The position numbers were made by a program, and so were the translations under genes. A model generated the notes under the pieces. That model worked only from the letters and a program-made list of their open reading frames with translations. It was not told the origin of the DNA and did not search any database. From an uncultured Spirochaetota bacterium (GTDB lineage: Bacteria > Spirochaetota > Brevinematia > Brevinematales > JAOACQ01), in contig CAWIGG010000004.1 in assembly GCA_963835575.1 (NCBI GenBank), forward strand, positions 704,001 to 768,000: a DNA stretch of 64,000 nucleotides, read 5' to 3'. Of the stretch, positions 1 through 64,000 are shown piece after piece; the stretch's first letter is position 1, and every line of letters begins with the position of its first letter.

Positions 1-1117
1 ATCCCCACCAGCATTCATAATTCGGCTTTCCTTTTTCAATCAGAGGGAAATTTTTAACAATATACCAGTCTTTATACCGTGATGAAGCCCCGTTTTTTTC
101 TAAATCTTTAAAAGCGAAGAACTGAGTTCCGGTATGGTTGAATACTCCGTCCAGAATTAAATTCATATAATTCTCTTCAAGGGCTTTTATCAGCTTGTGA
201 AAGACTTCCAGTGTGCCGAAATGCGGGTCAATTTTTTTATAATCGGCTGTATCGTATTTATGCGGCGACGGCGCTTCAAAGATTGGATTCAGATAGAGAG
301 CATTGATATGGAGTTTTTTCAGATAATCAATTTTTTGAATGATGCCGTCAAGATCGCCTCCATAGTATGAGTCCGAAGATGGCAGATTATCAGGCGAAAG
401 GGCATTTTCCGGATCTGTTTTTTTATTCCCGTTAAAAAACCTGTCGGGAAATATCTGATAAAACAGGGATTTTTTTACCCATTCCGGGCTTTGCAAAGGC
501 GGGATACTGCGGTGTTTGTATTCAAAGCTGGCCACTTCCCATTCCGATTCCACGACACCGTTAGTGCCGAAATACATAGAGCCGCCGGTTTTTTTTTCAA
601 GTTCAAAATAATAAAGGCAATTGTCAATTGAAAAGGCGTTTTGAAATTTAAAAATATAATGAGAATAAACCTGATTATTGTAAATGAGAAAACCGGGAAC
701 GGCCTGCGGGACGTCATGGATCAAAATGATCAATTGAACTTGAGAATATTTCGTTTTATTGACAGAAGCCTTGATATAAACGGTATCGCTTGTAAATATA
801 TCGATATCCTGCAGGCTGTGATAGGCGTCATTTTTCATCTGCGCCTGGCCGACGATTAGATAGGAATAGGAATGCCGGTCTTTTTTGATGAGTATCGGAT
901 TATACGGGTCTAAATGGGATTTGGAGCCGTCAACAAGAAAGTGATAAGCGTATTCACCTGAGGGCAGTTCCGTATAAGTTTTCCAGATATTGCCGTCGCC
1001 GGATTTTTCAAGCGGGATCTTATTCTTCTGCCAGCCGGTAAAATCGCCGACGACTTCAACGCTTTCGGTCTGGTAATGAGCGTTAAACCGGAGTAAAATC
1101 TGGTATTTTTCTTCCAT
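1..1117 (-). CDS. GH13 alpha-amylase family (cyclomaltodextrinase/neopullulanase-like) with N-terminal CBM48-like domain; runs off the window start
   Basis: Manual translation from ATG 1117 (RBS GGAG) is open to the edge. Motifs: VEVVGDFTGW, PEWVKKSLFYQIFPDRF, YYGGDLDGII, LYLNPIF, HKYDTADY, LDGVFNHTG. Not in the ORF track because it has no stop in the window. Confidence 0.9.
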   Translation of the reverse strand, partial: MEEKYQILLRFNAHYQTESVEVVGDFTGWQKNKIPLEKSGDGNIWKTYTELPSGEYAYHFLVDGSKSHLDPYNPILIKKDRHSYSYLIVGQAQMKNDAYHSLQDIDIFTSDTVYIKASVNKTKYSQVQLIILIHDVPQAVPGFLIYNNQVYSHYIFKFQNAFSIDNCLYYFELEKKTGGSMYFGTNGVVESEWEVASFEYKHRSIPPLQSPEWVKKSLFYQIFPDRFFNGNKKTDPENALSPDNLPSSDSYYGGDLDGIIQKIDYLKKLHINALYLNPIFEAPSPHKYDTADYKKIDPHFGTLEVFHKLIKALEENYMNLILDGVFNHTGTQFFAFKDLEKNGASSRYKDWYIVKNFPLIEKGKPNYECWWG

Positions 1118-1375
1118 GAAAAAAAACTCCATTTAGATAAGGGTTAATTATACAAAAAAGATAAAAGAATGGCAAATTTGAAGAGGTTCTGATAAAGCCG
1201 GTATGATTACTTAATGCTTTTGGTAATATTACCGGTATTATCAAGCAAATTATCCAGATCGAATTGATTACTAAATACTGGCAAACTAATGAGGACTGAA
1301 TTAAAATATTATTTGATATTTTGAATGGAAAATATTTTAAAATAACCTGGCTTGATTGCGATTACGGGAGGTTAT

Positions 1376-1930
1376 ATGAACCGTCTCAAATTAATTATTT
1401 TGGCTTTATTTCTTGTTTTGACCTCAGCGGAACTTCAATTTTCTTCAACAAATGATTTTAAAATAATAACAGGAGATAATTTTAAATTCGGCATTAATGA
1501 GCCTTCGAATTGGACATGTTTTACAGAAGACGCCTATAAATACAAACTGAACGCTTATTTTTGTCTGAGAAACTATAAATATAAGTCCACGCCGGTTATT
1601 ATGTACATTACTATCCATGGAAAATATAATCACAGCATAAATGAACTCTTGAAAAGAGATATGGAAGGCTTCAAGAAGTCATATGATGATATCAAATTCA
1701 TCGATTTTAATATTGGGACGATTCAGTACAATTATGCCTCAAAAATATATTTGATGAATGATAAAGACACGGATTTTCTGTTTTATATTGATCCCGGTGA
1801 AAAGCTGAATTTATTTACACTCCTGGTTCTGAGCGGGCCGAAAAAAAAGTGCGAGCAATATACAAATGATTTTGTTAATCTGATAAAATCATTTGTATGG
1901 TATAATGATGATTCTGGAACAAATGATTGA
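1376..1930 (+). CDS. Hypothetical exported protein
   Basis: ATG 1376 after GGAGG; signal-peptide-like N-terminus (MNRLKLIILALFLVLTSA); no recognisable domain. Confidence 0.65.
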   Translation: MNRLKLIILALFLVLTSAELQFSSTNDFKIITGDNFKFGINEPSNWTCFTEDAYKYKLNAYFCLRNYKYKSTPVIMYITIHGKYNHSINELLKRDMEGFKKSYDDIKFIDFNIGTIQYNYASKIYLMNDKDTDFLFYIDPGEKLNLFTLLVLSGPKKKCEQYTNDFVNLIKSFVWYNDDSGTND

Positions 1931-1965
1931 TGATAAAAAATAATTATTAAAGAAGTAAACTATTT

Positions 1966-2571
1966 ATGGAAAGGATTAAAAGAAAAGATTTATCTACAGC
2001 CGCAAATAAATTCGCCCTGTCGATGGGTAATGACCCTCTTCATGTCTATTTTTTTCCGGATGCGGGCACAAGGAAAAAGAAAATAAAAGCCCTTTATTCA
2101 TTTATTTTAAAAAGCCGGTTCAATTCGGTTTATACGACATCATCGAGCCTGGAAGGAATAGCTGTCTGGGAAAACCCGCAGCATAATAATTTTAGAGAAA
2201 TTTTTAATGTTTCGATCATCGATGGGATAAATATGGTTTTTACAATTGGATTAAAAACTATCATTAAGATGATGCGATATGAATTTTGGGCGGTCAAACA
2301 AAGAAAAGAAATAATGACTGGGCCATACTGGTATCTATTTGTCATAATTGTTGATCCGGCGTTTCAAGGCAAAGGCTTTGCAAGCTGTCTTATGCGGCCG
2401 GTTTTAGAGGAAGCGGATAAAAACAATGAAAAATGCTTCCTTGAAACACAGAACATTAAAAATGTACCGATATACGAGAAATTCGGATTCAGGATCATTA
2501 GAGAAAAAAAGATGCTTCATACGGAACTGGCACATTATTGCATGATGAGACAAGAACAAGAAAATATATAA
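1966..2571 (+). CDS. GNAT family N-acetyltransferase
   Basis: WYLFVIIVDPAFQGKGFAS acetyl-CoA motif; LETQNIKNVPIYEKFGF. Confidence 0.9.
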   Translation: MERIKRKDLSTAANKFALSMGNDPLHVYFFPDAGTRKKKIKALYSFILKSRFNSVYTTSSSLEGIAVWENPQHNNFREIFNVSIIDGINMVFTIGLKTIIKMMRYEFWAVKQRKEIMTGPYWYLFVIIVDPAFQGKGFASCLMRPVLEEADKNNEKCFLETQNIKNVPIYEKFGFRIIREKKMLHTELAHYCMMRQEQENI

Positions 2572-2586
2572 ACAAAGGAACGTTTT

Positions 2587-3561
2587 ATGAGTAATATTTT
2601 AAAAACACTCTTTAACCGGAAAGTCGGCCTTGTCCTCGGAAGCGGCGGCGCGAAGGGGATAGCGCACATAGCCGTCATTGAATATCTGAACAGCCTTGAG
2701 ATACCCATCGATATGATTTGCGGTTCCAGCATCGGCGCGCTCATTGGGGCATTATATTGCGTCGGTTCCATGGATAATTTTAAAAGGGACCTTCTGGCCA
2801 TACCCGTATCCCGGTATTCTGAATTTTTTGATCCCATCCTGCCGGTTTCCGGGCTTCTCAGTGCAGAAAAAATCATGAATTTCCTGAAGAATTATATCCC
2901 TGAGAATATGAATATAGAAAAACTGCGGATCCCATTCCGGATCGTATCGACGGATTATTACATAGGCTATCCTGTGATTTTCGACTCGGGGAATATTTTA
3001 GAGGCCGTCCGCTCGAGCATTTCTATACCCGGCATCTTTAAACCCGTACGCTTTAATGATACAATATTGGTTGACGGGGGTGTCGCCAATCCTCTTCCTA
3101 TAGATGTTGTGAATGAAATGGGAGCGGGGATAACAATTGCCGTCAATCTGCACCCATCCGTAAAAAGGAAAGAAGTCAAGGAGAAAAATAAAGAGATAAT
3201 AAAGGATGATGAAAACAGGAAAAAAAACAGGATTGATCTATTTATTGATAAAGCGAAATCAATAGCTTCTTTCAAAACGAATGATTGGCTGAAACTATTT
3301 ATGAATGCCCTGGGTAATATTAAAAACGAGGAAAAGCTGCCCAATATTTTTGATATAATATCACAATCCATTGATATAATGGGTTACACGAACACGAAGC
3401 AGATGCTTCAATACAATCCGCCGACAGTTCTGATTGAACCTGCCCTTCTTCATCTTAATTCTCTGGAATTTAACCGTGCGGACGAGGCCTTAAAAGAAGG
3501 CCAGAAAGCCTGCGACGGCGTTAAATCGAAGCTTCTCCAGAGGGTCAAAATGCGGCTCTAA
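2587..3561 (+). CDS. Patatin-like phospholipase (RssA/NTE family)
   Basis: GSGGAKG, GSSIG nucleophile and DGG motifs. Confidence 0.92.
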   Translation: MSNILKTLFNRKVGLVLGSGGAKGIAHIAVIEYLNSLEIPIDMICGSSIGALIGALYCVGSMDNFKRDLLAIPVSRYSEFFDPILPVSGLLSAEKIMNFLKNYIPENMNIEKLRIPFRIVSTDYYIGYPVIFDSGNILEAVRSSISIPGIFKPVRFNDTILVDGGVANPLPIDVVNEMGAGITIAVNLHPSVKRKEVKEKNKEIIKDDENRKKNRIDLFIDKAKSIASFKTNDWLKLFMNALGNIKNEEKLPNIFDIISQSIDIMGYTNTKQMLQYNPPTVLIEPALLHLNSLEFNRADEALKEGQKACDGVKSKLLQRVKMRL

Positions 3562-3753
3562 ACCGGATAAGCCAGAAACCGCCTTCTTGATTTAATTCTT
3601 TATTTTCCTTATCATATTTCATTGAAATTATCTTTAATCACCGCAAAGGCGCAGAGTTCGCAGAGATTAATATTTTATTTGCTGTTGTTGCAGTGTAGCT
3701 GTTGATTACAGAAATGAATATATTGAATATTAAAATAAGTGGAGATGATTATT

Positions 3754-6381
3754 ATGAAGTCTTCTGAGATACGGAAAGCCTTTCTTGATTTTTTTAAAAG
3801 CAAAGGCCATACGATAGTCAAAAGCGCGCCGCTTGTGCCGGACAATGACCCGACGCTGCTATTTACAAATGCCGGGATGAACCAGTTCAAGGATATATTC
3901 CTCGGCACCGGCAAAAGGGATTATGTCCGCGCCGCTGATACTCAAAAGTGCATGCGCGTTTCAGGCAAGCATAATGACCTGGAAGACGTCGGCAAGGATA
4001 CCTATCATCATACCTTTTTCGAGATGCTGGGAAACTGGTCTTTCGGCGATTATTATAAAAAAGAAGCCATCTCCTGGGCATGGGAACTCCTGACCAAGGT
4101 CTGGAAGCTTCCCAGGGACAAGCTTTTCGCGACGGTGCATCATACCGATGATGAAGCCTTCGGTATATGGAGCGATGTTACAGACATAGCAAAAGACCAC
4201 ATCCTTAAATTCGGGGATAAAGACAATTTCTGGGAAATGGGCGCGACAGGACCATGCGGCCCATGTTCTGAGATACATATCGACAGGGGTGAAGCGGCCT
4301 GCGATAAAAAGCATATCAAGGGGCATAAGTGCTCTGTGAATGCCGGCTGCGCGCGGTATATCGAACTCTGGAACCTGGTTTTTATCCAGTATAACCGCAA
4401 TGAAGATACCACTCTTGAAGGGCTGCCCAATAAGCATGTGGATACCGGAATGGGTTATGAAAGGATCGTTTCGGTAGTCCAGGAAAAGTTGTCCAATTAT
4501 GAAACCGATCTGTTTATGCCTCTGATCAAAAAAGTGGAGGAAATGAGCGGCCGGAAATATGAAGAAAAAACAGGAATGCCCATGCGCGTCATCGCGGACC
4601 ACATCCGCGCATTGACATTTTCAATGGCTGATGGGGTTATGCCCTCCAATGAGGGACGCGGCTATGTGGTCCGTAAAATCCTCCGCAGGGCAATACGCTA
4701 CGGCAAGAAGCTCAATTTTACGGAACCGTTTTTAAACCAGCTTGTCGATACGGTCGTGTCCGTAATGGGGGACGCCTTTCCCGAACTTAAGGACCGGGCC
4801 AAGATGGTCAAATCGCTGATTTATTCTGAGGAAGAATCTTTTTTAAAAACGGTAAACAGGGGACTGGATAAATTGAACGAGATGGTGGAAGCGGCCAAAA
4901 AAAGTAAAACCGCAAGCATCAGCGGGGATGAGCTTTTTATACTTTACGACTCGCTCGGCCTGCCGCTGGATTTTATCCAGCATGTGGCGGAAGACGAGGC
5001 CCTGGCGCTGGATATGAAAGGCTTTGAGGCATTGATGGAAAAGCAGAAGGAAAGGGCGCGGGCAAGCTGGAAGGGCGAGGCTTTTGATTTCAAGATTATC
5101 GCCGGCGTTGCCAAGCCCACTGAATACACAGGCGAGGAAAATTATGAGGATAAAGGCACAATACAGCTGATCGTCAAAGGAAACACGCTTGTCGAGACTG
5201 CGTCGGAGAATGATGATATCGTTTTGATTTCCGATAAAACTCCCTTCTATCCCGAAAAGGGCGGCCAGGTGGGCGATGCCGGCGTGGCGGAAAAGGGCGA
5301 GGGGCGGATTGTGATACGGAACACAAAGGTTTTTGAAAATACAATCCTTCATTACGGCCAGGTATTGAACGGCGCTTTCAAATCCGGCGATAAAATCCTG
5401 CTCCGTGTGGATAAAGAAAAAAAAGAAGCGACTGCCCGGAACCATACCGCGACGCATATCATCCACAAGGCTTTAAGGAATGTTATAGGCGAGCATGCGG
5501 CGCAGGCCGGTTCACTGGTCGGCCCGGAAAGGCTCCGTTTTGACTTTACGCATTCCAAGGCATTGACAAAAGAAGAAATAGAAAAAATTGAGAATGAAGC
5601 GAACAGGATCGTCGTGCAGAATCTTCCCGTTGTTTTAAAAAAGATGACAAAAGACGAGGCCGTTAAAAGCGGCGCCGTTGCGATTTTTGAGGAAAAATAC
5701 GGCGATATTGTACGGGTTGTCGAAGTGAGCGGCTATTCGAAGGAACTCTGCGGCGGAACGCATGTCAATAGGAGCGGCGATATCGGGCTGATCAAGATCG
5801 CGGCCGAGAACTCCATTTCGGCCGGGACGAGAAGGCTCGAGGCCGTTACTGGATTGAATTCACTGGAGATGTTCAGAAACTATTATTATAAGGTCAAGGA
5901 AGCCGCCTCTTTTTTAAACACGGATGAGTCCAAGCTGATGGAAAGGCTGGAACAGACAAACGAATCTCTGAAGCAGAAAGATAAAAAAATCGATGAGCTG
6001 AAAGCGAAGCTGGCAAAATCCGGCCTGGATGAGCTGATAAAAAAGGCCGAAAAAATCGGCGGCGCTTCCGTCATCATCGCGAAAACGGATATGGACGCCA
6101 ACGCCATGCTTGCCGCGGGCGATGAATTCAAGGCGAAAGACATCGGCGTGATGTTCCTGATTTCTTCTGCCGCGAAAGACAAAGTAGCGATCACGGCCTG
6201 TGTTTCAAAATCCTATATAGGCAAAATAAAAGCGGGCGACATAGCGCGTGAAACGGCCAAAATAGTCGGCGGCGGCGGCGGCGGAAGGCCGGACCTGGCG
6301 CAGGCCGGCGGCAAGGATGCTTCTAAAATAGATGAGGCATTAAAGACGGCAAAAGAGATGATTGAAAAGGCGTTGAAATAA
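3754..6381 (+). CDS. alaS: Alanine--tRNA ligase
   Basis: DPTLLFTNAGMNQFK, HHTFFEMLGNWSFGDY, HTATH editing motif, ELCGGTHV, C-terminal GGGGGR. Confidence 0.99.
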   Translation: MKSSEIRKAFLDFFKSKGHTIVKSAPLVPDNDPTLLFTNAGMNQFKDIFLGTGKRDYVRAADTQKCMRVSGKHNDLEDVGKDTYHHTFFEMLGNWSFGDYYKKEAISWAWELLTKVWKLPRDKLFATVHHTDDEAFGIWSDVTDIAKDHILKFGDKDNFWEMGATGPCGPCSEIHIDRGEAACDKKHIKGHKCSVNAGCARYIELWNLVFIQYNRNEDTTLEGLPNKHVDTGMGYERIVSVVQEKLSNYETDLFMPLIKKVEEMSGRKYEEKTGMPMRVIADHIRALTFSMADGVMPSNEGRGYVVRKILRRAIRYGKKLNFTEPFLNQLVDTVVSVMGDAFPELKDRAKMVKSLIYSEEESFLKTVNRGLDKLNEMVEAAKKSKTASISGDELFILYDSLGLPLDFIQHVAEDEALALDMKGFEALMEKQKERARASWKGEAFDFKIIAGVAKPTEYTGEENYEDKGTIQLIVKGNTLVETASENDDIVLISDKTPFYPEKGGQVGDAGVAEKGEGRIVIRNTKVFENTILHYGQVLNGAFKSGDKILLRVDKEKKEATARNHTATHIIHKALRNVIGEHAAQAGSLVGPERLRFDFTHSKALTKEEIEKIENEANRIVVQNLPVVLKKMTKDEAVKSGAVAIFEEKYGDIVRVVEVSGYSKELCGGTHVNRSGDIGLIKIAAENSISAGTRRLEAVTGLNSLEMFRNYYYKVKEAASFLNTDESKLMERLEQTNESLKQKDKKIDELKAKLAKSGLDELIKKAEKIGGASVIIAKTDMDANAMLAAGDEFKAKDIGVMFLISSAAKDKVAITACVSKSYIGKIKAGDIARETAKIVGGGGGGRPDLAQAGGKDASKIDEALKTAKEMIEKALK

Positions 6382-6383
6382 AA

Positions 6384-6866
6384 CAGGAAGACGGGAAGGC
6401 ACGAAGAACGGGAAAACGACCGGGGATTAACCACGGAAAACACGGAAATGCATGGAAAGGAACCACAGATTTCACAGATTACACAGATTGATTGCCGGCT
6501 ACGCCTGTATAACAAAGAATATGGTAAAAACACCCTTTATAATTTTATTAAAACTTATATTTTGACCCCAATTGAGCAGGATTGGCAGGATTGATCGGGA
6601 TTTTTAGGATTTAGTTTTATAAAAGCCGCTTTTTGATTTTGCTCGTTGCATGACTTAGACGGAGAGGGTTGGCGGGGAAGGGTTTGGGGTGGTTATTTAA
6701 TTTTCAATTCTTTGTTATTAGCAACTTACCTTATCAAAATAGCTTTCCTGTAATGACTAAACACAAAGGGCACGAAGATCACTAAGAACCACCAAGGGTT
6801 GCCCGCGAATTCACGCGAATAAACGCGAATGGGAAAATTAACAAGAAGATGGGAAGGCGGGAAGAG
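6384..6866 (+). repeat. Cluster of short 9-10 nt periodic tandem repeats (several sequence families)
   Basis: CCACAGATT-TCACAGATT-ACACAGATT; CACGGAAAA-CACGGAAAT-GCATGGAAA; GCAGGATT-GGCAGGATT-GATCGGGATT; CACGAAGAT-CACTAAGAA-CCACCAAG; CGCGAATTCA-CGCGAATAAA-CGCGAAT. Confidence 0.85.
6497..6615 (-). repeat. ~120-bp degenerate repeat, left copy (inverted relative to 10695-10817 and 10531-10619)
   Basis: Reverse complement aligns with 10695-10817: ACTAAATCCTA.AAATCC...CAATTGGGGTC...ATAAG.TTTAAT.AAAT...AAGGG...AGGCGTAGCC. Confidence 0.85.
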
Positions 6867-6930
6867 TAATAAAATGGACTGATGTTGGGAGAATACCATC
6901 TTTGTTCAGATCAATATCTGCATTATTAAC

Positions 6931-7641
6931 TTATAATTTCATACTCCATTTATAATTAGATAGATTTTCGTTGTCATTTGGTTTTCTAAATACAAATAAA
7001 TGTTCATGCATTATTAAATAAAAACCATAATGTATAGCTTTATTTTCCCATCTTTTTGAATGAACACAATTATGCTGTGCTTTTATTATTTCTTCTTTTA
7101 GAATGAACCCAGATTTTAGAAATCTATCGAGTACATAATATGATATTGGAATATAATGCTGTGATTTACGAGTATCTCCAATTAAAACAGAACAATATTT
7201 ATTTGGCTTCAATACTCTAAACAATTCTTTGGCCACCACTTCTATTTCATCACAAAATTTCTTTAAATTTGAAATTGATGATAAATCATATTTATTTTTT
7301 CCATCAGAATACTTTACTATATTTAAATATGGTGGGTGAACAATTATTAAGTCTATAGAATTATCTTTACATTCAATAATATTACGTGCATCTCCAAGAA
7401 TAACTTTTTGATGTGTTTTTGTTTCAAAATTAAAGTTTAATGCTTCATTTGAAATATCAACAGCTTTTTTATTAATATCAATTCCAATTGCATTTCTGTG
7501 AAGTAATTTTGCCTCAATTAAAGTGGTTCCAGAACCAACCATTGGGTCGAGAATTAATTCATTTTCTTTTGAATATTTTAAAATTAAGTTTCTGGCAATT
7601 TGAGGTGCAAAATTACCCCTGTATTTTGGATTATGATTCAA
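6931..7641 (-). CDS. Amino-DNA methyltransferase (N4-C/N6-A, motif I before motif IV); possibly 5'-truncated
   Basis: YRGNFAPQIARN, ILDPMVGSGTT (SAM binding), IVHPPY (catalytic). TTG start with no clear RBS and an in-frame TAA three codons upstream. Confidence 0.8.
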   Translation of the reverse strand: MNHNPKYRGNFAPQIARNLILKYSKENELILDPMVGSGTTLIEAKLLHRNAIGIDINKKAVDISNEALNFNFETKTHQKVILGDARNIIECKDNSIDLIIVHPPYLNIVKYSDGKNKYDLSSISNLKKFCDEIEVVAKELFRVLKPNKYCSVLIGDTRKSQHYIPISYYVLDRFLKSGFILKEEIIKAQHNCVHSKRWENKAIHYGFYLIMHEHLFVFRKPNDNENLSNYKWSMKL

Positions 7642-7670
7642 AAATATTTACAATGACTATTTTAAAAGAA

Positions 7671-7892
7671 TTATTTTATATATTCATTAAATAAGATTTC
7701 ATCTGTATAAAATAGCCCAATTAATATCAATACATCTTTTAATATGTTTTCATCTAAACCAATATTTATTAAATATTCTCTGTTAATTGTGCATTGAGAA
7801 GAACCTGCATTTATTGCTATAGAATATGCTTTAAATTTATCAATTCCCATTTTTTTCAATTTTTTAATTAATAAACATCTTTCATCTTTCAA
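7671..7892 (-). CDS. Hypothetical protein
   Basis: 73-aa ORF overlapping the stop of the upstream gene in an apparent operon. Confidence 0.5.
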   Translation of the reverse strand: MKDERCLLIKKLKKMGIDKFKAYSIAINAGSSQCTINREYLINIGLDENILKDVLILIGLFYTDEILFNEYIK

Positions 7893-8233
7893 AATAATTT
7901 CCTTTTGTTAAATTCTTCAATGGCATTTTTTAAAGAACCACAAGATAATTTTGCAAGTTCTTCTTTTGACATATTAACTAAATTTTCATGAGATTTTTCA
8001 ATCAAAAACTTATAAAAATAATCATCAGTATTTATTGTTTGAAAAGATTTATCTTCATTAGAAATATCAAAACTAGTAGTATTATAATTTTCATAACTCA
8101 AAACAACATCTTCATTCTTATACAATGCTTTTGCTTGTTGAATAGCTTCTTCTGCAGTATTAGTTTCTATATCTAATATTTTTATTAGTTTTTCTTCTAT
8201 TTCTATTTTATATTTTTGCATAAAATTCCCCAT
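7889..8233 (-). CDS. DpnD/PcfM family protein
   Basis: N-terminus KYKIEIEEKLIKILDIETNTAEEAIQQAKALYKNEDVVLSYENY resembles the DpnD/PcfM pattern. Confidence 0.7.
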   Translation of the reverse strand: MGNFMQKYKIEIEEKLIKILDIETNTAEEAIQQAKALYKNEDVVLSYENYNTTSFDISNEDKSFQTINTDDYFYKFLIEKSHENLVNMSKEELAKLSCGSLKNAIEEFNKRKLF

Positions 8234-8263
8234 TTATTATTTTAGAATAAAAACAATGTTTTT

Positions 8264-9001
8264 TTATAATACAACTTCAACGGTCTCTAATTCAAGTAAT
8301 CTTTCATATTGTTTTATCAATGATTCATATTCTAAAAAATTCACACGAGGTTTAATTTCTTTAAAAACGGAATTAGACAACTTTGTTTCGTATTCATTTC
8401 TTCTTCTTTTATCAGCAACAATCAAAAAACGAACAAAGAAATCTTGTAATTCTGAAAATTTTATAAGAGAATTCTGAATATCAGTGGAATGTTCAATTTC
8501 AAAAAAGGAATTTGGCATCTCTCTTTTATTAAACCAAATTACATCAATAGTCGAACTTTTATCAGTAATTCTTTTATATGAAAAAGAAGGAATATCATTT
8601 AAAGTTCTTAATTCTCCAATAGGTGTTTCAATAAACAATTTGTTTTTATCCTGATTTGGTGCAAATGTATTATATCCTTTCATTTTACCCATTGTTAAGA
8701 TAATACCTTGATAATAAGAATGTGTGAATTCCTGTACTTTTTCAGAATCTTGTTTTCCTTCATTTTCCTCATAAATACCTTTACTTTCAAGATTCTTACG
8801 AAATTTAACCAATCCATATAATCCCGGTTTTATTTTGTAAATTTCTTTTCTTGTTTGAACAATTCGTCTTATACTTGCAAAAGGTGTTTTTGTCCCCCAA
8901 TTGCAATCACTAATTTTCATTGTTTCAATATTTATTTGATTGAGTGTAGCGATGCCATTTAATTTCTCAAGTGCTTCAATAACCGCTTCATGTTGCTTCA
9001 T
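8264..9001 (-). CDS. Putative restriction endonuclease: N-terminal winged-HTH plus PD-(D/E)XK-like domain
   Basis: WGTKTPFASIRRIVQ...KIKPGLYGL (HARE-HTH-like); IDVIWF...FFEIEHSTDI catalytic-like motif; R-M gene neighbourhood. Confidence 0.65.
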   Translation of the reverse strand: MKQHEAVIEALEKLNGIATLNQINIETMKISDCNWGTKTPFASIRRIVQTRKEIYKIKPGLYGLVKFRKNLESKGIYEENEGKQDSEKVQEFTHSYYQGIILTMGKMKGYNTFAPNQDKNKLFIETPIGELRTLNDIPSFSYKRITDKSSTIDVIWFNKREMPNSFFEIEHSTDIQNSLIKFSELQDFFVRFLIVADKRRRNEYETKLSNSVFKEIKPRVNFLEYESLIKQYERLLELETVEVVL

Positions 9002-9092
9002 AATTATACCCTGTAAATTCATTTAACATTTGTGTCTTTCCACCAACCCATTTAAGAAATGGTTTTTCGATTATATTTTCTTTACTTAACAT
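8988..9092 (-). pseudogene. 34-codon N-terminal remnant of a Dam/DpnM-type adenine methyltransferase
   Basis: AGGAG RBS, then MLSKENIIEKPFLKWVGGKTQMLNEF..., the KPFLKWxGGK motif X of D12-class MTases, followed by an early TGA. Confidence 0.8.
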
Positions 9093-9197
9093 TTATTACT
9101 CCTGTGGACAATAATGATCTTTTACTATACTATTATTATAACAATAATATTTGTTTTTACCAAAAATATTTACTTTTCCTTTTAGTCAATGAATGAA

Positions 9198-10481
9198 GGG
9201 CGGTTTTAAAAACCGTCTAATTTATCAACACTTCCCTGATAATAGAAAATATTTTCAAAATATTTCTGCCAACAGGTTAAAAACTGTTTCTATTACCAAA
9301 ATTCAGCCAAACACGGGCAATATTATCCATATCTTCTGTATTTTAAGCCGCACAAGACGCAATTCGACCTTTTACCACAACATACCGTGCTAAATTATAA
9401 ACCAGATTCATCAGCCCGATTTGGCTCTCTGCCCTTTCTTTTCCTATCGATCGTATTGTACTGCCGTTCATACTATTTTCAACAAAACCAAAAACATGCT
9501 CAACACGAACACGGATGCGGCTCTTTCTTCTATTTTTTTCTTTCTGCTTCTCCGTCAATGGCTTATTTCTGTATCCTTTTTCGTGAATCCGGTTTTTCAT
9601 CTCAAATTTTTCTAATATTCCTGCTACCGTTGGGCCAACATATGCGCTGTCCGCGTAAAACGGCTTCCCTTTGTCTTTCTCATTCAATAGAGGTTCAACT
9701 ACCTGTGAATCGTGAACGCTCGCATCTGTCGTGACATAAGAACGAATAAGTTTTGACTTCACATCAACCTTTGTATGGTTTTTGTATCCGTAATGCCTCT
9801 CTTTATTCTTGGTCATCCAGCGCGCATCCGTGTCTTTATGGGAAAGCTTATGCGTATTATCTTTCCAATCTTCCGGAACCTCGCCTTCTTTTATTTTCTT
9901 GTTTTCTTCGCGGCTGTTCCTCTGCCGGGGAACATCCACAAAACTTGCGTCTACCATAACGCCCGCTTTCCCTATCACACCTTTATTCTCAAGATTCTCA
10001 TCGAATATTTTAAAAAGTTTCTCTATTGCTTTCGCTTTCGTCAGTTTTTCCTTGAATTCCCAGATTTTACTGTAGTCCGGAACTTTGTCCGAAAGTGTTA
10101 TCCCAAGATATCGCTGAACGGATAACCTGTCATTGATCTGAAATTCCGCTTGCTCATCGGAAAGATTGTAATACCTCTGGAATATCAGTATCTTGAACAT
10201 GAAAACATAGTCATAATGTGGCGCTCCACCCGGCGCCTTCTGCTCTTTCAGCGCCAAAATCTCTGTTAACAGCGGCCGGAACATCTCAAAGTCTACAACT
10301 CTGTTAAGCTTATCCAGCGGTGTTTTTACGCCGCTTAGCTTTTCCATCCGCTCCTGATATTCAAACAAGTTACGGTCTTTCCGCTTAATTTTTGTCATAG
10401 CCTTACCTCTGTTTTCTTTGACTATGATTATATGTTTTTATATACTATTTGTATATGATACGTGGGTTTTTCAAACCGCCC
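9198..10481 (-). mobile_element. IS5-family insertion sequence
   Basis: Terminal IRs GGGCGGTTTTAAAAACC / GGTTTTTCAAACCGCCC; 4-bp TSD TGAA (9194-9197, 10482-10485). Confidence 0.93.
9343..10398 (-). CDS. IS5-family DDE transposase
   Basis: LSDEQAEFQINDRLS, VDASFV, YGYKNH, YADSAY, RVRVEHVFG. Confidence 0.95.
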   Translation of the reverse strand: MTKIKRKDRNLFEYQERMEKLSGVKTPLDKLNRVVDFEMFRPLLTEILALKEQKAPGGAPHYDYVFMFKILIFQRYYNLSDEQAEFQINDRLSVQRYLGITLSDKVPDYSKIWEFKEKLTKAKAIEKLFKIFDENLENKGVIGKAGVMVDASFVDVPRQRNSREENKKIKEGEVPEDWKDNTHKLSHKDTDARWMTKNKERHYGYKNHTKVDVKSKLIRSYVTTDASVHDSQVVEPLLNEKDKGKPFYADSAYVGPTVAGILEKFEMKNRIHEKGYRNKPLTEKQKEKNRRKSRIRVRVEHVFGFVENSMNGSTIRSIGKERAESQIGLMNLVYNLARYVVVKGRIASCAA

Positions 10482-10530
10482 TGAAAAGAATATAAGTATA
10501 AGAATTTTGGTTTTTTTACATTTTGATTTA

Positions 10531-10817
10531 AAAATCCTGCTGAATTGGGGTTAAACAACCAGCTTTATTAAAACAAAAAGGAATTCTAAATCAAAATCCC
10601 CTTTCTGCCGGGCGTAGCCCCTTACCCCCCTCCCTCCGAATCCATCTTGCCTAATCAAAGCACCGGATACCAGCAATAAAGTATCTTTAAGAACACTAAA
10701 TCCTACAAATCCGCATAAATCCGTGCAAATCTGTGTGCAATTGGGGTCTATAAATAAGCTTTAATGAAATAAACAAGGGGCCTTAAACTCAAAACCCTTA
10801 TATTACAAGGCGTAGCC
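10531..10817 (+). repeat. Two tandem degenerate copies (10531-10619, 10695-10817) of the repeat at 6497-6615, in opposite orientation to it
   Basis: Both contain AATCC subrepeats, AATTGGGG and AGCTTTA, and both end in GGCGTAGCC. Confidence 0.8.
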
Positions 10818-10828
10818 ACCCTGTTGAT

Positions 10829-11374
10829 TTACCTTCTATTTCGTCCTATCATAATAACATTTTCGATAATTGTCAGGCCCAGATAAAAAACGCAAAAATA
10901 AGATATTATTATAGAAGCAACCGGATAATAAGAGATCAACAATATCCGGATCAAACAGATGAGTGCGATTGAAATCATGCAAATGAGCCCGGCGGCTTTT
11001 CCGAATTTTGTAAAAACGATCCCTTTTTTCAGGAAGCAGTTCAGCGTGTAAATTGAAAAAGCCATAAAGATAATTATAATTAAAATAAGCGGGACTGTTT
11101 TTTCCAGATAAAAAATTAAAAAAATAGAAAAGACGGCGATAAAATCGGCCGCCAGGTCCAATAAAGCGCCGCTGAAACTTTCAATCTTCCAGATTCTCGC
11201 CAGCATTCCGTCCAGGATATCGGAAATCAATATCGATAAAGCGATAAAAAAAAGTGTCAGATACGCATTATTGAATTCACTGATAATAAAGAACGGCACC
11301 AGCAGAATTCTCAGTCCGGTGAGGCTGTTAACTGTTAATCTATGAACATATTTACTTTCTTTCTTTGCCTTCAT
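10829..11374 (-). CDS. CDP-alcohol phosphatidyltransferase family protein
   Basis: NSLTGLR; SDILDGMLAR...GALLDLAAD signature; hydrophobic. Confidence 0.9.
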   Translation of the reverse strand: MKAKKESKYVHRLTVNSLTGLRILLVPFFIISEFNNAYLTLFFIALSILISDILDGMLARIWKIESFSGALLDLAADFIAVFSIFLIFYLEKTVPLILIIIIFMAFSIYTLNCFLKKGIVFTKFGKAAGLICMISIALICLIRILLISYYPVASIIISYFCVFYLGLTIIENVIMIGRNRR

Positions 11375-11384
11375 TCAATTATTT

Positions 11385-12125
11385 CTACAGTTCGCCTTTG
11401 ATCTTCCGGGCGAACGCCGCGGGATCGGTGGTGATAGTATTTGTTTCCTTGTATTGGATGAATTTTTCCCTGTCGAAGACTTTCGCTTCTTTTTCCTTCA
11501 AGAGCTTTTCAGTAGAATCGAGCTCATTCTGCTGCGCGTTGATTGGCCCTCCGCCTGTCAGGAGAATGAAGCTCTTGATCCCGCTGAGATCGTTATTTTT
11601 GATGTAATTCTCAAGCGGCGGGCGGATCTGCGCGCCGTAAACCGGTGATGTAAATCCGACGGCGGCAGCGTCTTTGATATTGATCTTTAAATTCTTGTTC
11701 GCGCTGTAAAGCACGATTTTATAATCCGTTTTACTGAACTCTCCGCCGAACTGTTTCAGCGTATTGGTGGTGAAGGATGTTCCGCCGGGGTGATAGATGA
11801 TGAAAATACTTTTACTGCCGGAAGGATTGCCCAGAGTGACGGCGGGGATATTCTGTTCGCGGTCCAGAAACGCAATAAACCACATCCCGAGACCGGCGGG
11901 CAGGGCCATCGTGATAAGAACAAAATAGAAAAAAATCATGAGCAGGACTCCGGCGATCCCTGCCTTTCCTGTCATCTGATGGATGATGGTATATCCCCAC
12001 AGCGCGGCAATGGCGAAGAGCGGGACGATTTTAACGCCGATAGGAATCATTTTACCCATTCCCGATATAAACATACCAAGCGTGCAGAACCCCAGTATGA
12101 CAGTAAAAATAATAGCGAAATTCAT
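11385..12125 (-). CDS. Membrane-anchored protein with flavodoxin-like C-terminal domain
   Basis: Three N-terminal TM segments; IIYHPGGTSFT, GFTSPVYG and FILLTGGG resemble flavodoxin-fold loops. Confidence 0.6.
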   Translation of the reverse strand: MNFAIIFTVILGFCTLGMFISGMGKMIPIGVKIVPLFAIAALWGYTIIHQMTGKAGIAGVLLMIFFYFVLITMALPAGLGMWFIAFLDREQNIPAVTLGNPSGSKSIFIIYHPGGTSFTTNTLKQFGGEFSKTDYKIVLYSANKNLKINIKDAAAVGFTSPVYGAQIRPPLENYIKNNDLSGIKSFILLTGGGPINAQQNELDSTEKLLKEKEAKVFDREKFIQYKETNTITTDPAAFARKIKGEL

Positions 12126-13588
12126 GACGGCCTCCTTTTATTTTTAAAATCAAAGATATGGCCGAAAACCTTTTTCCCGGCCCTGATAAAATATTTTACG
12201 TCTTCCAGGTCGCGGATGCTGACGAGCTTGCGGGCCAAAAACTCGGGATTGAAGGAAACGCTGTACAAGCCCTGGACGAGCTTCATGAGCTTTTCATTGC
12301 CCATTGGGGTTTTCATCACGGGCTCGCGCATGTCAAACCTGTCCCAGTCGTCTGTCAGGAGCCAGCCGTTTGATTTACATTCCTCGTAAAGCGGCGTTCC
12401 GGGATAGGGGATCACGACGGTGGCCTGCATGGTATAGGCGTAGTTTTTGATCAAAAGGTACTGGCCGAGTTTGAGTGTATTGAGGGCCTCTTCCTCCGTT
12501 TCCCAGGGATAACCGAACATGATAGTGATATGCGGATAGAGCCCCGCTTTACGGATCAGCTTGACATTGGCGATCATTTCATCAATCGTTTCGCCTTTTT
12601 TGACCCTGTCCAGCGTGTTCTGGTTGGCGGACTCAATGCCGACAAGGATCAGGCGGAAGCCGGCCTTTTTCATCAGCTTCATGTCCTCGAATGACAGGGC
12701 TTTTCCCAGCCGCATATTGCAGTCGATATTGACCTTTTTATTGTAGCCCCTTTTTATCATCCCTTCGCAGAATTCCTTAAGCCAGTCCCCGATGGGGAAT
12801 GTTCCCGTATCGTCCATAATTTCCTTAACGCCGTATTTTTCAATGAGCATGCCGATTTCATCCAGGAGAAGGCTGGGGCTTTTTTTATTAAAAAAGGGAA
12901 AGAGAGTGGTCCATGAGCAGAAAGTGCATTGATGGTACCAGCAGTCCCTGCCGACCATGGTGTATGTGCCCGGGGTCTCTTTATAGTTCCCGTTATTAAA
13001 GGCATAAAGCCGCCAGTTTGTGAGGTCCCTGTCAATCGCCGGGAGGATATTCAAATCATATTTTCTTTCAAATTGTCCGCTGTTCAGGACGGTGCCTTCC
13101 CTGCTTTTCCAGTAAATTCCAGGCTCAAGAGGACTTTTTTTCGTTATATAATCCGCCAGGCTCAGGAGTAGGAAATCATAATCGCCGCCGGTCAATATAT
13201 AATCGACTCTGGATTTTTCAAAAGCCTCAAGCGGGAAGGCGGTGACATGGTCGCCCATCAAGACTATTTTTGTTTCAGGCAAAAGGGATTTGATATCATC
13301 GATAATCTGATAGTGTTTTTTTACGACTGGGGTCTTAGTTTCCATCGCTATCAGGTCCGGTTTGTTTTCAACGATCCTCTTTTTCCATGCTTCATAGTTC
13401 AGTCCTTCTGCGATGGCGTCATCCCATAAAATAGCGTAGCCTTTCTGTTTAAGATATGTCGCGGCCGAAGCGGGAACCATGGGATAGATATATGTCGCGT
13501 CGTTAAACCACTGGAACTGTCTGTTCTGCGTGAGGAGCGGGACGCCTTTGCCGCTGTCCAGAGGCGGGTAGGAGATGGAAATTTTCAT
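12122..13588 (-). CDS. B12-binding-domain radical SAM protein
   Basis: GRDCWYHQCTFCSW cysteine cluster; GIESANQ; IPYPGTPLY; N-terminal Rossmann-like region (VLMGDHVT). Confidence 0.9.
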   Translation of the reverse strand: MKISISYPPLDSGKGVPLLTQNRQFQWFNDATYIYPMVPASAATYLKQKGYAILWDDAIAEGLNYEAWKKRIVENKPDLIAMETKTPVVKKHYQIIDDIKSLLPETKIVLMGDHVTAFPLEAFEKSRVDYILTGGDYDFLLLSLADYITKKSPLEPGIYWKSREGTVLNSGQFERKYDLNILPAIDRDLTNWRLYAFNNGNYKETPGTYTMVGRDCWYHQCTFCSWTTLFPFFNKKSPSLLLDEIGMLIEKYGVKEIMDDTGTFPIGDWLKEFCEGMIKRGYNKKVNIDCNMRLGKALSFEDMKLMKKAGFRLILVGIESANQNTLDRVKKGETIDEMIANVKLIRKAGLYPHITIMFGYPWETEEEALNTLKLGQYLLIKNYAYTMQATVVIPYPGTPLYEECKSNGWLLTDDWDRFDMREPVMKTPMGNEKLMKLVQGLYSVSFNPEFLARKLVSIRDLEDVKYFIRAGKKVFGHIFDFKNKRRPS

Positions 13589-13590
13589 TT

Positions 13591-14565
13591 TTACCTCTTT
13601 AAATCCGTTGTGAATAAAATCCCTTTTATAAAATTAATGCCGTATGTCATGTGGGACAGAAAAACGCCCGCCACTGTCCAGAACGTCTCGATCACCGCGG
13701 GTTTTAAGGCAAAGATGATACTGAGCAGGAAGTAAAAACCCATAACGGCCCAGTAAACGGCGGCAACGGGCAATGAAAAAAGCGAGAGGATAAAACCCGC
13801 CGCGGCAAAAAGGAAAAAAGCGGATGGTATAAAGTAGGAAAGCTTGAATGAGGTCTCCGGGTATTTCTTGGCGAAAAAGCCGCGATGCATTGCGTAATTG
13901 GCGATTTGCCTGAAATGGTATGGGAATAGGTCCCTTCTATGGTGATAAACAAGGACATCAGGCGAGTAAAGGATCTTATAGTCGAGGCGTTTGATTTCCA
14001 GGCAGAATTTTGTGTCTTCACCTGGATAGAATGTGGAATCGAACCCGCCGATTTTATCAAATACGGACTTGCGCACGATCAGGTTGACGGAAGGGATGTC
14101 GTAATCCTCATGCACTTTCCCAATAGAGATATATCGTTTCCTGTACTGGCCGCTCATGACAAAGGATGAATAAACATTACCGGAGATCTTTTTCCAGAAC
14201 GGCTCGCCTTCAGGCGTTACTGCCGGCCCGCCGACCGCGGCGATCTTCGGGTTTTTAAAAAACTTCAGCGCGTTTTTCAGCCAGTCTTTGCGGGGAAAGG
14301 CGTCGTCATCGATGAAAGCGAGAATTTCACCTCGGGCGTTTTTTGCCCCGAGGTCCCTTTTCTCAGCAGGGCCGACTTTGCCGCTCGGGATGACTTTGAT
14401 ATCGAGCCTGCGGGATAAGATTGCTTTCTCATTCCGGTCCGGCAGGATGATGATCTCAAAATTCCCCGCGTCCAGTTTTTCATAGTATGTAATACTTTCC
14501 CTGATGTAATCATTAAAACGGGGCAGCGGGATGATTATGGATACATGAATCTTTTTACGCGGCAT
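13591..14565 (-). CDS. Glycosyltransferase family 2
   Basis: VSIIIP, AFIDDD (DxD), GGFDSTFYPGEDTKF; C-terminal TM helices. Confidence 0.92.
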   Translation of the reverse strand: MPRKKIHVSIIIPLPRFNDYIRESITYYEKLDAGNFEIIILPDRNEKAILSRRLDIKVIPSGKVGPAEKRDLGAKNARGEILAFIDDDAFPRKDWLKNALKFFKNPKIAAVGGPAVTPEGEPFWKKISGNVYSSFVMSGQYRKRYISIGKVHEDYDIPSVNLIVRKSVFDKIGGFDSTFYPGEDTKFCLEIKRLDYKILYSPDVLVYHHRRDLFPYHFRQIANYAMHRGFFAKKYPETSFKLSYFIPSAFFLFAAAGFILSLFSLPVAAVYWAVMGFYFLLSIIFALKPAVIETFWTVAGVFLSHMTYGINFIKGILFTTDLKR

Positions 14566-14666
14566 ATAGCGCAGTGTCGCTCCTTTTGTTTGGATCCTGG
14601 CGGATATTTTATCATAAGACAGTCAATAAAACAAAGAATAGATAAATTTTATTCCTTATCTGTTTG

Positions 14667-14987
14667 GTCCAAATTATTGTATTGGGTCTTCCGCGAAGCC
14701 ACGCGAATTCACGCTAATAATTATACAGGTATACTAGAAAACTAAAATTTATATATATCTCGATACAAGAGTAAAAGCAGGGAGAAAACACTCAGGGAAC
14801 GATTTAAGACTTTTTACACAGTCTGATGGTTTACAGAGATTTAATATTTAAAATTAAATTATAACTCTGTGAGCTCTGTGTGAGAATTTCCAACCTATAA
14901 CTTCCAATTCATTTCTTTTCACCCCGATTTGCGTCCATTCGCGTGCATTAGCGGATTATCCGTAGAGCCATCAGATTTAATTTGGAC
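14667..14987. repeat. Nested inverted repeats in divergent intergenic region
   Basis: GTCCAAATTA (14667-14676) / TAATTTGGAC (14978-14987); CCGCGAAGCCACGCGAATTCACGCTAAT (14691-14718) / ATTTGCGTCCATTCGCGTGCATTAGCGG (14927-14954); IS-end-like GACTTTTTACACAGTCTG (14808-14825). Confidence 0.7.
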
Positions 14988-15020
14988 ACAAGCAGAACCT
15001 TATGCTAAAATGACAAAGGT

Positions 15021-16297
15021 ATGAAAAACAATAAAATCCTTTTTATCGTCTGTCCGCCCTTCTGGGAAAAGCTTCCGCCCCTGGGCATCGCTTATCTGAC
15101 CGGATATTTAAAGAGCAAAGGCTTTAAACCCATTGTTTTTGACCTGAACGCCAGGCTTATCCGCCTGATGCCCGCTTCATTCAGAAAAGACTGGACCATC
15201 AATAGAGATTATATCCGCGGATCATTTTTTGATTTTGCCTTGAACAATTATCCGGATCTTTTCCTTGAATTATTAAGCATGGTCGCGCTGCATTCCATAG
15301 AATACATCGGCTTCAGGTTTTTAACAGCAGCAGGGAATTTACGCTTTCAACGGCGAGGCTTATCAAGGAAAAGTTCCCGGAAATAAAAATCATTCTCGGC
15401 GGACCTGAGACATTCGCCATGAAACAGGAAGGGTTTAAAAAACTGAAAGGGATCTATCATCTTATCATCGGGGAGGGTGAGGAAGCCCTGGTAACTTTAT
15501 TGGAGGGAAAAACAAAAGAAAGGTATATTGAAACCCGCGGCAATGCATTTACAAAATATTTCCCGAAATATGAAAGCATGGATTTAAGTCTCTATTCCAG
15601 GAAAGGGAGTCTGCCCGTTCTCATGAGCCGGGGGTGCATTCACAAGTGCCGGTTCTGCCTTGAACGGCTGATTTATCCGGATTATCACATAAAGAAAGCC
15701 GGGCTGGTGTTCGAGGAAATCCTCTATCATTACAAAAATAACGGTGTGCGGTGGTTTACATTTTATGACTCGATATTCAACGGCAATCTGATGGAGCTGG
15801 ACAGGCTCCTCGATCTTATCCTGCGGGAACGTTTGAAAATCATGTGGGACGCGCAGATAGCGGTGAGAAAAGACATGGGCGCTGCGCTGTTGAAGAAAAT
15901 GAAAAGAGCCGGCTGTATCAATTTGTTTATCGGCCTGGAAAGCGGCTCAGACAGCCTGCTGAAAAAGATGAATAAGCATTTTACTTCGGAAGAGGCCGCG
16001 CTCTTTTTCCAGAAGCTCCGGCAGGCGGGCCTTCAGTTTGAGGTGAGCCTGATCGCGCATTACCCGGGAGAGACTGAAAAACAATTGAGTGAGACTCTGT
16101 CCTTTCTCAGGGACAATAAAAAATTCATACCGAAAGTGGCACAAATCAGCCTTTTCAGGAATTATCCGGGAACTTCTGTTACTGTGCCGGAAGGTTATAA
16201 TGAAGCCGTCGGTCTAGAAAAAATAAACCGGATGCTTGATTTCCTCAAAGAGCAGGGAATACCCTATACAAAAAGCTATGTAAATAATCTTATTTAA
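15021..16297 (+). pseudogene. B12-binding radical SAM protein split by a 1-nt frameshift near 15316
   Basis: ORF1 has LPPLGIAYL. The alternate frame after 15316 reads VFNSSREFTLSTARLIKEKFPEIKIILGGPE and runs into ORF2 with SRGCIHKCRFC. Confidence 0.85.
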
Positions 16298-16459
16298 GGA
16301 CAGTTCCAAAAACCTTGTTCTTGGAACTGTCCCGTTTTAGATAAACTTTTTGGTTTATATAACTCCCGCTGCTGCGTGGAGTTCGCAAAGCGAACTCAGC
16401 AGCAGCAGAACTCAGAACAACTTTGATAGTTCAAAAATTATGAATTTTTAGAACTGCCT
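16298..16459. mobile_element. MITE-like three-hairpin element, copy 1
   Basis: GGACAGTTCCAAAAAC...GGAACTGTCC; central GCTGCTG..GAGTTCGCAAAGCGAACTCAGCAGC; ends ...TTTTTAGAACTGCCT; homologous to 33223-33386; flanks TTAA/TTTA. Confidence 0.8.
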
Positions 16460-16552
16460 TTTAGGCAATAGAAATATTCCGGTAATAATTATTTTGACGG
16501 AAATGCGGATCATCTCTATGATAGATGGTCAGTAAAAGAGGGGACAATAGCG

Positions 16553-18589
16553 ATGGGTTCGCAGAAAAAAAAAGACAATAAATCCTGGCTGGAAGAACTT
16601 AATGAAGCCCAACGGCAGGCCGCAACTTTTGGAGAGGGACCGCTTATTATAGTAGCTGGCGCCGGCAGCGGCAAGACAAAAACGCTCGCTTCAAGGGTGG
16701 CCTGGCTTTTAACACAGGGGATAGACCCGCAGAAGATCCTTCTCCTGACGTTCACCCGGCGTGCCGCAGAGGAGATGCTGAAGCGCGCCTCCCAGGCCGT
16801 CGGATCGTCGGGGCAATCAGCTGTTAAGGTCTGGGGCGGAACGTTCCATTCCACAGCGAACAGGCTTCTCCGGATTTACTCTGAGGCCGCCGGCTTGAAC
16901 CGCGAGTTTACCATCATGGACCAGACCGACGCAGAGGACTTTCTGGACATTCTCCGGAATGAGCTTGCTGTGGACAAAACCGGCGCGCGGTTTCCCAGGA
17001 AGAGCACATGCCTCGCCATCTATTCCAGAAAAGTGAACGGGACGGAAAGCCTGGATTATGTTTTAAAAAAATACTTTCCCTGGTGCGTCCGGTGGAAGAA
17101 TGAGCTGACGGAGCTTTTCCGCCTGTATGTGGAGAGGAAACAGTCCCAGAATGTGCTTGACTATGACGATCTTCTCCTTTACTGGTATCTGCTTCTCGAG
17201 GACGGATCCATAGCGGAATCCATGGAAAACAGGTTTACGCATATCCTTGTGGATGAATATCAGGATACCAACCCGATCCAGTCGGGAATCCTGCGGAGAA
17301 TGCGTCAAAAAAATAAAAATATTACGGTTGTCGGCGACGACGCCCAGTCCATCTACAGCTTCCGGTCGGCGACGGTCCGGAACATGCTGGATTTTCCGAA
17401 GCATTTCCCCGGCGCCGCCGTTATCACTCTGGAGCAGAACTATCGTTCCGTGGAGCCTATTCTCAATACAACGAATGTTTTAATTTCTCAGGCAAGGGAG
17501 CGGTTCAGTAAAAATCTATTCTCAACGCGTCTGGAAGGCTCAAGACCGGAACTGGTGACCTGTTTTGATGAGACTTTTCAGGATGAGGCCGTCATCGGCA
17601 GGGTGCTCGCGCGGTATGAGGAAGGCATCCCGCTCCATAATCAGGCTGTTTTATTCAGGGCCGCGTCGAATTCCGCCTCCCTGGAAATCGCTCTTTCGCG
17701 GAAAAACATTCCCTTTGTAAAATACGGCGGGCTGCGGTTTCTTGAGGCCGCCCATATCAAGGACCTGCTGAGCTTTCTAAGGGTCCTGGAGAACCCGAGG
17801 GATGAGCGGGCATGGTTCCGGATGCTACAGCTTTTTAAAGGCATCGGGCCGGCAATAGCGGCCGATATCTTCAAATTTATTAGCGGGTCTCAATACAGCC
17901 TCGGCGCTGTCGGATCTTATACCGGCGGAAAAGATGTTTCCGGGCACATGAAAAAATTATCGGCGTTGTTTAATGACTGCGCTGAAAAAGGACTGGCGCC
18001 TTCAGAGGAAATAGAGAGGATTTTTAAATTGTACAGGCCTCTTTTAAAGGAACTCTATGAAAACCCTGACCAGCGCGCCGCCGATATCGAACAGCTGGCC
18101 GGACTGGCTTCGGGTTATGAGACAAGAGGAAAGTTCCTGACGGATTTGATGCTTGACCCGCCTTCTTTTACGGGCGATCTTGCCGGGAAGCCGATAATGG
18201 ATGAAGATTATCTTATTTTATCGACCATCCATTCGGCGAAAGGCTGCGAATGGGACGCGGTGTATCTCATCCATGCGGCAGACGGCTGTCTTCCCTCGGA
18301 TATGGCGACAGGCTCCGCCGAGGAGATCGAGGAAGAATTGCGCCTTGCCTATGTCGCCATGACGCGCGCCAGGGACTATTTGACGGTCCTCTGGCCGAAG
18401 CGTTTTTATTCAAGGCCGGCCGGGTTTTCAGACAATCATGTCTACGCCCAGCTTTCAAGGTTTTTTACGCCGGAAGTGCTCTTCACAATGATTGAATCCT
18501 CGGCCGGCGCGGTTGAGGAAGAAAAGGACAAAGGATCAATCTTAAAACCCATTGAGAGCGTTCAATCAAAATTGAAGGGAATGTGGTAA
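16553..18589 (+). CDS. ATP-dependent DNA helicase, UvrD/Rep/PcrA family
   Basis: AGAGSGKT, LTFTRRAA, VDEYQDTN, VGDDAQSIYSFR, STIHSAKG, EELRLAYVAMTRA. Confidence 0.95.
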   Translation: MGSQKKKDNKSWLEELNEAQRQAATFGEGPLIIVAGAGSGKTKTLASRVAWLLTQGIDPQKILLLTFTRRAAEEMLKRASQAVGSSGQSAVKVWGGTFHSTANRLLRIYSEAAGLNREFTIMDQTDAEDFLDILRNELAVDKTGARFPRKSTCLAIYSRKVNGTESLDYVLKKYFPWCVRWKNELTELFRLYVERKQSQNVLDYDDLLLYWYLLLEDGSIAESMENRFTHILVDEYQDTNPIQSGILRRMRQKNKNITVVGDDAQSIYSFRSATVRNMLDFPKHFPGAAVITLEQNYRSVEPILNTTNVLISQARERFSKNLFSTRLEGSRPELVTCFDETFQDEAVIGRVLARYEEGIPLHNQAVLFRAASNSASLEIALSRKNIPFVKYGGLRFLEAAHIKDLLSFLRVLENPRDERAWFRMLQLFKGIGPAIAADIFKFISGSQYSLGAVGSYTGGKDVSGHMKKLSALFNDCAEKGLAPSEEIERIFKLYRPLLKELYENPDQRAADIEQLAGLASGYETRGKFLTDLMLDPPSFTGDLAGKPIMDEDYLILSTIHSAKGCEWDAVYLIHAADGCLPSDMATGSAEEIEEELRLAYVAMTRARDYLTVLWPKRFYSRPAGFSDNHVYAQLSRFFTPEVLFTMIESSAGAVEEEKDKGSILKPIESVQSKLKGMW

Positions 18590-18608
18590 AGAATCTCAAT
18601 TCATAGAA

Positions 18609-19223
18609 TTATCTTTCCGCAAAGATCAGAAAAGCTTTTCCCATATCAGTTTCGTTAGTTTCATAACGGATGTTTTTAAAATTTGATGCCGACAACACGA
18701 TGATGACATCATCCAAAGTATATTTATTAAATATTTCATTGCGTGTCAGGCTGATCTTATCCAGCCGCTCAGGGCTGGACATGTAGAGATATAAAGCCCC
18801 ATTTTCTTTTAATAGATTGAAGATTTTTGTAAAATACCGGCCGAGGTCATTCCAGAAATAGAGCACATTGATCCCGAATATTTTACTGAAGTTCTTTTCA
18901 ATAGTATAAGTCAAAAGATCTCCATGGGACAGGAATATTTGATTTTTATCAGAATGGATTTTATTTTTCCTGACGGCTTTCTTATACATGACCCTTGAAA
19001 AATCGATCCCGTATATTGTGATATTCTGATCCCGGCATGCCAGGGAATTGATACCTGTACCGGCGCCGTAACCTATTTCCAGTATTTTGTCCCCATCTAT
19101 TGTCTTAATGAGCGGCATCACCCACCGGTAAGTCTTTTCGTTTCTTTTCTCCATCTTTCCGGAAATTATTTTCCCCAATAATCCCGAGGGCTTTCTATAC
19201 TGTTTTGCGATCATTTTTGACAT
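18609..19223 (-). CDS. Class I SAM-dependent methyltransferase
   Basis: ILEIGYGAG; GIDFS; QYRKPSGLLG N-terminus. Confidence 0.9.
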   Translation of the reverse strand: MSKMIAKQYRKPSGLLGKIISGKMEKRNEKTYRWVMPLIKTIDGDKILEIGYGAGTGINSLACRDQNITIYGIDFSRVMYKKAVRKNKIHSDKNQIFLSHGDLLTYTIEKNFSKIFGINVLYFWNDLGRYFTKIFNLLKENGALYLYMSSPERLDKISLTRNEIFNKYTLDDVIIVLSASNFKNIRYETNETDMGKAFLIFAER

Positions 19224-19340
19224 GGTTGTTCCCCGCTGTTTATCTGCTTTAATAAAATTACCAATTGAGTTTTTATTATAAAAACCATTTAAATAATTGT
19301 AAAAATAAAATATTTTTATTAAATTGAGAGAAACTAAATA

Positions 19341-19440
19341 TCACGCAAAGGTGCAAAGAACGCAATGATATCAAACATATATAATTTACTTTGCGAACAC
19401 TTCGGCCAAAGCTCAGTGCAGGCTTTGCGGCTCTGCGTGA
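19341..19440. repeat. Inverted pair of 9-nt periodic repeats with an internal REP-like insert
   Basis: TCACGCAAAGGTGCAAAGAACGCAA ... CTTTGCGAAC[ACTTCGGCCAAAGCTCAGTG]CAGGCTTTGCGGCTCTGCGTGA. Confidence 0.7.
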
Positions 19441-19458
19441 AAAATAATTTTTTACAAA

Positions 19459-20283
19459 TTACTTATTTGTAAAATCCAGTTCATTTTTTACATTCGGGAA
19501 ATGATAGGTAAGCCCCGCTTCGAAAAGATTGTTTTCAATCAGGGATGGGGAAAAGCTGAAAAAGTACTCCATCTGCTCTAACTTTTTAGTGATTCCAATT
19601 GTGAAGAGTTCGTAGATGGGATAAATAAGACCGAACCTGGTAATGAGAAAAAGCTGAAAGTCTCTTACATAGTTCTGGAAAGAGGAGAAAACTTTTATGG
19701 TCTGGTTATCGGAAATCTCATAAAAACCTTTTAAATTTACAGTAATCTTATCGATAGAAAAATGAAAGCCGTAACCTATGATTGAAGTGAATGATTCGTC
19801 TAAATAATTGACGCCGCCGGAAAACTGCCCGACGGGGGAATTATAGGCAAGCAGGCATTCGGATATGAATTGAAGGTCATTATAGTAATTATCACCGATC
19901 TGCTGATATTTTAATCCGGCGGAGCCTTCTATGTAAAAAGGATCAACAGGCAGTGAGGCGCCCATGGCGAAAGAATATTGATGACCTTCCACACGGTAAG
20001 TGTCCTTATAGGCAAAACCGTCGGAGTTTACAAAGTCGAATGAGCCGAGGGATGTATATTGAAAGGAGAAAGCGTAGTCAAGTTCATTATTCGCTATGGG
20101 AAGAAAAGAGAAGAATCTTCCTTTAATATCCCACATATCGCTGTAAAGCCGCTGGAACGATAATAATACCGATGAATCCTCTGATGACGGATATTCCCAC
20201 AGATTGAGGATTGAAGCTTGCAGACTTGTAGAGATGATGAAAATTAAAATTATTTCACCAATAATTTTTTTGTAACCTGCCAT
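19459..20283 (-). CDS. Putative outer-membrane beta-barrel, PorV/PorQ-like
   Basis: Signal peptide; amphipathic aromatic beta-strands; FQYTSLGSFDFVNSDG...YSFAMGAS...GLKYQQIGD; near-terminal strand FEAGLTYHF. Confidence 0.5.
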   Translation of the reverse strand: MAGYKKIIGEIILIFIISTSLQASILNLWEYPSSEDSSVLLSFQRLYSDMWDIKGRFFSFLPIANNELDYAFSFQYTSLGSFDFVNSDGFAYKDTYRVEGHQYSFAMGASLPVDPFYIEGSAGLKYQQIGDNYYNDLQFISECLLAYNSPVGQFSGGVNYLDESFTSIIGYGFHFSIDKITVNLKGFYEISDNQTIKVFSSFQNYVRDFQLFLITRFGLIYPIYELFTIGITKKLEQMEYFFSFSPSLIENNLFEAGLTYHFPNVKNELDFTNK

Positions 20284-22205
20284 AATGAGTCACCTGTATT
20301 TTTCTTTTTAAATACGGCCAGATAGATACCTTTTTTCAAGCTTGTCTCCCAGATGATCATCCCGTTTGTTGATGAGGAAAATGTTTTAAGGCAATTTCCC
20401 TGAAGATCGAGAAAAGTTATTGAAACATCTTCCGGCAGATTGGCGAAAACCAGGGATATCTTCTGGTTTTGAGGCAATGGGTTCGGATATACAATAACAT
20501 TGTTCAGATTTTCTTTCTGAGAAGGCAGATTCCATCCGGAAAGGCCCCAGAGAAATTCAGCTGTAATCGTTTTAGCCGGGTTTTCATCCTGATAAACAAC
20601 CTGGTTTTTGGAACCGTTCTTTACATTAAGAATTCCGTCAAACTCCTTCCCGGGATTTACAGTGATAGGAAAAGAGCCTTTAAAATAGATGCCGTAATTT
20701 GAAAGTATGATCCCTTCCCTGTCGATTTCATTCCTGATGAGGACCGGCGCCGCTGGGTTTGTATTATTGCTGTCTATTAAAAATATTATATTAGTATATA
20801 AACCGGTGACGCTCTTTACCCAGAGGAGTCCCTCATCGCTGCCGTTATTCATGCAGAATGAGGCTTTCTGTTTTTTAAAAACTAAGCTGTAATCAGGATC
20901 ATATACGGCGTTTGGGATTCTGACAATGGCTTCATCCATAATAGACATGGATTTCCCGGAAGGGGCGTTATTTCCGGTCCCGTCCTGAAGCAGATCATCG
21001 GTTCCGTATTCCACTTCATCTAGGATCCTGCCGTCATGATAGGGATGACCGTCATAGAGCGTTATGACCGCGTTATTGGCAACACCGTCCTCAGGTGTGA
21101 TAATGAGATAACCGTAATTTGATATAACGCCTGATTTTCCGCCCATTCCTGAATTTGTCCTGAATGATATCTTTTTAACTGTCTCTGTCTGTTTACTTTT
21201 GTAAAGAATGAAGCAATTTGATAAATTAACCGGACTGTCGCTTCTATTGACCAGTTCAACCCACTCATCGGTTGAATCGATAGTCCCGCCTCCGCCCTGA
21301 CCTGACCAGCCCCCTCCGCTGTAATCGGTCTGCGGATCAGATACAATTTCATTGATTAAAATATTCTGATAATTTGAAGAAAACGGTTTTTTTTCCAGAT
21401 AGCGTAGAAGGTATGAATTGCTTTCATAAGAAAAAAGAATATCGCTTCCATGGCTTAAACCTCCGGGCGGATAAAAGGATGCGGATAATGTTTCTGGGTC
21501 AGACCTGGTCAGTGTAATTTTATAGTTTAATGCATTTGCCGGGCATTCCACACTCAGTATAATACTGCTATTTGAATAATAAGGATTTTTATAAAATATT
21601 GGAACGCTTTCTCCTTCTCTCACGATGGGCCTTTGAGAGAAAATGGAGGCGTAGTTATTGATACCGGGCGAAAGTTCTGTAATGGAATAACCTTCCCCGG
21701 TAAAAGATAAAGATTTTCCGTCAGAGATGCTGCTTTCCTGCGGAATATAATAATTCCCGCAATTAAATAATGATATATTATTGGTATAAAGCTGTATAAG
21801 GTGCAGTCTTCCGCTCCATGACCATCCGATGAAGCTTTGATTTTTCGGCTTGAGGACAAGAGTGCCGGGAGAGAAGCAAAAAAGGCCGTTATATTTTGAT
21901 AAGATGACAGCATAGGAATGAGGAGGCAATATCAGGGAGTTTGTGATAACATTGGTTTGACGGATTTCAAATGTCCCGGTCAAAACGCTTAAGTTTGTTG
22001 TGATTGTATCGCTTCTGGGGATGGATATTATTAAATTAGAGAGGGGAAAAGGATTATCAGTTTCATTATAGATTTCGATATACCTTTCATCAGATGAAAT
22101 ATAATTGTTTCCCCTGTAAAATATCTCGGTGATTTGAAGAGGGAAGCCCATGTTTTTTAATATTGTGAAATTGATAATTATAAAAAAAACAAGCCGGATT
22201 TTCAT
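20250..22205 (-). CDS. Exported protein with two lamin-tail-like domains and a T9SS type A-like C-terminal domain
   Basis: ITEIFY...YIEIYN and ILINEIVSDP...DEWVELVN; C-terminus VIVYPNP...LDLQGNCLK...KGIYLAVF...VTKKLLVK. Confidence 0.8.
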   Translation of the reverse strand: MKIRLVFFIIINFTILKNMGFPLQITEIFYRGNNYISSDERYIEIYNETDNPFPLSNLIISIPRSDTITTNLSVLTGTFEIRQTNVITNSLILPPHSYAVILSKYNGLFCFSPGTLVLKPKNQSFIGWSWSGRLHLIQLYTNNISLFNCGNYYIPQESSISDGKSLSFTGEGYSITELSPGINNYASIFSQRPIVREGESVPIFYKNPYYSNSSIILSVECPANALNYKITLTRSDPETLSASFYPPGGLSHGSDILFSYESNSYLLRYLEKKPFSSNYQNILINEIVSDPQTDYSGGGWSGQGGGGTIDSTDEWVELVNRSDSPVNLSNCFILYKSKQTETVKKISFRTNSGMGGKSGVISNYGYLIITPEDGVANNAVITLYDGHPYHDGRILDEVEYGTDDLLQDGTGNNAPSGKSMSIMDEAIVRIPNAVYDPDYSLVFKKQKASFCMNNGSDEGLLWVKSVTGLYTNIIFLIDSNNTNPAAPVLIRNEIDREGIILSNYGIYFKGSFPITVNPGKEFDGILNVKNGSKNQVVYQDENPAKTITAEFLWGLSGWNLPSQKENLNNVIVYPNPLPQNQKISLVFANLPEDVSITFLDLQGNCLKTFSSSTNGMIIWETSLKKGIYLAVFKKKNTGDSLWQVTKKLLVK

Positions 22206-22212
22206 TTTATCC

Positions 22213-23046
22213 TCAAAGTCTTTTCAGCCAGAATGAGGCTTTTTCTCCATAGGATGTTTTGGAGAGTTCCCTGTCCATGACAATCTGAGAAAACATCCTT
22301 TTTGCCTCTTCTTTGTTATTTTCATCCTTGAATTTCATTCCATAGGAAAAATATGACATGGCCAGTTTATTAATAATGGCCTTTTTTGCGGCCTCTTCCT
22401 GACGGTATGAAAGAGCCCTTGCTTTTGTCAATGCCCAGATAGCCTGCTCATATTCATTTGTATCCAGGAAAAGCTTGCCGTATTCATAAAAAGTCCAACA
22501 GTCCTGCTTTAACTGCAGGGCTTTCTGAAAATAATAGCGGGATTTTTCATAATCCGTCAATTCCCTGTATGTTTTTGCCAGACCGTTATAAATAAAAGGT
22601 TTCTCCTTTTCTTCAGATAAAGTCAGGGCTTTTTCATAGGCGGGAAGAGCATTGCTGAAATTTCCCAGTTTATATTCAATAGAAGCAAGTTCTGTTAAAA
22701 CATAGGGATTTTTATCAAAATAATTAGCTGCGTTTGTTATAACTGTCTTCGCCTTATCAGGCCGGCCGGATTTATCATAGGACTGGGCCAGTTTAATATA
22801 AAAAGCGGATTCATCAGGTTCCAGATTAATGCATTTTTGATATAAAACGGCGGCGTCATCATATTTTTCTTTTTTTAAATAGCAGCCGGCTAATAACGAC
22901 AGATAGAAAGTATTTGTAGGATTATCTTTTAATTTCTTCAGAATACTTTTTTGATCGGTTTTTTCCTGAGAGTGTTGGAAAGAATAAAGTACTGTAGACA
23001 ATGAAAAACAGAGAATAACTATTATAAGAATTTTCATATTTTCCAC
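22213..23046 (-). CDS. Tetratricopeptide repeat protein, exported
   Basis: Signal peptide; repeated LA..Y...G.Y..A...Y.KAL TPR units. Confidence 0.88.
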   Translation of the reverse strand: MENMKILIIVILCFSLSTVLYSFQHSQEKTDQKSILKKLKDNPTNTFYLSLLAGCYLKKEKYDDAAVLYQKCINLEPDESAFYIKLAQSYDKSGRPDKAKTVITNAANYFDKNPYVLTELASIEYKLGNFSNALPAYEKALTLSEEKEKPFIYNGLAKTYRELTDYEKSRYYFQKALQLKQDCWTFYEYGKLFLDTNEYEQAIWALTKARALSYRQEEAAKKAIINKLAMSYFSYGMKFKDENNKEEAKRMFSQIVMDRELSKTSYGEKASFWLKRL

Positions 23047-23110
23047 CCATTTTTAAAAAAGCGGGTTTATTTTAATTAAGTAGATAAAATATATCTAATA
23101 TTTAAATAAG

Positions 23111-23137
23111 AAAAGGCGAAGTAAAACTTCGCCTTTT
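23111..23137 (-). terminator. Rho-independent terminator after hsp20 cluster (potentially bidirectional)
   Basis: AAAAGGCGAAGT-AAA-ACTTCGCCTTTT. Confidence 0.8.
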
Positions 23138-23155
23138 TACTTAAAGATTATTAAA

Positions 23156-23494
23156 TTACGCTGCTTTTACCTCGATTTTTTTAGATTTGGCCTGTTCCGA
23201 CTTTTCCAGTTCCACGGTCAGGATACCGTTTTCATACTTTGCCTGGATGGAATCCTTATTTACTTTTTTCCCTACGGTGAATTCCCTCCTGTAGTCTAAA
23301 AGAGCGAACTCAGTCGAAACAGGCGTCCATTCCTTATCAACTTCCATCACTTTTCCCGAGATCTGAAGTTCATCCCCGTCGCAGTGGATCTCGATCCCTT
23401 CTTTGGATGTACCGGGCATATCCAGCGTTAATATGAATCTGTCCTTTGTTTCAAAAATATCAACGGGCGGGATCAGGTATCTTTTGTCTGACAT
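23156..23494 (-). CDS. Hsp20/alpha-crystallin family protein
   Basis: PPVDIFE...LDMPG...AKYENGILTV...KKIEV. Confidence 0.93.
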   Translation of the reverse strand: MSDKRYLIPPVDIFETKDRFILTLDMPGTSKEGIEIHCDGDELQISGKVMEVDKEWTPVSTEFALLDYRREFTVGKKVNKDSIQAKYENGILTVELEKSEQAKSKKIEVKAA

Positions 23495-23507
23495 ATTGTC
23501 CTCCTCA

Positions 23508-23930
23508 TTATTTTACTTTAACTGTTATTTTTTTTGGTCTGGCCTCTTCCTGTTAGGGAATATTGACCATCAGCATGCCGTTCATCAGTTTTGCGTCAAT
23601 TTTATCGGTATCAGTTTCGTCATAAATCGTATAGCTTCTGGTAAAGTCAATATCAGACTTTTCCCTTCTGACCAGCTTGTGGTCCTTGTCTTCTATTGCG
23701 TCAATGGCTCTTTTGATGGAAACCGAAAGCCGGCCGTTGGAATAATCAACGGAAACATCGCTTAAATTAACGCGGGGGGCGAGAAATTGAAGCATCAAGC
23801 TTCTGCCGTTATCATAAACATTGGTCAGTTCAAGAAGCTTGCTTCTTACATTTTCTTCTCTAATGGGACCGAATAAATCATTGATAATGGATTGTATCCT
23901 TTCCATTTCATAAACCGGGTTATACAGCAT
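23508..23930 (-). pseudogene. Hsp20 family protein with premature TAA at 23553-23555
   Basis: The frame continues past the stop: ...NGMLMVNIP*QEEARPKKITVKVK*, ending at 23508 next to the RBS of the following gene. Confidence 0.75.
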
Positions 23931-23951
23931 ATTTATCTCCTCTTTCGTTTT

Positions 23952-23984
23952 AAAAAGGCAGGAAGGCGTTGAAGCCTTCCTGCC
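23952..23984 (-). terminator. Intra-operon terminator after first hsp20 gene
   Basis: GGCAGGAAGGC / GCCTTCCTGCC stem followed by a T-run on the minus strand. Confidence 0.75.
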
Positions 23985-24005
23985 ATGTAAAGGCTATTCA
24001 AATCT

Positions 24006-24461
24006 TTATGATACTTTTACGTTTATTTTCTTCGCTTCTGCTTCCGGGCTCTCTGGTATGGTTATTGTCAGGACTCCTTTTTTGTAGTCGGCGTCGATTT
24101 TATCAGCCTTGATGTTTTCAGGCAGAGTAATCGTCCGGCTGAATGATCCTGAGCTTCTTTCAATCCTGTGAAAATCTATTCCCTTTTCTTCATGTTCCTC
24201 TTCTTTCGAACCCTTGATGGTCAGCCAATTGCCTTCCAGTTCCACATTGAGATCTTTCTCTTCCACGCCCGGAATGTCGGCTTTGACAACGACGTTATTG
24301 TCTTTTTCATAAACGTCGACTTTGGGGTTCCAATCCGATCTCATCAGGTTTGTGGGAAAGAAATCATCATCGAAGAAGCGGCTGAATAAATCAGTAAAAG
24401 TATCCCCTGCCCCTCTGGTGCTCAGAGATGTCCTTTCAGGATTTCTTTTAATGATCTTCAT
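24006..24461 (-). CDS. Hsp20/alpha-crystallin family protein
   Basis: WNPKVDVYE, ADIPGV, RIERSSGSFSR, ADYKKGVLTI, KKINV. Confidence 0.95.
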   Translation of the reverse strand: MKIIKRNPERTSLSTRGAGDTFTDLFSRFFDDDFFPTNLMRSDWNPKVDVYEKDNNVVVKADIPGVEEKDLNVELEGNWLTIKGSKEEEHEEKGIDFHRIERSSGSFSRTITLPENIKADKIDADYKKGVLTITIPESPEAEAKKINVKVS

Positions 24462-24498
24462 ATGAACCTCCTTATAAAGTAATTTATAAATATATTTT

Positions 24499-24514
24499 AG
24501 CAGTTTTTATGCCA
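24499..24514 (-). promoter_or_regulatory. Putative sigma54 (-24/-12) promoter for hsp20 operon
   Basis: Minus strand TGGCATAAAAACTGCT = GG-N10-GC, about 40 nt upstream of the ATG. Confidence 0.65.
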
Positions 24515-24574
24515 AAGCTTCTGCATTATTATAATTATTTGTATTATAATAAGTTAAAAAAATTATTAGCTCAA

Positions 24575-26219
24575 CCCGCATTATTCATCTCACCCCCACA
24601 GAGGGTGTATTTTCTATAAAAAACTGCCCGGCTGTTCAAGCGGCCGCATAAATTTGTCAGTTAACCTTCCGTTTTTCCGTCCAATCCTTTCTAACTTTTC
24701 AAAAATCTGTTTTTTGCAGTTACAAGGGCGCAGTTTCCCCCTTCTTTAAGCGGAGTCAAAAACATCCAGAAAGGCTTTCATTACGCAAAGCTGTCCGAGA
24801 GCCTTTGAAATACCGCTTTTTCAGTGAAACTTGAGCAAAAATGCAGCCATACTCTCCGGACTGTTTCTTTTACCTGTACAGCAACTTTCAGAATTTTTAA
24901 CCGTATAGTGTCGGCTTGCGCTTTCTCATATTCTGTACCTTTCAATCCCTTCCTTAAGCGCTGCATGCATTGATAGGCAAAACCCGCAAGAATCAGCCGG
25001 AAATAATTTGCCATATATCGATGGCAGCTCAAACGGTCAAGATTCATATCCTTTTTCAGTTCCTTGATCCGGTTTTCCATATCTCCACGCTTCGCATAGA
25101 ATCTGTATGCATACCTTGCCTTTGAAAATTTCCAATTGGTTATCAGATAACGGGTGTCCTGTCCCAATTCATTGCAGCGTATCCGGGCGATAATCATTCG
25201 TTCTTTTTCCCAGCTTTGTGCACGGTATTTGAAATTCGTATGAAGCGTCTTTTCTTTCCCGCTTTTTTGAAAATATGTCTTTGCCCTGCGGGATAGCTTT
25301 CTTGTCCTCTTCTCCAATCTCCGGTAACCCTTTATTCCCAGAATATAATGGAGATCATTTTGTTCGCAATATTCGTATATCTTCGGGTTTTCAAATCCGG
25401 CGTCACCTCGCAGGATTATCCGGATCTCCGGTTGTCGCCTCCTTATTGCCAAAACAATTCTCCTGATCATAGCAAGCGCGTCCTTTGCCGGACCCGCGTT
25501 TCCCTGCCGCAGTTTAATCGCCGCAAGGTCTCCGGTATCTCCGTCACAAACAATCAGCGGTGAGTACATCGTTTGTTCATAAAAACCGTTGAACAGGCTT
25601 CCTTCCTGTTTACCATGCGTCGGATCATCCGTGCCGTCTATGTCAAGAACAACACTTTCCGCTTTACGCTCTATCAAGCTGTCAATGTACCAGTCCGTCA
25701 TACAGAAATCAAGCTTCGTTATATCCCGAAGGTTTATGCTGTTCTCAAGCCTGGACAGCGTCGGCTGGCTGGACAGGGTATCTCCGCTTTCAGGTAAACG
25801 CCCTGCCGCGAATTTAAACATCGGGTCATACCGTAATACTCCCGCGTCGTTGGTGTCTTCATACCCCATGATCATTTGGCTGACCCGTTGTCCGATCAAT
25901 TCACTCATTTCATGAATTATCCGGTCCTGGTCCCTGCAATCCTCAATACAACCGGATATTCTATTGATAATTCCGGTCTTTTTTAAGAGCCCGGATACCA
26001 GAAACAGCCCGCCGTCAGTGGATATGTCGCCGCCGTTCCAGTCCATCTCAATAGTCTTGCCTAAAAAGGCAAAACCGCTTGATTTTTCTTCTTGTTTATG
26101 ACATACTGTTTTCACCGCGTATCTCCTCTTTGGGGTATTTTTAGGTCGCAATTAATTATATCATAAAGAGTAAAGTTACGCGGCTTTTTTTATACTTTTT
26201 TTCAGGTGAATAATCCGGG
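24575..26219 (-). mobile_element. IS1380-family insertion sequence
   Basis: IRs CCCGCATTATTCATCT / AGGTGAATAATCCGGG; 5-bp TSD CTCAA (24570-24574, 26220-26224). Confidence 0.93.
24781..26115 (-). CDS. IS1380-family transposase
   Basis: GGDISTDGG, GYEDTND, SQPTLSRLEN, LDIDGTDDPTHGKQEG, RGDAGF, RGDMENRIKE; likely GTG start at 26115 after AGGAG. Confidence 0.95.
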   Translation of the reverse strand: MKTVCHKQEEKSSGFAFLGKTIEMDWNGGDISTDGGLFLVSGLLKKTGIINRISGCIEDCRDQDRIIHEMSELIGQRVSQMIMGYEDTNDAGVLRYDPMFKFAAGRLPESGDTLSSQPTLSRLENSINLRDITKLDFCMTDWYIDSLIERKAESVVLDIDGTDDPTHGKQEGSLFNGFYEQTMYSPLIVCDGDTGDLAAIKLRQGNAGPAKDALAMIRRIVLAIRRRQPEIRIILRGDAGFENPKIYEYCEQNDLHYILGIKGYRRLEKRTRKLSRRAKTYFQKSGKEKTLHTNFKYRAQSWEKERMIIARIRCNELGQDTRYLITNWKFSKARYAYRFYAKRGDMENRIKELKKDMNLDRLSCHRYMANYFRLILAGFAYQCMQRLRKGLKGTEYEKAQADTIRLKILKVAVQVKETVRRVWLHFCSSFTEKAVFQRLSDSFA

Positions 26220-26447
26220 CTCAATAATGATGGGAAATTATACCATAATGAATGAGTCGTAATGATACAATAGATTGAGCAGTATCATAATGCCTTGTGT
26301 GGTTTTGATTGGCGGATTCTTTTTGAAAGAATGTCTTTTGGGACTTAAATTATATTTAATCCTAAATTGAGTGATTTATTAATCTATAAAATATATAATT
26401 GCAGTTTCCAGCCACTTATTCGGTACCCGAACAATGTGGTGAGTTAT

Positions 26448-26546
26448 CAGACTGTGTGAAAAGTCGGTGTTTTGCATCGTAATTCTATATTGTTCGTTCC
26501 GTAACTTCAATAAATACGTGGCGAAAAATAGTTTTCACACAGTCTG
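26448..26546. mobile_element. 99-bp non-autonomous element (MITE) with perfect 15-bp terminal IRs
   Basis: CAGACTGTGTGAAAA ... TTTTCACACAGTCTG, flanked by TAT on both sides; a matching single end lies at 14808-14825. Confidence 0.75.
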
Positions 26547-26900
26547 TATATTGAACCATGGCGAAACATATCGAGTGAAATGAAGTGAAGAACTGCCCAT
26601 TAATAAGTTTTTTTAAAAATATTACTCAATTTAGGTGAAATTATTTTTAAATAGAAATACAATTAGTAATGAAAAAAGCAGGAAACACATACCGTATGCA
26701 AGCTGCAGTTTATTCCCCCCTTTTTTTGTTGTTATAATTATTGAATCTAACTCTGCTATGAAATATCTTAAACAGCACTTTTTTTTATTATAATCTTAAG
26801 AAAATTTATATGTCTAATTTTATATCCGAAATATTTTAATTAATTGACTTTTAAAAATATTCTGGATAATATTTTTCTTCACTATTTAAGGAGAACGGGT

Positions 26901-29435
26901 ATGAAGATCGATTTAAAAAAACTTGTTTTTGTGTTCATTATTTTATTGTCCATAGCTTTCTTTTATAAAACCTTTGCAGGCTATACAATCCAGGGAAACA
27001 ATCAGGTCAGCGATAGTCCATTGGGACTGACCGTACAGTATGCTCACCAGATCAGCCAGACAATAAACAGGTGGTTTGACGGGATGTGGATTGGAGAAAA
27101 ATCCGGATTAGCGCTTCTTAACCTTTATACTCTTTATACAAAAATATTTCCAATAGAAATTGTGCAGAATATGACTTATTTCAGCGCCGTTCTGCTTTCA
27201 TTAATATTCTGTTATCTTTTCTTAAGGAAAATTAACCTGGAAATGCTTCCGTCTCTGTTTGGTTCAATAGTATATTCATTTTCTCCGGTGATTTTATCAT
27301 TTATTTACGCAGGACATATACTTGTGGTCAGTGCGCTTTCTTATGTCCCGATGCTTTTTTATTTTTTAACGGCTGCTTTCCAAAAAGCGGAAAATGATAA
27401 AATTAAAAAAGTCCTGTTTTTGATATTAAGCGGAATTACATGGGGACTTATGGCTTCGGATGAAATACAAAGAGCTTTGTACTTTTCCATATTGGCTTCA
27501 TTTTACATCCTTTATTTAATTTATATAGAGAATGGGTTAAAGCTCAGACAATTAAAAAACAGCAATTTAAAGAATATTGGTCTGGATCTTTTAAAAACAA
27601 TGCTTATAATGGCAGTATTATTATTCACATTTTACAGCGGTCTGCAGCCCCTGCTTGATTCATTGAAATACAGAACAGCTATGCAAAACAAAGTTTCCGA
27701 TGTTTCCGGACAGGCAGAGGCCGGTTGGAATTTTGCCACAAGCTATTCTTTCGATCCTGCCGAATTAATTGACAGCCTGGCTTTCGGTTTTCATGGAAAA
27801 AGCTCGCTTGATCAGGAAAATGTTTACTGGGGGAGTAAAGAGTTTTCTACATCAAGTGAGTCTCTTGGTTTTTTTGTTATTATTTTCGGGTTATTAGGCG
27901 GAATAGCTTATTTTAAAAAAAGCGGATTCGTCAGGTTTTTTATAGCGGGCGGGTTGATATCTCTTCTTCTTTCTTTTGGAAAATTCTGGCCCGGGGTGCC
28001 GTTTTTCTGGCTGTTCAATCATCTGCCGTTTGTTTCTAATTTCAGGGCCCCGTCGAAATTTTTATCGGTAACCGCTTTTTGCTTTTCGGTTTTAGCAGCC
28101 TTTGGACTGAAGTATTTTATTGAGCTTCTCAATGATAAAAGCAATAATTCGGAAAAAATTCTCAAAATGATTGAAAAGATCTTATTTGTCTTCATTGGGG
28201 CCGGATTATTATCAATGCTTGGTGTGTTGATGATGTCTTCCGACAGTACCTTATTTTTTAACCAGAAGTATAATAATGCCAATATTGCTACTTCTATAAC
28301 AAACAATATGATTTTTGCTTTATTGAGGATGAATATCTATATTGCTTTAATTCTGGCAATGGTCAGTATTTCTTTCAGAATGAAAGAATTTAACTTAAAG
28401 AAAATTATGATTCCCGGCGCTTTTATTCTACTTCTGCTGTTTGATTTATGGAATACCGGATTATATTATGTTGACAAATCCTATATTAAAGTTAATGAAT
28501 TTTACAAGCAGGATGGTGTGATCAGTTTCTTAAAAAAAGAATCGGAAACAGAAACTTTTAGAGTAATTACTTCTTTTATGATCCCTAATCAGAATGGTGT
28601 AGGTAATATTCCTTTGACAGCTTTAAGAGGGCAGTATTTAACTTTTTACTTTTCTTTTTTTGATATTCAGCCGATGGAAGTCATCGCTTCTTCAGGGGTA
28701 ATGGAGGATTATAATAATTTCTTTATCAATGCAATGAAAGGCGCATTACCAAAACCTGTTCAAACGATGGATGATCTCATAAATGTTAACCTGCCCCTGC
28801 TACGCTTGACAGGCGTTAAATATATTATTACTGACGGATATTTGTATCCCGGACGTCAGCCGGTCCCTATTTTTCAGAGTTTGACAAACAATATAAATTT
28901 TACGCTGGCGGCGGTTGTAAACGGCTATAATGGAGCGCAGGCGGTTTTTGCCGTCAAAAACTATCTGCCCAGAATAGCTTTTTTTGAAAATTACATTGCC
29001 GTGGCAAATAATAACGAGGCATTAAGATATTTATCAAGCAATCAGATTAATTTTCAAAATACTATAATAATAAAAGCCCCTGTGAATAGTGTAAATCTTA
29101 CTCAAAATACTTTTCAGCCGGTCAAAGTCCTGAACTATCAAACATCTTGTACTAAGGCTGAATTGGATGCGCCTAAGGACGGCGTGATTCTCTTTAACAC
29201 TAAATTTAATAGCGGTTGGAAAGCTTATATTGACGGCAGGAAAACCGCAGTTTGTGAAGCCAATTACCTTCAAATGGGCGTGTTTGTAAGTGCGGGGAAG
29301 CATATTGTTGAGTTTAAATATGAACCGGATGGAAGACCTTTCTGGATTTCATTTTTCACGGTTCTCGCAGGTTTGGCGGGAGGTTTTCTTTATGCTCTTT
29401 ATTTTCTAATTTTCAAAAACAAAATAAAAGTTTAA
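26901..29435 (+). CDS. YfhO-family polytopic membrane protein (GT-C-like)
   Basis: Many TM segments; LPFVSNFRAPSKF; GWKAYIDG...ANYLQMGVFVSAGKHIVEFKYEP. Confidence 0.85.
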   Translation: MKIDLKKLVFVFIILLSIAFFYKTFAGYTIQGNNQVSDSPLGLTVQYAHQISQTINRWFDGMWIGEKSGLALLNLYTLYTKIFPIEIVQNMTYFSAVLLSLIFCYLFLRKINLEMLPSLFGSIVYSFSPVILSFIYAGHILVVSALSYVPMLFYFLTAAFQKAENDKIKKVLFLILSGITWGLMASDEIQRALYFSILASFYILYLIYIENGLKLRQLKNSNLKNIGLDLLKTMLIMAVLLFTFYSGLQPLLDSLKYRTAMQNKVSDVSGQAEAGWNFATSYSFDPAELIDSLAFGFHGKSSLDQENVYWGSKEFSTSSESLGFFVIIFGLLGGIAYFKKSGFVRFFIAGGLISLLLSFGKFWPGVPFFWLFNHLPFVSNFRAPSKFLSVTAFCFSVLAAFGLKYFIELLNDKSNNSEKILKMIEKILFVFIGAGLLSMLGVLMMSSDSTLFFNQKYNNANIATSITNNMIFALLRMNIYIALILAMVSISFRMKEFNLKKIMIPGAFILLLLFDLWNTGLYYVDKSYIKVNEFYKQDGVISFLKKESETETFRVITSFMIPNQNGVGNIPLTALRGQYLTFYFSFFDIQPMEVIASSGVMEDYNNFFINAMKGALPKPVQTMDDLINVNLPLLRLTGVKYIITDGYLYPGRQPVPIFQSLTNNINFTLAAVVNGYNGAQAVFAVKNYLPRIAFFENYIAVANNNEALRYLSSNQINFQNTIIIKAPVNSVNLTQNTFQPVKVLNYQTSCTKAELDAPKDGVILFNTKFNSGWKAYIDGRKTAVCEANYLQMGVFVSAGKHIVEFKYEPDGRPFWISFFTVLAGLAGGFLYALYFLIFKNKIKV

Positions 29436-29533
29436 TTTAAGTTCACATTGTCTATTCAGAAATTATTATTTATATTTATAATCGAAACATGAATTTTGCA
29501 GTATGCTTTTTTTAATTATAGAGGTTTGTTTTA

Positions 29534-32362
29534 ATGCATGATAAAATTATTATAAAAGGGGCTAAAGAGCACAATCTAAAGAACCTGTCGGTTGAAATTC
29601 CCAGGAACAAGCTTGTTGTTTTTACAGGAGTCTCGGGAAGCGGAAAGTCATCACTGGTTTTTGATACAATCTATGCGGAGGGTGAACGGCGTTACCTGGA
29701 ATCCCTTTCGACATATGCCCGCCAGTTTCTCGGTCAGATGAAAAAGCCTGATGTGGAATATATTGAAGGACTTTCTCCGGCGATTTCCATCCAGCAGCAG
29801 TCTGTGCATGGAAATCCACGTTCTATTGTCGGGACAGTAACGGAGATTTATGATTATTTCCGTCTCCTCTGGGGAACGATCGGGATTCCCACCTGCCCTG
29901 TATGCGGAAGAGTCCTGTCTTCGGCAACTGTTGATGAGATTGTCGATTCAATTATGAAAATGCCTCAAAGTCTAAAATTCATGATCCTGGCCCCTGTAGT
30001 CCGCGGAAAGAAAGGCACTCATGCGGATACACTGGAAGAATTGATAAAAGAGGGGTTCGGCAGGATCCGCCTTAACGGCGAGATCAAAGAACTGGATTCG
30101 GAAATCAAGCTGGACAAAAATAAAAAGCACAACATTGATATTGTAATTACACGGCTCGCTGTCGAGGAAAAATTCAGGACTCAGATAAACGATTCGGTTG
30201 AAACAGCCCTCCATTACGGTAACGGCCTTCTTGTCCTGAATTTCCCGGACTCAAAGGAAGAAAAACTGTATTCAGAAAAATATTATTGTCCCGACCATGA
30301 TATCAGCTTCAGTGAAATATCACCGAGAATGTTTTCCTTCAACGCGCCGTACGGCGCATGTCCGGAATGCAGCGGACTGGGGGAGAAACTTGAATTCGAT
30401 GAAGAGCTGCTGGTGGAATTTGATAAAAGCATCAGCGGCGGGGCGCTGCGTACTCATCCTCCTTCACAGGCTCACTGGGGCGCTTTTTTAAACGCGATCT
30501 CAAAAAAATATAAATTCTCAATGGATGTCCCTTATAAAGAACTGCCTGTGAAGATCAGGGACATCATCATGAACGGCGACAATGAGAAAGTGGAAATCCA
30601 TTATCAGAGTGAGAAATTTGATTTTTCAACCATGTCCAGGTATGAAGGGGTCATTCCGAATTTGAAAAGGCGTTATTTTGAGACACAGTCCCAGGAAATG
30701 AGGGAATGGCTGGAGCAGTATATGAAGGCTGTTCATTGCCCACTCTGCAGCGGCGAAAGGCTTAAAAAAGAAAGTCTGGCAGTAAAAGTCGCCGGTAAAA
30801 GCATAATGGATGTGACAAGAATGAATGTGGAAGCTTCCTATAATTTCTTTCAGGAACTATTAAAAGTCCTCAGCATTAGCGAACAGAAAATCGCCGACAG
30901 GGTCCTGAAGGAGATCGATAAAAGGCTTTTATTCATTATTGATGTAGGCCTTGATTATATCACGCTGGACAGGAAGGTCAGCACGATATCCGGCGGCGAA
31001 TTCCAGAGGATCCGCCTGGCTTCACAGATCGGGTCCGGTCTGATGGGAGTCCTGTATGTTCTGGATGAGCCGACCATCGGCCTTCATTCGAAGGACACCG
31101 ACCGGCTGATCGCGAGCCTGGAGAAACTGCGCGACTCGGGCAACACGGTGCTGGTTGTGGAGCATGATGAGGAGACGATCGCAAGGGCTGACTGGATCAT
31201 TGATATCGGGCCAGGGGCCGGGATTTACGGAGGCAAGCTTGTCGCGGAAGGGACTTTTGAGGAGATCAAGAAAAATCAAAATTCTTTGACGGGCAGGTAT
31301 CTTTCAGGCGAGCTGTTTGTGGAAACTCCCAAAGAAAGAAGAAAGGGAAACGGTTACGCTGTCGAGATAATCGCCGCGGAAGAGCATAATTTAAAGAAGA
31401 TCGATGTGAAATTTCCGCTGGGAAAATTTATCGTTGTATCGGGTGTAAGCGGGTCTGGTAAATCGACGCTGGTGAATGATATTCTCTTTATGGCGCTGAC
31501 CAAATGCATAAACAGGACGAAATGCGAACCGGGCAAGCATGAAAAAATCCTGGGAGTTGAGCATATCGATAAGATCATTGACATCGATCAGAGCCCGATC
31601 GGCCGGACCCCGCGGAGCAACCCCGCGACATATACAGGCGTGTTTACCGAGATCCGCGATCTTTTTACAGGGCTTCCCGAGGCGAAAGCCAGAGGCTACA
31701 AAGTCGGACGCTTCAGCTTCAATGTAAAAGGCGGACGGTGCGAGGCCTGCCAGGGCGATGGTGTCATTCAGGTCGAGATGCATTTTCTGCCGGATGTTTA
31801 TCTGACATGCGATGTCTGCGGCGGAAGGCGTTATAATAAAGAAACACTTCAAATAAAGTACAAAGGCAAATCCATATCCGATGTGCTCGAATTGACCGTG
31901 GATGAAGCGCTTATGTTTTTTGTCCATGTGCCTCTGATAAAAAGAAAGCTGGAAGTACTCCAGAATGTCGGCCTGGGCTATATCCATCTCGGCCAGTCGG
32001 CCACAACGCTCAGCGGAGGCGAAGCTCAGAGGATAAAACTTGCCAAGGAATTATCAAAAGTCGGCACCGGCAATACTCTCTATATCCTGGATGAACCGAC
32101 AGTCGGCCTTCATTTTGACGATGTTAAAAAACTGATCCATGTACTTCAGTCCCTTGTGGATAAAGGGAATTCCGTGATCGTCATTGAGCATAATATGGAT
32201 GTGATCAAGGTCGCGGACTGGATTATAGACCTCGGTCCCGAAGGAGGGGATAAAGGCGGAAGAATTGTTTTTGAGGGAAAGCCGGAAGATATTTTAAAAG
32301 ATAAGAAGTCATATACGGGCCAATTTTTAAATAAGTATCTTGCTGAAATGAAAAAAAAATAG
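29534..32362 (+). CDS. uvrA: Excinuclease ABC subunit A
   Basis: GAKEHNLKN, two GVSGSGKS Walker A motifs, zinc fingers, [12 protein letters not shown]. Confidence 0.99.
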
Positions 32363-32497
32363 GCTGATAATATTAATTGTAAAATATGTTAAATATATTT
32401 CAAAAAAGTGTGGATTTTTAATTTGAAATAAAATATAATAAACTCACTTAAAAGATCCTCTTTGCAAAATCGTCATTTAAAAATTTGAGGGGAGATT

Positions 32498-33217
32498 TTG
32501 CGTATGAAGGGCTCTCAAAAGAGCATCCGTGAATCGTTTTATACTTTTTCTTTTTCTCCTTTTATGTTAACTCTGTTTAAAGAGGACATTAAGCGGATCA
32601 TTGAAATCACGAAAAGCGATTTCCCAAAAGTCACAATCCAGATAGGCCAGTATACTCTGGAAAAAGAAATTAATGAGATATCGGATATTGAAGCCATCGC
32701 GAAAAGCAATCAAAAGAAACTCAGGGAATATCACTGCCTGTATATATTGGTTCAGACTTCGCCTAAGGAAACAGAAAAACCGTATATGATCATAGATATT
32801 TCGCCTTCCAGCTATAATTTGTTTATATCAGATTCGGAGGAAAAGAAATTAATTGCCCTCCATGCGAAAATAAAGGAAATAATGGTCAACAGAAATATAT
32901 ACCGGTTTTTTAAAAACAAAATCATTAATATTTTTGTATTGATTTGTGATGTATTTTTTGTTCTTTATGTGCTTTTTTTAAAGGATATTATTGAAAAGCT
33001 GATAAATTTTCGGATTCCGGACACATTGTTTTTACTCGCGGCCCTGCTTGTGAATATAATCTTTATTGTGCCTCATGGGAAAAACAAGATTTATATTCAG
33101 GAGGAAAAGAAGGTCAGCGTATTTAAGAAAGACAGGGAAACGATCATGATCGGCGGCATCATCGCGGTGATCGGTATTATTCTTATATTTTCCATTTTAA
33201 AGTTATTCGGCATGTAA
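32498..33217 (+). CDS. Hypothetical membrane protein
   Basis: 239-aa ORF with RBS and three C-terminal hydrophobic segments. Confidence 0.65.
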   Translation: MRMKGSQKSIRESFYTFSFSPFMLTLFKEDIKRIIEITKSDFPKVTIQIGQYTLEKEINEISDIEAIAKSNQKKLREYHCLYILVQTSPKETEKPYMIIDISPSSYNLFISDSEEKKLIALHAKIKEIMVNRNIYRFFKNKIINIFVLICDVFFVLYVLFLKDIIEKLINFRIPDTLFLLAALLVNIIFIVPHGKNKIYIQEEKKVSVFKKDRETIMIGGIIAVIGIILIFSILKLFGM

Positions 33218-33222
33218 TATAA

Positions 33223-33386
33223 GGGCAGTTCCAAAAACCTTAAGTTTTTAGGAACTGCCCCGGTTATAAAAACTTTTTGGTTAATGTAAATGACGCTACT
33301 GCGTGGAGTTTGCAAAGCAAACTTAGCAGTTGCATGAATCAAAACAATGTCGGCAGTTCTAAAAATATGAGTTTTTAGAACTGCCC
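33223..33386. mobile_element. MITE-like three-hairpin element, copy 2
   Basis: GGGCAGTTCCAAAAAC...GGAACTGCCC; central GAGTTTGCAAAGCAAACTT; GGCAGTTCTAAAAA...TTTTTAGAACTGCCC; 4-bp TSD ATAA. Confidence 0.85.
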
Positions 33387-33413
33387 ATAAGTTAAGGCGG
33401 GAGGGGATTAAAA

Positions 33414-35516
33414 ATGGAACAGCTTGTGAAGGATTTGGTCCAATCAAAGAAATCAATCAATCAAAGCGCTTTCGTTAAAAAGAGAGACGGAAGGATCACT
33501 GATTTTGACGCGTCCAAGATAGCATCCGCTGTTAATAAGGCTTTCGTGGCGACAGGTGAGGGCAATTATAATCAGGCCTGGGAAATCACGGCCATGATAG
33601 TCAGCAAGCTTGAAGAAAAGGTTGTTGAAATCGAGCATATCCAGGATATTGTTGAAGACACGCTGATGAACATGGGTTTTAGAAAAGCCGCAAAATCCTA
33701 CATTCTTTACCGCGCTAAAAGAAGCGAGCTCCGCAATATCAATAAAACCCTGAATGAAAGTTTAAATATGATCGAAGACTATGTGCATCTGCGGGACTGG
33801 AGGGTCAATGAAAACAGCAACATGAGCTATTCCCTGCAGGGCCTGAACTCGCATGTCTCTTCCACAATTACGGCTAATTACTGGCTGACTAAAATATATA
33901 CTCCCGATATCGGGGAGGCGCACCGCAGCGGCGCCGTTCATATCCATGACCTTGGTTCATTGTCGGCCTATTGCGTGGGCTGGGACCTGGAACAGCTTTT
34001 GATCCAGGGATTCGGCGGCGTCGTCGGCAAGGTGGAAAGCAAGCCAGCCAGGCATTTCCGCGCGGCGCTCGGACAGATCGTTAATTTCTTTTATACCCTC
34101 CAGGGCGAGGCGGCAGGAGCGCAGGCTTTTGCCAATATCGATACGCTCCTGGCGCCCTTTATCCGCCATGACAAGCTCAGTTATAATGAAGTCAAGCAGG
34201 CCATGCAGGAATTCGTCTTTAACCTCAATGTGCCGACGCGGACCGGCTTTCAGACTCCTTTTACAAACCTGACCTTTGACCTTGTCTGCCCTTCTTATTT
34301 CAGGGATAAGGGCGTGATCATCGGAGGGGAAATCCAGGACGAAACCTATTCGGAATTCAAGAAGGAAATGGAATATATCAATCAGGCGTTCGCGGAAGTG
34401 ATGCTGGAAGGCGACGCGAAAAACAGGCCCTTTACATTCCCGATCCCGACATATAATATCACTAAGAAATTTGACTGGGAAAACCCGGCTTATAATAAGA
34501 TCTGGGAAATGACGGCCAAGTACGGGACCCCCTATTTCAGTAATTTTATCAACTCGGATATGAGCGAGGAAGACACCAGAAGCATGTGCTGCCGGCTCAA
34601 ACTGGATAACCGGGAGGTCAGGGCCCAGCTGGACAAGATGGCTCAGAAGCATGGCGAAGAAACCGGGCAGGGAAAAAGAGGCGGGCTTTTTGCCGCGAAC
34701 CCGATGACCGGTTCCATCGGTGTTGTGACGATCAACCTGCCGCGGATAGCTTATTCGGCAAAATCCGAAGAAGAGTTTTTAGAATCCCTCCGCCAGATGA
34801 TGGTCCTCTCAAAAAATTCCCTGGAAATGAAAAGAAAAATGATCGAGGACCTGACTGACAGAGGGCTTTATCCTTATACGCGTATTTATCTTCAGGATAT
34901 TAAAAAAAGAAGCGGAAGATACTGGACAAACCATTTTTCAACAATAGGCATGATCGGTATGAATGAAGCGGTGATGAATTTTATTAAAAAGCCTTATCAT
35001 ACTGAAGAAGGCAGGAATTTTGGAATAAAGGTCCTGGATTTTATGCTCGAAGTCCTCGAGGGCTTTAAGCGCGAAACGGGGCATCTTTATAATCTTGAAG
35101 CCTCCCCGGCTGAAGGCGCGAGCTTCCGCCTGGCAAAGGCGGACAAAAAGAGTTTTCCGGAAATCATTTCTTCCGGTACGCAGGAAGCGCCTTATTATAC
35201 CAATTCCGTCCATCTGCCTGTCAACGCCACGGATGACATTTTTGAGCTTCTTGACCATCAGGACCCTCTTCAGGCTAAATTTACGGGAGGGACGGTCATC
35301 CATATCTTCCTGGGAGAAAAAGTGAAGAACCCGGCAGCTATCGCCGGTATGGTCAAGACTGTGGCGAGCCAGTATCATCTGCCTTATTTTTCAATAACGC
35401 CGACATTTTCCATTTGCCCTGTTCATGGCTACATAAACGGCGAACAATGGATCTGCCCGCTGCCGCATACGGATGAAGAATTGAAAAAATACGGGAAATA
35501 TATTGAAAGTATATAA
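33414..35516 (+). CDS. nrdD: Anaerobic (class III) ribonucleoside-triphosphate reductase, large subunit lacking the glycyl-radical segment
   Basis: ATP cone (VKKRDGRITDFDASKI); HIHDL; RSMCCRL; NLEASPAEG; TGGTVIH; SITPTFSICPVHGY; ends before any RxxGY motif. Confidence 0.93.
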   Translation: MEQLVKDLVQSKKSINQSAFVKKRDGRITDFDASKIASAVNKAFVATGEGNYNQAWEITAMIVSKLEEKVVEIEHIQDIVEDTLMNMGFRKAAKSYILYRAKRSELRNINKTLNESLNMIEDYVHLRDWRVNENSNMSYSLQGLNSHVSSTITANYWLTKIYTPDIGEAHRSGAVHIHDLGSLSAYCVGWDLEQLLIQGFGGVVGKVESKPARHFRAALGQIVNFFYTLQGEAAGAQAFANIDTLLAPFIRHDKLSYNEVKQAMQEFVFNLNVPTRTGFQTPFTNLTFDLVCPSYFRDKGVIIGGEIQDETYSEFKKEMEYINQAFAEVMLEGDAKNRPFTFPIPTYNITKKFDWENPAYNKIWEMTAKYGTPYFSNFINSDMSEEDTRSMCCRLKLDNREVRAQLDKMAQKHGEETGQGKRGGLFAANPMTGSIGVVTINLPRIAYSAKSEEEFLESLRQMMVLSKNSLEMKRKMIEDLTDRGLYPYTRIYLQDIKKRSGRYWTNHFSTIGMIGMNEAVMNFIKKPYHTEEGRNFGIKVLDFMLEVLEGFKRETGHLYNLEASPAEGASFRLAKADKKSFPEIISSGTQEAPYYTNSVHLPVNATDDIFELLDHQDPLQAKFTGGTVIHIFLGEKVKNPAAIAGMVKTVASQYHLPYFSITPTFSICPVHGYINGEQWICPLPHTDEELKKYGKYIESI

Positions 35517-35547
35517 TTTTACCGATGATTTGAGGGAGGGGTTTTTT

Positions 35548-35700
35548 ATGGAACAGAATGAAAATAAGCGTCTGGTGATTCCGACGGAAGTTTATTCCAG
35601 GATTGTGGGATATTACCGGCCGGTCCAGCATTGGAATGTGGGGAAACAGCAGGAATTTTCCGAACGGAATACTTATGAGGAAAAACTGATCGTTGAATAA
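35548..35700 (+). CDS. Stand-alone NrdD C-terminal glycyl-radical peptide (50 aa)
   Basis: RBS GGAGGG then ATG 35548; PTEVYSRIVGYYRPVQHWNVGKQQEFSER. Confidence 0.88.
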   Translation: MEQNENKRLVIPTEVYSRIVGYYRPVQHWNVGKQQEFSERNTYEEKLIVE

Positions 35701-35716
35701 TTGATGATATTAACCG

Positions 35717-36313
35717 ATGTTCAGGGGAATTCAGAAGACTTCGCTGATCGATTATCCTCCGTATATATCTTCGACTTTATTTACCGGCGGATGCAATTTC
35801 AGGTGTCCATGGTGCCATAACTGGGATCTGGTATTGCCTGAGCTTTATGAGAAATTACCGGTAATCAAAGAAGATGAAGTTAAAGACTATCTTGTTTCAA
35901 AAAAAGGCAAAATCCAGGGCGTCTGTGTGACAGGTGGGGAGCCGACCCTCTGGGGAGAAAGGCTGGCCGGTTTTTTTGACTGGTGCAGAAAGAACGGCTT
36001 TTTGACCAAGCTGGATACAAACGGTTACCTGCCGGATGTGCTGAAGGGATATATTGATAGGAATCTGCTGGATTTTATCGCCATGGATATTAAAAACACT
36101 TTTCCGAAATATAAAAAAACAACAGGAATGACTGAACTGGATATCAAAAGAATAAAGAAATCCATAAAGATTATTCAGGACAGCGGCGTCAGGCATCAAT
36201 TCCGGACAACCCTTGTCCCAGGGCTTGTTGAAGAAAATGAAATAAAAATAATTGAAGAAGACTTGGAAGAGGAAATATTATTCCAGGAATATCGGAATGA
36301 TAAAAATAGCTGA
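35717..36313 (+). CDS. nrdG: Anaerobic RNR activating radical SAM protein
   Basis: SLIDYP, GCNFRCPWCHN, VTGGEPT, KLDTNG; adjacent to nrdD. Confidence 0.93.
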   Translation: MFRGIQKTSLIDYPPYISSTLFTGGCNFRCPWCHNWDLVLPELYEKLPVIKEDEVKDYLVSKKGKIQGVCVTGGEPTLWGERLAGFFDWCRKNGFLTKLDTNGYLPDVLKGYIDRNLLDFIAMDIKNTFPKYKKTTGMTELDIKRIKKSIKIIQDSGVRHQFRTTLVPGLVEENEIKIIEEDLEEEILFQEYRNDKNS

Positions 36314-36317
36314 TCTT

Positions 36318-36797
36318 TCACTTTAAATTCTTTTCATATTTTATCTGCGTCTGGAGCAGGTAATGTCTCAGGGCGTCATGAAGGGATTTGTCTTTAATTT
36401 CCTTCAGCGACTCATCGATTTTTTTCAGGATTTTCGGATCAATCTTCTTTGTATAGTCCTCATTTTCCGGTAATTCCAGATTTATATCGCCTATTTTAAA
36501 CCGGATTGTGTCAAAAAGGCTGGAAAATTTCGGATTATTGAAATAACGCTGTATGTTTGCCTTCATTTCGTCCTTATTCAGGCTGAGTTCCTGGATCCAG
36601 ATGGGGTCGTCTACAAAAACAGTCAATGTTTTATTATAGATATTTGCCGGCAGAGAATGGGACGCTATTCCTCCGCCGATAATGTCGGCCCAGTTTTTAC
36701 GGAGCAGAGCTGTAAAATAAAATTGATCAGGAATGGACTGCCTGATATAATTGCCGATCCCGGACTGAAGAAAATTGAGAGTATTATATTTTCTCAT
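36318..36797 (-). CDS. dciA: DUF721/DciA family protein
   Basis: WADIIGGGIASHSLP...LTVFVDDPIWIQEL. Confidence 0.75.
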   Translation of the reverse strand: MRKYNTLNFLQSGIGNYIRQSIPDQFYFTALLRKNWADIIGGGIASHSLPANIYNKTLTVFVDDPIWIQELSLNKDEMKANIQRYFNNPKFSSLFDTIRFKIGDINLELPENEDYTKKIDPKILKKIDESLKEIKDKSLHDALRHYLLQTQIKYEKNLK

Positions 36798-36926
36798 ACG
36801 ATTTATTATAGCAGAAAAAGGACCATTATGGGAAATTTCCGTAATAACATGTTATTTAAAACGAACAGTTCATAAGCGTTGGTAAAAAACACTTGAAGTA
36901 CTACCTTTTTAAAAGGTTTTATTATA

Positions 36927-36963
36927 GGGCAGTTTCAAAAACTTTAAGTTTTTGAAACTGCCC
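36927..36963. mobile_element. Minimal 37-bp single-hairpin member of the MITE family
   Basis: GGGCAGTTTCAAAAACT-TTA-AGTTTTTGAAACTGCCC flanked by TATA on both sides. Confidence 0.75.
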
Positions 36964-36999
36964 TATATAATATTTACCTTCAGAATGAGGAAAGGAAAA

Positions 37000-39519
37000 A
37001 TGTGGGAAACACTGGAAAGAGAAATACTGCCTTTTGTGGACAAACCCGCCCGGTATATCGGCGGGGAGCAGAATTCGGTTATTAAAGATCATCGCGGAAA
37101 GACTAGCGTCTGTTTGATCTATCCCGATGTGTATGAGATCGGTATTTCCAATATCGGGCTGAAAATCCTGTATCACATTTTAAATACTGAAAAAAACATT
37201 GTCTGCGAGAGGGCTTATGCTCCCTGGCCGGACATGGAAGAGAAGCTGAGGGAAAAGAAACTGCCGCTTTATTCGCTTGAGACAAAAAAGCCTCTTTCCG
37301 GATTCGATATTCTGGGTTTTACATTTCAGTATGAGCTTCTCTACACCAACTTTCTCAATATCCTGGATTTGTCGCAGATTCCGCTTTATGCGAAAGACAG
37401 GGGAGCTGTCCACCCTTTTATTATAGGCGGGGGGCCTGTTTCAGGCAACCTGGAGCCTGTTGCGCCTTTTCTTGACGCAATCTGCATCGGCGATGGGGAA
37501 AGCAGGGTTCTCTGCATCACTAAGGCTGTGACGGCAAGTAAAAAAAAAGGAAAATCAAGGATTGATATCCTCAAAGACCTGTCCCTGATCGATGGGGTTT
37601 ATGTGCCTCTTCTTTATGAGACGAAAGAGGAAAACGGGTTTATCATTCCGGTCGGGCCGAAAGTCAGAAGGTTCAGCGAACCCGAATTATCGGATAAGGC
37701 TTTTACCACGGCCCAAATCCTGCCGAACCTGCAGGCGGTCCAGGACAGGGCCGTCGTGGAGGTGGCGAGAGGATGCACGAGGGGCTGCCGCTTCTGCCAG
37801 GCCGGGATGCTGTACAGGCCCTTAAGGGAAAGAAGCGTTTCTTCAATATTAAAACTGACGCGGGAAATTATTAATAATACCGGATACCGCGAACTGTCGC
37901 TGATATCCCTTTCCATCAGCGATTACTCGGATTTGAATACATTGATCGAGGCTCTGGACAAACAGCTTTCCCCCCATGGGGTCTCTTTTTCCCTCCCGAG
38001 CCTGAGGATTGATTCTTTCAATCTGGAACTGGCCCAAAAGGTGAAGGAAATCAGGAAAAGCGGCCTGACTTTCGCTGTTGAAGGCGGGACCCAGATTCTG
38101 AGGGACGCCATCAATAAAAACGTTTCCGAGGATGAGCTGATAAAGGTCATCCAGATAGCGAAGAATCTTGGGTGGAGGAGCGTGAAGCTCTATTTTATGA
38201 TCGGGCTCTGTTCCATAGAAAAAGGCGCGGAAATTGAAGGCATTGCCCGGCTCGCTGAAAAAATAGATTCACTTGTGAAAGGAATTAAATTTACAATCAG
38301 CATTGCCCTGTTTATTCCGAAGGCGCACACACCTTTCCAGTGGAATGCTCAGATGAGAATGGAAGACGCCTCGGATGATTTTCATAATCTGATCAGAACA
38401 TTAAGATCAAAAAGAAATATCAATATCCGCTTTCATGAACCGGATATGAGCCATCTGGAGGGGATCTTTTCAAGAGGCGATAGAAGATTGGCGAAAGCCG
38501 TTGAGCTTGCTTTTCAAAAGGGCGCCAGGTTTGACGGATGGAGCGATCATTTTAATTACGGGAAATGGAAGGAAGCTTTTGAGGAAGCGGGGATCAATCC
38601 GGGTTTTTATCTTCAGGCAAAGGATCCCCAGAAATTATTGCCCTGGGAGCATATAGATTCCGGAATTACGAAAAAGTATTTATTAAAGGAAAGGGAAAAG
38701 TCCCTTCAGAATAAAACTACCGGAGACTGTCGTGACGCCTGCCATGATTTCTGCGGCAGCTGCGACTTCAGGAATATAAAGCCCAGGCCGGCTAAAAAAA
38801 GGGCGGGGGAAAAGATTAAGCTTGATAAAGGCTTTTTAAATAAAGTATTGATCGGGAATAGTTCCCGTTTTCTCTGCAGGTTTCTTTACAGCAAAACAGG
38901 GCTTATGAAGTACATCGGCCCCATCGATCTGGAGGAAATATTTGTACGGGCTTTCATCCGCGCGAATATTCCGGTGGTTTTCACAAAAGGATATAATCCG
39001 CATATCCGTGTGGAAATGGGCTGGGCGCTTCCCATCGGTTTTTCCAGTTTGTATGAAACGGCGGAGATAGAATTGGCGGGAGCAGTGAATGAAGTGAAAT
39101 TATTAAAAAAGCTCAATAAAGAATTGCCTTCCGGCCTGAAATTTATTAGATTTAAGGTGTTGAAAATGCCCGCCGCGAAACTCAGTAAAACCGGCAAGGA
39201 ACATTCAGTACAGTTTTCATTTAATAAAGCGGGGATTGAAGATAAGGTTTCAGAGGTGTTAAATTATCTCGGAGAATTTAAAAAAATCACTTCAAAAAAA
39301 GAAAAGGTGATTAATTTAAAGGAATATTTAACTCAATTTGAAATCAAAGAAAGCCGTGCTTATGTGACCTTTATACAGAAGGAAGGCGGGGCCAGGATTC
39401 AGGATTTCATTACAGCTTTAACGGGCTATGATACTCGCCGGGCCCTCATTCTGGATCCATGTGTGAAAAAGCGCTTTCTGATGGAAAATGGAAAACAAGT
39501 CCTGCTTTTTGATTTATAA
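37000..39519 (+). CDS. TIGR03960-type radical SAM protein fused to TIGR03936/DUF2344 domain
   Basis: KPARYIGGE, YPDVYEIG, CERAYAPWPD, RGCTRGCRFCQAG, GARFDGW; C-terminal RAFIRANIPVVFTKGYNPH. Confidence 0.9.
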   Translation: MWETLEREILPFVDKPARYIGGEQNSVIKDHRGKTSVCLIYPDVYEIGISNIGLKILYHILNTEKNIVCERAYAPWPDMEEKLREKKLPLYSLETKKPLSGFDILGFTFQYELLYTNFLNILDLSQIPLYAKDRGAVHPFIIGGGPVSGNLEPVAPFLDAICIGDGESRVLCITKAVTASKKKGKSRIDILKDLSLIDGVYVPLLYETKEENGFIIPVGPKVRRFSEPELSDKAFTTAQILPNLQAVQDRAVVEVARGCTRGCRFCQAGMLYRPLRERSVSSILKLTREIINNTGYRELSLISLSISDYSDLNTLIEALDKQLSPHGVSFSLPSLRIDSFNLELAQKVKEIRKSGLTFAVEGGTQILRDAINKNVSEDELIKVIQIAKNLGWRSVKLYFMIGLCSIEKGAEIEGIARLAEKIDSLVKGIKFTISIALFIPKAHTPFQWNAQMRMEDASDDFHNLIRTLRSKRNINIRFHEPDMSHLEGIFSRGDRRLAKAVELAFQKGARFDGWSDHFNYGKWKEAFEEAGINPGFYLQAKDPQKLLPWEHIDSGITKKYLLKEREKSLQNKTTGDCRDACHDFCGSCDFRNIKPRPAKKRAGEKIKLDKGFLNKVLIGNSSRFLCRFLYSKTGLMKYIGPIDLEEIFVRAFIRANIPVVFTKGYNPHIRVEMGWALPIGFSSLYETAEIELAGAVNEVKLLKKLNKELPSGLKFIRFKVLKMPAAKLSKTGKEHSVQFSFNKAGIEDKVSEVLNYLGEFKKITSKKEKVINLKEYLTQFEIKESRAYVTFIQKEGGARIQDFITALTGYDTRRALILDPCVKKRFLMENGKQVLLFDL

Positions 39520-39832
39520 AAAATATGGGGATCATGAAGCTTTTAATCAAAAAATTATACCTTTTAAAAGAAAAATATCGTTTTTGTCAAATATTTTTCA
39601 AGAAATGGTAGGAATTTTGCCGATTTATCTGTATATTATATATCACAAGGGTGAGTTTTTAAAAATCCCGATAAAAGACACATAATAATAGATTTTGACT
39701 AATCTTTAAAGAGTTTATACATTTCAATCAATTCTTTCATTGCTCTTGCTTTTCCGAATAGTTGTTTGTGAAAGCGTGTCTATTATAGGGGTGGATAGTT
39801 TACCCTGTATTTTTAATAATGGAGAAAGCAAT

Positions 39833-41620
39833 TTGATACCACAGCATGTCATTGAGGATATCCTTAATAGAGTATCAATCATAGATGTTATCGGTAAATA
39901 CACGGATGTAAAAAAGAGCGGCAGGAATTATCTGGCGCTCTGTCCCTTTCATCAGGAAAAAACACCCTCGTTTTCCGTCAGTGAAGAAAAAGGCCTGTAT
40001 CATTGCTTCGGATGCGGCGCTTCGGGAAATTCCATTAAATTTCTGATGGATTACCAGAAACTAAGCTTTATGGAAGCCCTGCAGGAATTGGCGAAAATGG
40101 CGTCTATTGACCTGAATCAATTCTCGGGTGAAAAGGAATTTGCTTCCTCAAAGGAAAAGGAAACCCTGCTGAAAATCAATAAGGAGTCGATGCTTTTTTT
40201 TCATAATCTCCTGCTTGAATCGCCCGACGCTCAAAAAGCCAGGGAATATTTAAAGAAAAGAAAATTGACGCTTGAGATAATAAAAAATTACCGGCTTGGA
40301 TACGGCGGAAAAGAATGGAATTCCCTGACAAAGTATTTAATTGAAAAAGGGTACCGTGAAGAAGACGCCGTAAAAGCAGGGGTAGCATATTCGGGCAATA
40401 ACGGATTGTTTGACCGCTTTAAAGACAGGGTCATATTTCCGATTTTTGATAAAGAAGGCAATACCGCGGGTTTCGGCGGACGCATCCTGACAGAGGATAA
40501 ACAATCGGCAAAATATTTGAATACTCTTGAAAATCCGGCCTTTCATAAAGGCAGTCTTCTTTTTTCATTCAATTTCGCAAAGGATGAAATGGTTAAAAAG
40601 AAAGAAGCCCTCGTTGTTGAGGGTTATATGGATGTGATCGCGCTTTATCAAAACGGGATTAAGAACGCGGTGGCGCCGCTCGGGACTTCCCTTACTGAAA
40701 GCCAGCTGGCGATCATTAAAAGGTATGTTGACAGTGTCGTTTTTATTTTTGACGGCGACGAGGCGGGGATTAACGCCGCCAACAGAGCGCTTGATATTTC
40801 AGTGGCAATCGATTTGAACCAGGCTGTTGTCATTCTGCCGGGCAAAAAGGACCCCTATGATTTTGCCATGGAACACGGCGGAGAGGCTTTTAATCAATAT
40901 GTTCAAAGTAAAAAACTCGCGCCGATGGATTTTAAGCTGCGCTATTTTGCCAAAAAAATTGACGTGAAGGAAAACAAGGTAAAATTTGTGCTCTCGCTCT
41001 TTCCCTATATTATGCAGGTAAATAGTTCCATTATACGTGAAGGGTATATTAAAAAAATAGCGCAATTTATTGACGAGGATTATTCTGTGGTTTTATCGGA
41101 ATACCAGAGCTTTTTAAGGCATGATAAAAATACCGGAAGAATGATCCGCGAATCGAAGGACAAAGATATTTTATATAATAAAGTAGAATCGGAACTCATC
41201 AGCATGCTGATTGTGAACCCGCAGTCTGTCCTTAATCTTTCAGATATTATCAGTGAGGATATGTTTTTAAATATGGAATTAAGGCGGATTTATCATCAGA
41301 TTAACGAAAATCCGGATAGAAAACCGGGAGAACTCATAACGGAACTTAATAACAATGAAATAATTAATAAAATAGCGGAATATGCTCAGAAGGAAGAAAT
41401 CGCCAAAGTCGTCCTTTTAGAATTGGCCTATAATCTTAAAGTTCAATATATTGGCAGGGAATTGGCGAAAATAAATCAAATGGTTCAGCAGTATGATAAT
41501 GAGGCGAATGATACTGAAAAAAATAAATATCTGGTAATGCATAAAGATCTTAAGAACGAAGAATTTATTATGAGAGAAAAACTGAAGGACTGCAGAAAAG
41601 AACTGGAATTATCCGAATAG
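39833..41620 (+). CDS. dnaG: DNA primase
   Basis: CPFHQEKTPSF zinc finger, FGGR, KYLN, VEGYMDV, DGDEAG; likely TTG start at 39833 after GGAG. Confidence 0.97.
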   Translation: MIPQHVIEDILNRVSIIDVIGKYTDVKKSGRNYLALCPFHQEKTPSFSVSEEKGLYHCFGCGASGNSIKFLMDYQKLSFMEALQELAKMASIDLNQFSGEKEFASSKEKETLLKINKESMLFFHNLLLESPDAQKAREYLKKRKLTLEIIKNYRLGYGGKEWNSLTKYLIEKGYREEDAVKAGVAYSGNNGLFDRFKDRVIFPIFDKEGNTAGFGGRILTEDKQSAKYLNTLENPAFHKGSLLFSFNFAKDEMVKKKEALVVEGYMDVIALYQNGIKNAVAPLGTSLTESQLAIIKRYVDSVVFIFDGDEAGINAANRALDISVAIDLNQAVVILPGKKDPYDFAMEHGGEAFNQYVQSKKLAPMDFKLRYFAKKIDVKENKVKFVLSLFPYIMQVNSSIIREGYIKKIAQFIDEDYSVVLSEYQSFLRHDKNTGRMIRESKDKDILYNKVESELISMLIVNPQSVLNLSDIISEDMFLNMELRRIYHQINENPDRKPGELITELNNNEIINKIAEYAQKEEIAKVVLLELAYNLKVQYIGRELAKINQMVQQYDNEANDTEKNKYLVMHKDLKNEEFIMREKLKDCRKELELSE

Positions 41621-41702
41621 TTTTACCGAAATATATATGCGGTATCCCCCGCACTAAGAAGTTTTAAAGGGAAAGAGTTGAAAAGAAAAGGAGAGATAGA
41701 TT

Positions 41703-43397
41703 ATGTACGACGATTTACTTGAAAATGAGGATGTGAACCGGCTTATAAAATACGGAAAAGAAAAAGGCATGCTGACTTATGATGAAATTCTGGACCGGCT
41801 GCCTGAATCGGTGATCACATCCCCGGAAGGCATTGATAACGTCCTTCGCTTACTGGAAGAAAATGAAGTGAATATAGCGGACGCGTTTCTTGAGGAATTT
41901 GATGAGTTTATTGAAGACTCATATGACGAAATCGATTCAATCATAATAGAAAGCGAGGACGAGCAGTCCGATAATCCGCTCAGGATCTATTTGAAGAAAA
42001 TAGGCAAGATCCCTCTTTTGGCCCAGCCGCAGGAAATTGAAATTGCTAAAAAAATCGAGGAAGGCCAGCTCAAGATCAACAGTTCCGTCTATGACGCGGG
42101 ATTTCTTGTGCCTGAAATCAATGAGATTATTGAGGACATACTGAAAGGAAAAGGCAAGCTTTATAATTTCTTTAATCTTCCTAAAATCTATAATATCACG
42201 GCAAAAGAAAGAAAGGAAAGAATGAAGATCATCGCCAAAGTAGCCAGCTATTTGAAGGATTTTTATAATGAAATGGAAAGAATAGATAAAGAATGGGAAA
42301 ACTCGGATGAAAAAGAAAAAGCGGAACTGAAGGAAGAAATCAGAAAAATCAGAAGAAAATTTGTTGACGATATCAAGACAATCGATATTAACCAGAAAAT
42401 CCTCCTGAATGCCGCTGAAAAATTGATTTATGTGGCGGAAGAGCTGGAAAAGACCCAGGAATATTTCAAGAAAGTAGAAGAGGTGAATAATCTCAGTGTT
42501 ACCGAGATATATAAACTTTCAAGACAGAACCAGGGTAATGAGTCATTAAAGAGTCTGGTCCAGGGCCTTAAGGAAAAAGAAGCGAAAATAAAAGAAATCG
42601 GGAATAATTACAAAGCTTCAATAAAGGAACTGATCCACTGGTCCCATGAGATCCGGGAAGGTAAGAATATTGTCGAGGAAAGGAAGAAAGAGCTGGTGCA
42701 GGCGAATCTCCGTCTTGTTGTCAGTATCGGAAAGCGTTATATCAACAGGGGCGTTCATCTTTTCGACCTGATCCAGGAAGGAAATATCGGTCTCATCCGA
42801 GCCGTGGAAAAATTTGAGTACAGGAAGGGATATAAGTTTTCCACGTACGCCACCTGGTGGATCCGTCAGGCCATAACCAGGTCGATTTCAGAACAGTCCA
42901 GGACCATCCGTGTCCCGATCCATATGATAGAGCAGATCAACAAGGTCAAAAAAGCCGAAATGGACCTCACTCAGGACCTGGGCAGGCTTCCTTCCGTCGA
43001 GGAAATATCCACCCGCGTGGGATGGGGAATTTCAAAGGTTAAAAATATCAAGAGCGTGGCAAATGACCCTGTATCGCTTGAAACCCCTGTGGGAAGGGAC
43101 GAGGATTCGGCGCTGGGTGATTTTATTGAGGACATCAAGGCGGCAAGCCCGCTGAATTCAACGATGAATAATATGCTCCGGGAAAAACTGGGCGAGATTA
43201 TCGACCAGCTGCCGCTCCGGGAGCAAAAAGTCCTGAGGATGCGTTTCGGATTGGAAGACGGTTATTCACATACATTGGAAGAAGTGGGATATCTCTTCCA
43301 GGTTACAAGGGAAAGGATCCGCCAGATTGAGGCGAAGGCGCTGAGAAAGCTTAGAAATCCGAAACGCGTGAAAGAATTAATGGATTTTATTGATTAG
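41703..43397 (+). CDS. rpoD: RNA polymerase primary sigma factor
   Basis: Region 1.1/1.2; ANLRLVVSI, DLIQEGNIGL, YATWWIRQAITR, TRERIRQIEAKALRKL. Confidence 0.97.
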   Translation: MYDDLLENEDVNRLIKYGKEKGMLTYDEILDRLPESVITSPEGIDNVLRLLEENEVNIADAFLEEFDEFIEDSYDEIDSIIIESEDEQSDNPLRIYLKKIGKIPLLAQPQEIEIAKKIEEGQLKINSSVYDAGFLVPEINEIIEDILKGKGKLYNFFNLPKIYNITAKERKERMKIIAKVASYLKDFYNEMERIDKEWENSDEKEKAELKEEIRKIRRKFVDDIKTIDINQKILLNAAEKLIYVAEELEKTQEYFKKVEEVNNLSVTEIYKLSRQNQGNESLKSLVQGLKEKEAKIKEIGNNYKASIKELIHWSHEIREGKNIVEERKKELVQANLRLVVSIGKRYINRGVHLFDLIQEGNIGLIRAVEKFEYRKGYKFSTYATWWIRQAITRSISEQSRTIRVPIHMIEQINKVKKAEMDLTQDLGRLPSVEEISTRVGWGISKVKNIKSVANDPVSLETPVGRDEDSALGDFIEDIKAASPLNSTMNNMLREKLGEIIDQLPLREQKVLRMRFGLEDGYSHTLEEVGYLFQVTRERIRQIEAKALRKLRNPKRVKELMDFID

Positions 43398-43398
43398 A

Positions 43399-43585
43399 GG
43401 ACAAATCCAAAAACAAAATGTTTTTGGATTTGTCCCGATTGGAATAAACTTTTTGGGAATACAAAAGATGCTGTTCCTCACCATTTTGTCAGGGCAGCTC
43501 CAGTGGAACTCAGAAAATGGTGAGGGACTGCATGATTCGGAACAACATCGGCAGTTCCAAAAAATATGAGTTTTTAGAACTGCCT
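43399..43585. mobile_element. MITE-like three-hairpin element, copy 3 (different central hairpin)
   Basis: GGACAAATCCAAAAAC...GTTTTTGGATTTGTCC; central CCTCACCATTTT...AAAATGGTGAGG; ends ...TTTTTAGAACTGCCT; 4-bp TSD TAGA. Confidence 0.82.
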
Positions 43586-43658
43586 TAGAAATTAAAATTT
43601 TATTGAAATATTAAGTGATTATTCTTATAATTTTTCAGACGAAAAAAGGAGATAAGGA

Positions 43659-44522
43659 ATGGAAGTCAAACCATTAAAGAAACTCAGGCTTTATGGTTTT
43701 AATAATCTGACAAAGACGCTGAGCTTTAATATGTATGATATCTGCTATGCCAAGACAACCCAGCACAGGCACGCTTATATTGAGTATATCGACGAGGAAT
43801 ACAACGCAGAGAGGCTGACCAGTATTTTAAGCGATGTGGCCAATATTATCGGCGCCACGATTTTAAATGTCGCCAAGCAGGATTATGATCCTCTGGGCTC
43901 AAGCGTCACGATGCTTATTTCGGAAGAAAAAATGCACCTTGAGGATATTGCCGGCGTCGAAACAATGGAAGCCTATCAGCACTCTGTTGTCAGCCATCTG
44001 GATAAAAGCCATATTACTGTTCACACGTACCCGGAAAGCCATCCCGATAACGGCATTAGCACATTCAGGGCTGATATAGACGTCGGGACATGCGGAAAGA
44101 TTTCTCCGGTTAAAGCGCTTAATTATCTCATTCACAGTTTTGGACCGGATATTATCATTATGGATTACCGGGTAAGGGGTTTTACCCGTGATATAGACGG
44201 CAAAAAATTCTTTATTGACCACAAAATAAATTCCATTCAGAACTATATTTCGGAAGAGACGCTTGACAGTTATCATGCAGTCGATGTGAATGTCTATCAG
44301 GAAAACATTTTCCATACAAAAATGATCCTGAAGGAATTCGACCTCGATAATTATTTGTTCGGAACGGGGAAAAAAGAGCTTCTGCAGGGAGAGAAAAAAA
44401 GAATCAAACAGCGCTTGAAAAAAGAAATGTCGGAGATATTCTACGGCCGTAATATTCCGAAGCTTCCCAAGCTGAAGATGAATTCGAGCGACGGGATCGA
44501 TGATGAGGATACCCGCGATTGA
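43659..44522 (+). CDS. speD: S-adenosylmethionine decarboxylase proenzyme (E. coli-type)
   Basis: [26 protein letters not shown] self-cleavage site, [13 protein letters not shown]. Confidence 0.95.
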
Positions 44523-44626
44523 TACTGTTTCAGTTCATTCAGTGTAAATAATTATGAAAGAAAGTTTCAATTATGACAGCGGACACCTTTTGTAAAATCT
44601 AAAATAAATATATTTGAGAGGAAAAT

Positions 44627-45202
44627 ATGACAAAAAAGATTTGTACCTTATTAGCATGCATCGGCATTGTTTCGGTTCTCTTAGCCGGAGCCGGATACTC
44701 CGCGGAAAAAATAACGAAAAAGGGGAAAAAAATGAATCGTGTCGCAGTGTTTGAAACCTCGATGGGGAGCTTTAAAATTGAGCTTTTTGAAGACAAAGTC
44801 CCGCTCACGACTAAAAATTTTATTGATCTGGTCAACAAAGGATTTTATAACGGATTGACGTTTCACCGTGTCATTGATGAATTTATGATCCAGGGCGGCG
44901 ATCCGAGCGGTAACGGTACCGGCGGCCCCGGCTATACAATCAAGGACGAGTTTAACAAGGATCTAAAGCACAGCGGGCCGGGAATTCTATCCATGGCAAA
45001 CGCGGGTCCGAATACCGGCGGTTCACAGTTTTTTATAACTCTTGTGCCATGTCCCTGGCTGGATGGAAAACACGCCGTTTTCGGCAAGGTTATAGAAGGG
45101 ATGAAAGTTGTCAGCGCGATAGGAAAAGTTGAGACAGACCCGCAGAACAATATGCCCATCAAGCCTGTTGTGATAAAAAAGATCACAATAGAAGTTAAAT
45201 AA
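44627..45202 (+). CDS. Cyclophilin-type peptidyl-prolyl isomerase
   Basis: [41 protein letters not shown]; signal-like N-terminus. Confidence 0.95.
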
Positions 45203-45230
45203 GATACCGGTGAAACTTGTTTGTAATTTA

Positions 45231-46361
45231 CTATAATAATTTAGCTTTTAAAGGCGCCCGGATGGGCGCCTTTAATGTATGCAGGTAATAATTAAGGATC
45301 TTCTTCTTTAAAATATCAATATTAATGTCATCCCTGGCGGAAATAAAAATGCTTTCGGGATTTAACAGACGGTATTCAAGTATTTTTTTTTCGGGAAGAA
45401 GGTCGATTTTATTAAAACAGTTCAGAACCGGTATTGCTGAAGCGCCTATTTCCGTGAGAGTGTTTTTTATAACCTCTTTTTTTTCGGTAAAATCATGGGT
45501 AGATATATCAATAATATGAATGAGCAGATCCGCCTGAAGAGTGTCTTCCAGGGTGGATTTGAAGCTTTCTATCAGGCCATGCGGAAGGTCCCGGATAAAA
45601 CCGACCGTGTCGGTAATAACCGCATATACAGGTTTATTGTCTCTATAACCGAGCCAGATCTTTCTTGTGGTTGTGTCCAGGGTTGCAAAAAGCTGGTCTT
45701 CAATGAGCACATCCGCTTTTGTCAGGCGTTTAAGTAATGAGGATTTTCCTGAGTTCGTATAGCCGACTATGGCGATTTTAAATTCATTACTGCTCCTGTT
45801 TTTCCTCTGCTCCTGTCTTTCCTTTTCCGCTTCTTTAAGTTTTTTTCTGATCAGATAGATTTTTCTCTGGATCAACCTTCTATCCAGCTCGAGCTGCTGC
45901 TCGCCGGGACCGCGGGTGCCTATTCCGCCCCCCAGCCTGGAAAGCCAGATGCCTTTTCCCGATATGCGGGGAAGCTCATAAGACAGCTGGGCCAGTTCGA
46001 CCTGCAGTTTGGAAATTTTTGTCCGGGCATGAAGCGCGAAAATATCCAGAATCAGTTCAGTCCTTGTAATTACTTTTAAATTCAGCTCTTTTTCAAGATT
46101 ACGGATCTGGGTAGGCGTCAGTTCGTGATTGAAGACGGCAAGCGTAACATTTTTGCCGGAATAAAATGATTTGATTTCTTCGACTTTTCCTTTACCGATA
46201 TAATATTTTGAATCTATATCTTTTCTTTGCTGGATGAGAGTATCGATAACTACAGCGCCCGCGGTTTTAGACAGCTCTTTTAACTCCTGAAGAGATTCGG
46301 ATAGTCTTTCATAAGAATCAAAAGGAAGCTGGACGCCGAGAAGAACGGCATTTTCTTTCAT
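45231..46361 (-). CDS. hflX: GTPase HflX
   Basis: QVELAQL, GTRGPGE, GYTNSGKS, LFATLD, DTVGF, NKID. Confidence 0.96.
   Translation of the reverse strand: MKENAVLLGVQLPFDSYERLSESLQELKELSKTAGAVVIDTLIQQRKDIDSKYYIGKGKVEEIKSFYSGKNVTLAVFNHELTPTQIRNLEKELNLKVITRTELILDIFALHARTKISKLQVELAQLSYELPRISGKGIWLSRLGGGIGTRGPGEQQLELDRRLIQRKIYLIRKKLKEAEKERQEQRKNRSSNEFKIAIVGYTNSGKSSLLKRLTKADVLIEDQLFATLDTTTRKIWLGYRDNKPVYAVITDTVGFIRDLPHGLIESFKSTLEDTLQADLLIHIIDISTHDFTEKKEVIKNTLTEIGASAIPVLNCFNKIDLLPEKKILEYRLLNPESIFISARDDINIDILKKKILNYYLHTLKAPIRAPLKAKLL
45248..45275. terminator. Bidirectional terminator-like hairpin between convergent PPIase gene and hflX
   Basis: TTAAAGGCGCCC-GGAT-GGGCGCCTTTAA. Confidence 0.65.
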
Positions 46362-46367
46362 ATTTTT

Positions 46368-48203
46368 TTATTCTTTTAATAATGTGATCAATTCTCTGAT
46401 TGAATTGAGAGATTCATGGCTCCTCATAAGGGCATTCAGATATTTAGGGTTTTTTAATCCGCCTATCGTACGGATATTCCGGATATATTTTGGAGGCTTT
46501 GTATCAATATCGTTATATAATTTTGTGATAATATCAGTGATAATTATAAAATTTGGGAAAAATTCCTCAAAAAGTTCCTTAGCTTTGGTGTTGGCATAAG
46601 CCACATTCCTTTCCAGAGTTTTCTTTATTTCTGCCGGATTAATGTCCTTTTTTGACATGAGATTGACGATCTTTTTCCCGGCGACTCCATCGGAATTCAT
46701 GTCAAAATTAAAATCCCGTATTTTTTCCTCAAATTTTTCCATAGTATAAAAAGTATCTGAAACTGTTTTCTGGAAATATTTCTCTATAAAGAGCCCGTTT
46801 GTTACCGTCAGGTTGAGAATACTTTTTATTGATTCATCATAGAGATTCATAAGAAAAGTATTGATGATGCCCAGGTGATAACAGTAGATAAAGCCGATTG
46901 TGTCCATTTCTTCTATTTTCTTTGATTGTTCAATGCTGTAAATACCGACCCATTTGATACTGGCGAATATTTTTTTTACTAATGATTCTATTTTTTTTAA
47001 TTTCTTTTCTTTTAAGATATATTTTGCTATAAAATCGGTTCTCTGATCAAAAGTATCCCAGTAAATCTTATAAAGGTCGTATCTGGTGTGAATGAATGCC
47101 GGCAGATAACCGGGGTCTTCCTTTATCAGCTGTAATAATAAGGTGAAATAATTTTTTGACAATATGTCTTTCAGACTGTCAAAACAAATTATCAGTTCAT
47201 TTTCCAATTTTTCAGCAGCGCTTATAGGTGCATCATTCTCCTTCTCAGTTTCTTCTGCATTTGCCGAGGGCACAGATAAAATAGAGAGATAATTAGCGAC
47301 ATCCGAAAGCGTTTTAAACACGAGCACATTATCCATGGATAAATCTATCTGGAGAAGGTTTTCTTCCAGTTGAGATAGATACGGCAGAAGCGCTTCGCCT
47401 GAAATATCATTAAAAGCCGGACTGATACCGGGGTTGAATTGAGAGTCAAATCTTTTGAAGAACTGAATGAAATCAAAATCGGTCAAATTTTTTATATAGA
47501 TCAGATTTGTATATATTTTATTGGCCGCTTCTATGGAAGTTTTTTCTATCATGGATAAATATTCATTTACGGAGCGCTTAACGGCATCTTCAGCCAGCCT
47601 CACGCTCTCAAAGTCCGCGATCACCCTGCTTATGCCCTGATAGGAAAACTTATTATCCACCTCCTTTGAGTTTATGTTCATGATTTTCTCGAAAAATATC
47701 TCAATGCCGGTTTTTTGTATCTGATCGGAGTTGTTCCAGGCGTCCTGATTATCAAGGGTTTTTTCTATAATTTTTTTTAAAGTCAGGATCTTGAGATAAA
47801 CGTCATGGATTTTATAAGCGAAATATTTGGTAATATGCTGAGTTGAGGGATTATAAACGGGCGGTTTATGCCTGTTGAGGTTTTTTTCAATAATTTTCAA
47901 GGCCTTATGAATTTTATAGTTTTCAACGCTTTGAATACCGAAAAGAGAGAGGAAAAAAACATAGACCATCTCAAAGAAATTCAGTTCAACCTGTATTTCT
48001 TTTTTCCCCGACGTTTTACCGGTTTTCGGGCTGATCGTTTCTGAGGCTTTTGATTCGGCTTCCTCCGGCGGAATTTTAGCGGCATTTTTCTGAATCCTCG
48101 CTTTTTCTTCTTCGCTCAGCTGAAGAGCCTTGGGATCGAAAACTTTGTCGTTAAAAACACCCTTCTTTTTAGCCTGATCGACGGAATACTGGTCGTAAGA
48201 CAT
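46368..48203 (-). CDS. Conserved helical protein, DUF5312-like (spirochaete-type)
   Basis: Long helical ORF; FDFIQFFKRFD and C-terminal PKYIRN recalled as similar to the family; not verified. Confidence 0.55.
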   Translation of the reverse strand: MSYDQYSVDQAKKKGVFNDKVFDPKALQLSEEEKARIQKNAAKIPPEEAESKASETISPKTGKTSGKKEIQVELNFFEMVYVFFLSLFGIQSVENYKIHKALKIIEKNLNRHKPPVYNPSTQHITKYFAYKIHDVYLKILTLKKIIEKTLDNQDAWNNSDQIQKTGIEIFFEKIMNINSKEVDNKFSYQGISRVIADFESVRLAEDAVKRSVNEYLSMIEKTSIEAANKIYTNLIYIKNLTDFDFIQFFKRFDSQFNPGISPAFNDISGEALLPYLSQLEENLLQIDLSMDNVLVFKTLSDVANYLSILSVPSANAEETEKENDAPISAAEKLENELIICFDSLKDILSKNYFTLLLQLIKEDPGYLPAFIHTRYDLYKIYWDTFDQRTDFIAKYILKEKKLKKIESLVKKIFASIKWVGIYSIEQSKKIEEMDTIGFIYCYHLGIINTFLMNLYDESIKSILNLTVTNGLFIEKYFQKTVSDTFYTMEKFEEKIRDFNFDMNSDGVAGKKIVNLMSKKDINPAEIKKTLERNVAYANTKAKELFEEFFPNFIIITDIITKLYNDIDTKPPKYIRNIRTIGGLKNPKYLNALMRSHESLNSIRELITLLKE

Positions 48204-48206
48204 TTC

Positions 48207-49223
48207 TTACTTCCCTATTTGAATATTTTCCTTGTTAAGAGAATTATTTGAATTATTTTCTCCGGTTATTCTGTAAATTAAGACTCCCGCGGAATCTTTT
48301 TTCAAAAACTTCAAATTTTCAAGAGGGAATTTCTTTTGATGATGATTTTCATCCAGAACATAGACTTCTTTTTTTATCAGATTATGAGAAGCGACGGAAT
48401 AATTTTTTATTCCATCCATAACGATGGAGCCGATTTCCGGATATTCTTTCTTTTCCTCATAGTAAAACTGGGCCTCATAAGAAAGACAGCACATCAGCCT
48501 TCCGCATGCGCCTGTCAGCTTGCTTGAATTAACGACAAACCCCTGGTCTTTGGCCATTTTGAGGTAGATGGAATTAATATGGCAATTGGAGCGCAGGCAG
48601 CAGTTAACGATGCCGCAGACGCCGTAGCCGCCGAGTATTTTAGCGGCGTCCCTTACGCCGATCTGCCGCATTTCTATTCTTGTTTTAAATATACTGGCCA
48701 GCTTTTTTACCAGCTGACGGAAATCAATCCGGTTATCCGCCGTAAAATTAAAAATTATTTTCTTTTTCTGATAGAGGAAATGGACATTGATCAGCTTCAT
48801 TTCCAATTTTAAGTCGCAGATTTCCTTTTTTGCGGAACAAAAAGCTTTTTTTTCTTCCTCGCGGTAGGCCTGCCATGTTTTTAATTCTTCATCTGAGACT
48901 TCTTTGATAATATGAAAATTTTCAATTTGCAGATGATCAATTTCTACCGGGATATGCTCATCTTTAGTTTCCAGGATGGAAGTATCATCTATCTCAATAT
49001 CTTCAATATCGGTTTCATTATTATGTTCCTGGACAGGCTTTTTAATCAGAAACCGCTCCTGCGGGATTTCTTTTATAATGGAAGTGGCAATACCGATATC
49101 CTCGCCGAATTTTGTATTGATAAGATAGTGTTTATCAAGTGTTACAGCTATTCCTTCCGGTGTAACATAGGGAAGGACCATGTTGTCGAAATATGTCTTT
49201 ATATACGCCGCTCTATATATCAT
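48207..49223 (-). CDS. PSP1-domain protein (RicT/YaaT-like)
   Basis: FTADNRIDFRQLVKKLASIFKTRIEMRQIGVRD, GVCG..CC, KLTGACGRLMCCLSYE; start ATG 49223 after GGAGA. Confidence 0.9.
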   Translation of the reverse strand: MIYRAAYIKTYFDNMVLPYVTPEGIAVTLDKHYLINTKFGEDIGIATSIIKEIPQERFLIKKPVQEHNNETDIEDIEIDDTSILETKDEHIPVEIDHLQIENFHIIKEVSDEELKTWQAYREEEKKAFCSAKKEICDLKLEMKLINVHFLYQKKKIIFNFTADNRIDFRQLVKKLASIFKTRIEMRQIGVRDAAKILGGYGVCGIVNCCLRSNCHINSIYLKMAKDQGFVVNSSKLTGACGRLMCCLSYEAQFYYEEKKEYPEIGSIVMDGIKNYSVASHNLIKKEVYVLDENHHQKKFPLENLKFLKKDSAGVLIYRITGENNSNNSLNKENIQIGK

Positions 49224-49331
49224 AATAAAATCTTCTCCTATAGATAATAAACTAATTACCCTTGTCCGATTCAATCCGGCGGAAGGAATAATAAAAACAA
49301 TTGACATTAATAAGACTTTTTTATTATTTAT

Positions 49332-51097
49332 GGCCCTGCTGAAAAAATTCAAACACAAGCATAGGGGATATTCCGGCAAATTTTCAACCGCACAAGGAAA
49401 AAGATTAAGAAATCAAAGGCCATGTCGGCGGCAGCCTTCGATTTATCAGCCAAATAGCCCCGATATCTCTTGAAATTAATCCCGATTCCCCTTAAAAGCA
49501 TGCGGGTTTTGACTTTTACCAGACCACGGAACAAAATCCTGCCGCTCAAATACTTTGGTTTCAATAAACTCATCAATCCTTCTACGGCAGGGCGTAGTCC
49601 CATCAGAAATTTTCCTGCATCCATACATATCAATTCCAAAAATTCATCCATCCATTCCCTTTTGGCGTCTATTACCAGCCGACTTTGCTTCTTGCCGACA
49701 CAGGCCAGACAATTTTCTTTCTTATCGCAGGCGGCACATTTTTTTACATCAAAATTCAATACCACGGAACCATCTTCATTTTCAATAATGCTATTCGGGA
49801 TTTCTCCCGCCGGACACATCCCATATTTGCCGGTTTTTGGGTCTGTATACTCAGAAAGTTTCGCTTTGTTTTTTATCCCTTCCAGATCGACGCCGCGTAT
49901 CGCGCTCATTACCAGTTGAACGTCTTCGCCGCTCTCATTCCGAAGGTCTTCAGAATTATAACCGCCATCGCTTATCGCTGTTTCAATATTCGTTTCCTTT
50001 TTTAAATTAGATAGTTGCCTGCGGAATAAATCCCCATCGTCAGCATTATTTGATGCGGTTTCTATGCTGGTAATCACCTGCATCGGATTTTGAGGGTCAC
50101 AGGTTTCAACCGCGTTCACCTTATACCCGACATACTGTTTTCCCCGCTTCTCCCGGTAGGTCGCGTCTTCGTCCACCGGCGACTGCATCGATGAGGCTTT
50201 GATTTCCCGCGGCAGCTTCAGCGTCACCTTGCCTTCTTTTTCTATCCGGCATTGTTCCCGCAAAAGTCTCATTGCCTGCCGGAAACTCTTTTGTTTCCTG
50301 ACTTTATTGTGAAACACGTTCTCTGTAATCAGCCCGAATATTTCCTCGCCAATTTCCACCGTTTTCGATTCGTAATTCTCCTTTTTCAGTCGATAACTGA
50401 ATCCGTCCTCATTTTGTTTTAGAAAATCCTTACATCTTTCACTTAAGGAAAATCCAGCATTGGAAACATCTTCCGCCATATTGGACAACACTTTATGAAA
50501 CAGCATAACCCGATTCAGCCGCTTGATATTGGCCCCAATCATTACAGAATCTGTCCTCTGCAGTCCGGTTTTGATCCCGACCTCTCCAATTAAAAGATCC
50601 CGAAACTCATCAAATATAACGTCAAAAAGCCCGTCCTGATTCTCCGCCACAGCGGCACGAAAATAGTATAACGTCCTGATCGACATCTGCTGCGCGTTGA
50701 TGTCTTCCAATCCCAGCGCGTATCGAAACGATAAATCATATCGATACCGCTCAAACAACTGTTCATCGGTCAGAGAGAATAGCTCTTTCATGATTTCCAG
50801 CCCGGCTAATATGTTGACCGGGAAATTACTCCTACCAAGTTTTGGGTCATATAGTGGAGCAAACTTCCGCTCATTTATTTTTGAGAAAACTTTCTGGTAA
50901 AAAAGCCCGGCCCAGCTTTCATTTAAACTTTCTCTCATTTCCTGGTTCATTTCATATCTTACCGGATATAAATCCTGTTCTATATGTCTCTGATTCAGCT
51001 TGAACATTTTGACCTCTCTCTGATTCATGTGCATATATTATAACGAGTTATGCAACTTTTGTACATGAATCGGTAGGATTGTTTTTGCAGTAGGGCC
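49332..51097 (-). mobile_element. Insertion sequence, IS1182/IS5-like DDE family
   Basis: IRs GGCCCTGCTGAAAAAA / TTTTTGCAGTAGGGCC; 6-bp TSD ATTTAT (49326-49331, 51098-51103). Confidence 0.88.
49349..51034 (-). CDS. DDE transposase (DUF772-type N-terminus, C-terminal zinc-binding insert)
   Basis: GRSNFP...LTDEQL...FRYALGL, RTDS, QSPVDEDAT, GYK, SDGGY, CPAG...CAAC...C, RPAVEG. Confidence 0.9.
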   Translation of the reverse strand: MHMNQREVKMFKLNQRHIEQDLYPVRYEMNQEMRESLNESWAGLFYQKVFSKINERKFAPLYDPKLGRSNFPVNILAGLEIMKELFSLTDEQLFERYRYDLSFRYALGLEDINAQQMSIRTLYYFRAAVAENQDGLFDVIFDEFRDLLIGEVGIKTGLQRTDSVMIGANIKRLNRVMLFHKVLSNMAEDVSNAGFSLSERCKDFLKQNEDGFSYRLKKENYESKTVEIGEEIFGLITENVFHNKVRKQKSFRQAMRLLREQCRIEKEGKVTLKLPREIKASSMQSPVDEDATYREKRGKQYVGYKVNAVETCDPQNPMQVITSIETASNNADDGDLFRRQLSNLKKETNIETAISDGGYNSEDLRNESGEDVQLVMSAIRGVDLEGIKNKAKLSEYTDPKTGKYGMCPAGEIPNSIIENEDGSVVLNFDVKKCAACDKKENCLACVGKKQSRLVIDAKREWMDEFLELICMDAGKFLMGLRPAVEGLMSLLKPKYLSGRILFRGLVKVKTRMLLRGIGINFKRYRGYLADKSKAAADMAFDFLIFFLVRLKICRNIPYACV

Positions 51098-51280
51098 ATT
51101 TATTATATAACTAATTTTTAAACAGTTCAATTAATTATATGTTGAGAAACAGGGTTGTCAAGTGTTTGGTATAACTTAATAGCAGATGGGGAATTGTATT
51201 TTTCTTTCATTATTATTAAAATATAACTTTCTTTGTTTATAGAGGCAATTAACTATATCGCAGGCTTAAAAGGCTGGTAT

Positions 51281-52018
51281 ATGGATATTAACGTTTTAAA
51301 TATTTATAATGTTTTACTTGAAAAACATGGTTATCAGAACTGGTGGCCGATTGTCAAAGGAGATGAATGCTTATATCTGAATGAATACAGAGAAAGGGAA
51401 AGAACAGAGGAAGAAATCCTGGAAATCATGGTGGGCACCATACTCACCCAGAATACCTCATGGGAAAATGTTAAAAAAGCCCTGATTCAGATAAAAGAAA
51501 ATGGAATTCTTAATATTAATTCGCTGAATAAGATCAAATTACCGCAATTGGCGGCACTTATTAAGACTTCGGGGTATTATAACCAGAAGGCAAAAAAAAT
51601 TAAAACTTTGATGCAGTTCATTAACGGCTCTTTAAAAGGCAATTTATTGGAATTAAAGAAGTATTCTCTAATTGAAGCCAGAAAAATGCTTTTATCCATA
51701 TGGGGTATCGGTCAGGAAACAGCGGATTCCATACTTCTTTATGGGTTTTATTACCCGGTTTTTGTCGTGGATGCTTATACTAAAAGAATATTTTCCAGAA
51801 TAGGGTCTTTTGATGAAAAAAGCTCTTATAATGCAGTACAGGAATATTTCCATAAAAATCTTCCTGCCGACCGTCTTATTTATCAGGAATACCATGCGCT
51901 ATTGGTAGAGGTGGGTAAACATGTCTGCAGAAAGAAGCGGAATTGCTTTATTTGCGGGCTTTCAGAGCTGTGCCGGACTGCAGGACAAAGTACAATTTCC
52001 GCACACAAATGCACTTAG
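51281..52018 (+). CDS. HhH-GPD endonuclease III-related DNA glycosylase
   Basis: ILTQNTSWENV, SGYYNQKA, IWGIGQETADSI, VVDAYT, C-terminal Cys cluster. Confidence 0.9.
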   Translation: MDINVLNIYNVLLEKHGYQNWWPIVKGDECLYLNEYRERERTEEEILEIMVGTILTQNTSWENVKKALIQIKENGILNINSLNKIKLPQLAALIKTSGYYNQKAKKIKTLMQFINGSLKGNLLELKKYSLIEARKMLLSIWGIGQETADSILLYGFYYPVFVVDAYTKRIFSRIGSFDEKSSYNAVQEYFHKNLPADRLIYQEYHALLVEVGKHVCRKKRNCFICGLSELCRTAGQSTISAHKCT

Positions 52019-52125
52019 TTATGCACATACTGCATTAGGCTGTTTTTCTTGAATTTTCTTGAGAATAGGTTATGATATTGTTGTTAAACTTTTGAGCATG
52101 TTAAATAAATAATGGGGAAGGAAAG

Positions 52126-53001
52126 GTGTTCTGCCGTTTGTGCGGAAGTGAAAATATCAGACAAAAGTATCAGATCAATAAATATAATCCGGAATTAGTT
52201 ATTTTTGAGTGTCAATCCTGCCGGTTCCTTTTTCAGGAACTGGATAAAAAAAAAGCTTATTCATTTTATGATCAGGGTTATTATGAAGGAAAAAACAACT
52301 ATTCATACATGGATGAAAGACAGGATGAGGAAGCCTGCCGGATTGTATGGAAAAAAAGATTTGAAAAATGGGAAAACTGGGATAAAACAAAAAGTCTTAA
52401 AAAGAATTATCTGGATGTCGGCTGTTCCTTCGGCGGTTTGATGAAGGCGGCGCAGGAAAAAGGATATAAAGCTTACGGCGTCGAAATCTCTGAATATTCC
52501 GGTGATTATGCGAAAAAGCGTTTCGGGAACAATGCCGTCCTGATCGGAAATATAGAAAATATTGCACTGCCGGAGGATTATTACTCAATTGTCAGCATGA
52601 TTGAGGTCATTGAGCATCTTTATGATCCCAAAAAGGCTGTACAGAATATTTATAATGCGATGAAAAATGGGGCTCTTTTGGTTGTGCAGACGGCGGATAT
52701 GGACGGTCTGCAGTCCAGGATTTATGGAAAAAAATATCATTATTACCTTCCCGGGCATCTTTCCTGCTTTTCCAGGGAAAATTTGACAAAGCTATTGCGT
52801 TCTGCCGGATTTTCGAGGATAAGGTTTTTCGGCGGTGTTGAGTTCGGGCTTCTTCCCAAATTGATGAAATCCGCGTATGGCTTTAAAAAATGGACGGATT
52901 ATCTGAAATGGTTTAAGATTTCCATGTATCATCTGATGAGCCGCATTGCGTGGGGAAGGATTCATTTAACCAGTTCTATGGTCATGACGGCGTGGAAATA
53001 A
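52126..53001 (+). CDS. Class I SAM-dependent methyltransferase with N-terminal CxxC motifs
   Basis: CRLCG...CQSC; YLDVGCSFG; EVIEHL. Confidence 0.88.
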   Translation: MFCRLCGSENIRQKYQINKYNPELVIFECQSCRFLFQELDKKKAYSFYDQGYYEGKNNYSYMDERQDEEACRIVWKKRFEKWENWDKTKSLKKNYLDVGCSFGGLMKAAQEKGYKAYGVEISEYSGDYAKKRFGNNAVLIGNIENIALPEDYYSIVSMIEVIEHLYDPKKAVQNIYNAMKNGALLVVQTADMDGLQSRIYGKKYHYYLPGHLSCFSRENLTKLLRSAGFSRIRFFGGVEFGLLPKLMKSAYGFKKWTDYLKWFKISMYHLMSRIAWGRIHLTSSMVMTAWK

Positions 53002-53010
53002 AGAGGAATT

Positions 53011-53826
53011 ATGGAAACAGTTAAAAGAGGAATAGGGTTTTTGTATATCTCGCTGATCATCCATTTTTATATATTGTTAATAATCGGCATTACTGCGGAT
53101 AAGAATTTTCTTGATATGCTTCTGCATCCCTTAAAATATCAGAACAAAGAATCCGAACTTGAAAATGTGATCGTTGAAACAGAGACGGAATCAAAGGAAA
53201 AACCGGAGAAAGGCAAACTATCCGATAAGGCTAATATTAACAAGGCCTATAAAACAGGTGAAGAGAAATACAATTATTTTAATCCGGTTTTATCGCCGAA
53301 TAAGAGTAAGCCGGTGCCTCCGCAAAATCCTGTTAATGAAAAGAATAAAAATGATGAAAATGGAAAAGACGCAATCAGTATTGAGGATGTGAATCATCAG
53401 AAGCTTGCGCCTGCCGAAGCCAGCGATAACCGCACGTCGTTTTTTGACCCGGACAAACCGTTTGATGTAACGATGAATAATCAGGGCGACATATCGCTTG
53501 CCACGATTCCCGAGGAATTTGCATCCTATTTTTTGAATGTTCAGAAAAAAGTCGGCGAGAGCTGGATGAATTTCTTTCCGGTTTTTCAGTATTATCAGGG
53601 TATCATAAAAAGCGGCGAGGTCATTGTCCGCTTCTGGATTGATGAGAAGGGGAACCCCGTTAATCCGACTCTTATGAAATCGTACGGCTACCAAATTCTG
53701 GACGAGGCATGCGTCAATGCCATTCTTTATGCCAGAAATTTCGGACCTCTTCCCCAGGCCCTCCGGAAGAATAAATATATCAGCATTGAATTCAAGTTTA
53801 TCTATATGACAAAAGAAAAGGATTAA
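53011..53826 (+). CDS. TonB/TolA C-terminal domain protein
   Basis: N-terminal TM with SLIIH; GEVIVRFWIDEKG...SYGYQILDEAC. Confidence 0.8.
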   Translation: METVKRGIGFLYISLIIHFYILLIIGITADKNFLDMLLHPLKYQNKESELENVIVETETESKEKPEKGKLSDKANINKAYKTGEEKYNYFNPVLSPNKSKPVPPQNPVNEKNKNDENGKDAISIEDVNHQKLAPAEASDNRTSFFDPDKPFDVTMNNQGDISLATIPEEFASYFLNVQKKVGESWMNFFPVFQYYQGIIKSGEVIVRFWIDEKGNPVNPTLMKSYGYQILDEACVNAILYARNFGPLPQALRKNKYISIEFKFIYMTKEKD

Positions 53827-53963
53827 CCCCCCGCGGAATTTGATTTTTTTCCCGATAAAATATAGAATACTCTTCTGTCTTTTCAAACAGCATGGACTTA
53901 TCCCGGCGTTCTATTTTCGAATAATGAACAGGTTTTTTAAAAAAACGACGAAAGGGGTTTTTT

Positions 53964-54899
53964 ATGATTACGGTCAAGGGGCTGAAAAAACACTATGGCG
54001 ATGTGAAAGCGGTGGATGGTATTGATTTTGAAATAAAAAAGGGTGAAATTGTAGGGCTTCTCGGCCCTAACGGCGCCGGAAAAACAACCACTCTCAGAAT
54101 GCTGACCGGTTATCTGACTCCAACCGCTGGAGATGTGACCATCGGTAAAAAGAATATATATGAAGGCATGACCGAAATTAAAAAGATTATCGGCTATCTG
54201 CCGGAATCCGCGCCGCTTTATTATGACATGGTCGCGTATGATTATTTAAAGTTTATCGCGCGCATTCAGGAAGTAAAAGAGGAAAAGATTGATACTAGAA
54301 TTGATTACGTTATTGATAAATGCGGATTGAATACTGTTATCGATAAAAAAATCGCCGAGCTTTCAAAAGGCTATAAGCAGAGGGTCGGCCTGGCCCATGC
54401 CATCATTCATGACCCGGAAATATTAATCCTGGATGAACCGACAAGCGGTCTTGACCCGAATCAGATCGTTGAAATCAGGGAGCTGATAAAAGAGCTCGGC
54501 CGTGAAAAAACGGTCATATTATCAACTCATATTTTGACCGAAGTTGAAGCTTCCTGCAGCAGGGTCATCATCATCAACAAGGGAAGTATCGTGGCGGATA
54601 GTTCGACAAAAAAATTGATGGCGGGCAGGAAAAGCTCCGACATCATTGTTATACAAATCAAAACTAAGGACACGAAAAAATCTATAATTGACCGTCTCAG
54701 TATTGACGGCATCAATAAAGTTGAGATCGGCGCTGATAGTAAAGGCGTAAAGGAAGTTTTAATTTACTCTGATTTTGGAAAAGACCCGAGAGAAGCTCTT
54801 TATCAGAAAATTAAAAAAAGCGATTGGACACTGCTGGAAATGAAAAAAGAAAAACAGACGCTGGAAAACATATTCCAGGATTTGACGAAGGAGGATTAA
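53964..54899 (+). CDS. ABC transporter ATP-binding protein (GldA-like)
   Basis: GPNGAGKTT, LSKGYKQRVGLA, LDEPT. Confidence 0.93.
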   Translation: MITVKGLKKHYGDVKAVDGIDFEIKKGEIVGLLGPNGAGKTTTLRMLTGYLTPTAGDVTIGKKNIYEGMTEIKKIIGYLPESAPLYYDMVAYDYLKFIARIQEVKEEKIDTRIDYVIDKCGLNTVIDKKIAELSKGYKQRVGLAHAIIHDPEILILDEPTSGLDPNQIVEIRELIKELGREKTVILSTHILTEVEASCSRVIIINKGSIVADSSTKKLMAGRKSSDIIVIQIKTKDTKKSIIDRLSIDGINKVEIGADSKGVKEVLIYSDFGKDPREALYQKIKKSDWTLLEMKKEKQTLENIFQDLTKED

Positions 54900-54900
54900 C

Positions 54901-55629
54901 ATGCAGGAAGGCATACTTAATTACAAAAAGATATGGATTTTATTTAAAAAGGAACTCCGGTTCTTTTTCTTTTCGCCTATTGCGTATATATTCATCTGTA
55001 TTTTTCTGGTACTTGTCGGATGGTTTTTCTTTTCCCGTTTCTTTCTCTATAATCAGGTGGAGATGAGAGGTTTTTTTGAGCTTCTTCCGATTTTTCTCGC
55101 TTTAATTATTCCAGCTATCACCATGGGACTTTTTTCCGAGGAGTTCAGCGTGGGTTCGTATGAAATGATCAGCACTACGTCCGTTACTTTGATGGATATC
55201 ATTCTGGGTAAGTTTCTGGCGGCCAGTACATTTATGCTGATAGCCCTGACGCCGACGCTGTTATACCCCATCAGCATTTCTTTTCTGGGGGAACTTGATA
55301 TCGGACCGGTCATTGGCGGGTATGTCGGTTCCGTGTTTTTAATCGGCGCCCTTACATCAATCGGAATATTCACTTCTTCCCTGACAAAGAACCAGATCGT
55401 TTCCCTTATTATCGCGCTGGCTATCTGCTTTTTCCTGTCTTTTATTCTGGGGTTTATGAAAAGCTTTGCCCCCGCCGCCATGGTCGGGATTATTGAATTT
55501 ATATCCGCTGATGCGCATTTTAATAATATAGCGAAAGGGGTCATTGACTGGCGTGATATTCTCTATTTTATATCAATCATTGTTATAGCGCTTTATTCAA
55601 CGAAGCTTGTGCTGGAACGCAGAAAGTAG
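54901..55629 (+). CDS. ABC-2 permease (GldF-like)
   Basis: KKELRFFFFSPIAY, PAITMGLFSEE, SSLTKNQIVS, GVIDWRDILYF. Confidence 0.9.
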   Translation: MQEGILNYKKIWILFKKELRFFFFSPIAYIFICIFLVLVGWFFFSRFFLYNQVEMRGFFELLPIFLALIIPAITMGLFSEEFSVGSYEMISTTSVTLMDIILGKFLAASTFMLIALTPTLLYPISISFLGELDIGPVIGGYVGSVFLIGALTSIGIFTSSLTKNQIVSLIIALAICFFLSFILGFMKSFAPAAMVGIIEFISADAHFNNIAKGVIDWRDILYFISIIVIALYSTKLVLERRK

Positions 55630-55651
55630 AAGCATTGAAGGAGAAATAAAT

Positions 55652-57757
55652 ATGAAAAGGAATTTACAGAAAAGCAGGATGGATCATCTGATCACATATC
55701 TGATTGTAATCGGCATCATTTTTTTATTGAATATTGTCTGTCTCCGGTTTTTTGTCAAGCTGGACCTGACGCGTGAGCAGGTATTTTCTCTTTCAAATCC
55801 CAGCAAAGCAATGATAAAAAAGCTGTCGGAGCCGATGACAGTCAAGGTCTTTTTTACTCCGGACCTTCCGGCGCCTTATAACAGCTATGAGCGGTATTTA
55901 AAGGATATTCTCGCTGAATATAAACTGAACAGCAGAAACAACAATTTCCGGTATGAGTTTGTCGACATGTCAAGGAATCCGGATGAACCTTCGGAATACG
56001 GCATATCTCCCGTTCAGATAAGGGTTGTGGATAAGGACCAGTTTCAGTCGAAAAAGGCTTTTGTCGGCATGGTATTTCTCCATGCGAATATGGTTGAAAG
56101 AATTCAGCAGATTACCACTGTGGATGGGCTGGAATACCGGATTACTTCCATAATACGGAAGATGATCAATAAAATTGACTGGCTGAGTGCCTTGAAAACA
56201 AATATACAGGTTGTCCTGATCGCTTCTTCTGATATTCCTCTTCAGGAAATCCCTCATTTGAATGATACAATCAAGGAAAAATTCGATTCTTTGAATTCAA
56301 AAATGATGGGCAAACTGGAATACCGTTATTATGATCCTGTCCGGGACAAGGAAGGGGAAGAATTGGCGAAAAAATACGGTTTTCAGAAAATATCCTGGAA
56401 GTCAATAGCGGACGAGCAGGGGAACTCGATACCATCCGGTTCCGGCTATGTTGGATTATTAATTAAATATGAAGACAAGTATAAAATAATAAATTTGCTG
56501 TCGGAAGGTTTACTTGGAAATTATTATCTTGAGAATCTTGACAGTCTTGAAGATACCATGCAGGGCGCTGTTGATAATTTGATCCGGGTGAACCCCAAAG
56601 TCGGCTATCTGTACGGCGACGGTGAACCGGAACCCTGGGATTATGGACGGGTAACAGGACAGGATAGCGGCGATGCGGTTTCCCGGTTTGCCGATTTTAT
56701 CAATCAGGATTATGAGTTTGAAACTGTTTCTTTAAAAGATGGAAAAATTCCCGATGATCTTTCGGCGCTTCTTATCGTTGAACCGCGGCTGCCTATGACA
56801 GAGTATGAGTTTTATCAGATAGATCAGTTTATCATGTCCGGAAAGCCTGTCGCTTTCTTTACCCCCGGCCTGTTCTATCCTCAGCCCGATGCTCAATCGA
56901 CGGGCGAGGTGCCTAAAGGATATAAATCTCTGGCAGGTATAGATAAACTTCTTGAGTATTACGGCATTAGAATTAATGATAACCTTATTCTTGACAAAGT
57001 TTCATATAAACAGCAAATGTCTCAGGATATGGGCGGAGGGGAATTGGCGATTCATTTTGCACCGATTATTGAACAGGAAAATATTTCTAAGAACAATATC
57101 ATTACAAAAAAGATCAAGGGAATGCTGGTTGTAAAAGCTTCATCTTTGGATCCGGTGGAAGATACGATAAAAAGTAATAATTTAATTTTTACGCCGCTTA
57201 TTAAAACATCAAAAGAATCCTGGGAAGCCGGTCCGGGAGTTTCGCTCCACCCTTATTTTCTGCAGCCCTCAATCGACACGAAATATTCACAATATACTCT
57301 GGCCGCGACTCTTGAGGGACGCTTTAAAAGCTATTTTGAAGGAAAAGAGATTCCTTCGGCTCCGCCAAGCACAAATAATACAAAATTAAAAATTAAATCA
57401 AATGTTTTAAGAGAAAAAACAGCCGATTTTCTTCCTGTATCGGATCATGGAAGGATTATTGTTCTTTCAGTTGCCGAAATGTTAAAAAACACTATAATGG
57501 ACGAGGAAGGTATCAGTCCTAACGCTATTTTTTCCAGGAATGTTGTTGACTGGCTTGTGGGTGATTCCGATCTGATCCAGATCAGAAATAAAGGCCTTTC
57601 CTATAATCCGCCCAGAAAAACATCGGATTTGGTAAAAAATATAGTCCGCTGGTCGGATTTGATTATCGCGCCGCTTTTGGTCGTTTTATTGGGATTCTTA
57701 TTGTGGAATCTTGACAGCGCGAGAAGAAAGAAAATTAAAGCTCTCTTTAATAAATAA
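55652..57757 (+). CDS. GldG-family ABC auxiliary component
   Basis: KLDLTREQVFSLS, LEYRITSII, IDQFIMSGK, VDWLVGDSDLIQIRNK; N- and C-terminal TM segments. Confidence 0.88.
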   Translation: MKRNLQKSRMDHLITYLIVIGIIFLLNIVCLRFFVKLDLTREQVFSLSNPSKAMIKKLSEPMTVKVFFTPDLPAPYNSYERYLKDILAEYKLNSRNNNFRYEFVDMSRNPDEPSEYGISPVQIRVVDKDQFQSKKAFVGMVFLHANMVERIQQITTVDGLEYRITSIIRKMINKIDWLSALKTNIQVVLIASSDIPLQEIPHLNDTIKEKFDSLNSKMMGKLEYRYYDPVRDKEGEELAKKYGFQKISWKSIADEQGNSIPSGSGYVGLLIKYEDKYKIINLLSEGLLGNYYLENLDSLEDTMQGAVDNLIRVNPKVGYLYGDGEPEPWDYGRVTGQDSGDAVSRFADFINQDYEFETVSLKDGKIPDDLSALLIVEPRLPMTEYEFYQIDQFIMSGKPVAFFTPGLFYPQPDAQSTGEVPKGYKSLAGIDKLLEYYGIRINDNLILDKVSYKQQMSQDMGGGELAIHFAPIIEQENISKNNIITKKIKGMLVVKASSLDPVEDTIKSNNLIFTPLIKTSKESWEAGPGVSLHPYFLQPSIDTKYSQYTLAATLEGRFKSYFEGKEIPSAPPSTNNTKLKIKSNVLREKTADFLPVSDHGRIIVLSVAEMLKNTIMDEEGISPNAIFSRNVVDWLVGDSDLIQIRNKGLSYNPPRKTSDLVKNIVRWSDLIIAPLLVVLLGFLLWNLDSARRKKIKALFNK

Positions 57758-57773
57758 AAGCCGGGGAGGAATT

Positions 57774-58700
57774 ATGAAAGTCCAGAAAAAATATATTGTT
57801 TTATTATCCATTCTCGGAATATTAGCGCTGATCTGGATCTTTTCCAGCTTTTTTCAGGAAAGGGTTTATGATGTACCGAACTTAAAGCCTGTACAGAATG
57901 TGACAGAAATTGAGCTCAGAAGAGGAACGGGGACAAACAGCATTCTTATTCTGACCAATAATAAATGGATGCTGGAGCCCGGCGGTTATAACGCGGATCA
58001 AGAGGCAGCGGATGAGATGATAAAACATCTGAAGGATTTTGCCCTGACTGATCTGGTATCCCGCAGCGGTGTCCTTGTGAATTATGGGCTGGATGAATCA
58101 AACCGTATTGAAATCATTATTAACGACGGCGGCAAAACCGTTCTCCATTTTTTTATGGGCAAAGCGAGTGCGACAATGCGGCATACCTATGTGCAGATGC
58201 CTGGCGATAAAAATATTTACCAGGCAAAGGGAAACTTTGATTATGCCTTCAATAAAGACGCGGATTCCCTGAAATCAAGAGAGATATTAAAACTTTCTAA
58301 AGAAGATATTATAGAAGTTGAGATAAACGAAAAAGGCCGGAAATTTGTATTAAGCAGGATTGAAAACAAAGAAACTGATACGAAAACAAACATTTCCGTA
58401 AACAAAACCATTGAATGGAAATCTTCCTGGAAAAATCCTCCGGATACGGATAAAGTTGACGCTTTTCTGCAGAAATTAACGCCGCTCACAGCGGCCGGTC
58501 TGGCTTCCGGAAAATTAGATGAAGCGGCCCCATATTTAAGGCTTATCAGGATCAGGACAAAAGCAGAGGAACTGACCATTTATATCATTAATCAGGAAAA
58601 AGATAAAAACTATATAGTGGGCGTCAAAGGCAACCCGTCCCTGTTTAAAATATCCGAAGCGCAGGGTAAAGATTTACTAAAAAATATTAATGAGCTATAA
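57774..58700 (+). CDS. DUF4340-domain protein
   Basis: N-terminal TM; YGLD motif; usual fourth gene of GldAFG-type operons. Confidence 0.78.
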   Translation: MKVQKKYIVLLSILGILALIWIFSSFFQERVYDVPNLKPVQNVTEIELRRGTGTNSILILTNNKWMLEPGGYNADQEAADEMIKHLKDFALTDLVSRSGVLVNYGLDESNRIEIIINDGGKTVLHFFMGKASATMRHTYVQMPGDKNIYQAKGNFDYAFNKDADSLKSREILKLSKEDIIEVEINEKGRKFVLSRIENKETDTKTNISVNKTIEWKSSWKNPPDTDKVDAFLQKLTPLTAAGLASGKLDEAAPYLRLIRIRTKAEELTIYIINQEKDKNYIVGVKGNPSLFKISEAQGKDLLKNINEL

Positions 58701-58799
58701 TAATAAAATAATATTTTTTTAAACAAAAAGGGAATAATTTTATATTCCGTTTTCCTCTGTCGATATAATATATCATTCCGGATTTGAAAGGAGAAAACG

Positions 58800-59219
58800 G
58801 TGGAAAACGAGGAAAGAATTGCCCTTATCCGAAGGGGTAATGAGCTTTTTAATCAGGGCGATTTTAAGAATTCGCTTAAGATATTTTTAGCGACTAATTA
58901 TAAAGACGGGATCATCCGTGTCGCTGATGTTCTATATTTTGATAAAAAAGATAAATTTAACGCCATCAAGCTTTACAAGAAGGCCGGGCATCAGAAGGTT
59001 ATTGATGAGTTTGCCGAAAGAGCGGCCCAGCTGATCCAGCTTCTGCTTGCTGAAGATAAGATAGCCCATGAAATAGTAGAGGGCATTTCCGGATCGATTG
59101 TTAAAGAATGGAAACCGGTGGTCATATCCAGCGAGGATCTTGCCAATATCGGGAAAGGGGTAAGTAATGATCATTCTGGAGGGGAAACAGGTCGTAGCGG
59201 AGGAAAAAAAGAGGATTAA
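58800..59219 (+). CDS. Conserved hypothetical protein (spirochaete-type, TPR-like)
   Basis: RIALIRRGNELFNQG...IFLATNYKDGIIRVAD. Confidence 0.6.
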   Translation: MENEERIALIRRGNELFNQGDFKNSLKIFLATNYKDGIIRVADVLYFDKKDKFNAIKLYKKAGHQKVIDEFAERAAQLIQLLLAEDKIAHEIVEGISGSIVKEWKPVVISSEDLANIGKGVSNDHSGGETGRSGGKKED

Positions 59220-60027
59220 GGAAGAAGTCGAGAAACTTCCTTATCCAGTATCTCTTTCCGTTATTCTTGTGGGAGAGGACCCGGCCTCGCAGAGTTATGT
59301 CGCATCGAAGGAAAAAGCCTGTCTTGAACTGGGAATAAAGTCGCAGATTTTCAGACTGTCTGAAAAAACCTCCCGGCAGGACATTATCAAAAAAATCAAA
59401 GAGCTCAATTCTGATCCGGGCGTTAACGGCATTCTGGTGCAGATCCCTTTACCGGATCATCTTGAAGAAGAGCTTATCATTGAAACAATAGATCCGCTTA
59501 AAGATGTCGATTGCCTTCATCCCTATAATTTAGGCAGGCTTCTTGTCGGAAATCCGATCGTGGAGCCATGCACGCCGAAAGGCATAATCAGGATCCTGGA
59601 TTATTATAAAATTCCTCTTGAAGGCAAAAGGGCCGTTGTATTGGGCAGAAGCAATATAGTCGGCAAACCGGTTGCCGCGATGATGACTAAGAGAAACGCG
59701 ACGGTGACGGTCTGTCATTCTAAAACAAAAGAGATTGAAAAAATTACCCGCGAGGCGGATATTATTGTAGCCGCGATAGGCAGGCCTTTATTTTTAAAGA
59801 ATGATATGGTAAAAGAAGGCGCTGTCGTTATCGATGTGGGCATTAACCGTGTTGCCGACGCATCAAAACCGAAAGGATACCGTGTTGTCGGCGATGCCGA
59901 TTATGACGGACTGCTGGGAAAAGTCAGCGCTATTACGCCGGTGCCCGGCGGAATCGGCCTGATGACCGTGGCGATGCTGATGGATAATGTTGTGCAGTGG
60001 GCAAAGTACCAGAGGAATAAAAAGTAA
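59167..60027 (+). CDS. folD: Bifunctional methylenetetrahydrofolate dehydrogenase/cyclohydrolase
   Basis: KDVDCLHP, PCTPKG, GRSNIVGKP, IDVGINR, TPVPGGIG. Confidence 0.97.
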   Translation: MIILEGKQVVAEEKKRIKEEVEKLPYPVSLSVILVGEDPASQSYVASKEKACLELGIKSQIFRLSEKTSRQDIIKKIKELNSDPGVNGILVQIPLPDHLEEELIIETIDPLKDVDCLHPYNLGRLLVGNPIVEPCTPKGIIRILDYYKIPLEGKRAVVLGRSNIVGKPVAAMMTKRNATVTVCHSKTKEIEKITREADIIVAAIGRPLFLKNDMVKEGAVVIDVGINRVADASKPKGYRVVGDADYDGLLGKVSAITPVPGGIGLMTVAMLMDNVVQWAKYQRNKK

Positions 60028-60701
60028 TGAACGGGGTCCTATATGTCGTGGCGACACCCATCGGCAATCTGGGCGATATCACTCTCAGGGCATTAGAAGT
60101 CCTGAAAAGCGTTGATTCCATAGCCTGCGAGAATAAAGAAAGGCATATAAAGCTTTTGAATCATTACGGGATTAAAAAGCACCTGCTGGTTTATTCGCCG
60201 GCTAATGAAAAAAACAGCGCCAGGGGCATAGTCAAGCTTTTACTGGAAGGGAAAAGCATAGCCCTTGTCAGCGACGCCGGAATCCCGGCTTTGTCGGACC
60301 CGGGAGCTTTCGTGATTGAAGAGGCAAGAAATAACGGTATTAAGGTTATTCCGCTGCCCGGGGCTTCGGCCCTGACGACATTATTGGCGGCTTCAGGAAT
60401 ACCGGCCAAGAGGATCGTTTTTCTCGGTTTTCTGCCCAAGGCGGCCGGGAAGCAGGAGAAAGAACTTAAAGAATATAAGGGCTTTAACGGCGGTATTATT
60501 TTATTTACGCCGCAGTACCATATAAAAAAAATACTCTCTGTTGTTAATAAAATTTTCGGTAATGTCGAAATTATAATAGGGAGAGAGATGACAAAGCTCA
60601 ATGAAGAATATATTCATGGAAAAATAGAAGATATTATCGGGAAGGGCTTTGAGGAAAGAGGCGAATTTACACTTTTAATTAATAACAGAATAAAGAAATA
60701 A
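60027..60701 (+). CDS. rsmI: 16S rRNA (cytidine1402-2'-O)-methyltransferase
   Basis: LYVVATPIGNLGDITLRA, VSDAGIPALSDPG, REMTKLNEE, RGEF. Confidence 0.93.
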   Translation: MNGVLYVVATPIGNLGDITLRALEVLKSVDSIACENKERHIKLLNHYGIKKHLLVYSPANEKNSARGIVKLLLEGKSIALVSDAGIPALSDPGAFVIEEARNNGIKVIPLPGASALTTLLAASGIPAKRIVFLGFLPKAAGKQEKELKEYKGFNGGIILFTPQYHIKKILSVVNKIFGNVEIIIGREMTKLNEEYIHGKIEDIIGKGFEERGEFTLLINNRIKK

Positions 60702-60785
60702 AAATTAGTTTTTAAGAAGGGTTGTTTTTCTAAAGATTGTCCGGAAAAAGTCCGAAAATAAAACCGACTGATGAGGAGGTCCTTT

Positions 60786-61076
60786 ATGGAAATTCGTGGC
60801 ATTGATAATGTAAGGGGAATTGATAATAATTCTAAAATCAATAAGGTTGTCAAAAAGGACAGCGATGCCGCTCAAGTACAGGATTCAACTGAAATTTCCG
60901 TTGAAGCGAAACAGCTGGCGGAAGAGGCGAAAATACGCGAGACTATGGCCAGGGTTCCTGATGTTAGAGCAGACAAGGTACAGGAAGCAAAAGAGAAGCT
61001 GAAAAGCGGCGAGTATAATAAAGAAGAAGTTATCAATACCGTTGCTGAAAGGCTTATGAAGGTGCTTGGTTTATAA
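60786..61076 (+). CDS. flgM: Anti-sigma-28 factor FlgM
   Basis: DSTEISVEAK...PDVRADKVQEAKEKLKSGEY; ATG 60786 after GAGGAGG. Confidence 0.85.
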   Translation: MEIRGIDNVRGIDNNSKINKVVKKDSDAAQVQDSTEISVEAKQLAEEAKIRETMARVPDVRADKVQEAKEKLKSGEYNKEEVINTVAERLMKVLGL

Positions 61077-61112
61077 CCGGTAATTGATTAAATATTGAAG
61101 CTAATCTATTAT

Positions 61113-61149
61113 AAAAAAACAGCGGGCAAATAATGCCCGCTGTTTTTTT
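61113..61149 (+). terminator. Rho-independent terminator after flgM
   Basis: AAAAAAACAGCGGGCA-AATAA-TGCCCGCTGTTTTTTT. Confidence 0.88.
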
Positions 61150-61218
61150 ATTGCCTGAATAGATAAAAGACTCGTCCTGTGTTATAATGAATGGATATTT
61201 ATACGAACAGGATTTGAT

Positions 61219-62556
61219 ATGAAAAATGGTTTACCGGTTGTCGCGATAGTCGGCAGGCCGAATGTCGGCAAATCTTCTCTTTTTAACTTGCTCTTAGGAG
61301 AAAGGAAATCGATTGTCGATGAGGCTGAAGGCGTTACCAGAGATATTAATATGGGGATTGTTAAAACGCCCCGCACGGCTTTTAACCTGTATGATACGGC
61401 TGGTTATCTTGAAAAAGGCGATGATTTCAATAAGCTTGTCCAGGCAAAAATCAAGCAGGCAATACAGGACACGGAGCTTGTTTTATTTATGGTCGACGGA
61501 AGGAACCCGCACCCTTATGACGAAGAGATTGCCCGTTTTCTGCTTAAACAGGAAAAAAAGATAATCATTGTGGCGAATAAGCTTGACAACAGGGACATGG
61601 AAAGTATGGCCGATCAATTCTATCATCTGAACTTTCCTCAAATTGTTCCCTTTTCGGTACTGCATAAGCGGGGATACAATCAGATAATGGATTTAATAGA
61701 AGATACTATTGAAAAAGCGCCCATACCGGCTGAAAATATTGAAGAGATCCCTATTTCCATAGTCGGTAAACCGAATGTGGGCAAATCGCTCCTGCTCAAT
61801 AATCTTCTCGGTTATGATAGAAGCATTGTGTCTGATGTGCCTGGTACAACAAGGGATTCCCTCGATGATGTTTTTGCATATGAAGGCAAGACAATCAGAT
61901 TAATTGATACGGCGGGGCTCAGGCGGAAATCAAAAATAGAGGGCAGCATCGAGTATTTCAGCAATGTCCGTACGGCCCAGGCTGTTGAACAAAGCGAAGT
62001 TGTCATTCAGCTCCTGGACGCGGGAGAGCCGCTGTCCCAGCAGGACAGGAAAATCATAGAAATGGTTATAGCAAAAGGAAGGGGCCTGATCATAGCTTAT
62101 AATAAATGGGATTTATTGAAAATACAGAGCGATGAAAACTACCGCTTGATGGAAGATTTGAGAAAGCAGACTTATAAAGAGATCGGTGTTTATCATTATG
62201 TGCCGATCGAGTTCATTTCCGCCCTGGATAATTACCGGATACCCAAACTGCTTGAGACGGCGCTGAGGGTTTATCATGACTATCACTACCGCGTGCCGAC
62301 AGGGACTTTAAACGAATGGTTCCGGAGGGAGATTAAGGAAAGCAATGAAAAAAGGCCGATGTCCAACCTCAGGGTTTATTATTTGACGCAGACAAATACG
62401 GCGCCGCCGAAATTCGTTTTTTTTATTAACAAAAAAGAACATTTAAGGAAGGACTATCCCAGGCATATTGAAAATAAATTGAGAGAGGCTTTTGAATTTA
62501 CCGGCGTTCCGATGAAAATCATATTCAGGGAGAAAGATAAGGAAAAAAGTAAATAG
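61219..62556 (+). CDS. der: Ribosome biogenesis GTPase Der (EngA)
   Basis: Two G-domains (GRPNVGKS, GKPNVGKS; DTAG twice); C-terminal KH-like domain. Confidence 0.97.
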   Translation: MKNGLPVVAIVGRPNVGKSSLFNLLLGERKSIVDEAEGVTRDINMGIVKTPRTAFNLYDTAGYLEKGDDFNKLVQAKIKQAIQDTELVLFMVDGRNPHPYDEEIARFLLKQEKKIIIVANKLDNRDMESMADQFYHLNFPQIVPFSVLHKRGYNQIMDLIEDTIEKAPIPAENIEEIPISIVGKPNVGKSLLLNNLLGYDRSIVSDVPGTTRDSLDDVFAYEGKTIRLIDTAGLRRKSKIEGSIEYFSNVRTAQAVEQSEVVIQLLDAGEPLSQQDRKIIEMVIAKGRGLIIAYNKWDLLKIQSDENYRLMEDLRKQTYKEIGVYHYVPIEFISALDNYRIPKLLETALRVYHDYHYRVPTGTLNEWFRREIKESNEKRPMSNLRVYYLTQTNTAPPKFVFFINKKEHLRKDYPRHIENKLREAFEFTGVPMKIIFREKDKEKSK

Positions 62557-62582
62557 TTATAATACTAATAAGGAGGACGGTT

Positions 62583-62777
62583 ATGGCGGTAAAAAAAGAG
62601 AAAGCAGCGGCCGTTAAAAAAAGCCCGGCAAGGCCTGATTTAAGCAAGTTTCTGAGCGAAGTACAGCAAAAGGCCTATGAAATCTATCTTGAGAGGCAGA
62701 AAACAGGGCAATCCGGCAATGAGATGTCGGACTGGCTGAAAGCTGAGAAAGAGATTAAAAACAGGTATAAAATTTAA
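62583..62777 (+). CDS. DUF2934-like small protein
   Basis: KAYEIYLER...DWLKAEKEI; RBS AGGAGG. Confidence 0.8.
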   Translation: MAVKKEKAAAVKKSPARPDLSKFLSEVQQKAYEIYLERQKTGQSGNEMSDWLKAEKEIKNRYKI

Positions 62778-62957
62778 TTATAATTGATCCATCGAAATCA
62801 GTTCTCTCAACAGCTGGTCTGGAAAATAGAGATTTTAAAAATTTCAAAAACTTAGATTAAATAAAACAATGGAAGTTATAAACAATACTTGAAAATAGCG
62901 ATTACCGGTCTATAATAATTCATATAGAATAGTAAATACAGTTCCTGGGGAGGAAAA

Positions 62958-64000
62958 ATGAAAAAAATATTTCTGTTAATCAGTATTTTGTTTATTATCA
63001 GCTTATCACAGTCTATAATCTTTTCTGCTAATCAGATTCCCGGTGTACAGGACAACTATATCGGTTACGGCGCGAAAGAATTGTCGCTGGGATATACCGG
63101 AATTTCTGAACTGGGCAGTATTGACGGCAATTCTTTTAATCCGGCGAGCCAGGCTGATGCCAGAAGGATGGCCAACAGCCTTATGATGGGCGGCTTCGGA
63201 AGCCGGAATTTTTTATTATCGGCCGGTTTTGTCTACCCGACGGATTTCGCTGTATTATCGATTAACGGCCTTTATATGGGGGATTCTTTCAGCAATGCGC
63301 TGGCATCTTTATTGGGAGTTCAAATCAACGCGGCCAAACCGATCACAGAGAATCTTTTTCTGGGTATAAGCCTGAAATATTTTTCGGGAGCTTCTACTTC
63401 ATCTTCGGATTGGCAGTTTGGCGGCGACCTGGGAATTATTTTAAAAGGGGAGCAGGGCGGGCAGGGTTTCGGTTTTTTTGATCCTTCCTACGGGCTTGTG
63501 TTGAAAAATCTTGGAAAGAATATCCAGCTCAATTCTTACGACCCTTTTCCGGCAATGGGCATAGGAGCCGGCGCGTCTTTTTATCCGATTAAATTTGATT
63601 TTTATCAAATGAGGCTCTCAGGCGATCTTGTTGTACCGTTTAATCCGTTTAATTTTGTATTAAATGTCGGCATGGAAAATATCTTGTTTGATTTCATCAA
63701 GATCAGGGCGGGATACGCTTTAAATACGCAGACAATCGGTGTTACGTCGATAGGCCCGCTTCTATGCGGAATAGCGTTTGCCGGTAAAATAGGGTATGAT
63801 GCGACTAATACAAATGCGGTCCAATTTAAAACAGCTTCCGGTAAATTGGATAATTCAACGGATGTGGAGATATCTTATTCTCTTCAGATGCAGAATTTTA
63901 ACGGAGTAAATGAACTGGCTCATTTTGTGAATGTCAGCGTGGCCTGGGGTTATTATGATACCCAGAAACCGGATGCTCAAATTCAGCCGGACGTGACATA
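62958..64000 (+). CDS. Outer-membrane beta-barrel protein, PorV/FadL-like N-terminus; runs off the window end
   Basis: Manual translation from ATG 62958: signal peptide, GYGAKELSLGYTG...SFNPAS, amphipathic strands (GISLKYF, GGDLGII, GLVLKNLG, KIRAGY). Confidence 0.72.
   Translation, partial: MKKIFLLISILFIISLSQSIIFSANQIPGVQDNYIGYGAKELSLGYTGISELGSIDGNSFNPASQADARRMANSLMMGGFGSRNFLLSAGFVYPTDFAVLSINGLYMGDSFSNALASLLGVQINAAKPITENLFLGISLKYFSGASTSSSDWQFGGDLGIILKGEQGGQGFGFFDPSYGLVLKNLGKNIQLNSYDPFPAMGIGAGASFYPIKFDFYQMRLSGDLVVPFNPFNFVLNVGMENILFDFIKIRAGYALNTQTIGVTSIGPLLCGIAFAGKIGYDATNTNAVQFKTASGKLDNSTDVEISYSLQMQNFNGVNELAHFVNVSVAWGYYDTQKPDAQIQPDVT

Follow-up and report, generated by a model that had tools for sequence, protein, structure and literature searches.

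[quoted passage not shown] The window, which is the whole stretch of 64,000 nucleotides analysed from an uncultured Spirochaetota bacterium, contains an nrdD that ends shortly after its metal site, followed by a 50-codon gene with the radical motif and then by nrdG. Our answer is that the locus very probably encodes a class III RNR divided after the metal site, in which the 50-aa product is a likely obligate subunit that is predicted to dock on the body and that NrdG would activate. The following features have been assigned.

33400..33404, + strand: Shine-Dalgarno GGAGG of nrdD, from the sequence
[quoted passage not shown]
33471..33728, + strand: ATP-cone of NrdD, residues 20-105 (PF03477, E 1e-20)
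33972..33974, + strand: Cys187 of NrdD, taken as the conserved beta-A cysteine (60/60 split bodies)
34584..34595, + strand: finger-loop MCCR of NrdD (M391-C392-C393-R394), double-cysteine subclass, invariant
35097..35099, + strand: Glu562 of NrdD, likely active-site glutamate of a redoxin-capable NrdD (60/60)
35415..35468, + strand: NrdD metal site C668-x2-H671 ... C681-x3-H685, with His for the fourth Cys
35469..35513, + strand: NrdD C-terminal tail (helix 687-693, then YGKYIESI), predicted peptide docking site
35517..35547, + strand: spacer of 31 nt between nrdD and the peptide gene, with GGAGG at 35535-35539
35548..35700, + strand: gene of the 50-aa glycyl-radical peptide, +1 frame (PF13597 positions 533-562)
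35608-35610, + strand: codon of the candidate radical Gly21 of the peptide, in R-I-V-G-Y
35717..36313, + strand: nrdG, radical SAM activase, 198 aa (TIGR02495)

The class III barrel fold and the family profile are both present in the body, which matches PF13597 (E 7e-179), TIGR02487 (506 bits against a cut-off of 326) and PRK08270 (991.7 bits against 548), and all top Foldseek matches of its fold are class III RNRs. As an earlier reading made from the sequence only had claimed, no R..G[YF] occurs anywhere in the 700-aa chain, and an RxxGY loop is found only when the body and the next ORF are taken together. In profile search PF13597 is divided cleanly, positions 1-527 of 562 falling on the body and 533-562 on the peptide. 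The ORF at 35548-35700 carries EVYSRIVGYYRP, with Gly21 inside, and the same reading was right that it is separate, lies 31 nt downstream of nrdD and directly before nrdG, and has its own ribosome-binding site, a GGAGG 8 nt ahead of the ATG at 35548. The peptide matches PF13597 only and not PF01228, its profile matches the C-terminus of Thermotoga maritima NrdD (610-645), and R18 and G21 are invariant in 40/40 aligned peptides. NrdG starts 16 nt past the peptide gene without a Shine-Dalgarno motif; it has CxxxCxxC at residue 26 and is the sole above-cut-off match to TIGR02495 in the genome (166.6 bits against 131.15). Promoter and terminator scans stayed at chance level, with seven promoters against 5.3 expected and three terminators against 3.9, and no match to an NrdR-box consensus was found upstream of nrdD.

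Alignments of bodies and peptides indicate that both parts retain their catalytic residues. Cys187 and M391-C392-C393-R394 are invariant in 60/60 aligned split bodies, the latter being the MCCR finger-loop motif of the double-cysteine subclass defined in section 2.5 of PMC9669993. Cys187 aligns with the T. maritima cysteine and would be the beta-A cysteine, and Glu562, which aligns with Glu in T. maritima and with Leu in P. copri, is likely the active-site glutamate of redoxin-capable NrdD. The metal-site residues C668, H671 and C681 are present in 60/60 split bodies and H685 in 40/60, and a site of the CxxxH type is found in all 119 nearest homologues; H685 is apparently the fourth ligand, and the site would bind Zn. 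The earlier reading regarded the whole metal site as altered. This holds for its second half, where CxxC has become CxxxH, and fails for its first half, as CPxHGY is normal for the PRK08270 subfamily and is also present in its one-chain members. The distinct terminus noted in the same reading is a helix and strand tail added after the metal site.

Docking of the peptide in place of the covalent link is predicted by co-folding, in which the body and the peptide scored 0.84 and the best of three controls 0.00. In the calibration, that mark was attained by 116 out of 157 solved complexes and by 2 out of 215 mismatched pairs, although the co-fold used our own alignments and a zinc ion, both of which lie outside that calibration. 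The runs share at least 88% of contacts, with a partner pLDDT of at least 74, and the interface has 172-188 contacts, including body residues 685, 689-690 and 693-699. In the model, body strands 664-668 and 677-681 are paired with a peptide strand (residues 11-16) and the new body tail 685-699 touches the N-terminal part of the peptide; when a natural fusion is modelled, this tail turns into a strand. Cysteines 392-393 of the finger loop are outside the confident contacts, and the co-fold may have passed through likeness to solved one-chain NrdD structures. According to known class III chemistry, NrdG would take a hydrogen from Gly21, the peptide loop would enter the body barrel and hand the radical to a cysteine of the finger loop, and re-reduction of the active site would come from a redoxin or formate; oxygen would then cut the peptide, not the body.

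The tail of the body and the start of the peptide also co-vary. Among split bodies, 39 of 41 of the CxxxH type pair with a [VIM]P-x-E peptide, and 16 of 25 of the CxxC type with a long terminal helix pair with a peptide starting in a long helix, by which comparison the docking tails are of two kinds. By its substitution pattern the peptide is under purifying selection, with pS of 0.58-1.10 against pN of 0.019-0.130 and with 88, 28 and 324 differences at the three codon positions (33 codons, 18 relatives).

The nearest known systems are one-chain class III RNRs of the double-cysteine (MCCR) subclass with an NrdG activase; solved relatives are those of T. maritima (4COI/4U3E), P. copri (8P23), S. 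thermophilus (9D3X) and phage T4 (1H79). The enzyme of the window has in common with them its fold, the ATP-cone, the finger loop, a putative metal site, the RxxGY loop and an activase of the NrdG2 type. It differs in that a gene of its own encodes the RxxGY loop and the C-terminal tail, that His is apparently the fourth metal ligand, and that the body has an extra terminal helix and strand. Another likeness is to GrcA/YfiD of E. coli and Y06I of phage T4, which are spare parts for pyruvate formate-lyase (PFL); GrcA is a small separate protein whose glycyl-radical loop is charged by a radical SAM activase and works in a large barrel (PMC8683613). GrcA is, however, a PFL-type protein of 127 aa that rescues an oxygen-cut copy of a full-length enzyme, whereas the peptide of the window is NrdD-type. 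Since no intact nrdD was found elsewhere in the genome (94% complete), which has one body and one peptide only, the peptide is likely obligate for this enzyme, as the sequence-only reading proposed, and, with no full-length enzyme for repair, it would be constitutive, unlike a GrcA-type spare part. A class II-type reductase is also encoded in the genome, which means that the organism may not depend on its class III enzyme. RNR genes in consecutive ORFs are also known from the class II NrdJa/NrdJb of P. aeruginosa and from phage nrdA and nrdD, but in these cases a redox or zinc-finger tail is split off, or introns, inteins or homing endonucleases are the cause, and none of the splits described detaches the glycyl-radical site; in the window, the break holds no such insertion.

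The split is conserved: among the 119 homologues nearest to the C-terminal region of NrdD, 111 have no RxxGY and the other 8 are one-chain members. In 301 genomes of the phylum, whose peptide and body lists were compared by reading, peptide-profile matches were found in 144, all within the 154 with an NrdD body, and in 0 of the 147 without one. Among the matches listed (24 of the 174 are outside these), the peptide lies in a frame of at most 238 aa in 107 of 126 genomes and in a frame of at least 710 aa in 19, and no genome has both a fused and a short-frame match; a weak lone peptide copy occurs in G058. The same split is present in close relatives with 77-88% identical NrdD and is retained across whole orders on NrdD trees. 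A stand-alone ORF does not always follow directly: the spacing varies, the peptide gene is sometimes distant, and some relatives are fused.

That the split is an artefact of sequencing or assembly, or that a one-chain nrdD has recently become a pseudogene, has next to no probability. In favour of this, the peptide gene uses the +1 frame, which stays open starting 32 nt upstream of where the nrdD stop codon ends, and no read or contig spans the junction (the nearest contig pieces end at 35512 and start at 35527, and only 11% and 7% of words were present in two DNA runs). Against it, 10 of 11 genomes sampled from the same family share the split, G153 being fused, as do complete genomes; the spacer varies freely among relatives, and catalytic residues are kept on both parts.

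It is very improbable that a single chain is made by recoding (programmed frameshift, read-through or hopping) or by RNA or protein splicing. Natural fusions exist, and in G016 and G231 the peptide is in frame behind a single stop, which would suit recoding. Against this, 66 adjacent pairs have body-peptide gaps of -32 to 1205 nt in relative frames 0, +1 and +2 (19, 27 and 20 pairs), both length and frame differing freely between relatives; a relative with 88% identity (L034) has a stop in the peptide frame directly ahead of the ATG; and the spacer of another (L037) holds a 375-codon ORF. Our set of 105 loci is not a frequency sample: 60 loci were picked from rows ending early, 14 duplicate or partial loci were dropped, and loci that were open-ended or had no body ORF of more than 350 aa were also excluded. 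A Shine-Dalgarno motif precedes 61 of 66 peptide starts against 150 of 1176 internal ATGs, the former count being inflated because starts were chosen by that motif. In the complete genomes G085, G015 and G042 the body is 527-602 kb apart from the peptide and nrdG, which counts as one event because these belong to one genus, and in G014, G029 and G087 the three genes are at three separate places. These gaps, frames and distances exclude frameshift and read-through, in agreement with the earlier argument against a simple frameshift, and the separation of more than 500 kb forces action in trans where it occurs, which that reading had proposed and the co-fold also supports. Intron and intein readings were likewise rejected, as the locus has no Rfam match and neither chain an intein family; only the 31-nt spacer lies at the break.

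It is improbable, although less so, that the peptide serves as a spare part for another glycyl-radical enzyme or is a radical-SAM substrate, with the body inactive or using another radical source. Where the operon is broken, the peptide gene stays beside nrdG and not nrdD, a different radical SAM gene follows it in G014 and G029, and it occurs alone on viral contigs. No match to the PFL-type glycyl-radical domain (PF01228) was found in the genome, however, and the peptide is absent from all 147 genomes of the phylum set without NrdD, supplies exactly the part that the body lacks of the NrdD profile, and binds the body in the co-fold prediction.

Nearly an even chance is given to a working two-chain enzyme in which the split is close to neutral, a flexible-linker hinge that breaks and rejoins, with the peptide bound tightly for life and not exchanged. 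This has the same mechanism as our preferred explanation and denies a spare-part advantage. Many switches between split and fused states are seen on fast trees (at least 6 in 103 rows and 8-10 in 34 hand-picked rows, direction and number not being fixed), and the fused G153 keeps an in-frame Shine-Dalgarno and ATG in its linker. Searches of the genome (94% complete) for cytochrome bd and for heme-copper oxidases found neither, and the predicted interface is large. Because of the many switches and the lack of a terminal oxidase among the genes found, the split is perhaps neutral and not an adaptation to oxygen. Against neutrality stand the persistence of the split over whole orders and its two kinds of dedicated docking tail, lone peptide genes, which are common on viral contigs (68 of 80), and extra peptide copies in at least 17 of 126 genomes among the matches listed, one of them downstream of a B12 riboswitch. 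The lone viral copies, the extra copies and the riboswitch point to supply or regulation of the peptide independently of the body. One-chain members are scattered among split ones and account for 42 of 80 loci found with the peptide profile.

More tentatively, and with a probability clearly short of even, the peptide may be an exchangeable radical cartridge of a widespread group of class III RNRs, a subunit of 40-190 residues that is charged by NrdG, swapped after oxygen cleavage and dosed independently of the body. Docking would then be by one of two separately evolved modules, a tail strand or a helix pair. The helix pair is often fused to a glutaredoxin-like domain, which would have re-reduction of the site as a further role, and extra copies downstream of a B12 riboswitch or carried by phages would set the dose. 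If true, this would be the first glycyl-radical spare-part logic outside PFL, and the radical Gly of the Cupriavidus necator enzyme would have been misassigned since 1999.

Returning to the divided enzyme with its docking subunit, an identical layout is annotated as two CDS on pHG1 of C. necator H16, H16_RS32680 (676 aa) and H16_RS32675 (66 aa), the body being 47% identical to that of the window, and also in three other plasmid records. The two-CDS nrdD loci in RefSeq are products of automatic annotation and come without explanation. In a genetic study of 1999, Siedow et al. reportedly took this locus to consist of nrdD and nrdG and assigned G650 as the radical site. G650 is the Gly of the metal-site motif CPTHGY, equivalent to G672 in the body of the window. 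According to PMC2864759, complete denitrification by H16 requires nrdDG, and no expression or fitness data on the small ORF were found in the searched supplement files of PMC8591527, PMC3734047 and PMC2864759. We found the split radical-glycine layout described in no paper of the searchable literature.

Class III RNRs have been described with the radical glycine on the catalytic chain, and a large share of this subfamily differs, including most sampled Spirochaetota and C. necator H16. Annotations that label either piece as complete, truncated or a pseudogene are misleading, and recombinant "NrdD" from such organisms is predicted to be inactive without the gene of about 50 codons, since its radical glycine is off the chain. 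Since C. necator H16 has the same split, the arrangement can be tested genetically. According to a 2026 review (PMC13450708), it is undetermined whether spare parts exist for non-PFL enzymes, and the split class III RNR offers a direct test of this question. The peptide is also a natural minimal substrate for studying radical installation by NrdG, and the split is a possible explanation for the lone "nrdD" mini-genes on phages.

The class III ribonucleotide reductase (RNR) of the window is encoded with its glycyl-radical motif in a gene of its own, and the locus comprises the following features.

33414-35516: nrdD body, 700 aa, without R..G[YF] anywhere
Spacer from nrdD to the peptide ORF: 31 nt, with GGAGG 8 nt ahead of the ATG
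35548-35700: glycyl-radical peptide ORF, 50 aa, containing EVYSRIVGYYRP
nrdG: starts 16 nt 3' of the peptide ORF

This agrees with the sequence-only reading, which had found no radical motif in NrdD and had placed it in a separate ORF with its own ribosome-binding site. Of the 562 positions of the Pfam NRDD profile, the body matches 1-527 and the peptide 533-562. The body reaches 991.7 bits on PRK08270, NrdG is above the TIGR02495 cut-off, and the top structure matches of the AlphaFold body model (pLDDT 84) are all class III RNRs. The metal site had also been called altered, which holds for the replacement of the fourth Cys by His685, a novelty together with the C-terminal tail, and not for the CPxHGY half, which is usual for the body's subfamily. 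The closest loci are from Brevinematales, phylum Spirochaetota, and no reads bridging the nrdD-peptide junction were found in the window's assembly. The source genome (94% complete) has a single NrdD body, a single peptide, and another reductase, which carries the class II motif NPCGE and a cysteine-rich finger at its C-terminus (L003:1252-3684, G000:C2); PFL-type glycyl-radical domain, cytochrome bd and COX1 gave no match in this 94% complete genome. A palindromic intergenic repeat of 34-36 nt (GGCAGTT...AACTGCC) starts at 33224, 33352, 36928 and 43550 of the window, with 30 copies in the genome by strict pattern, and two copies flank the region upstream of nrdD. A 239-aa ORF upstream of nrdD (32498-33217) has C-terminal hydrophobic stretches and no Pfam or NCBIfam matches.

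The two-gene class III RNR is real, ancient and widespread. Among the 119 closest homologues of NrdD residues 480-700, 111 end without RxxGY, and the CxxH...CxxxH site is present in every one of the 119. In the phylum, the NrdD body was found in 154 of 301 genomes and the peptide profile in 144, all of them within the 154 (the two lists were compared by reading), and the 147 genomes lacking NrdD gave no match to the profile. For the 126 genomes with a listed match, a count resting on 150 of the 174 peptide-profile rows, the peptide lies in a short frame (up to 238 aa) in 107 and inside a long chain in 19. The best 80 genome loci by peptide profile among all prokaryotes comprise 32 split, 42 fused and 6 lone loci, and the split ones are from at least nine named phyla, including Thermodesulfobacteriota, Chloroflexota, Aquificota and one archaeal group. 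Against 18 relatives, over 33 codons, the peptide has pS of 0.58-1.10 and pN of 0.019-0.130, and the small ORF already bears the enzyme's name in RefSeq and JGI annotation.

The split may be a near-neutral hinge in the chain, which fits the data as well as adaptation does. The split/fused state changes at least six times on a 103-row FastTree and ten times on a hand-picked 34-row tree, eight of these being forced by strong branches. Loci L029 and L031, in a distant NrdD lineage, are split with a peptide of a different kind, which looks like an independent origin; their ERIRRITGY peptides lie between body and activase (L029:1226-1393, L031:3487-3648). The fused NrdD of genome G153 (loci L028/L129) retains an in-frame GAGGAGG and ATG in its linker before the peptide part, reflecting either a recent re-fusion or one gene making a long chain and a free peptide. 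Some observations favour a separate supply of the peptide: 68 of 80 viral loci have the peptide without a body nearby (at least 2.5 kb upstream is in view for 51 of these), and extra copies occur in 17 of the 126 genomes with listed matches. One extra copy, in genome G203 (L297:3525-3689), has a gene for a BtuB-like receptor on one side and cobS/cobT on the other and is downstream of an AdoCbl riboswitch (5880-6005). Another copy, with a putative start, is on the opposite strand in a corrinoid/cobalt transport cluster (L298, G083). Two tandem peptide genes stand between nrdD and nrdG in L293:2677-3081 (G253), and in L122:1441-1614 (G014) and L123:1492-1686 (G029) the peptide gene is 5' of another radical SAM gene, of the GPVxSRRLG type, with nrdG elsewhere. 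The neighbours of lone copies in L127, L294, L295, L300 and viral L208-L287 are phage-like by eye, and several of the viral copies are extended at the N- or C-terminus by stretches containing cysteine pairs. The argument from lower oxygen cost, made in the sequence-only reading, follows from the position of oxygen's cut and supposes that the peptide would be released and replaced.

Recoding into one chain is ruled out by free gaps, the use of all three frames and distant gene placement, which also agree with the earlier view that this is not a simple frameshift. In 66 adjacent body-peptide pairs, a set enriched by our choice of loci, the gap is -32 to 1205 nt and frames 0, +1 and +2 occur in 19, 27 and 20 pairs, respectively. 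Locus L034 has a stop codon in the peptide frame immediately 5' of the ATG, and the spacer of L037 (G276) contains a 375-codon ORF, transposase-like by eye (L037:5110-6314). In three complete genomes of one genus (G085, G015, G042) the peptide and nrdG are 527-602 kb away from the body; the three genes are all apart from one another in G014, G029 and G087. In these genomes the peptide acts in trans, if the enzymes work.

Co-folding of body residues 108-700, peptide and zinc scored 0.84 (best of three controls 0.00), a mark that 116 of 157 solved complexes attained, as did 2 of 215 mismatched pairs, and that split-gene halves can pass through resemblance to solved one-chain structures. The runs share at least 88% of contacts with partner pLDDT of at least 74, and the finger-loop cysteines are outside the confident contacts. 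Because of this resemblance and these cysteines, the predicted complex only supports binding of the peptide to the body. In the best predicted contacts, residues 11-16 of the peptide pair with residues 664-668 and 677-681 of the body; tail residues 685, 689-690 and 693-699 are within the predicted interface. In the G153 natural-fusion model, tail (697-700) and LVIP of the peptide part (721-724) are strands either side of a disordered linker, whereas the free tail in the window body model is coil; in some fused homologues, YGK is linked to the peptide strand by a short turn. The type of body tail varies together with the start of the peptide: of 41 His-type split bodies, 39 are paired with a [VIM]P-x-E peptide, and of 25 CxxC-type bodies that end in a long helix, 16 are paired with a peptide starting in a long helix. 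In 17 of the 66 adjacent pairs the peptide also bears a CxxC domain, which resembles glutaredoxin in the single case scanned. At L030, L032, L033, L074-L076, L083, L087 and nine more loci, the radical peptide is 154-216 aa long, with a helix at its N-terminus and a glutaredoxin-like CxxC domain at its C-terminus; L018, L019 and L025 have this domain on a fused NrdD.

The peptide is probably an obligate glycyl-radical subunit acting in trans; that it is an exchangeable cartridge is a tentative proposal, less likely than not. By analogy with established class III chemistry (available text of PMC11226230, PMC9669993, PMC12662201), NrdG would generate the radical on Gly21 of the peptide, the peptide loop would then go into the barrel, and the radical would pass to a finger-loop cysteine. 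With MCCR and Glu562 in the body, formate or a redoxin may be the reductant. The peptide would work similarly to GrcA, yet it is outside the GrcA family.

No description of a split glycyl-radical layout was found in the open-licence PMC and bioRxiv literature. In their available text, PMC9669993, PMC9531940, PMC11226230, PMC12662201 and PMC4009431 locate the glycyl-radical domain within the catalytic chain, split RNRs are described only in class II and where introns or inteins break phage genes (PMC9669993, PMC3653736, PMC4009431), and the split form is absent from the accessible portions of PMC4390871, PMC13450708, PMC3019208, PMC8683613, PMC11540253, PMC2864759 and PMC2795772.

Plasmid pHG1 of Cupriavidus necator H16 carries the gene for a body of 676 aa and 76.2 kDa that lacks RxxGY, followed 142 nt downstream by a 66-aa ORF (H16_RS32675), which contains the RxxGY-type motif, and then by nrdG (L305:1750-4826); the layout is identical in three other plasmid records (4 of 156 matching records were opened). 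Body residue 650 in H16 is the metal-site Gly of CPTHGY, equivalent to G672 of the window's NrdD body, and not the RxxGY Gly. Siedow et al. in 1999 reportedly described an NrdD of 76.2 kDa and put the radical at G650 from a G650A mutant. If right, this would mean that a split enzyme works in vivo and that its radical site has been misassigned. According to the available text of PMC2864759, which cites Siedow et al. (1999), complete denitrification by H16 requires nrdDG, and the C. metallidurans genes are Rmet_5137 and Rmet_5139. C. necator H16 is a tractable model for the split enzyme.
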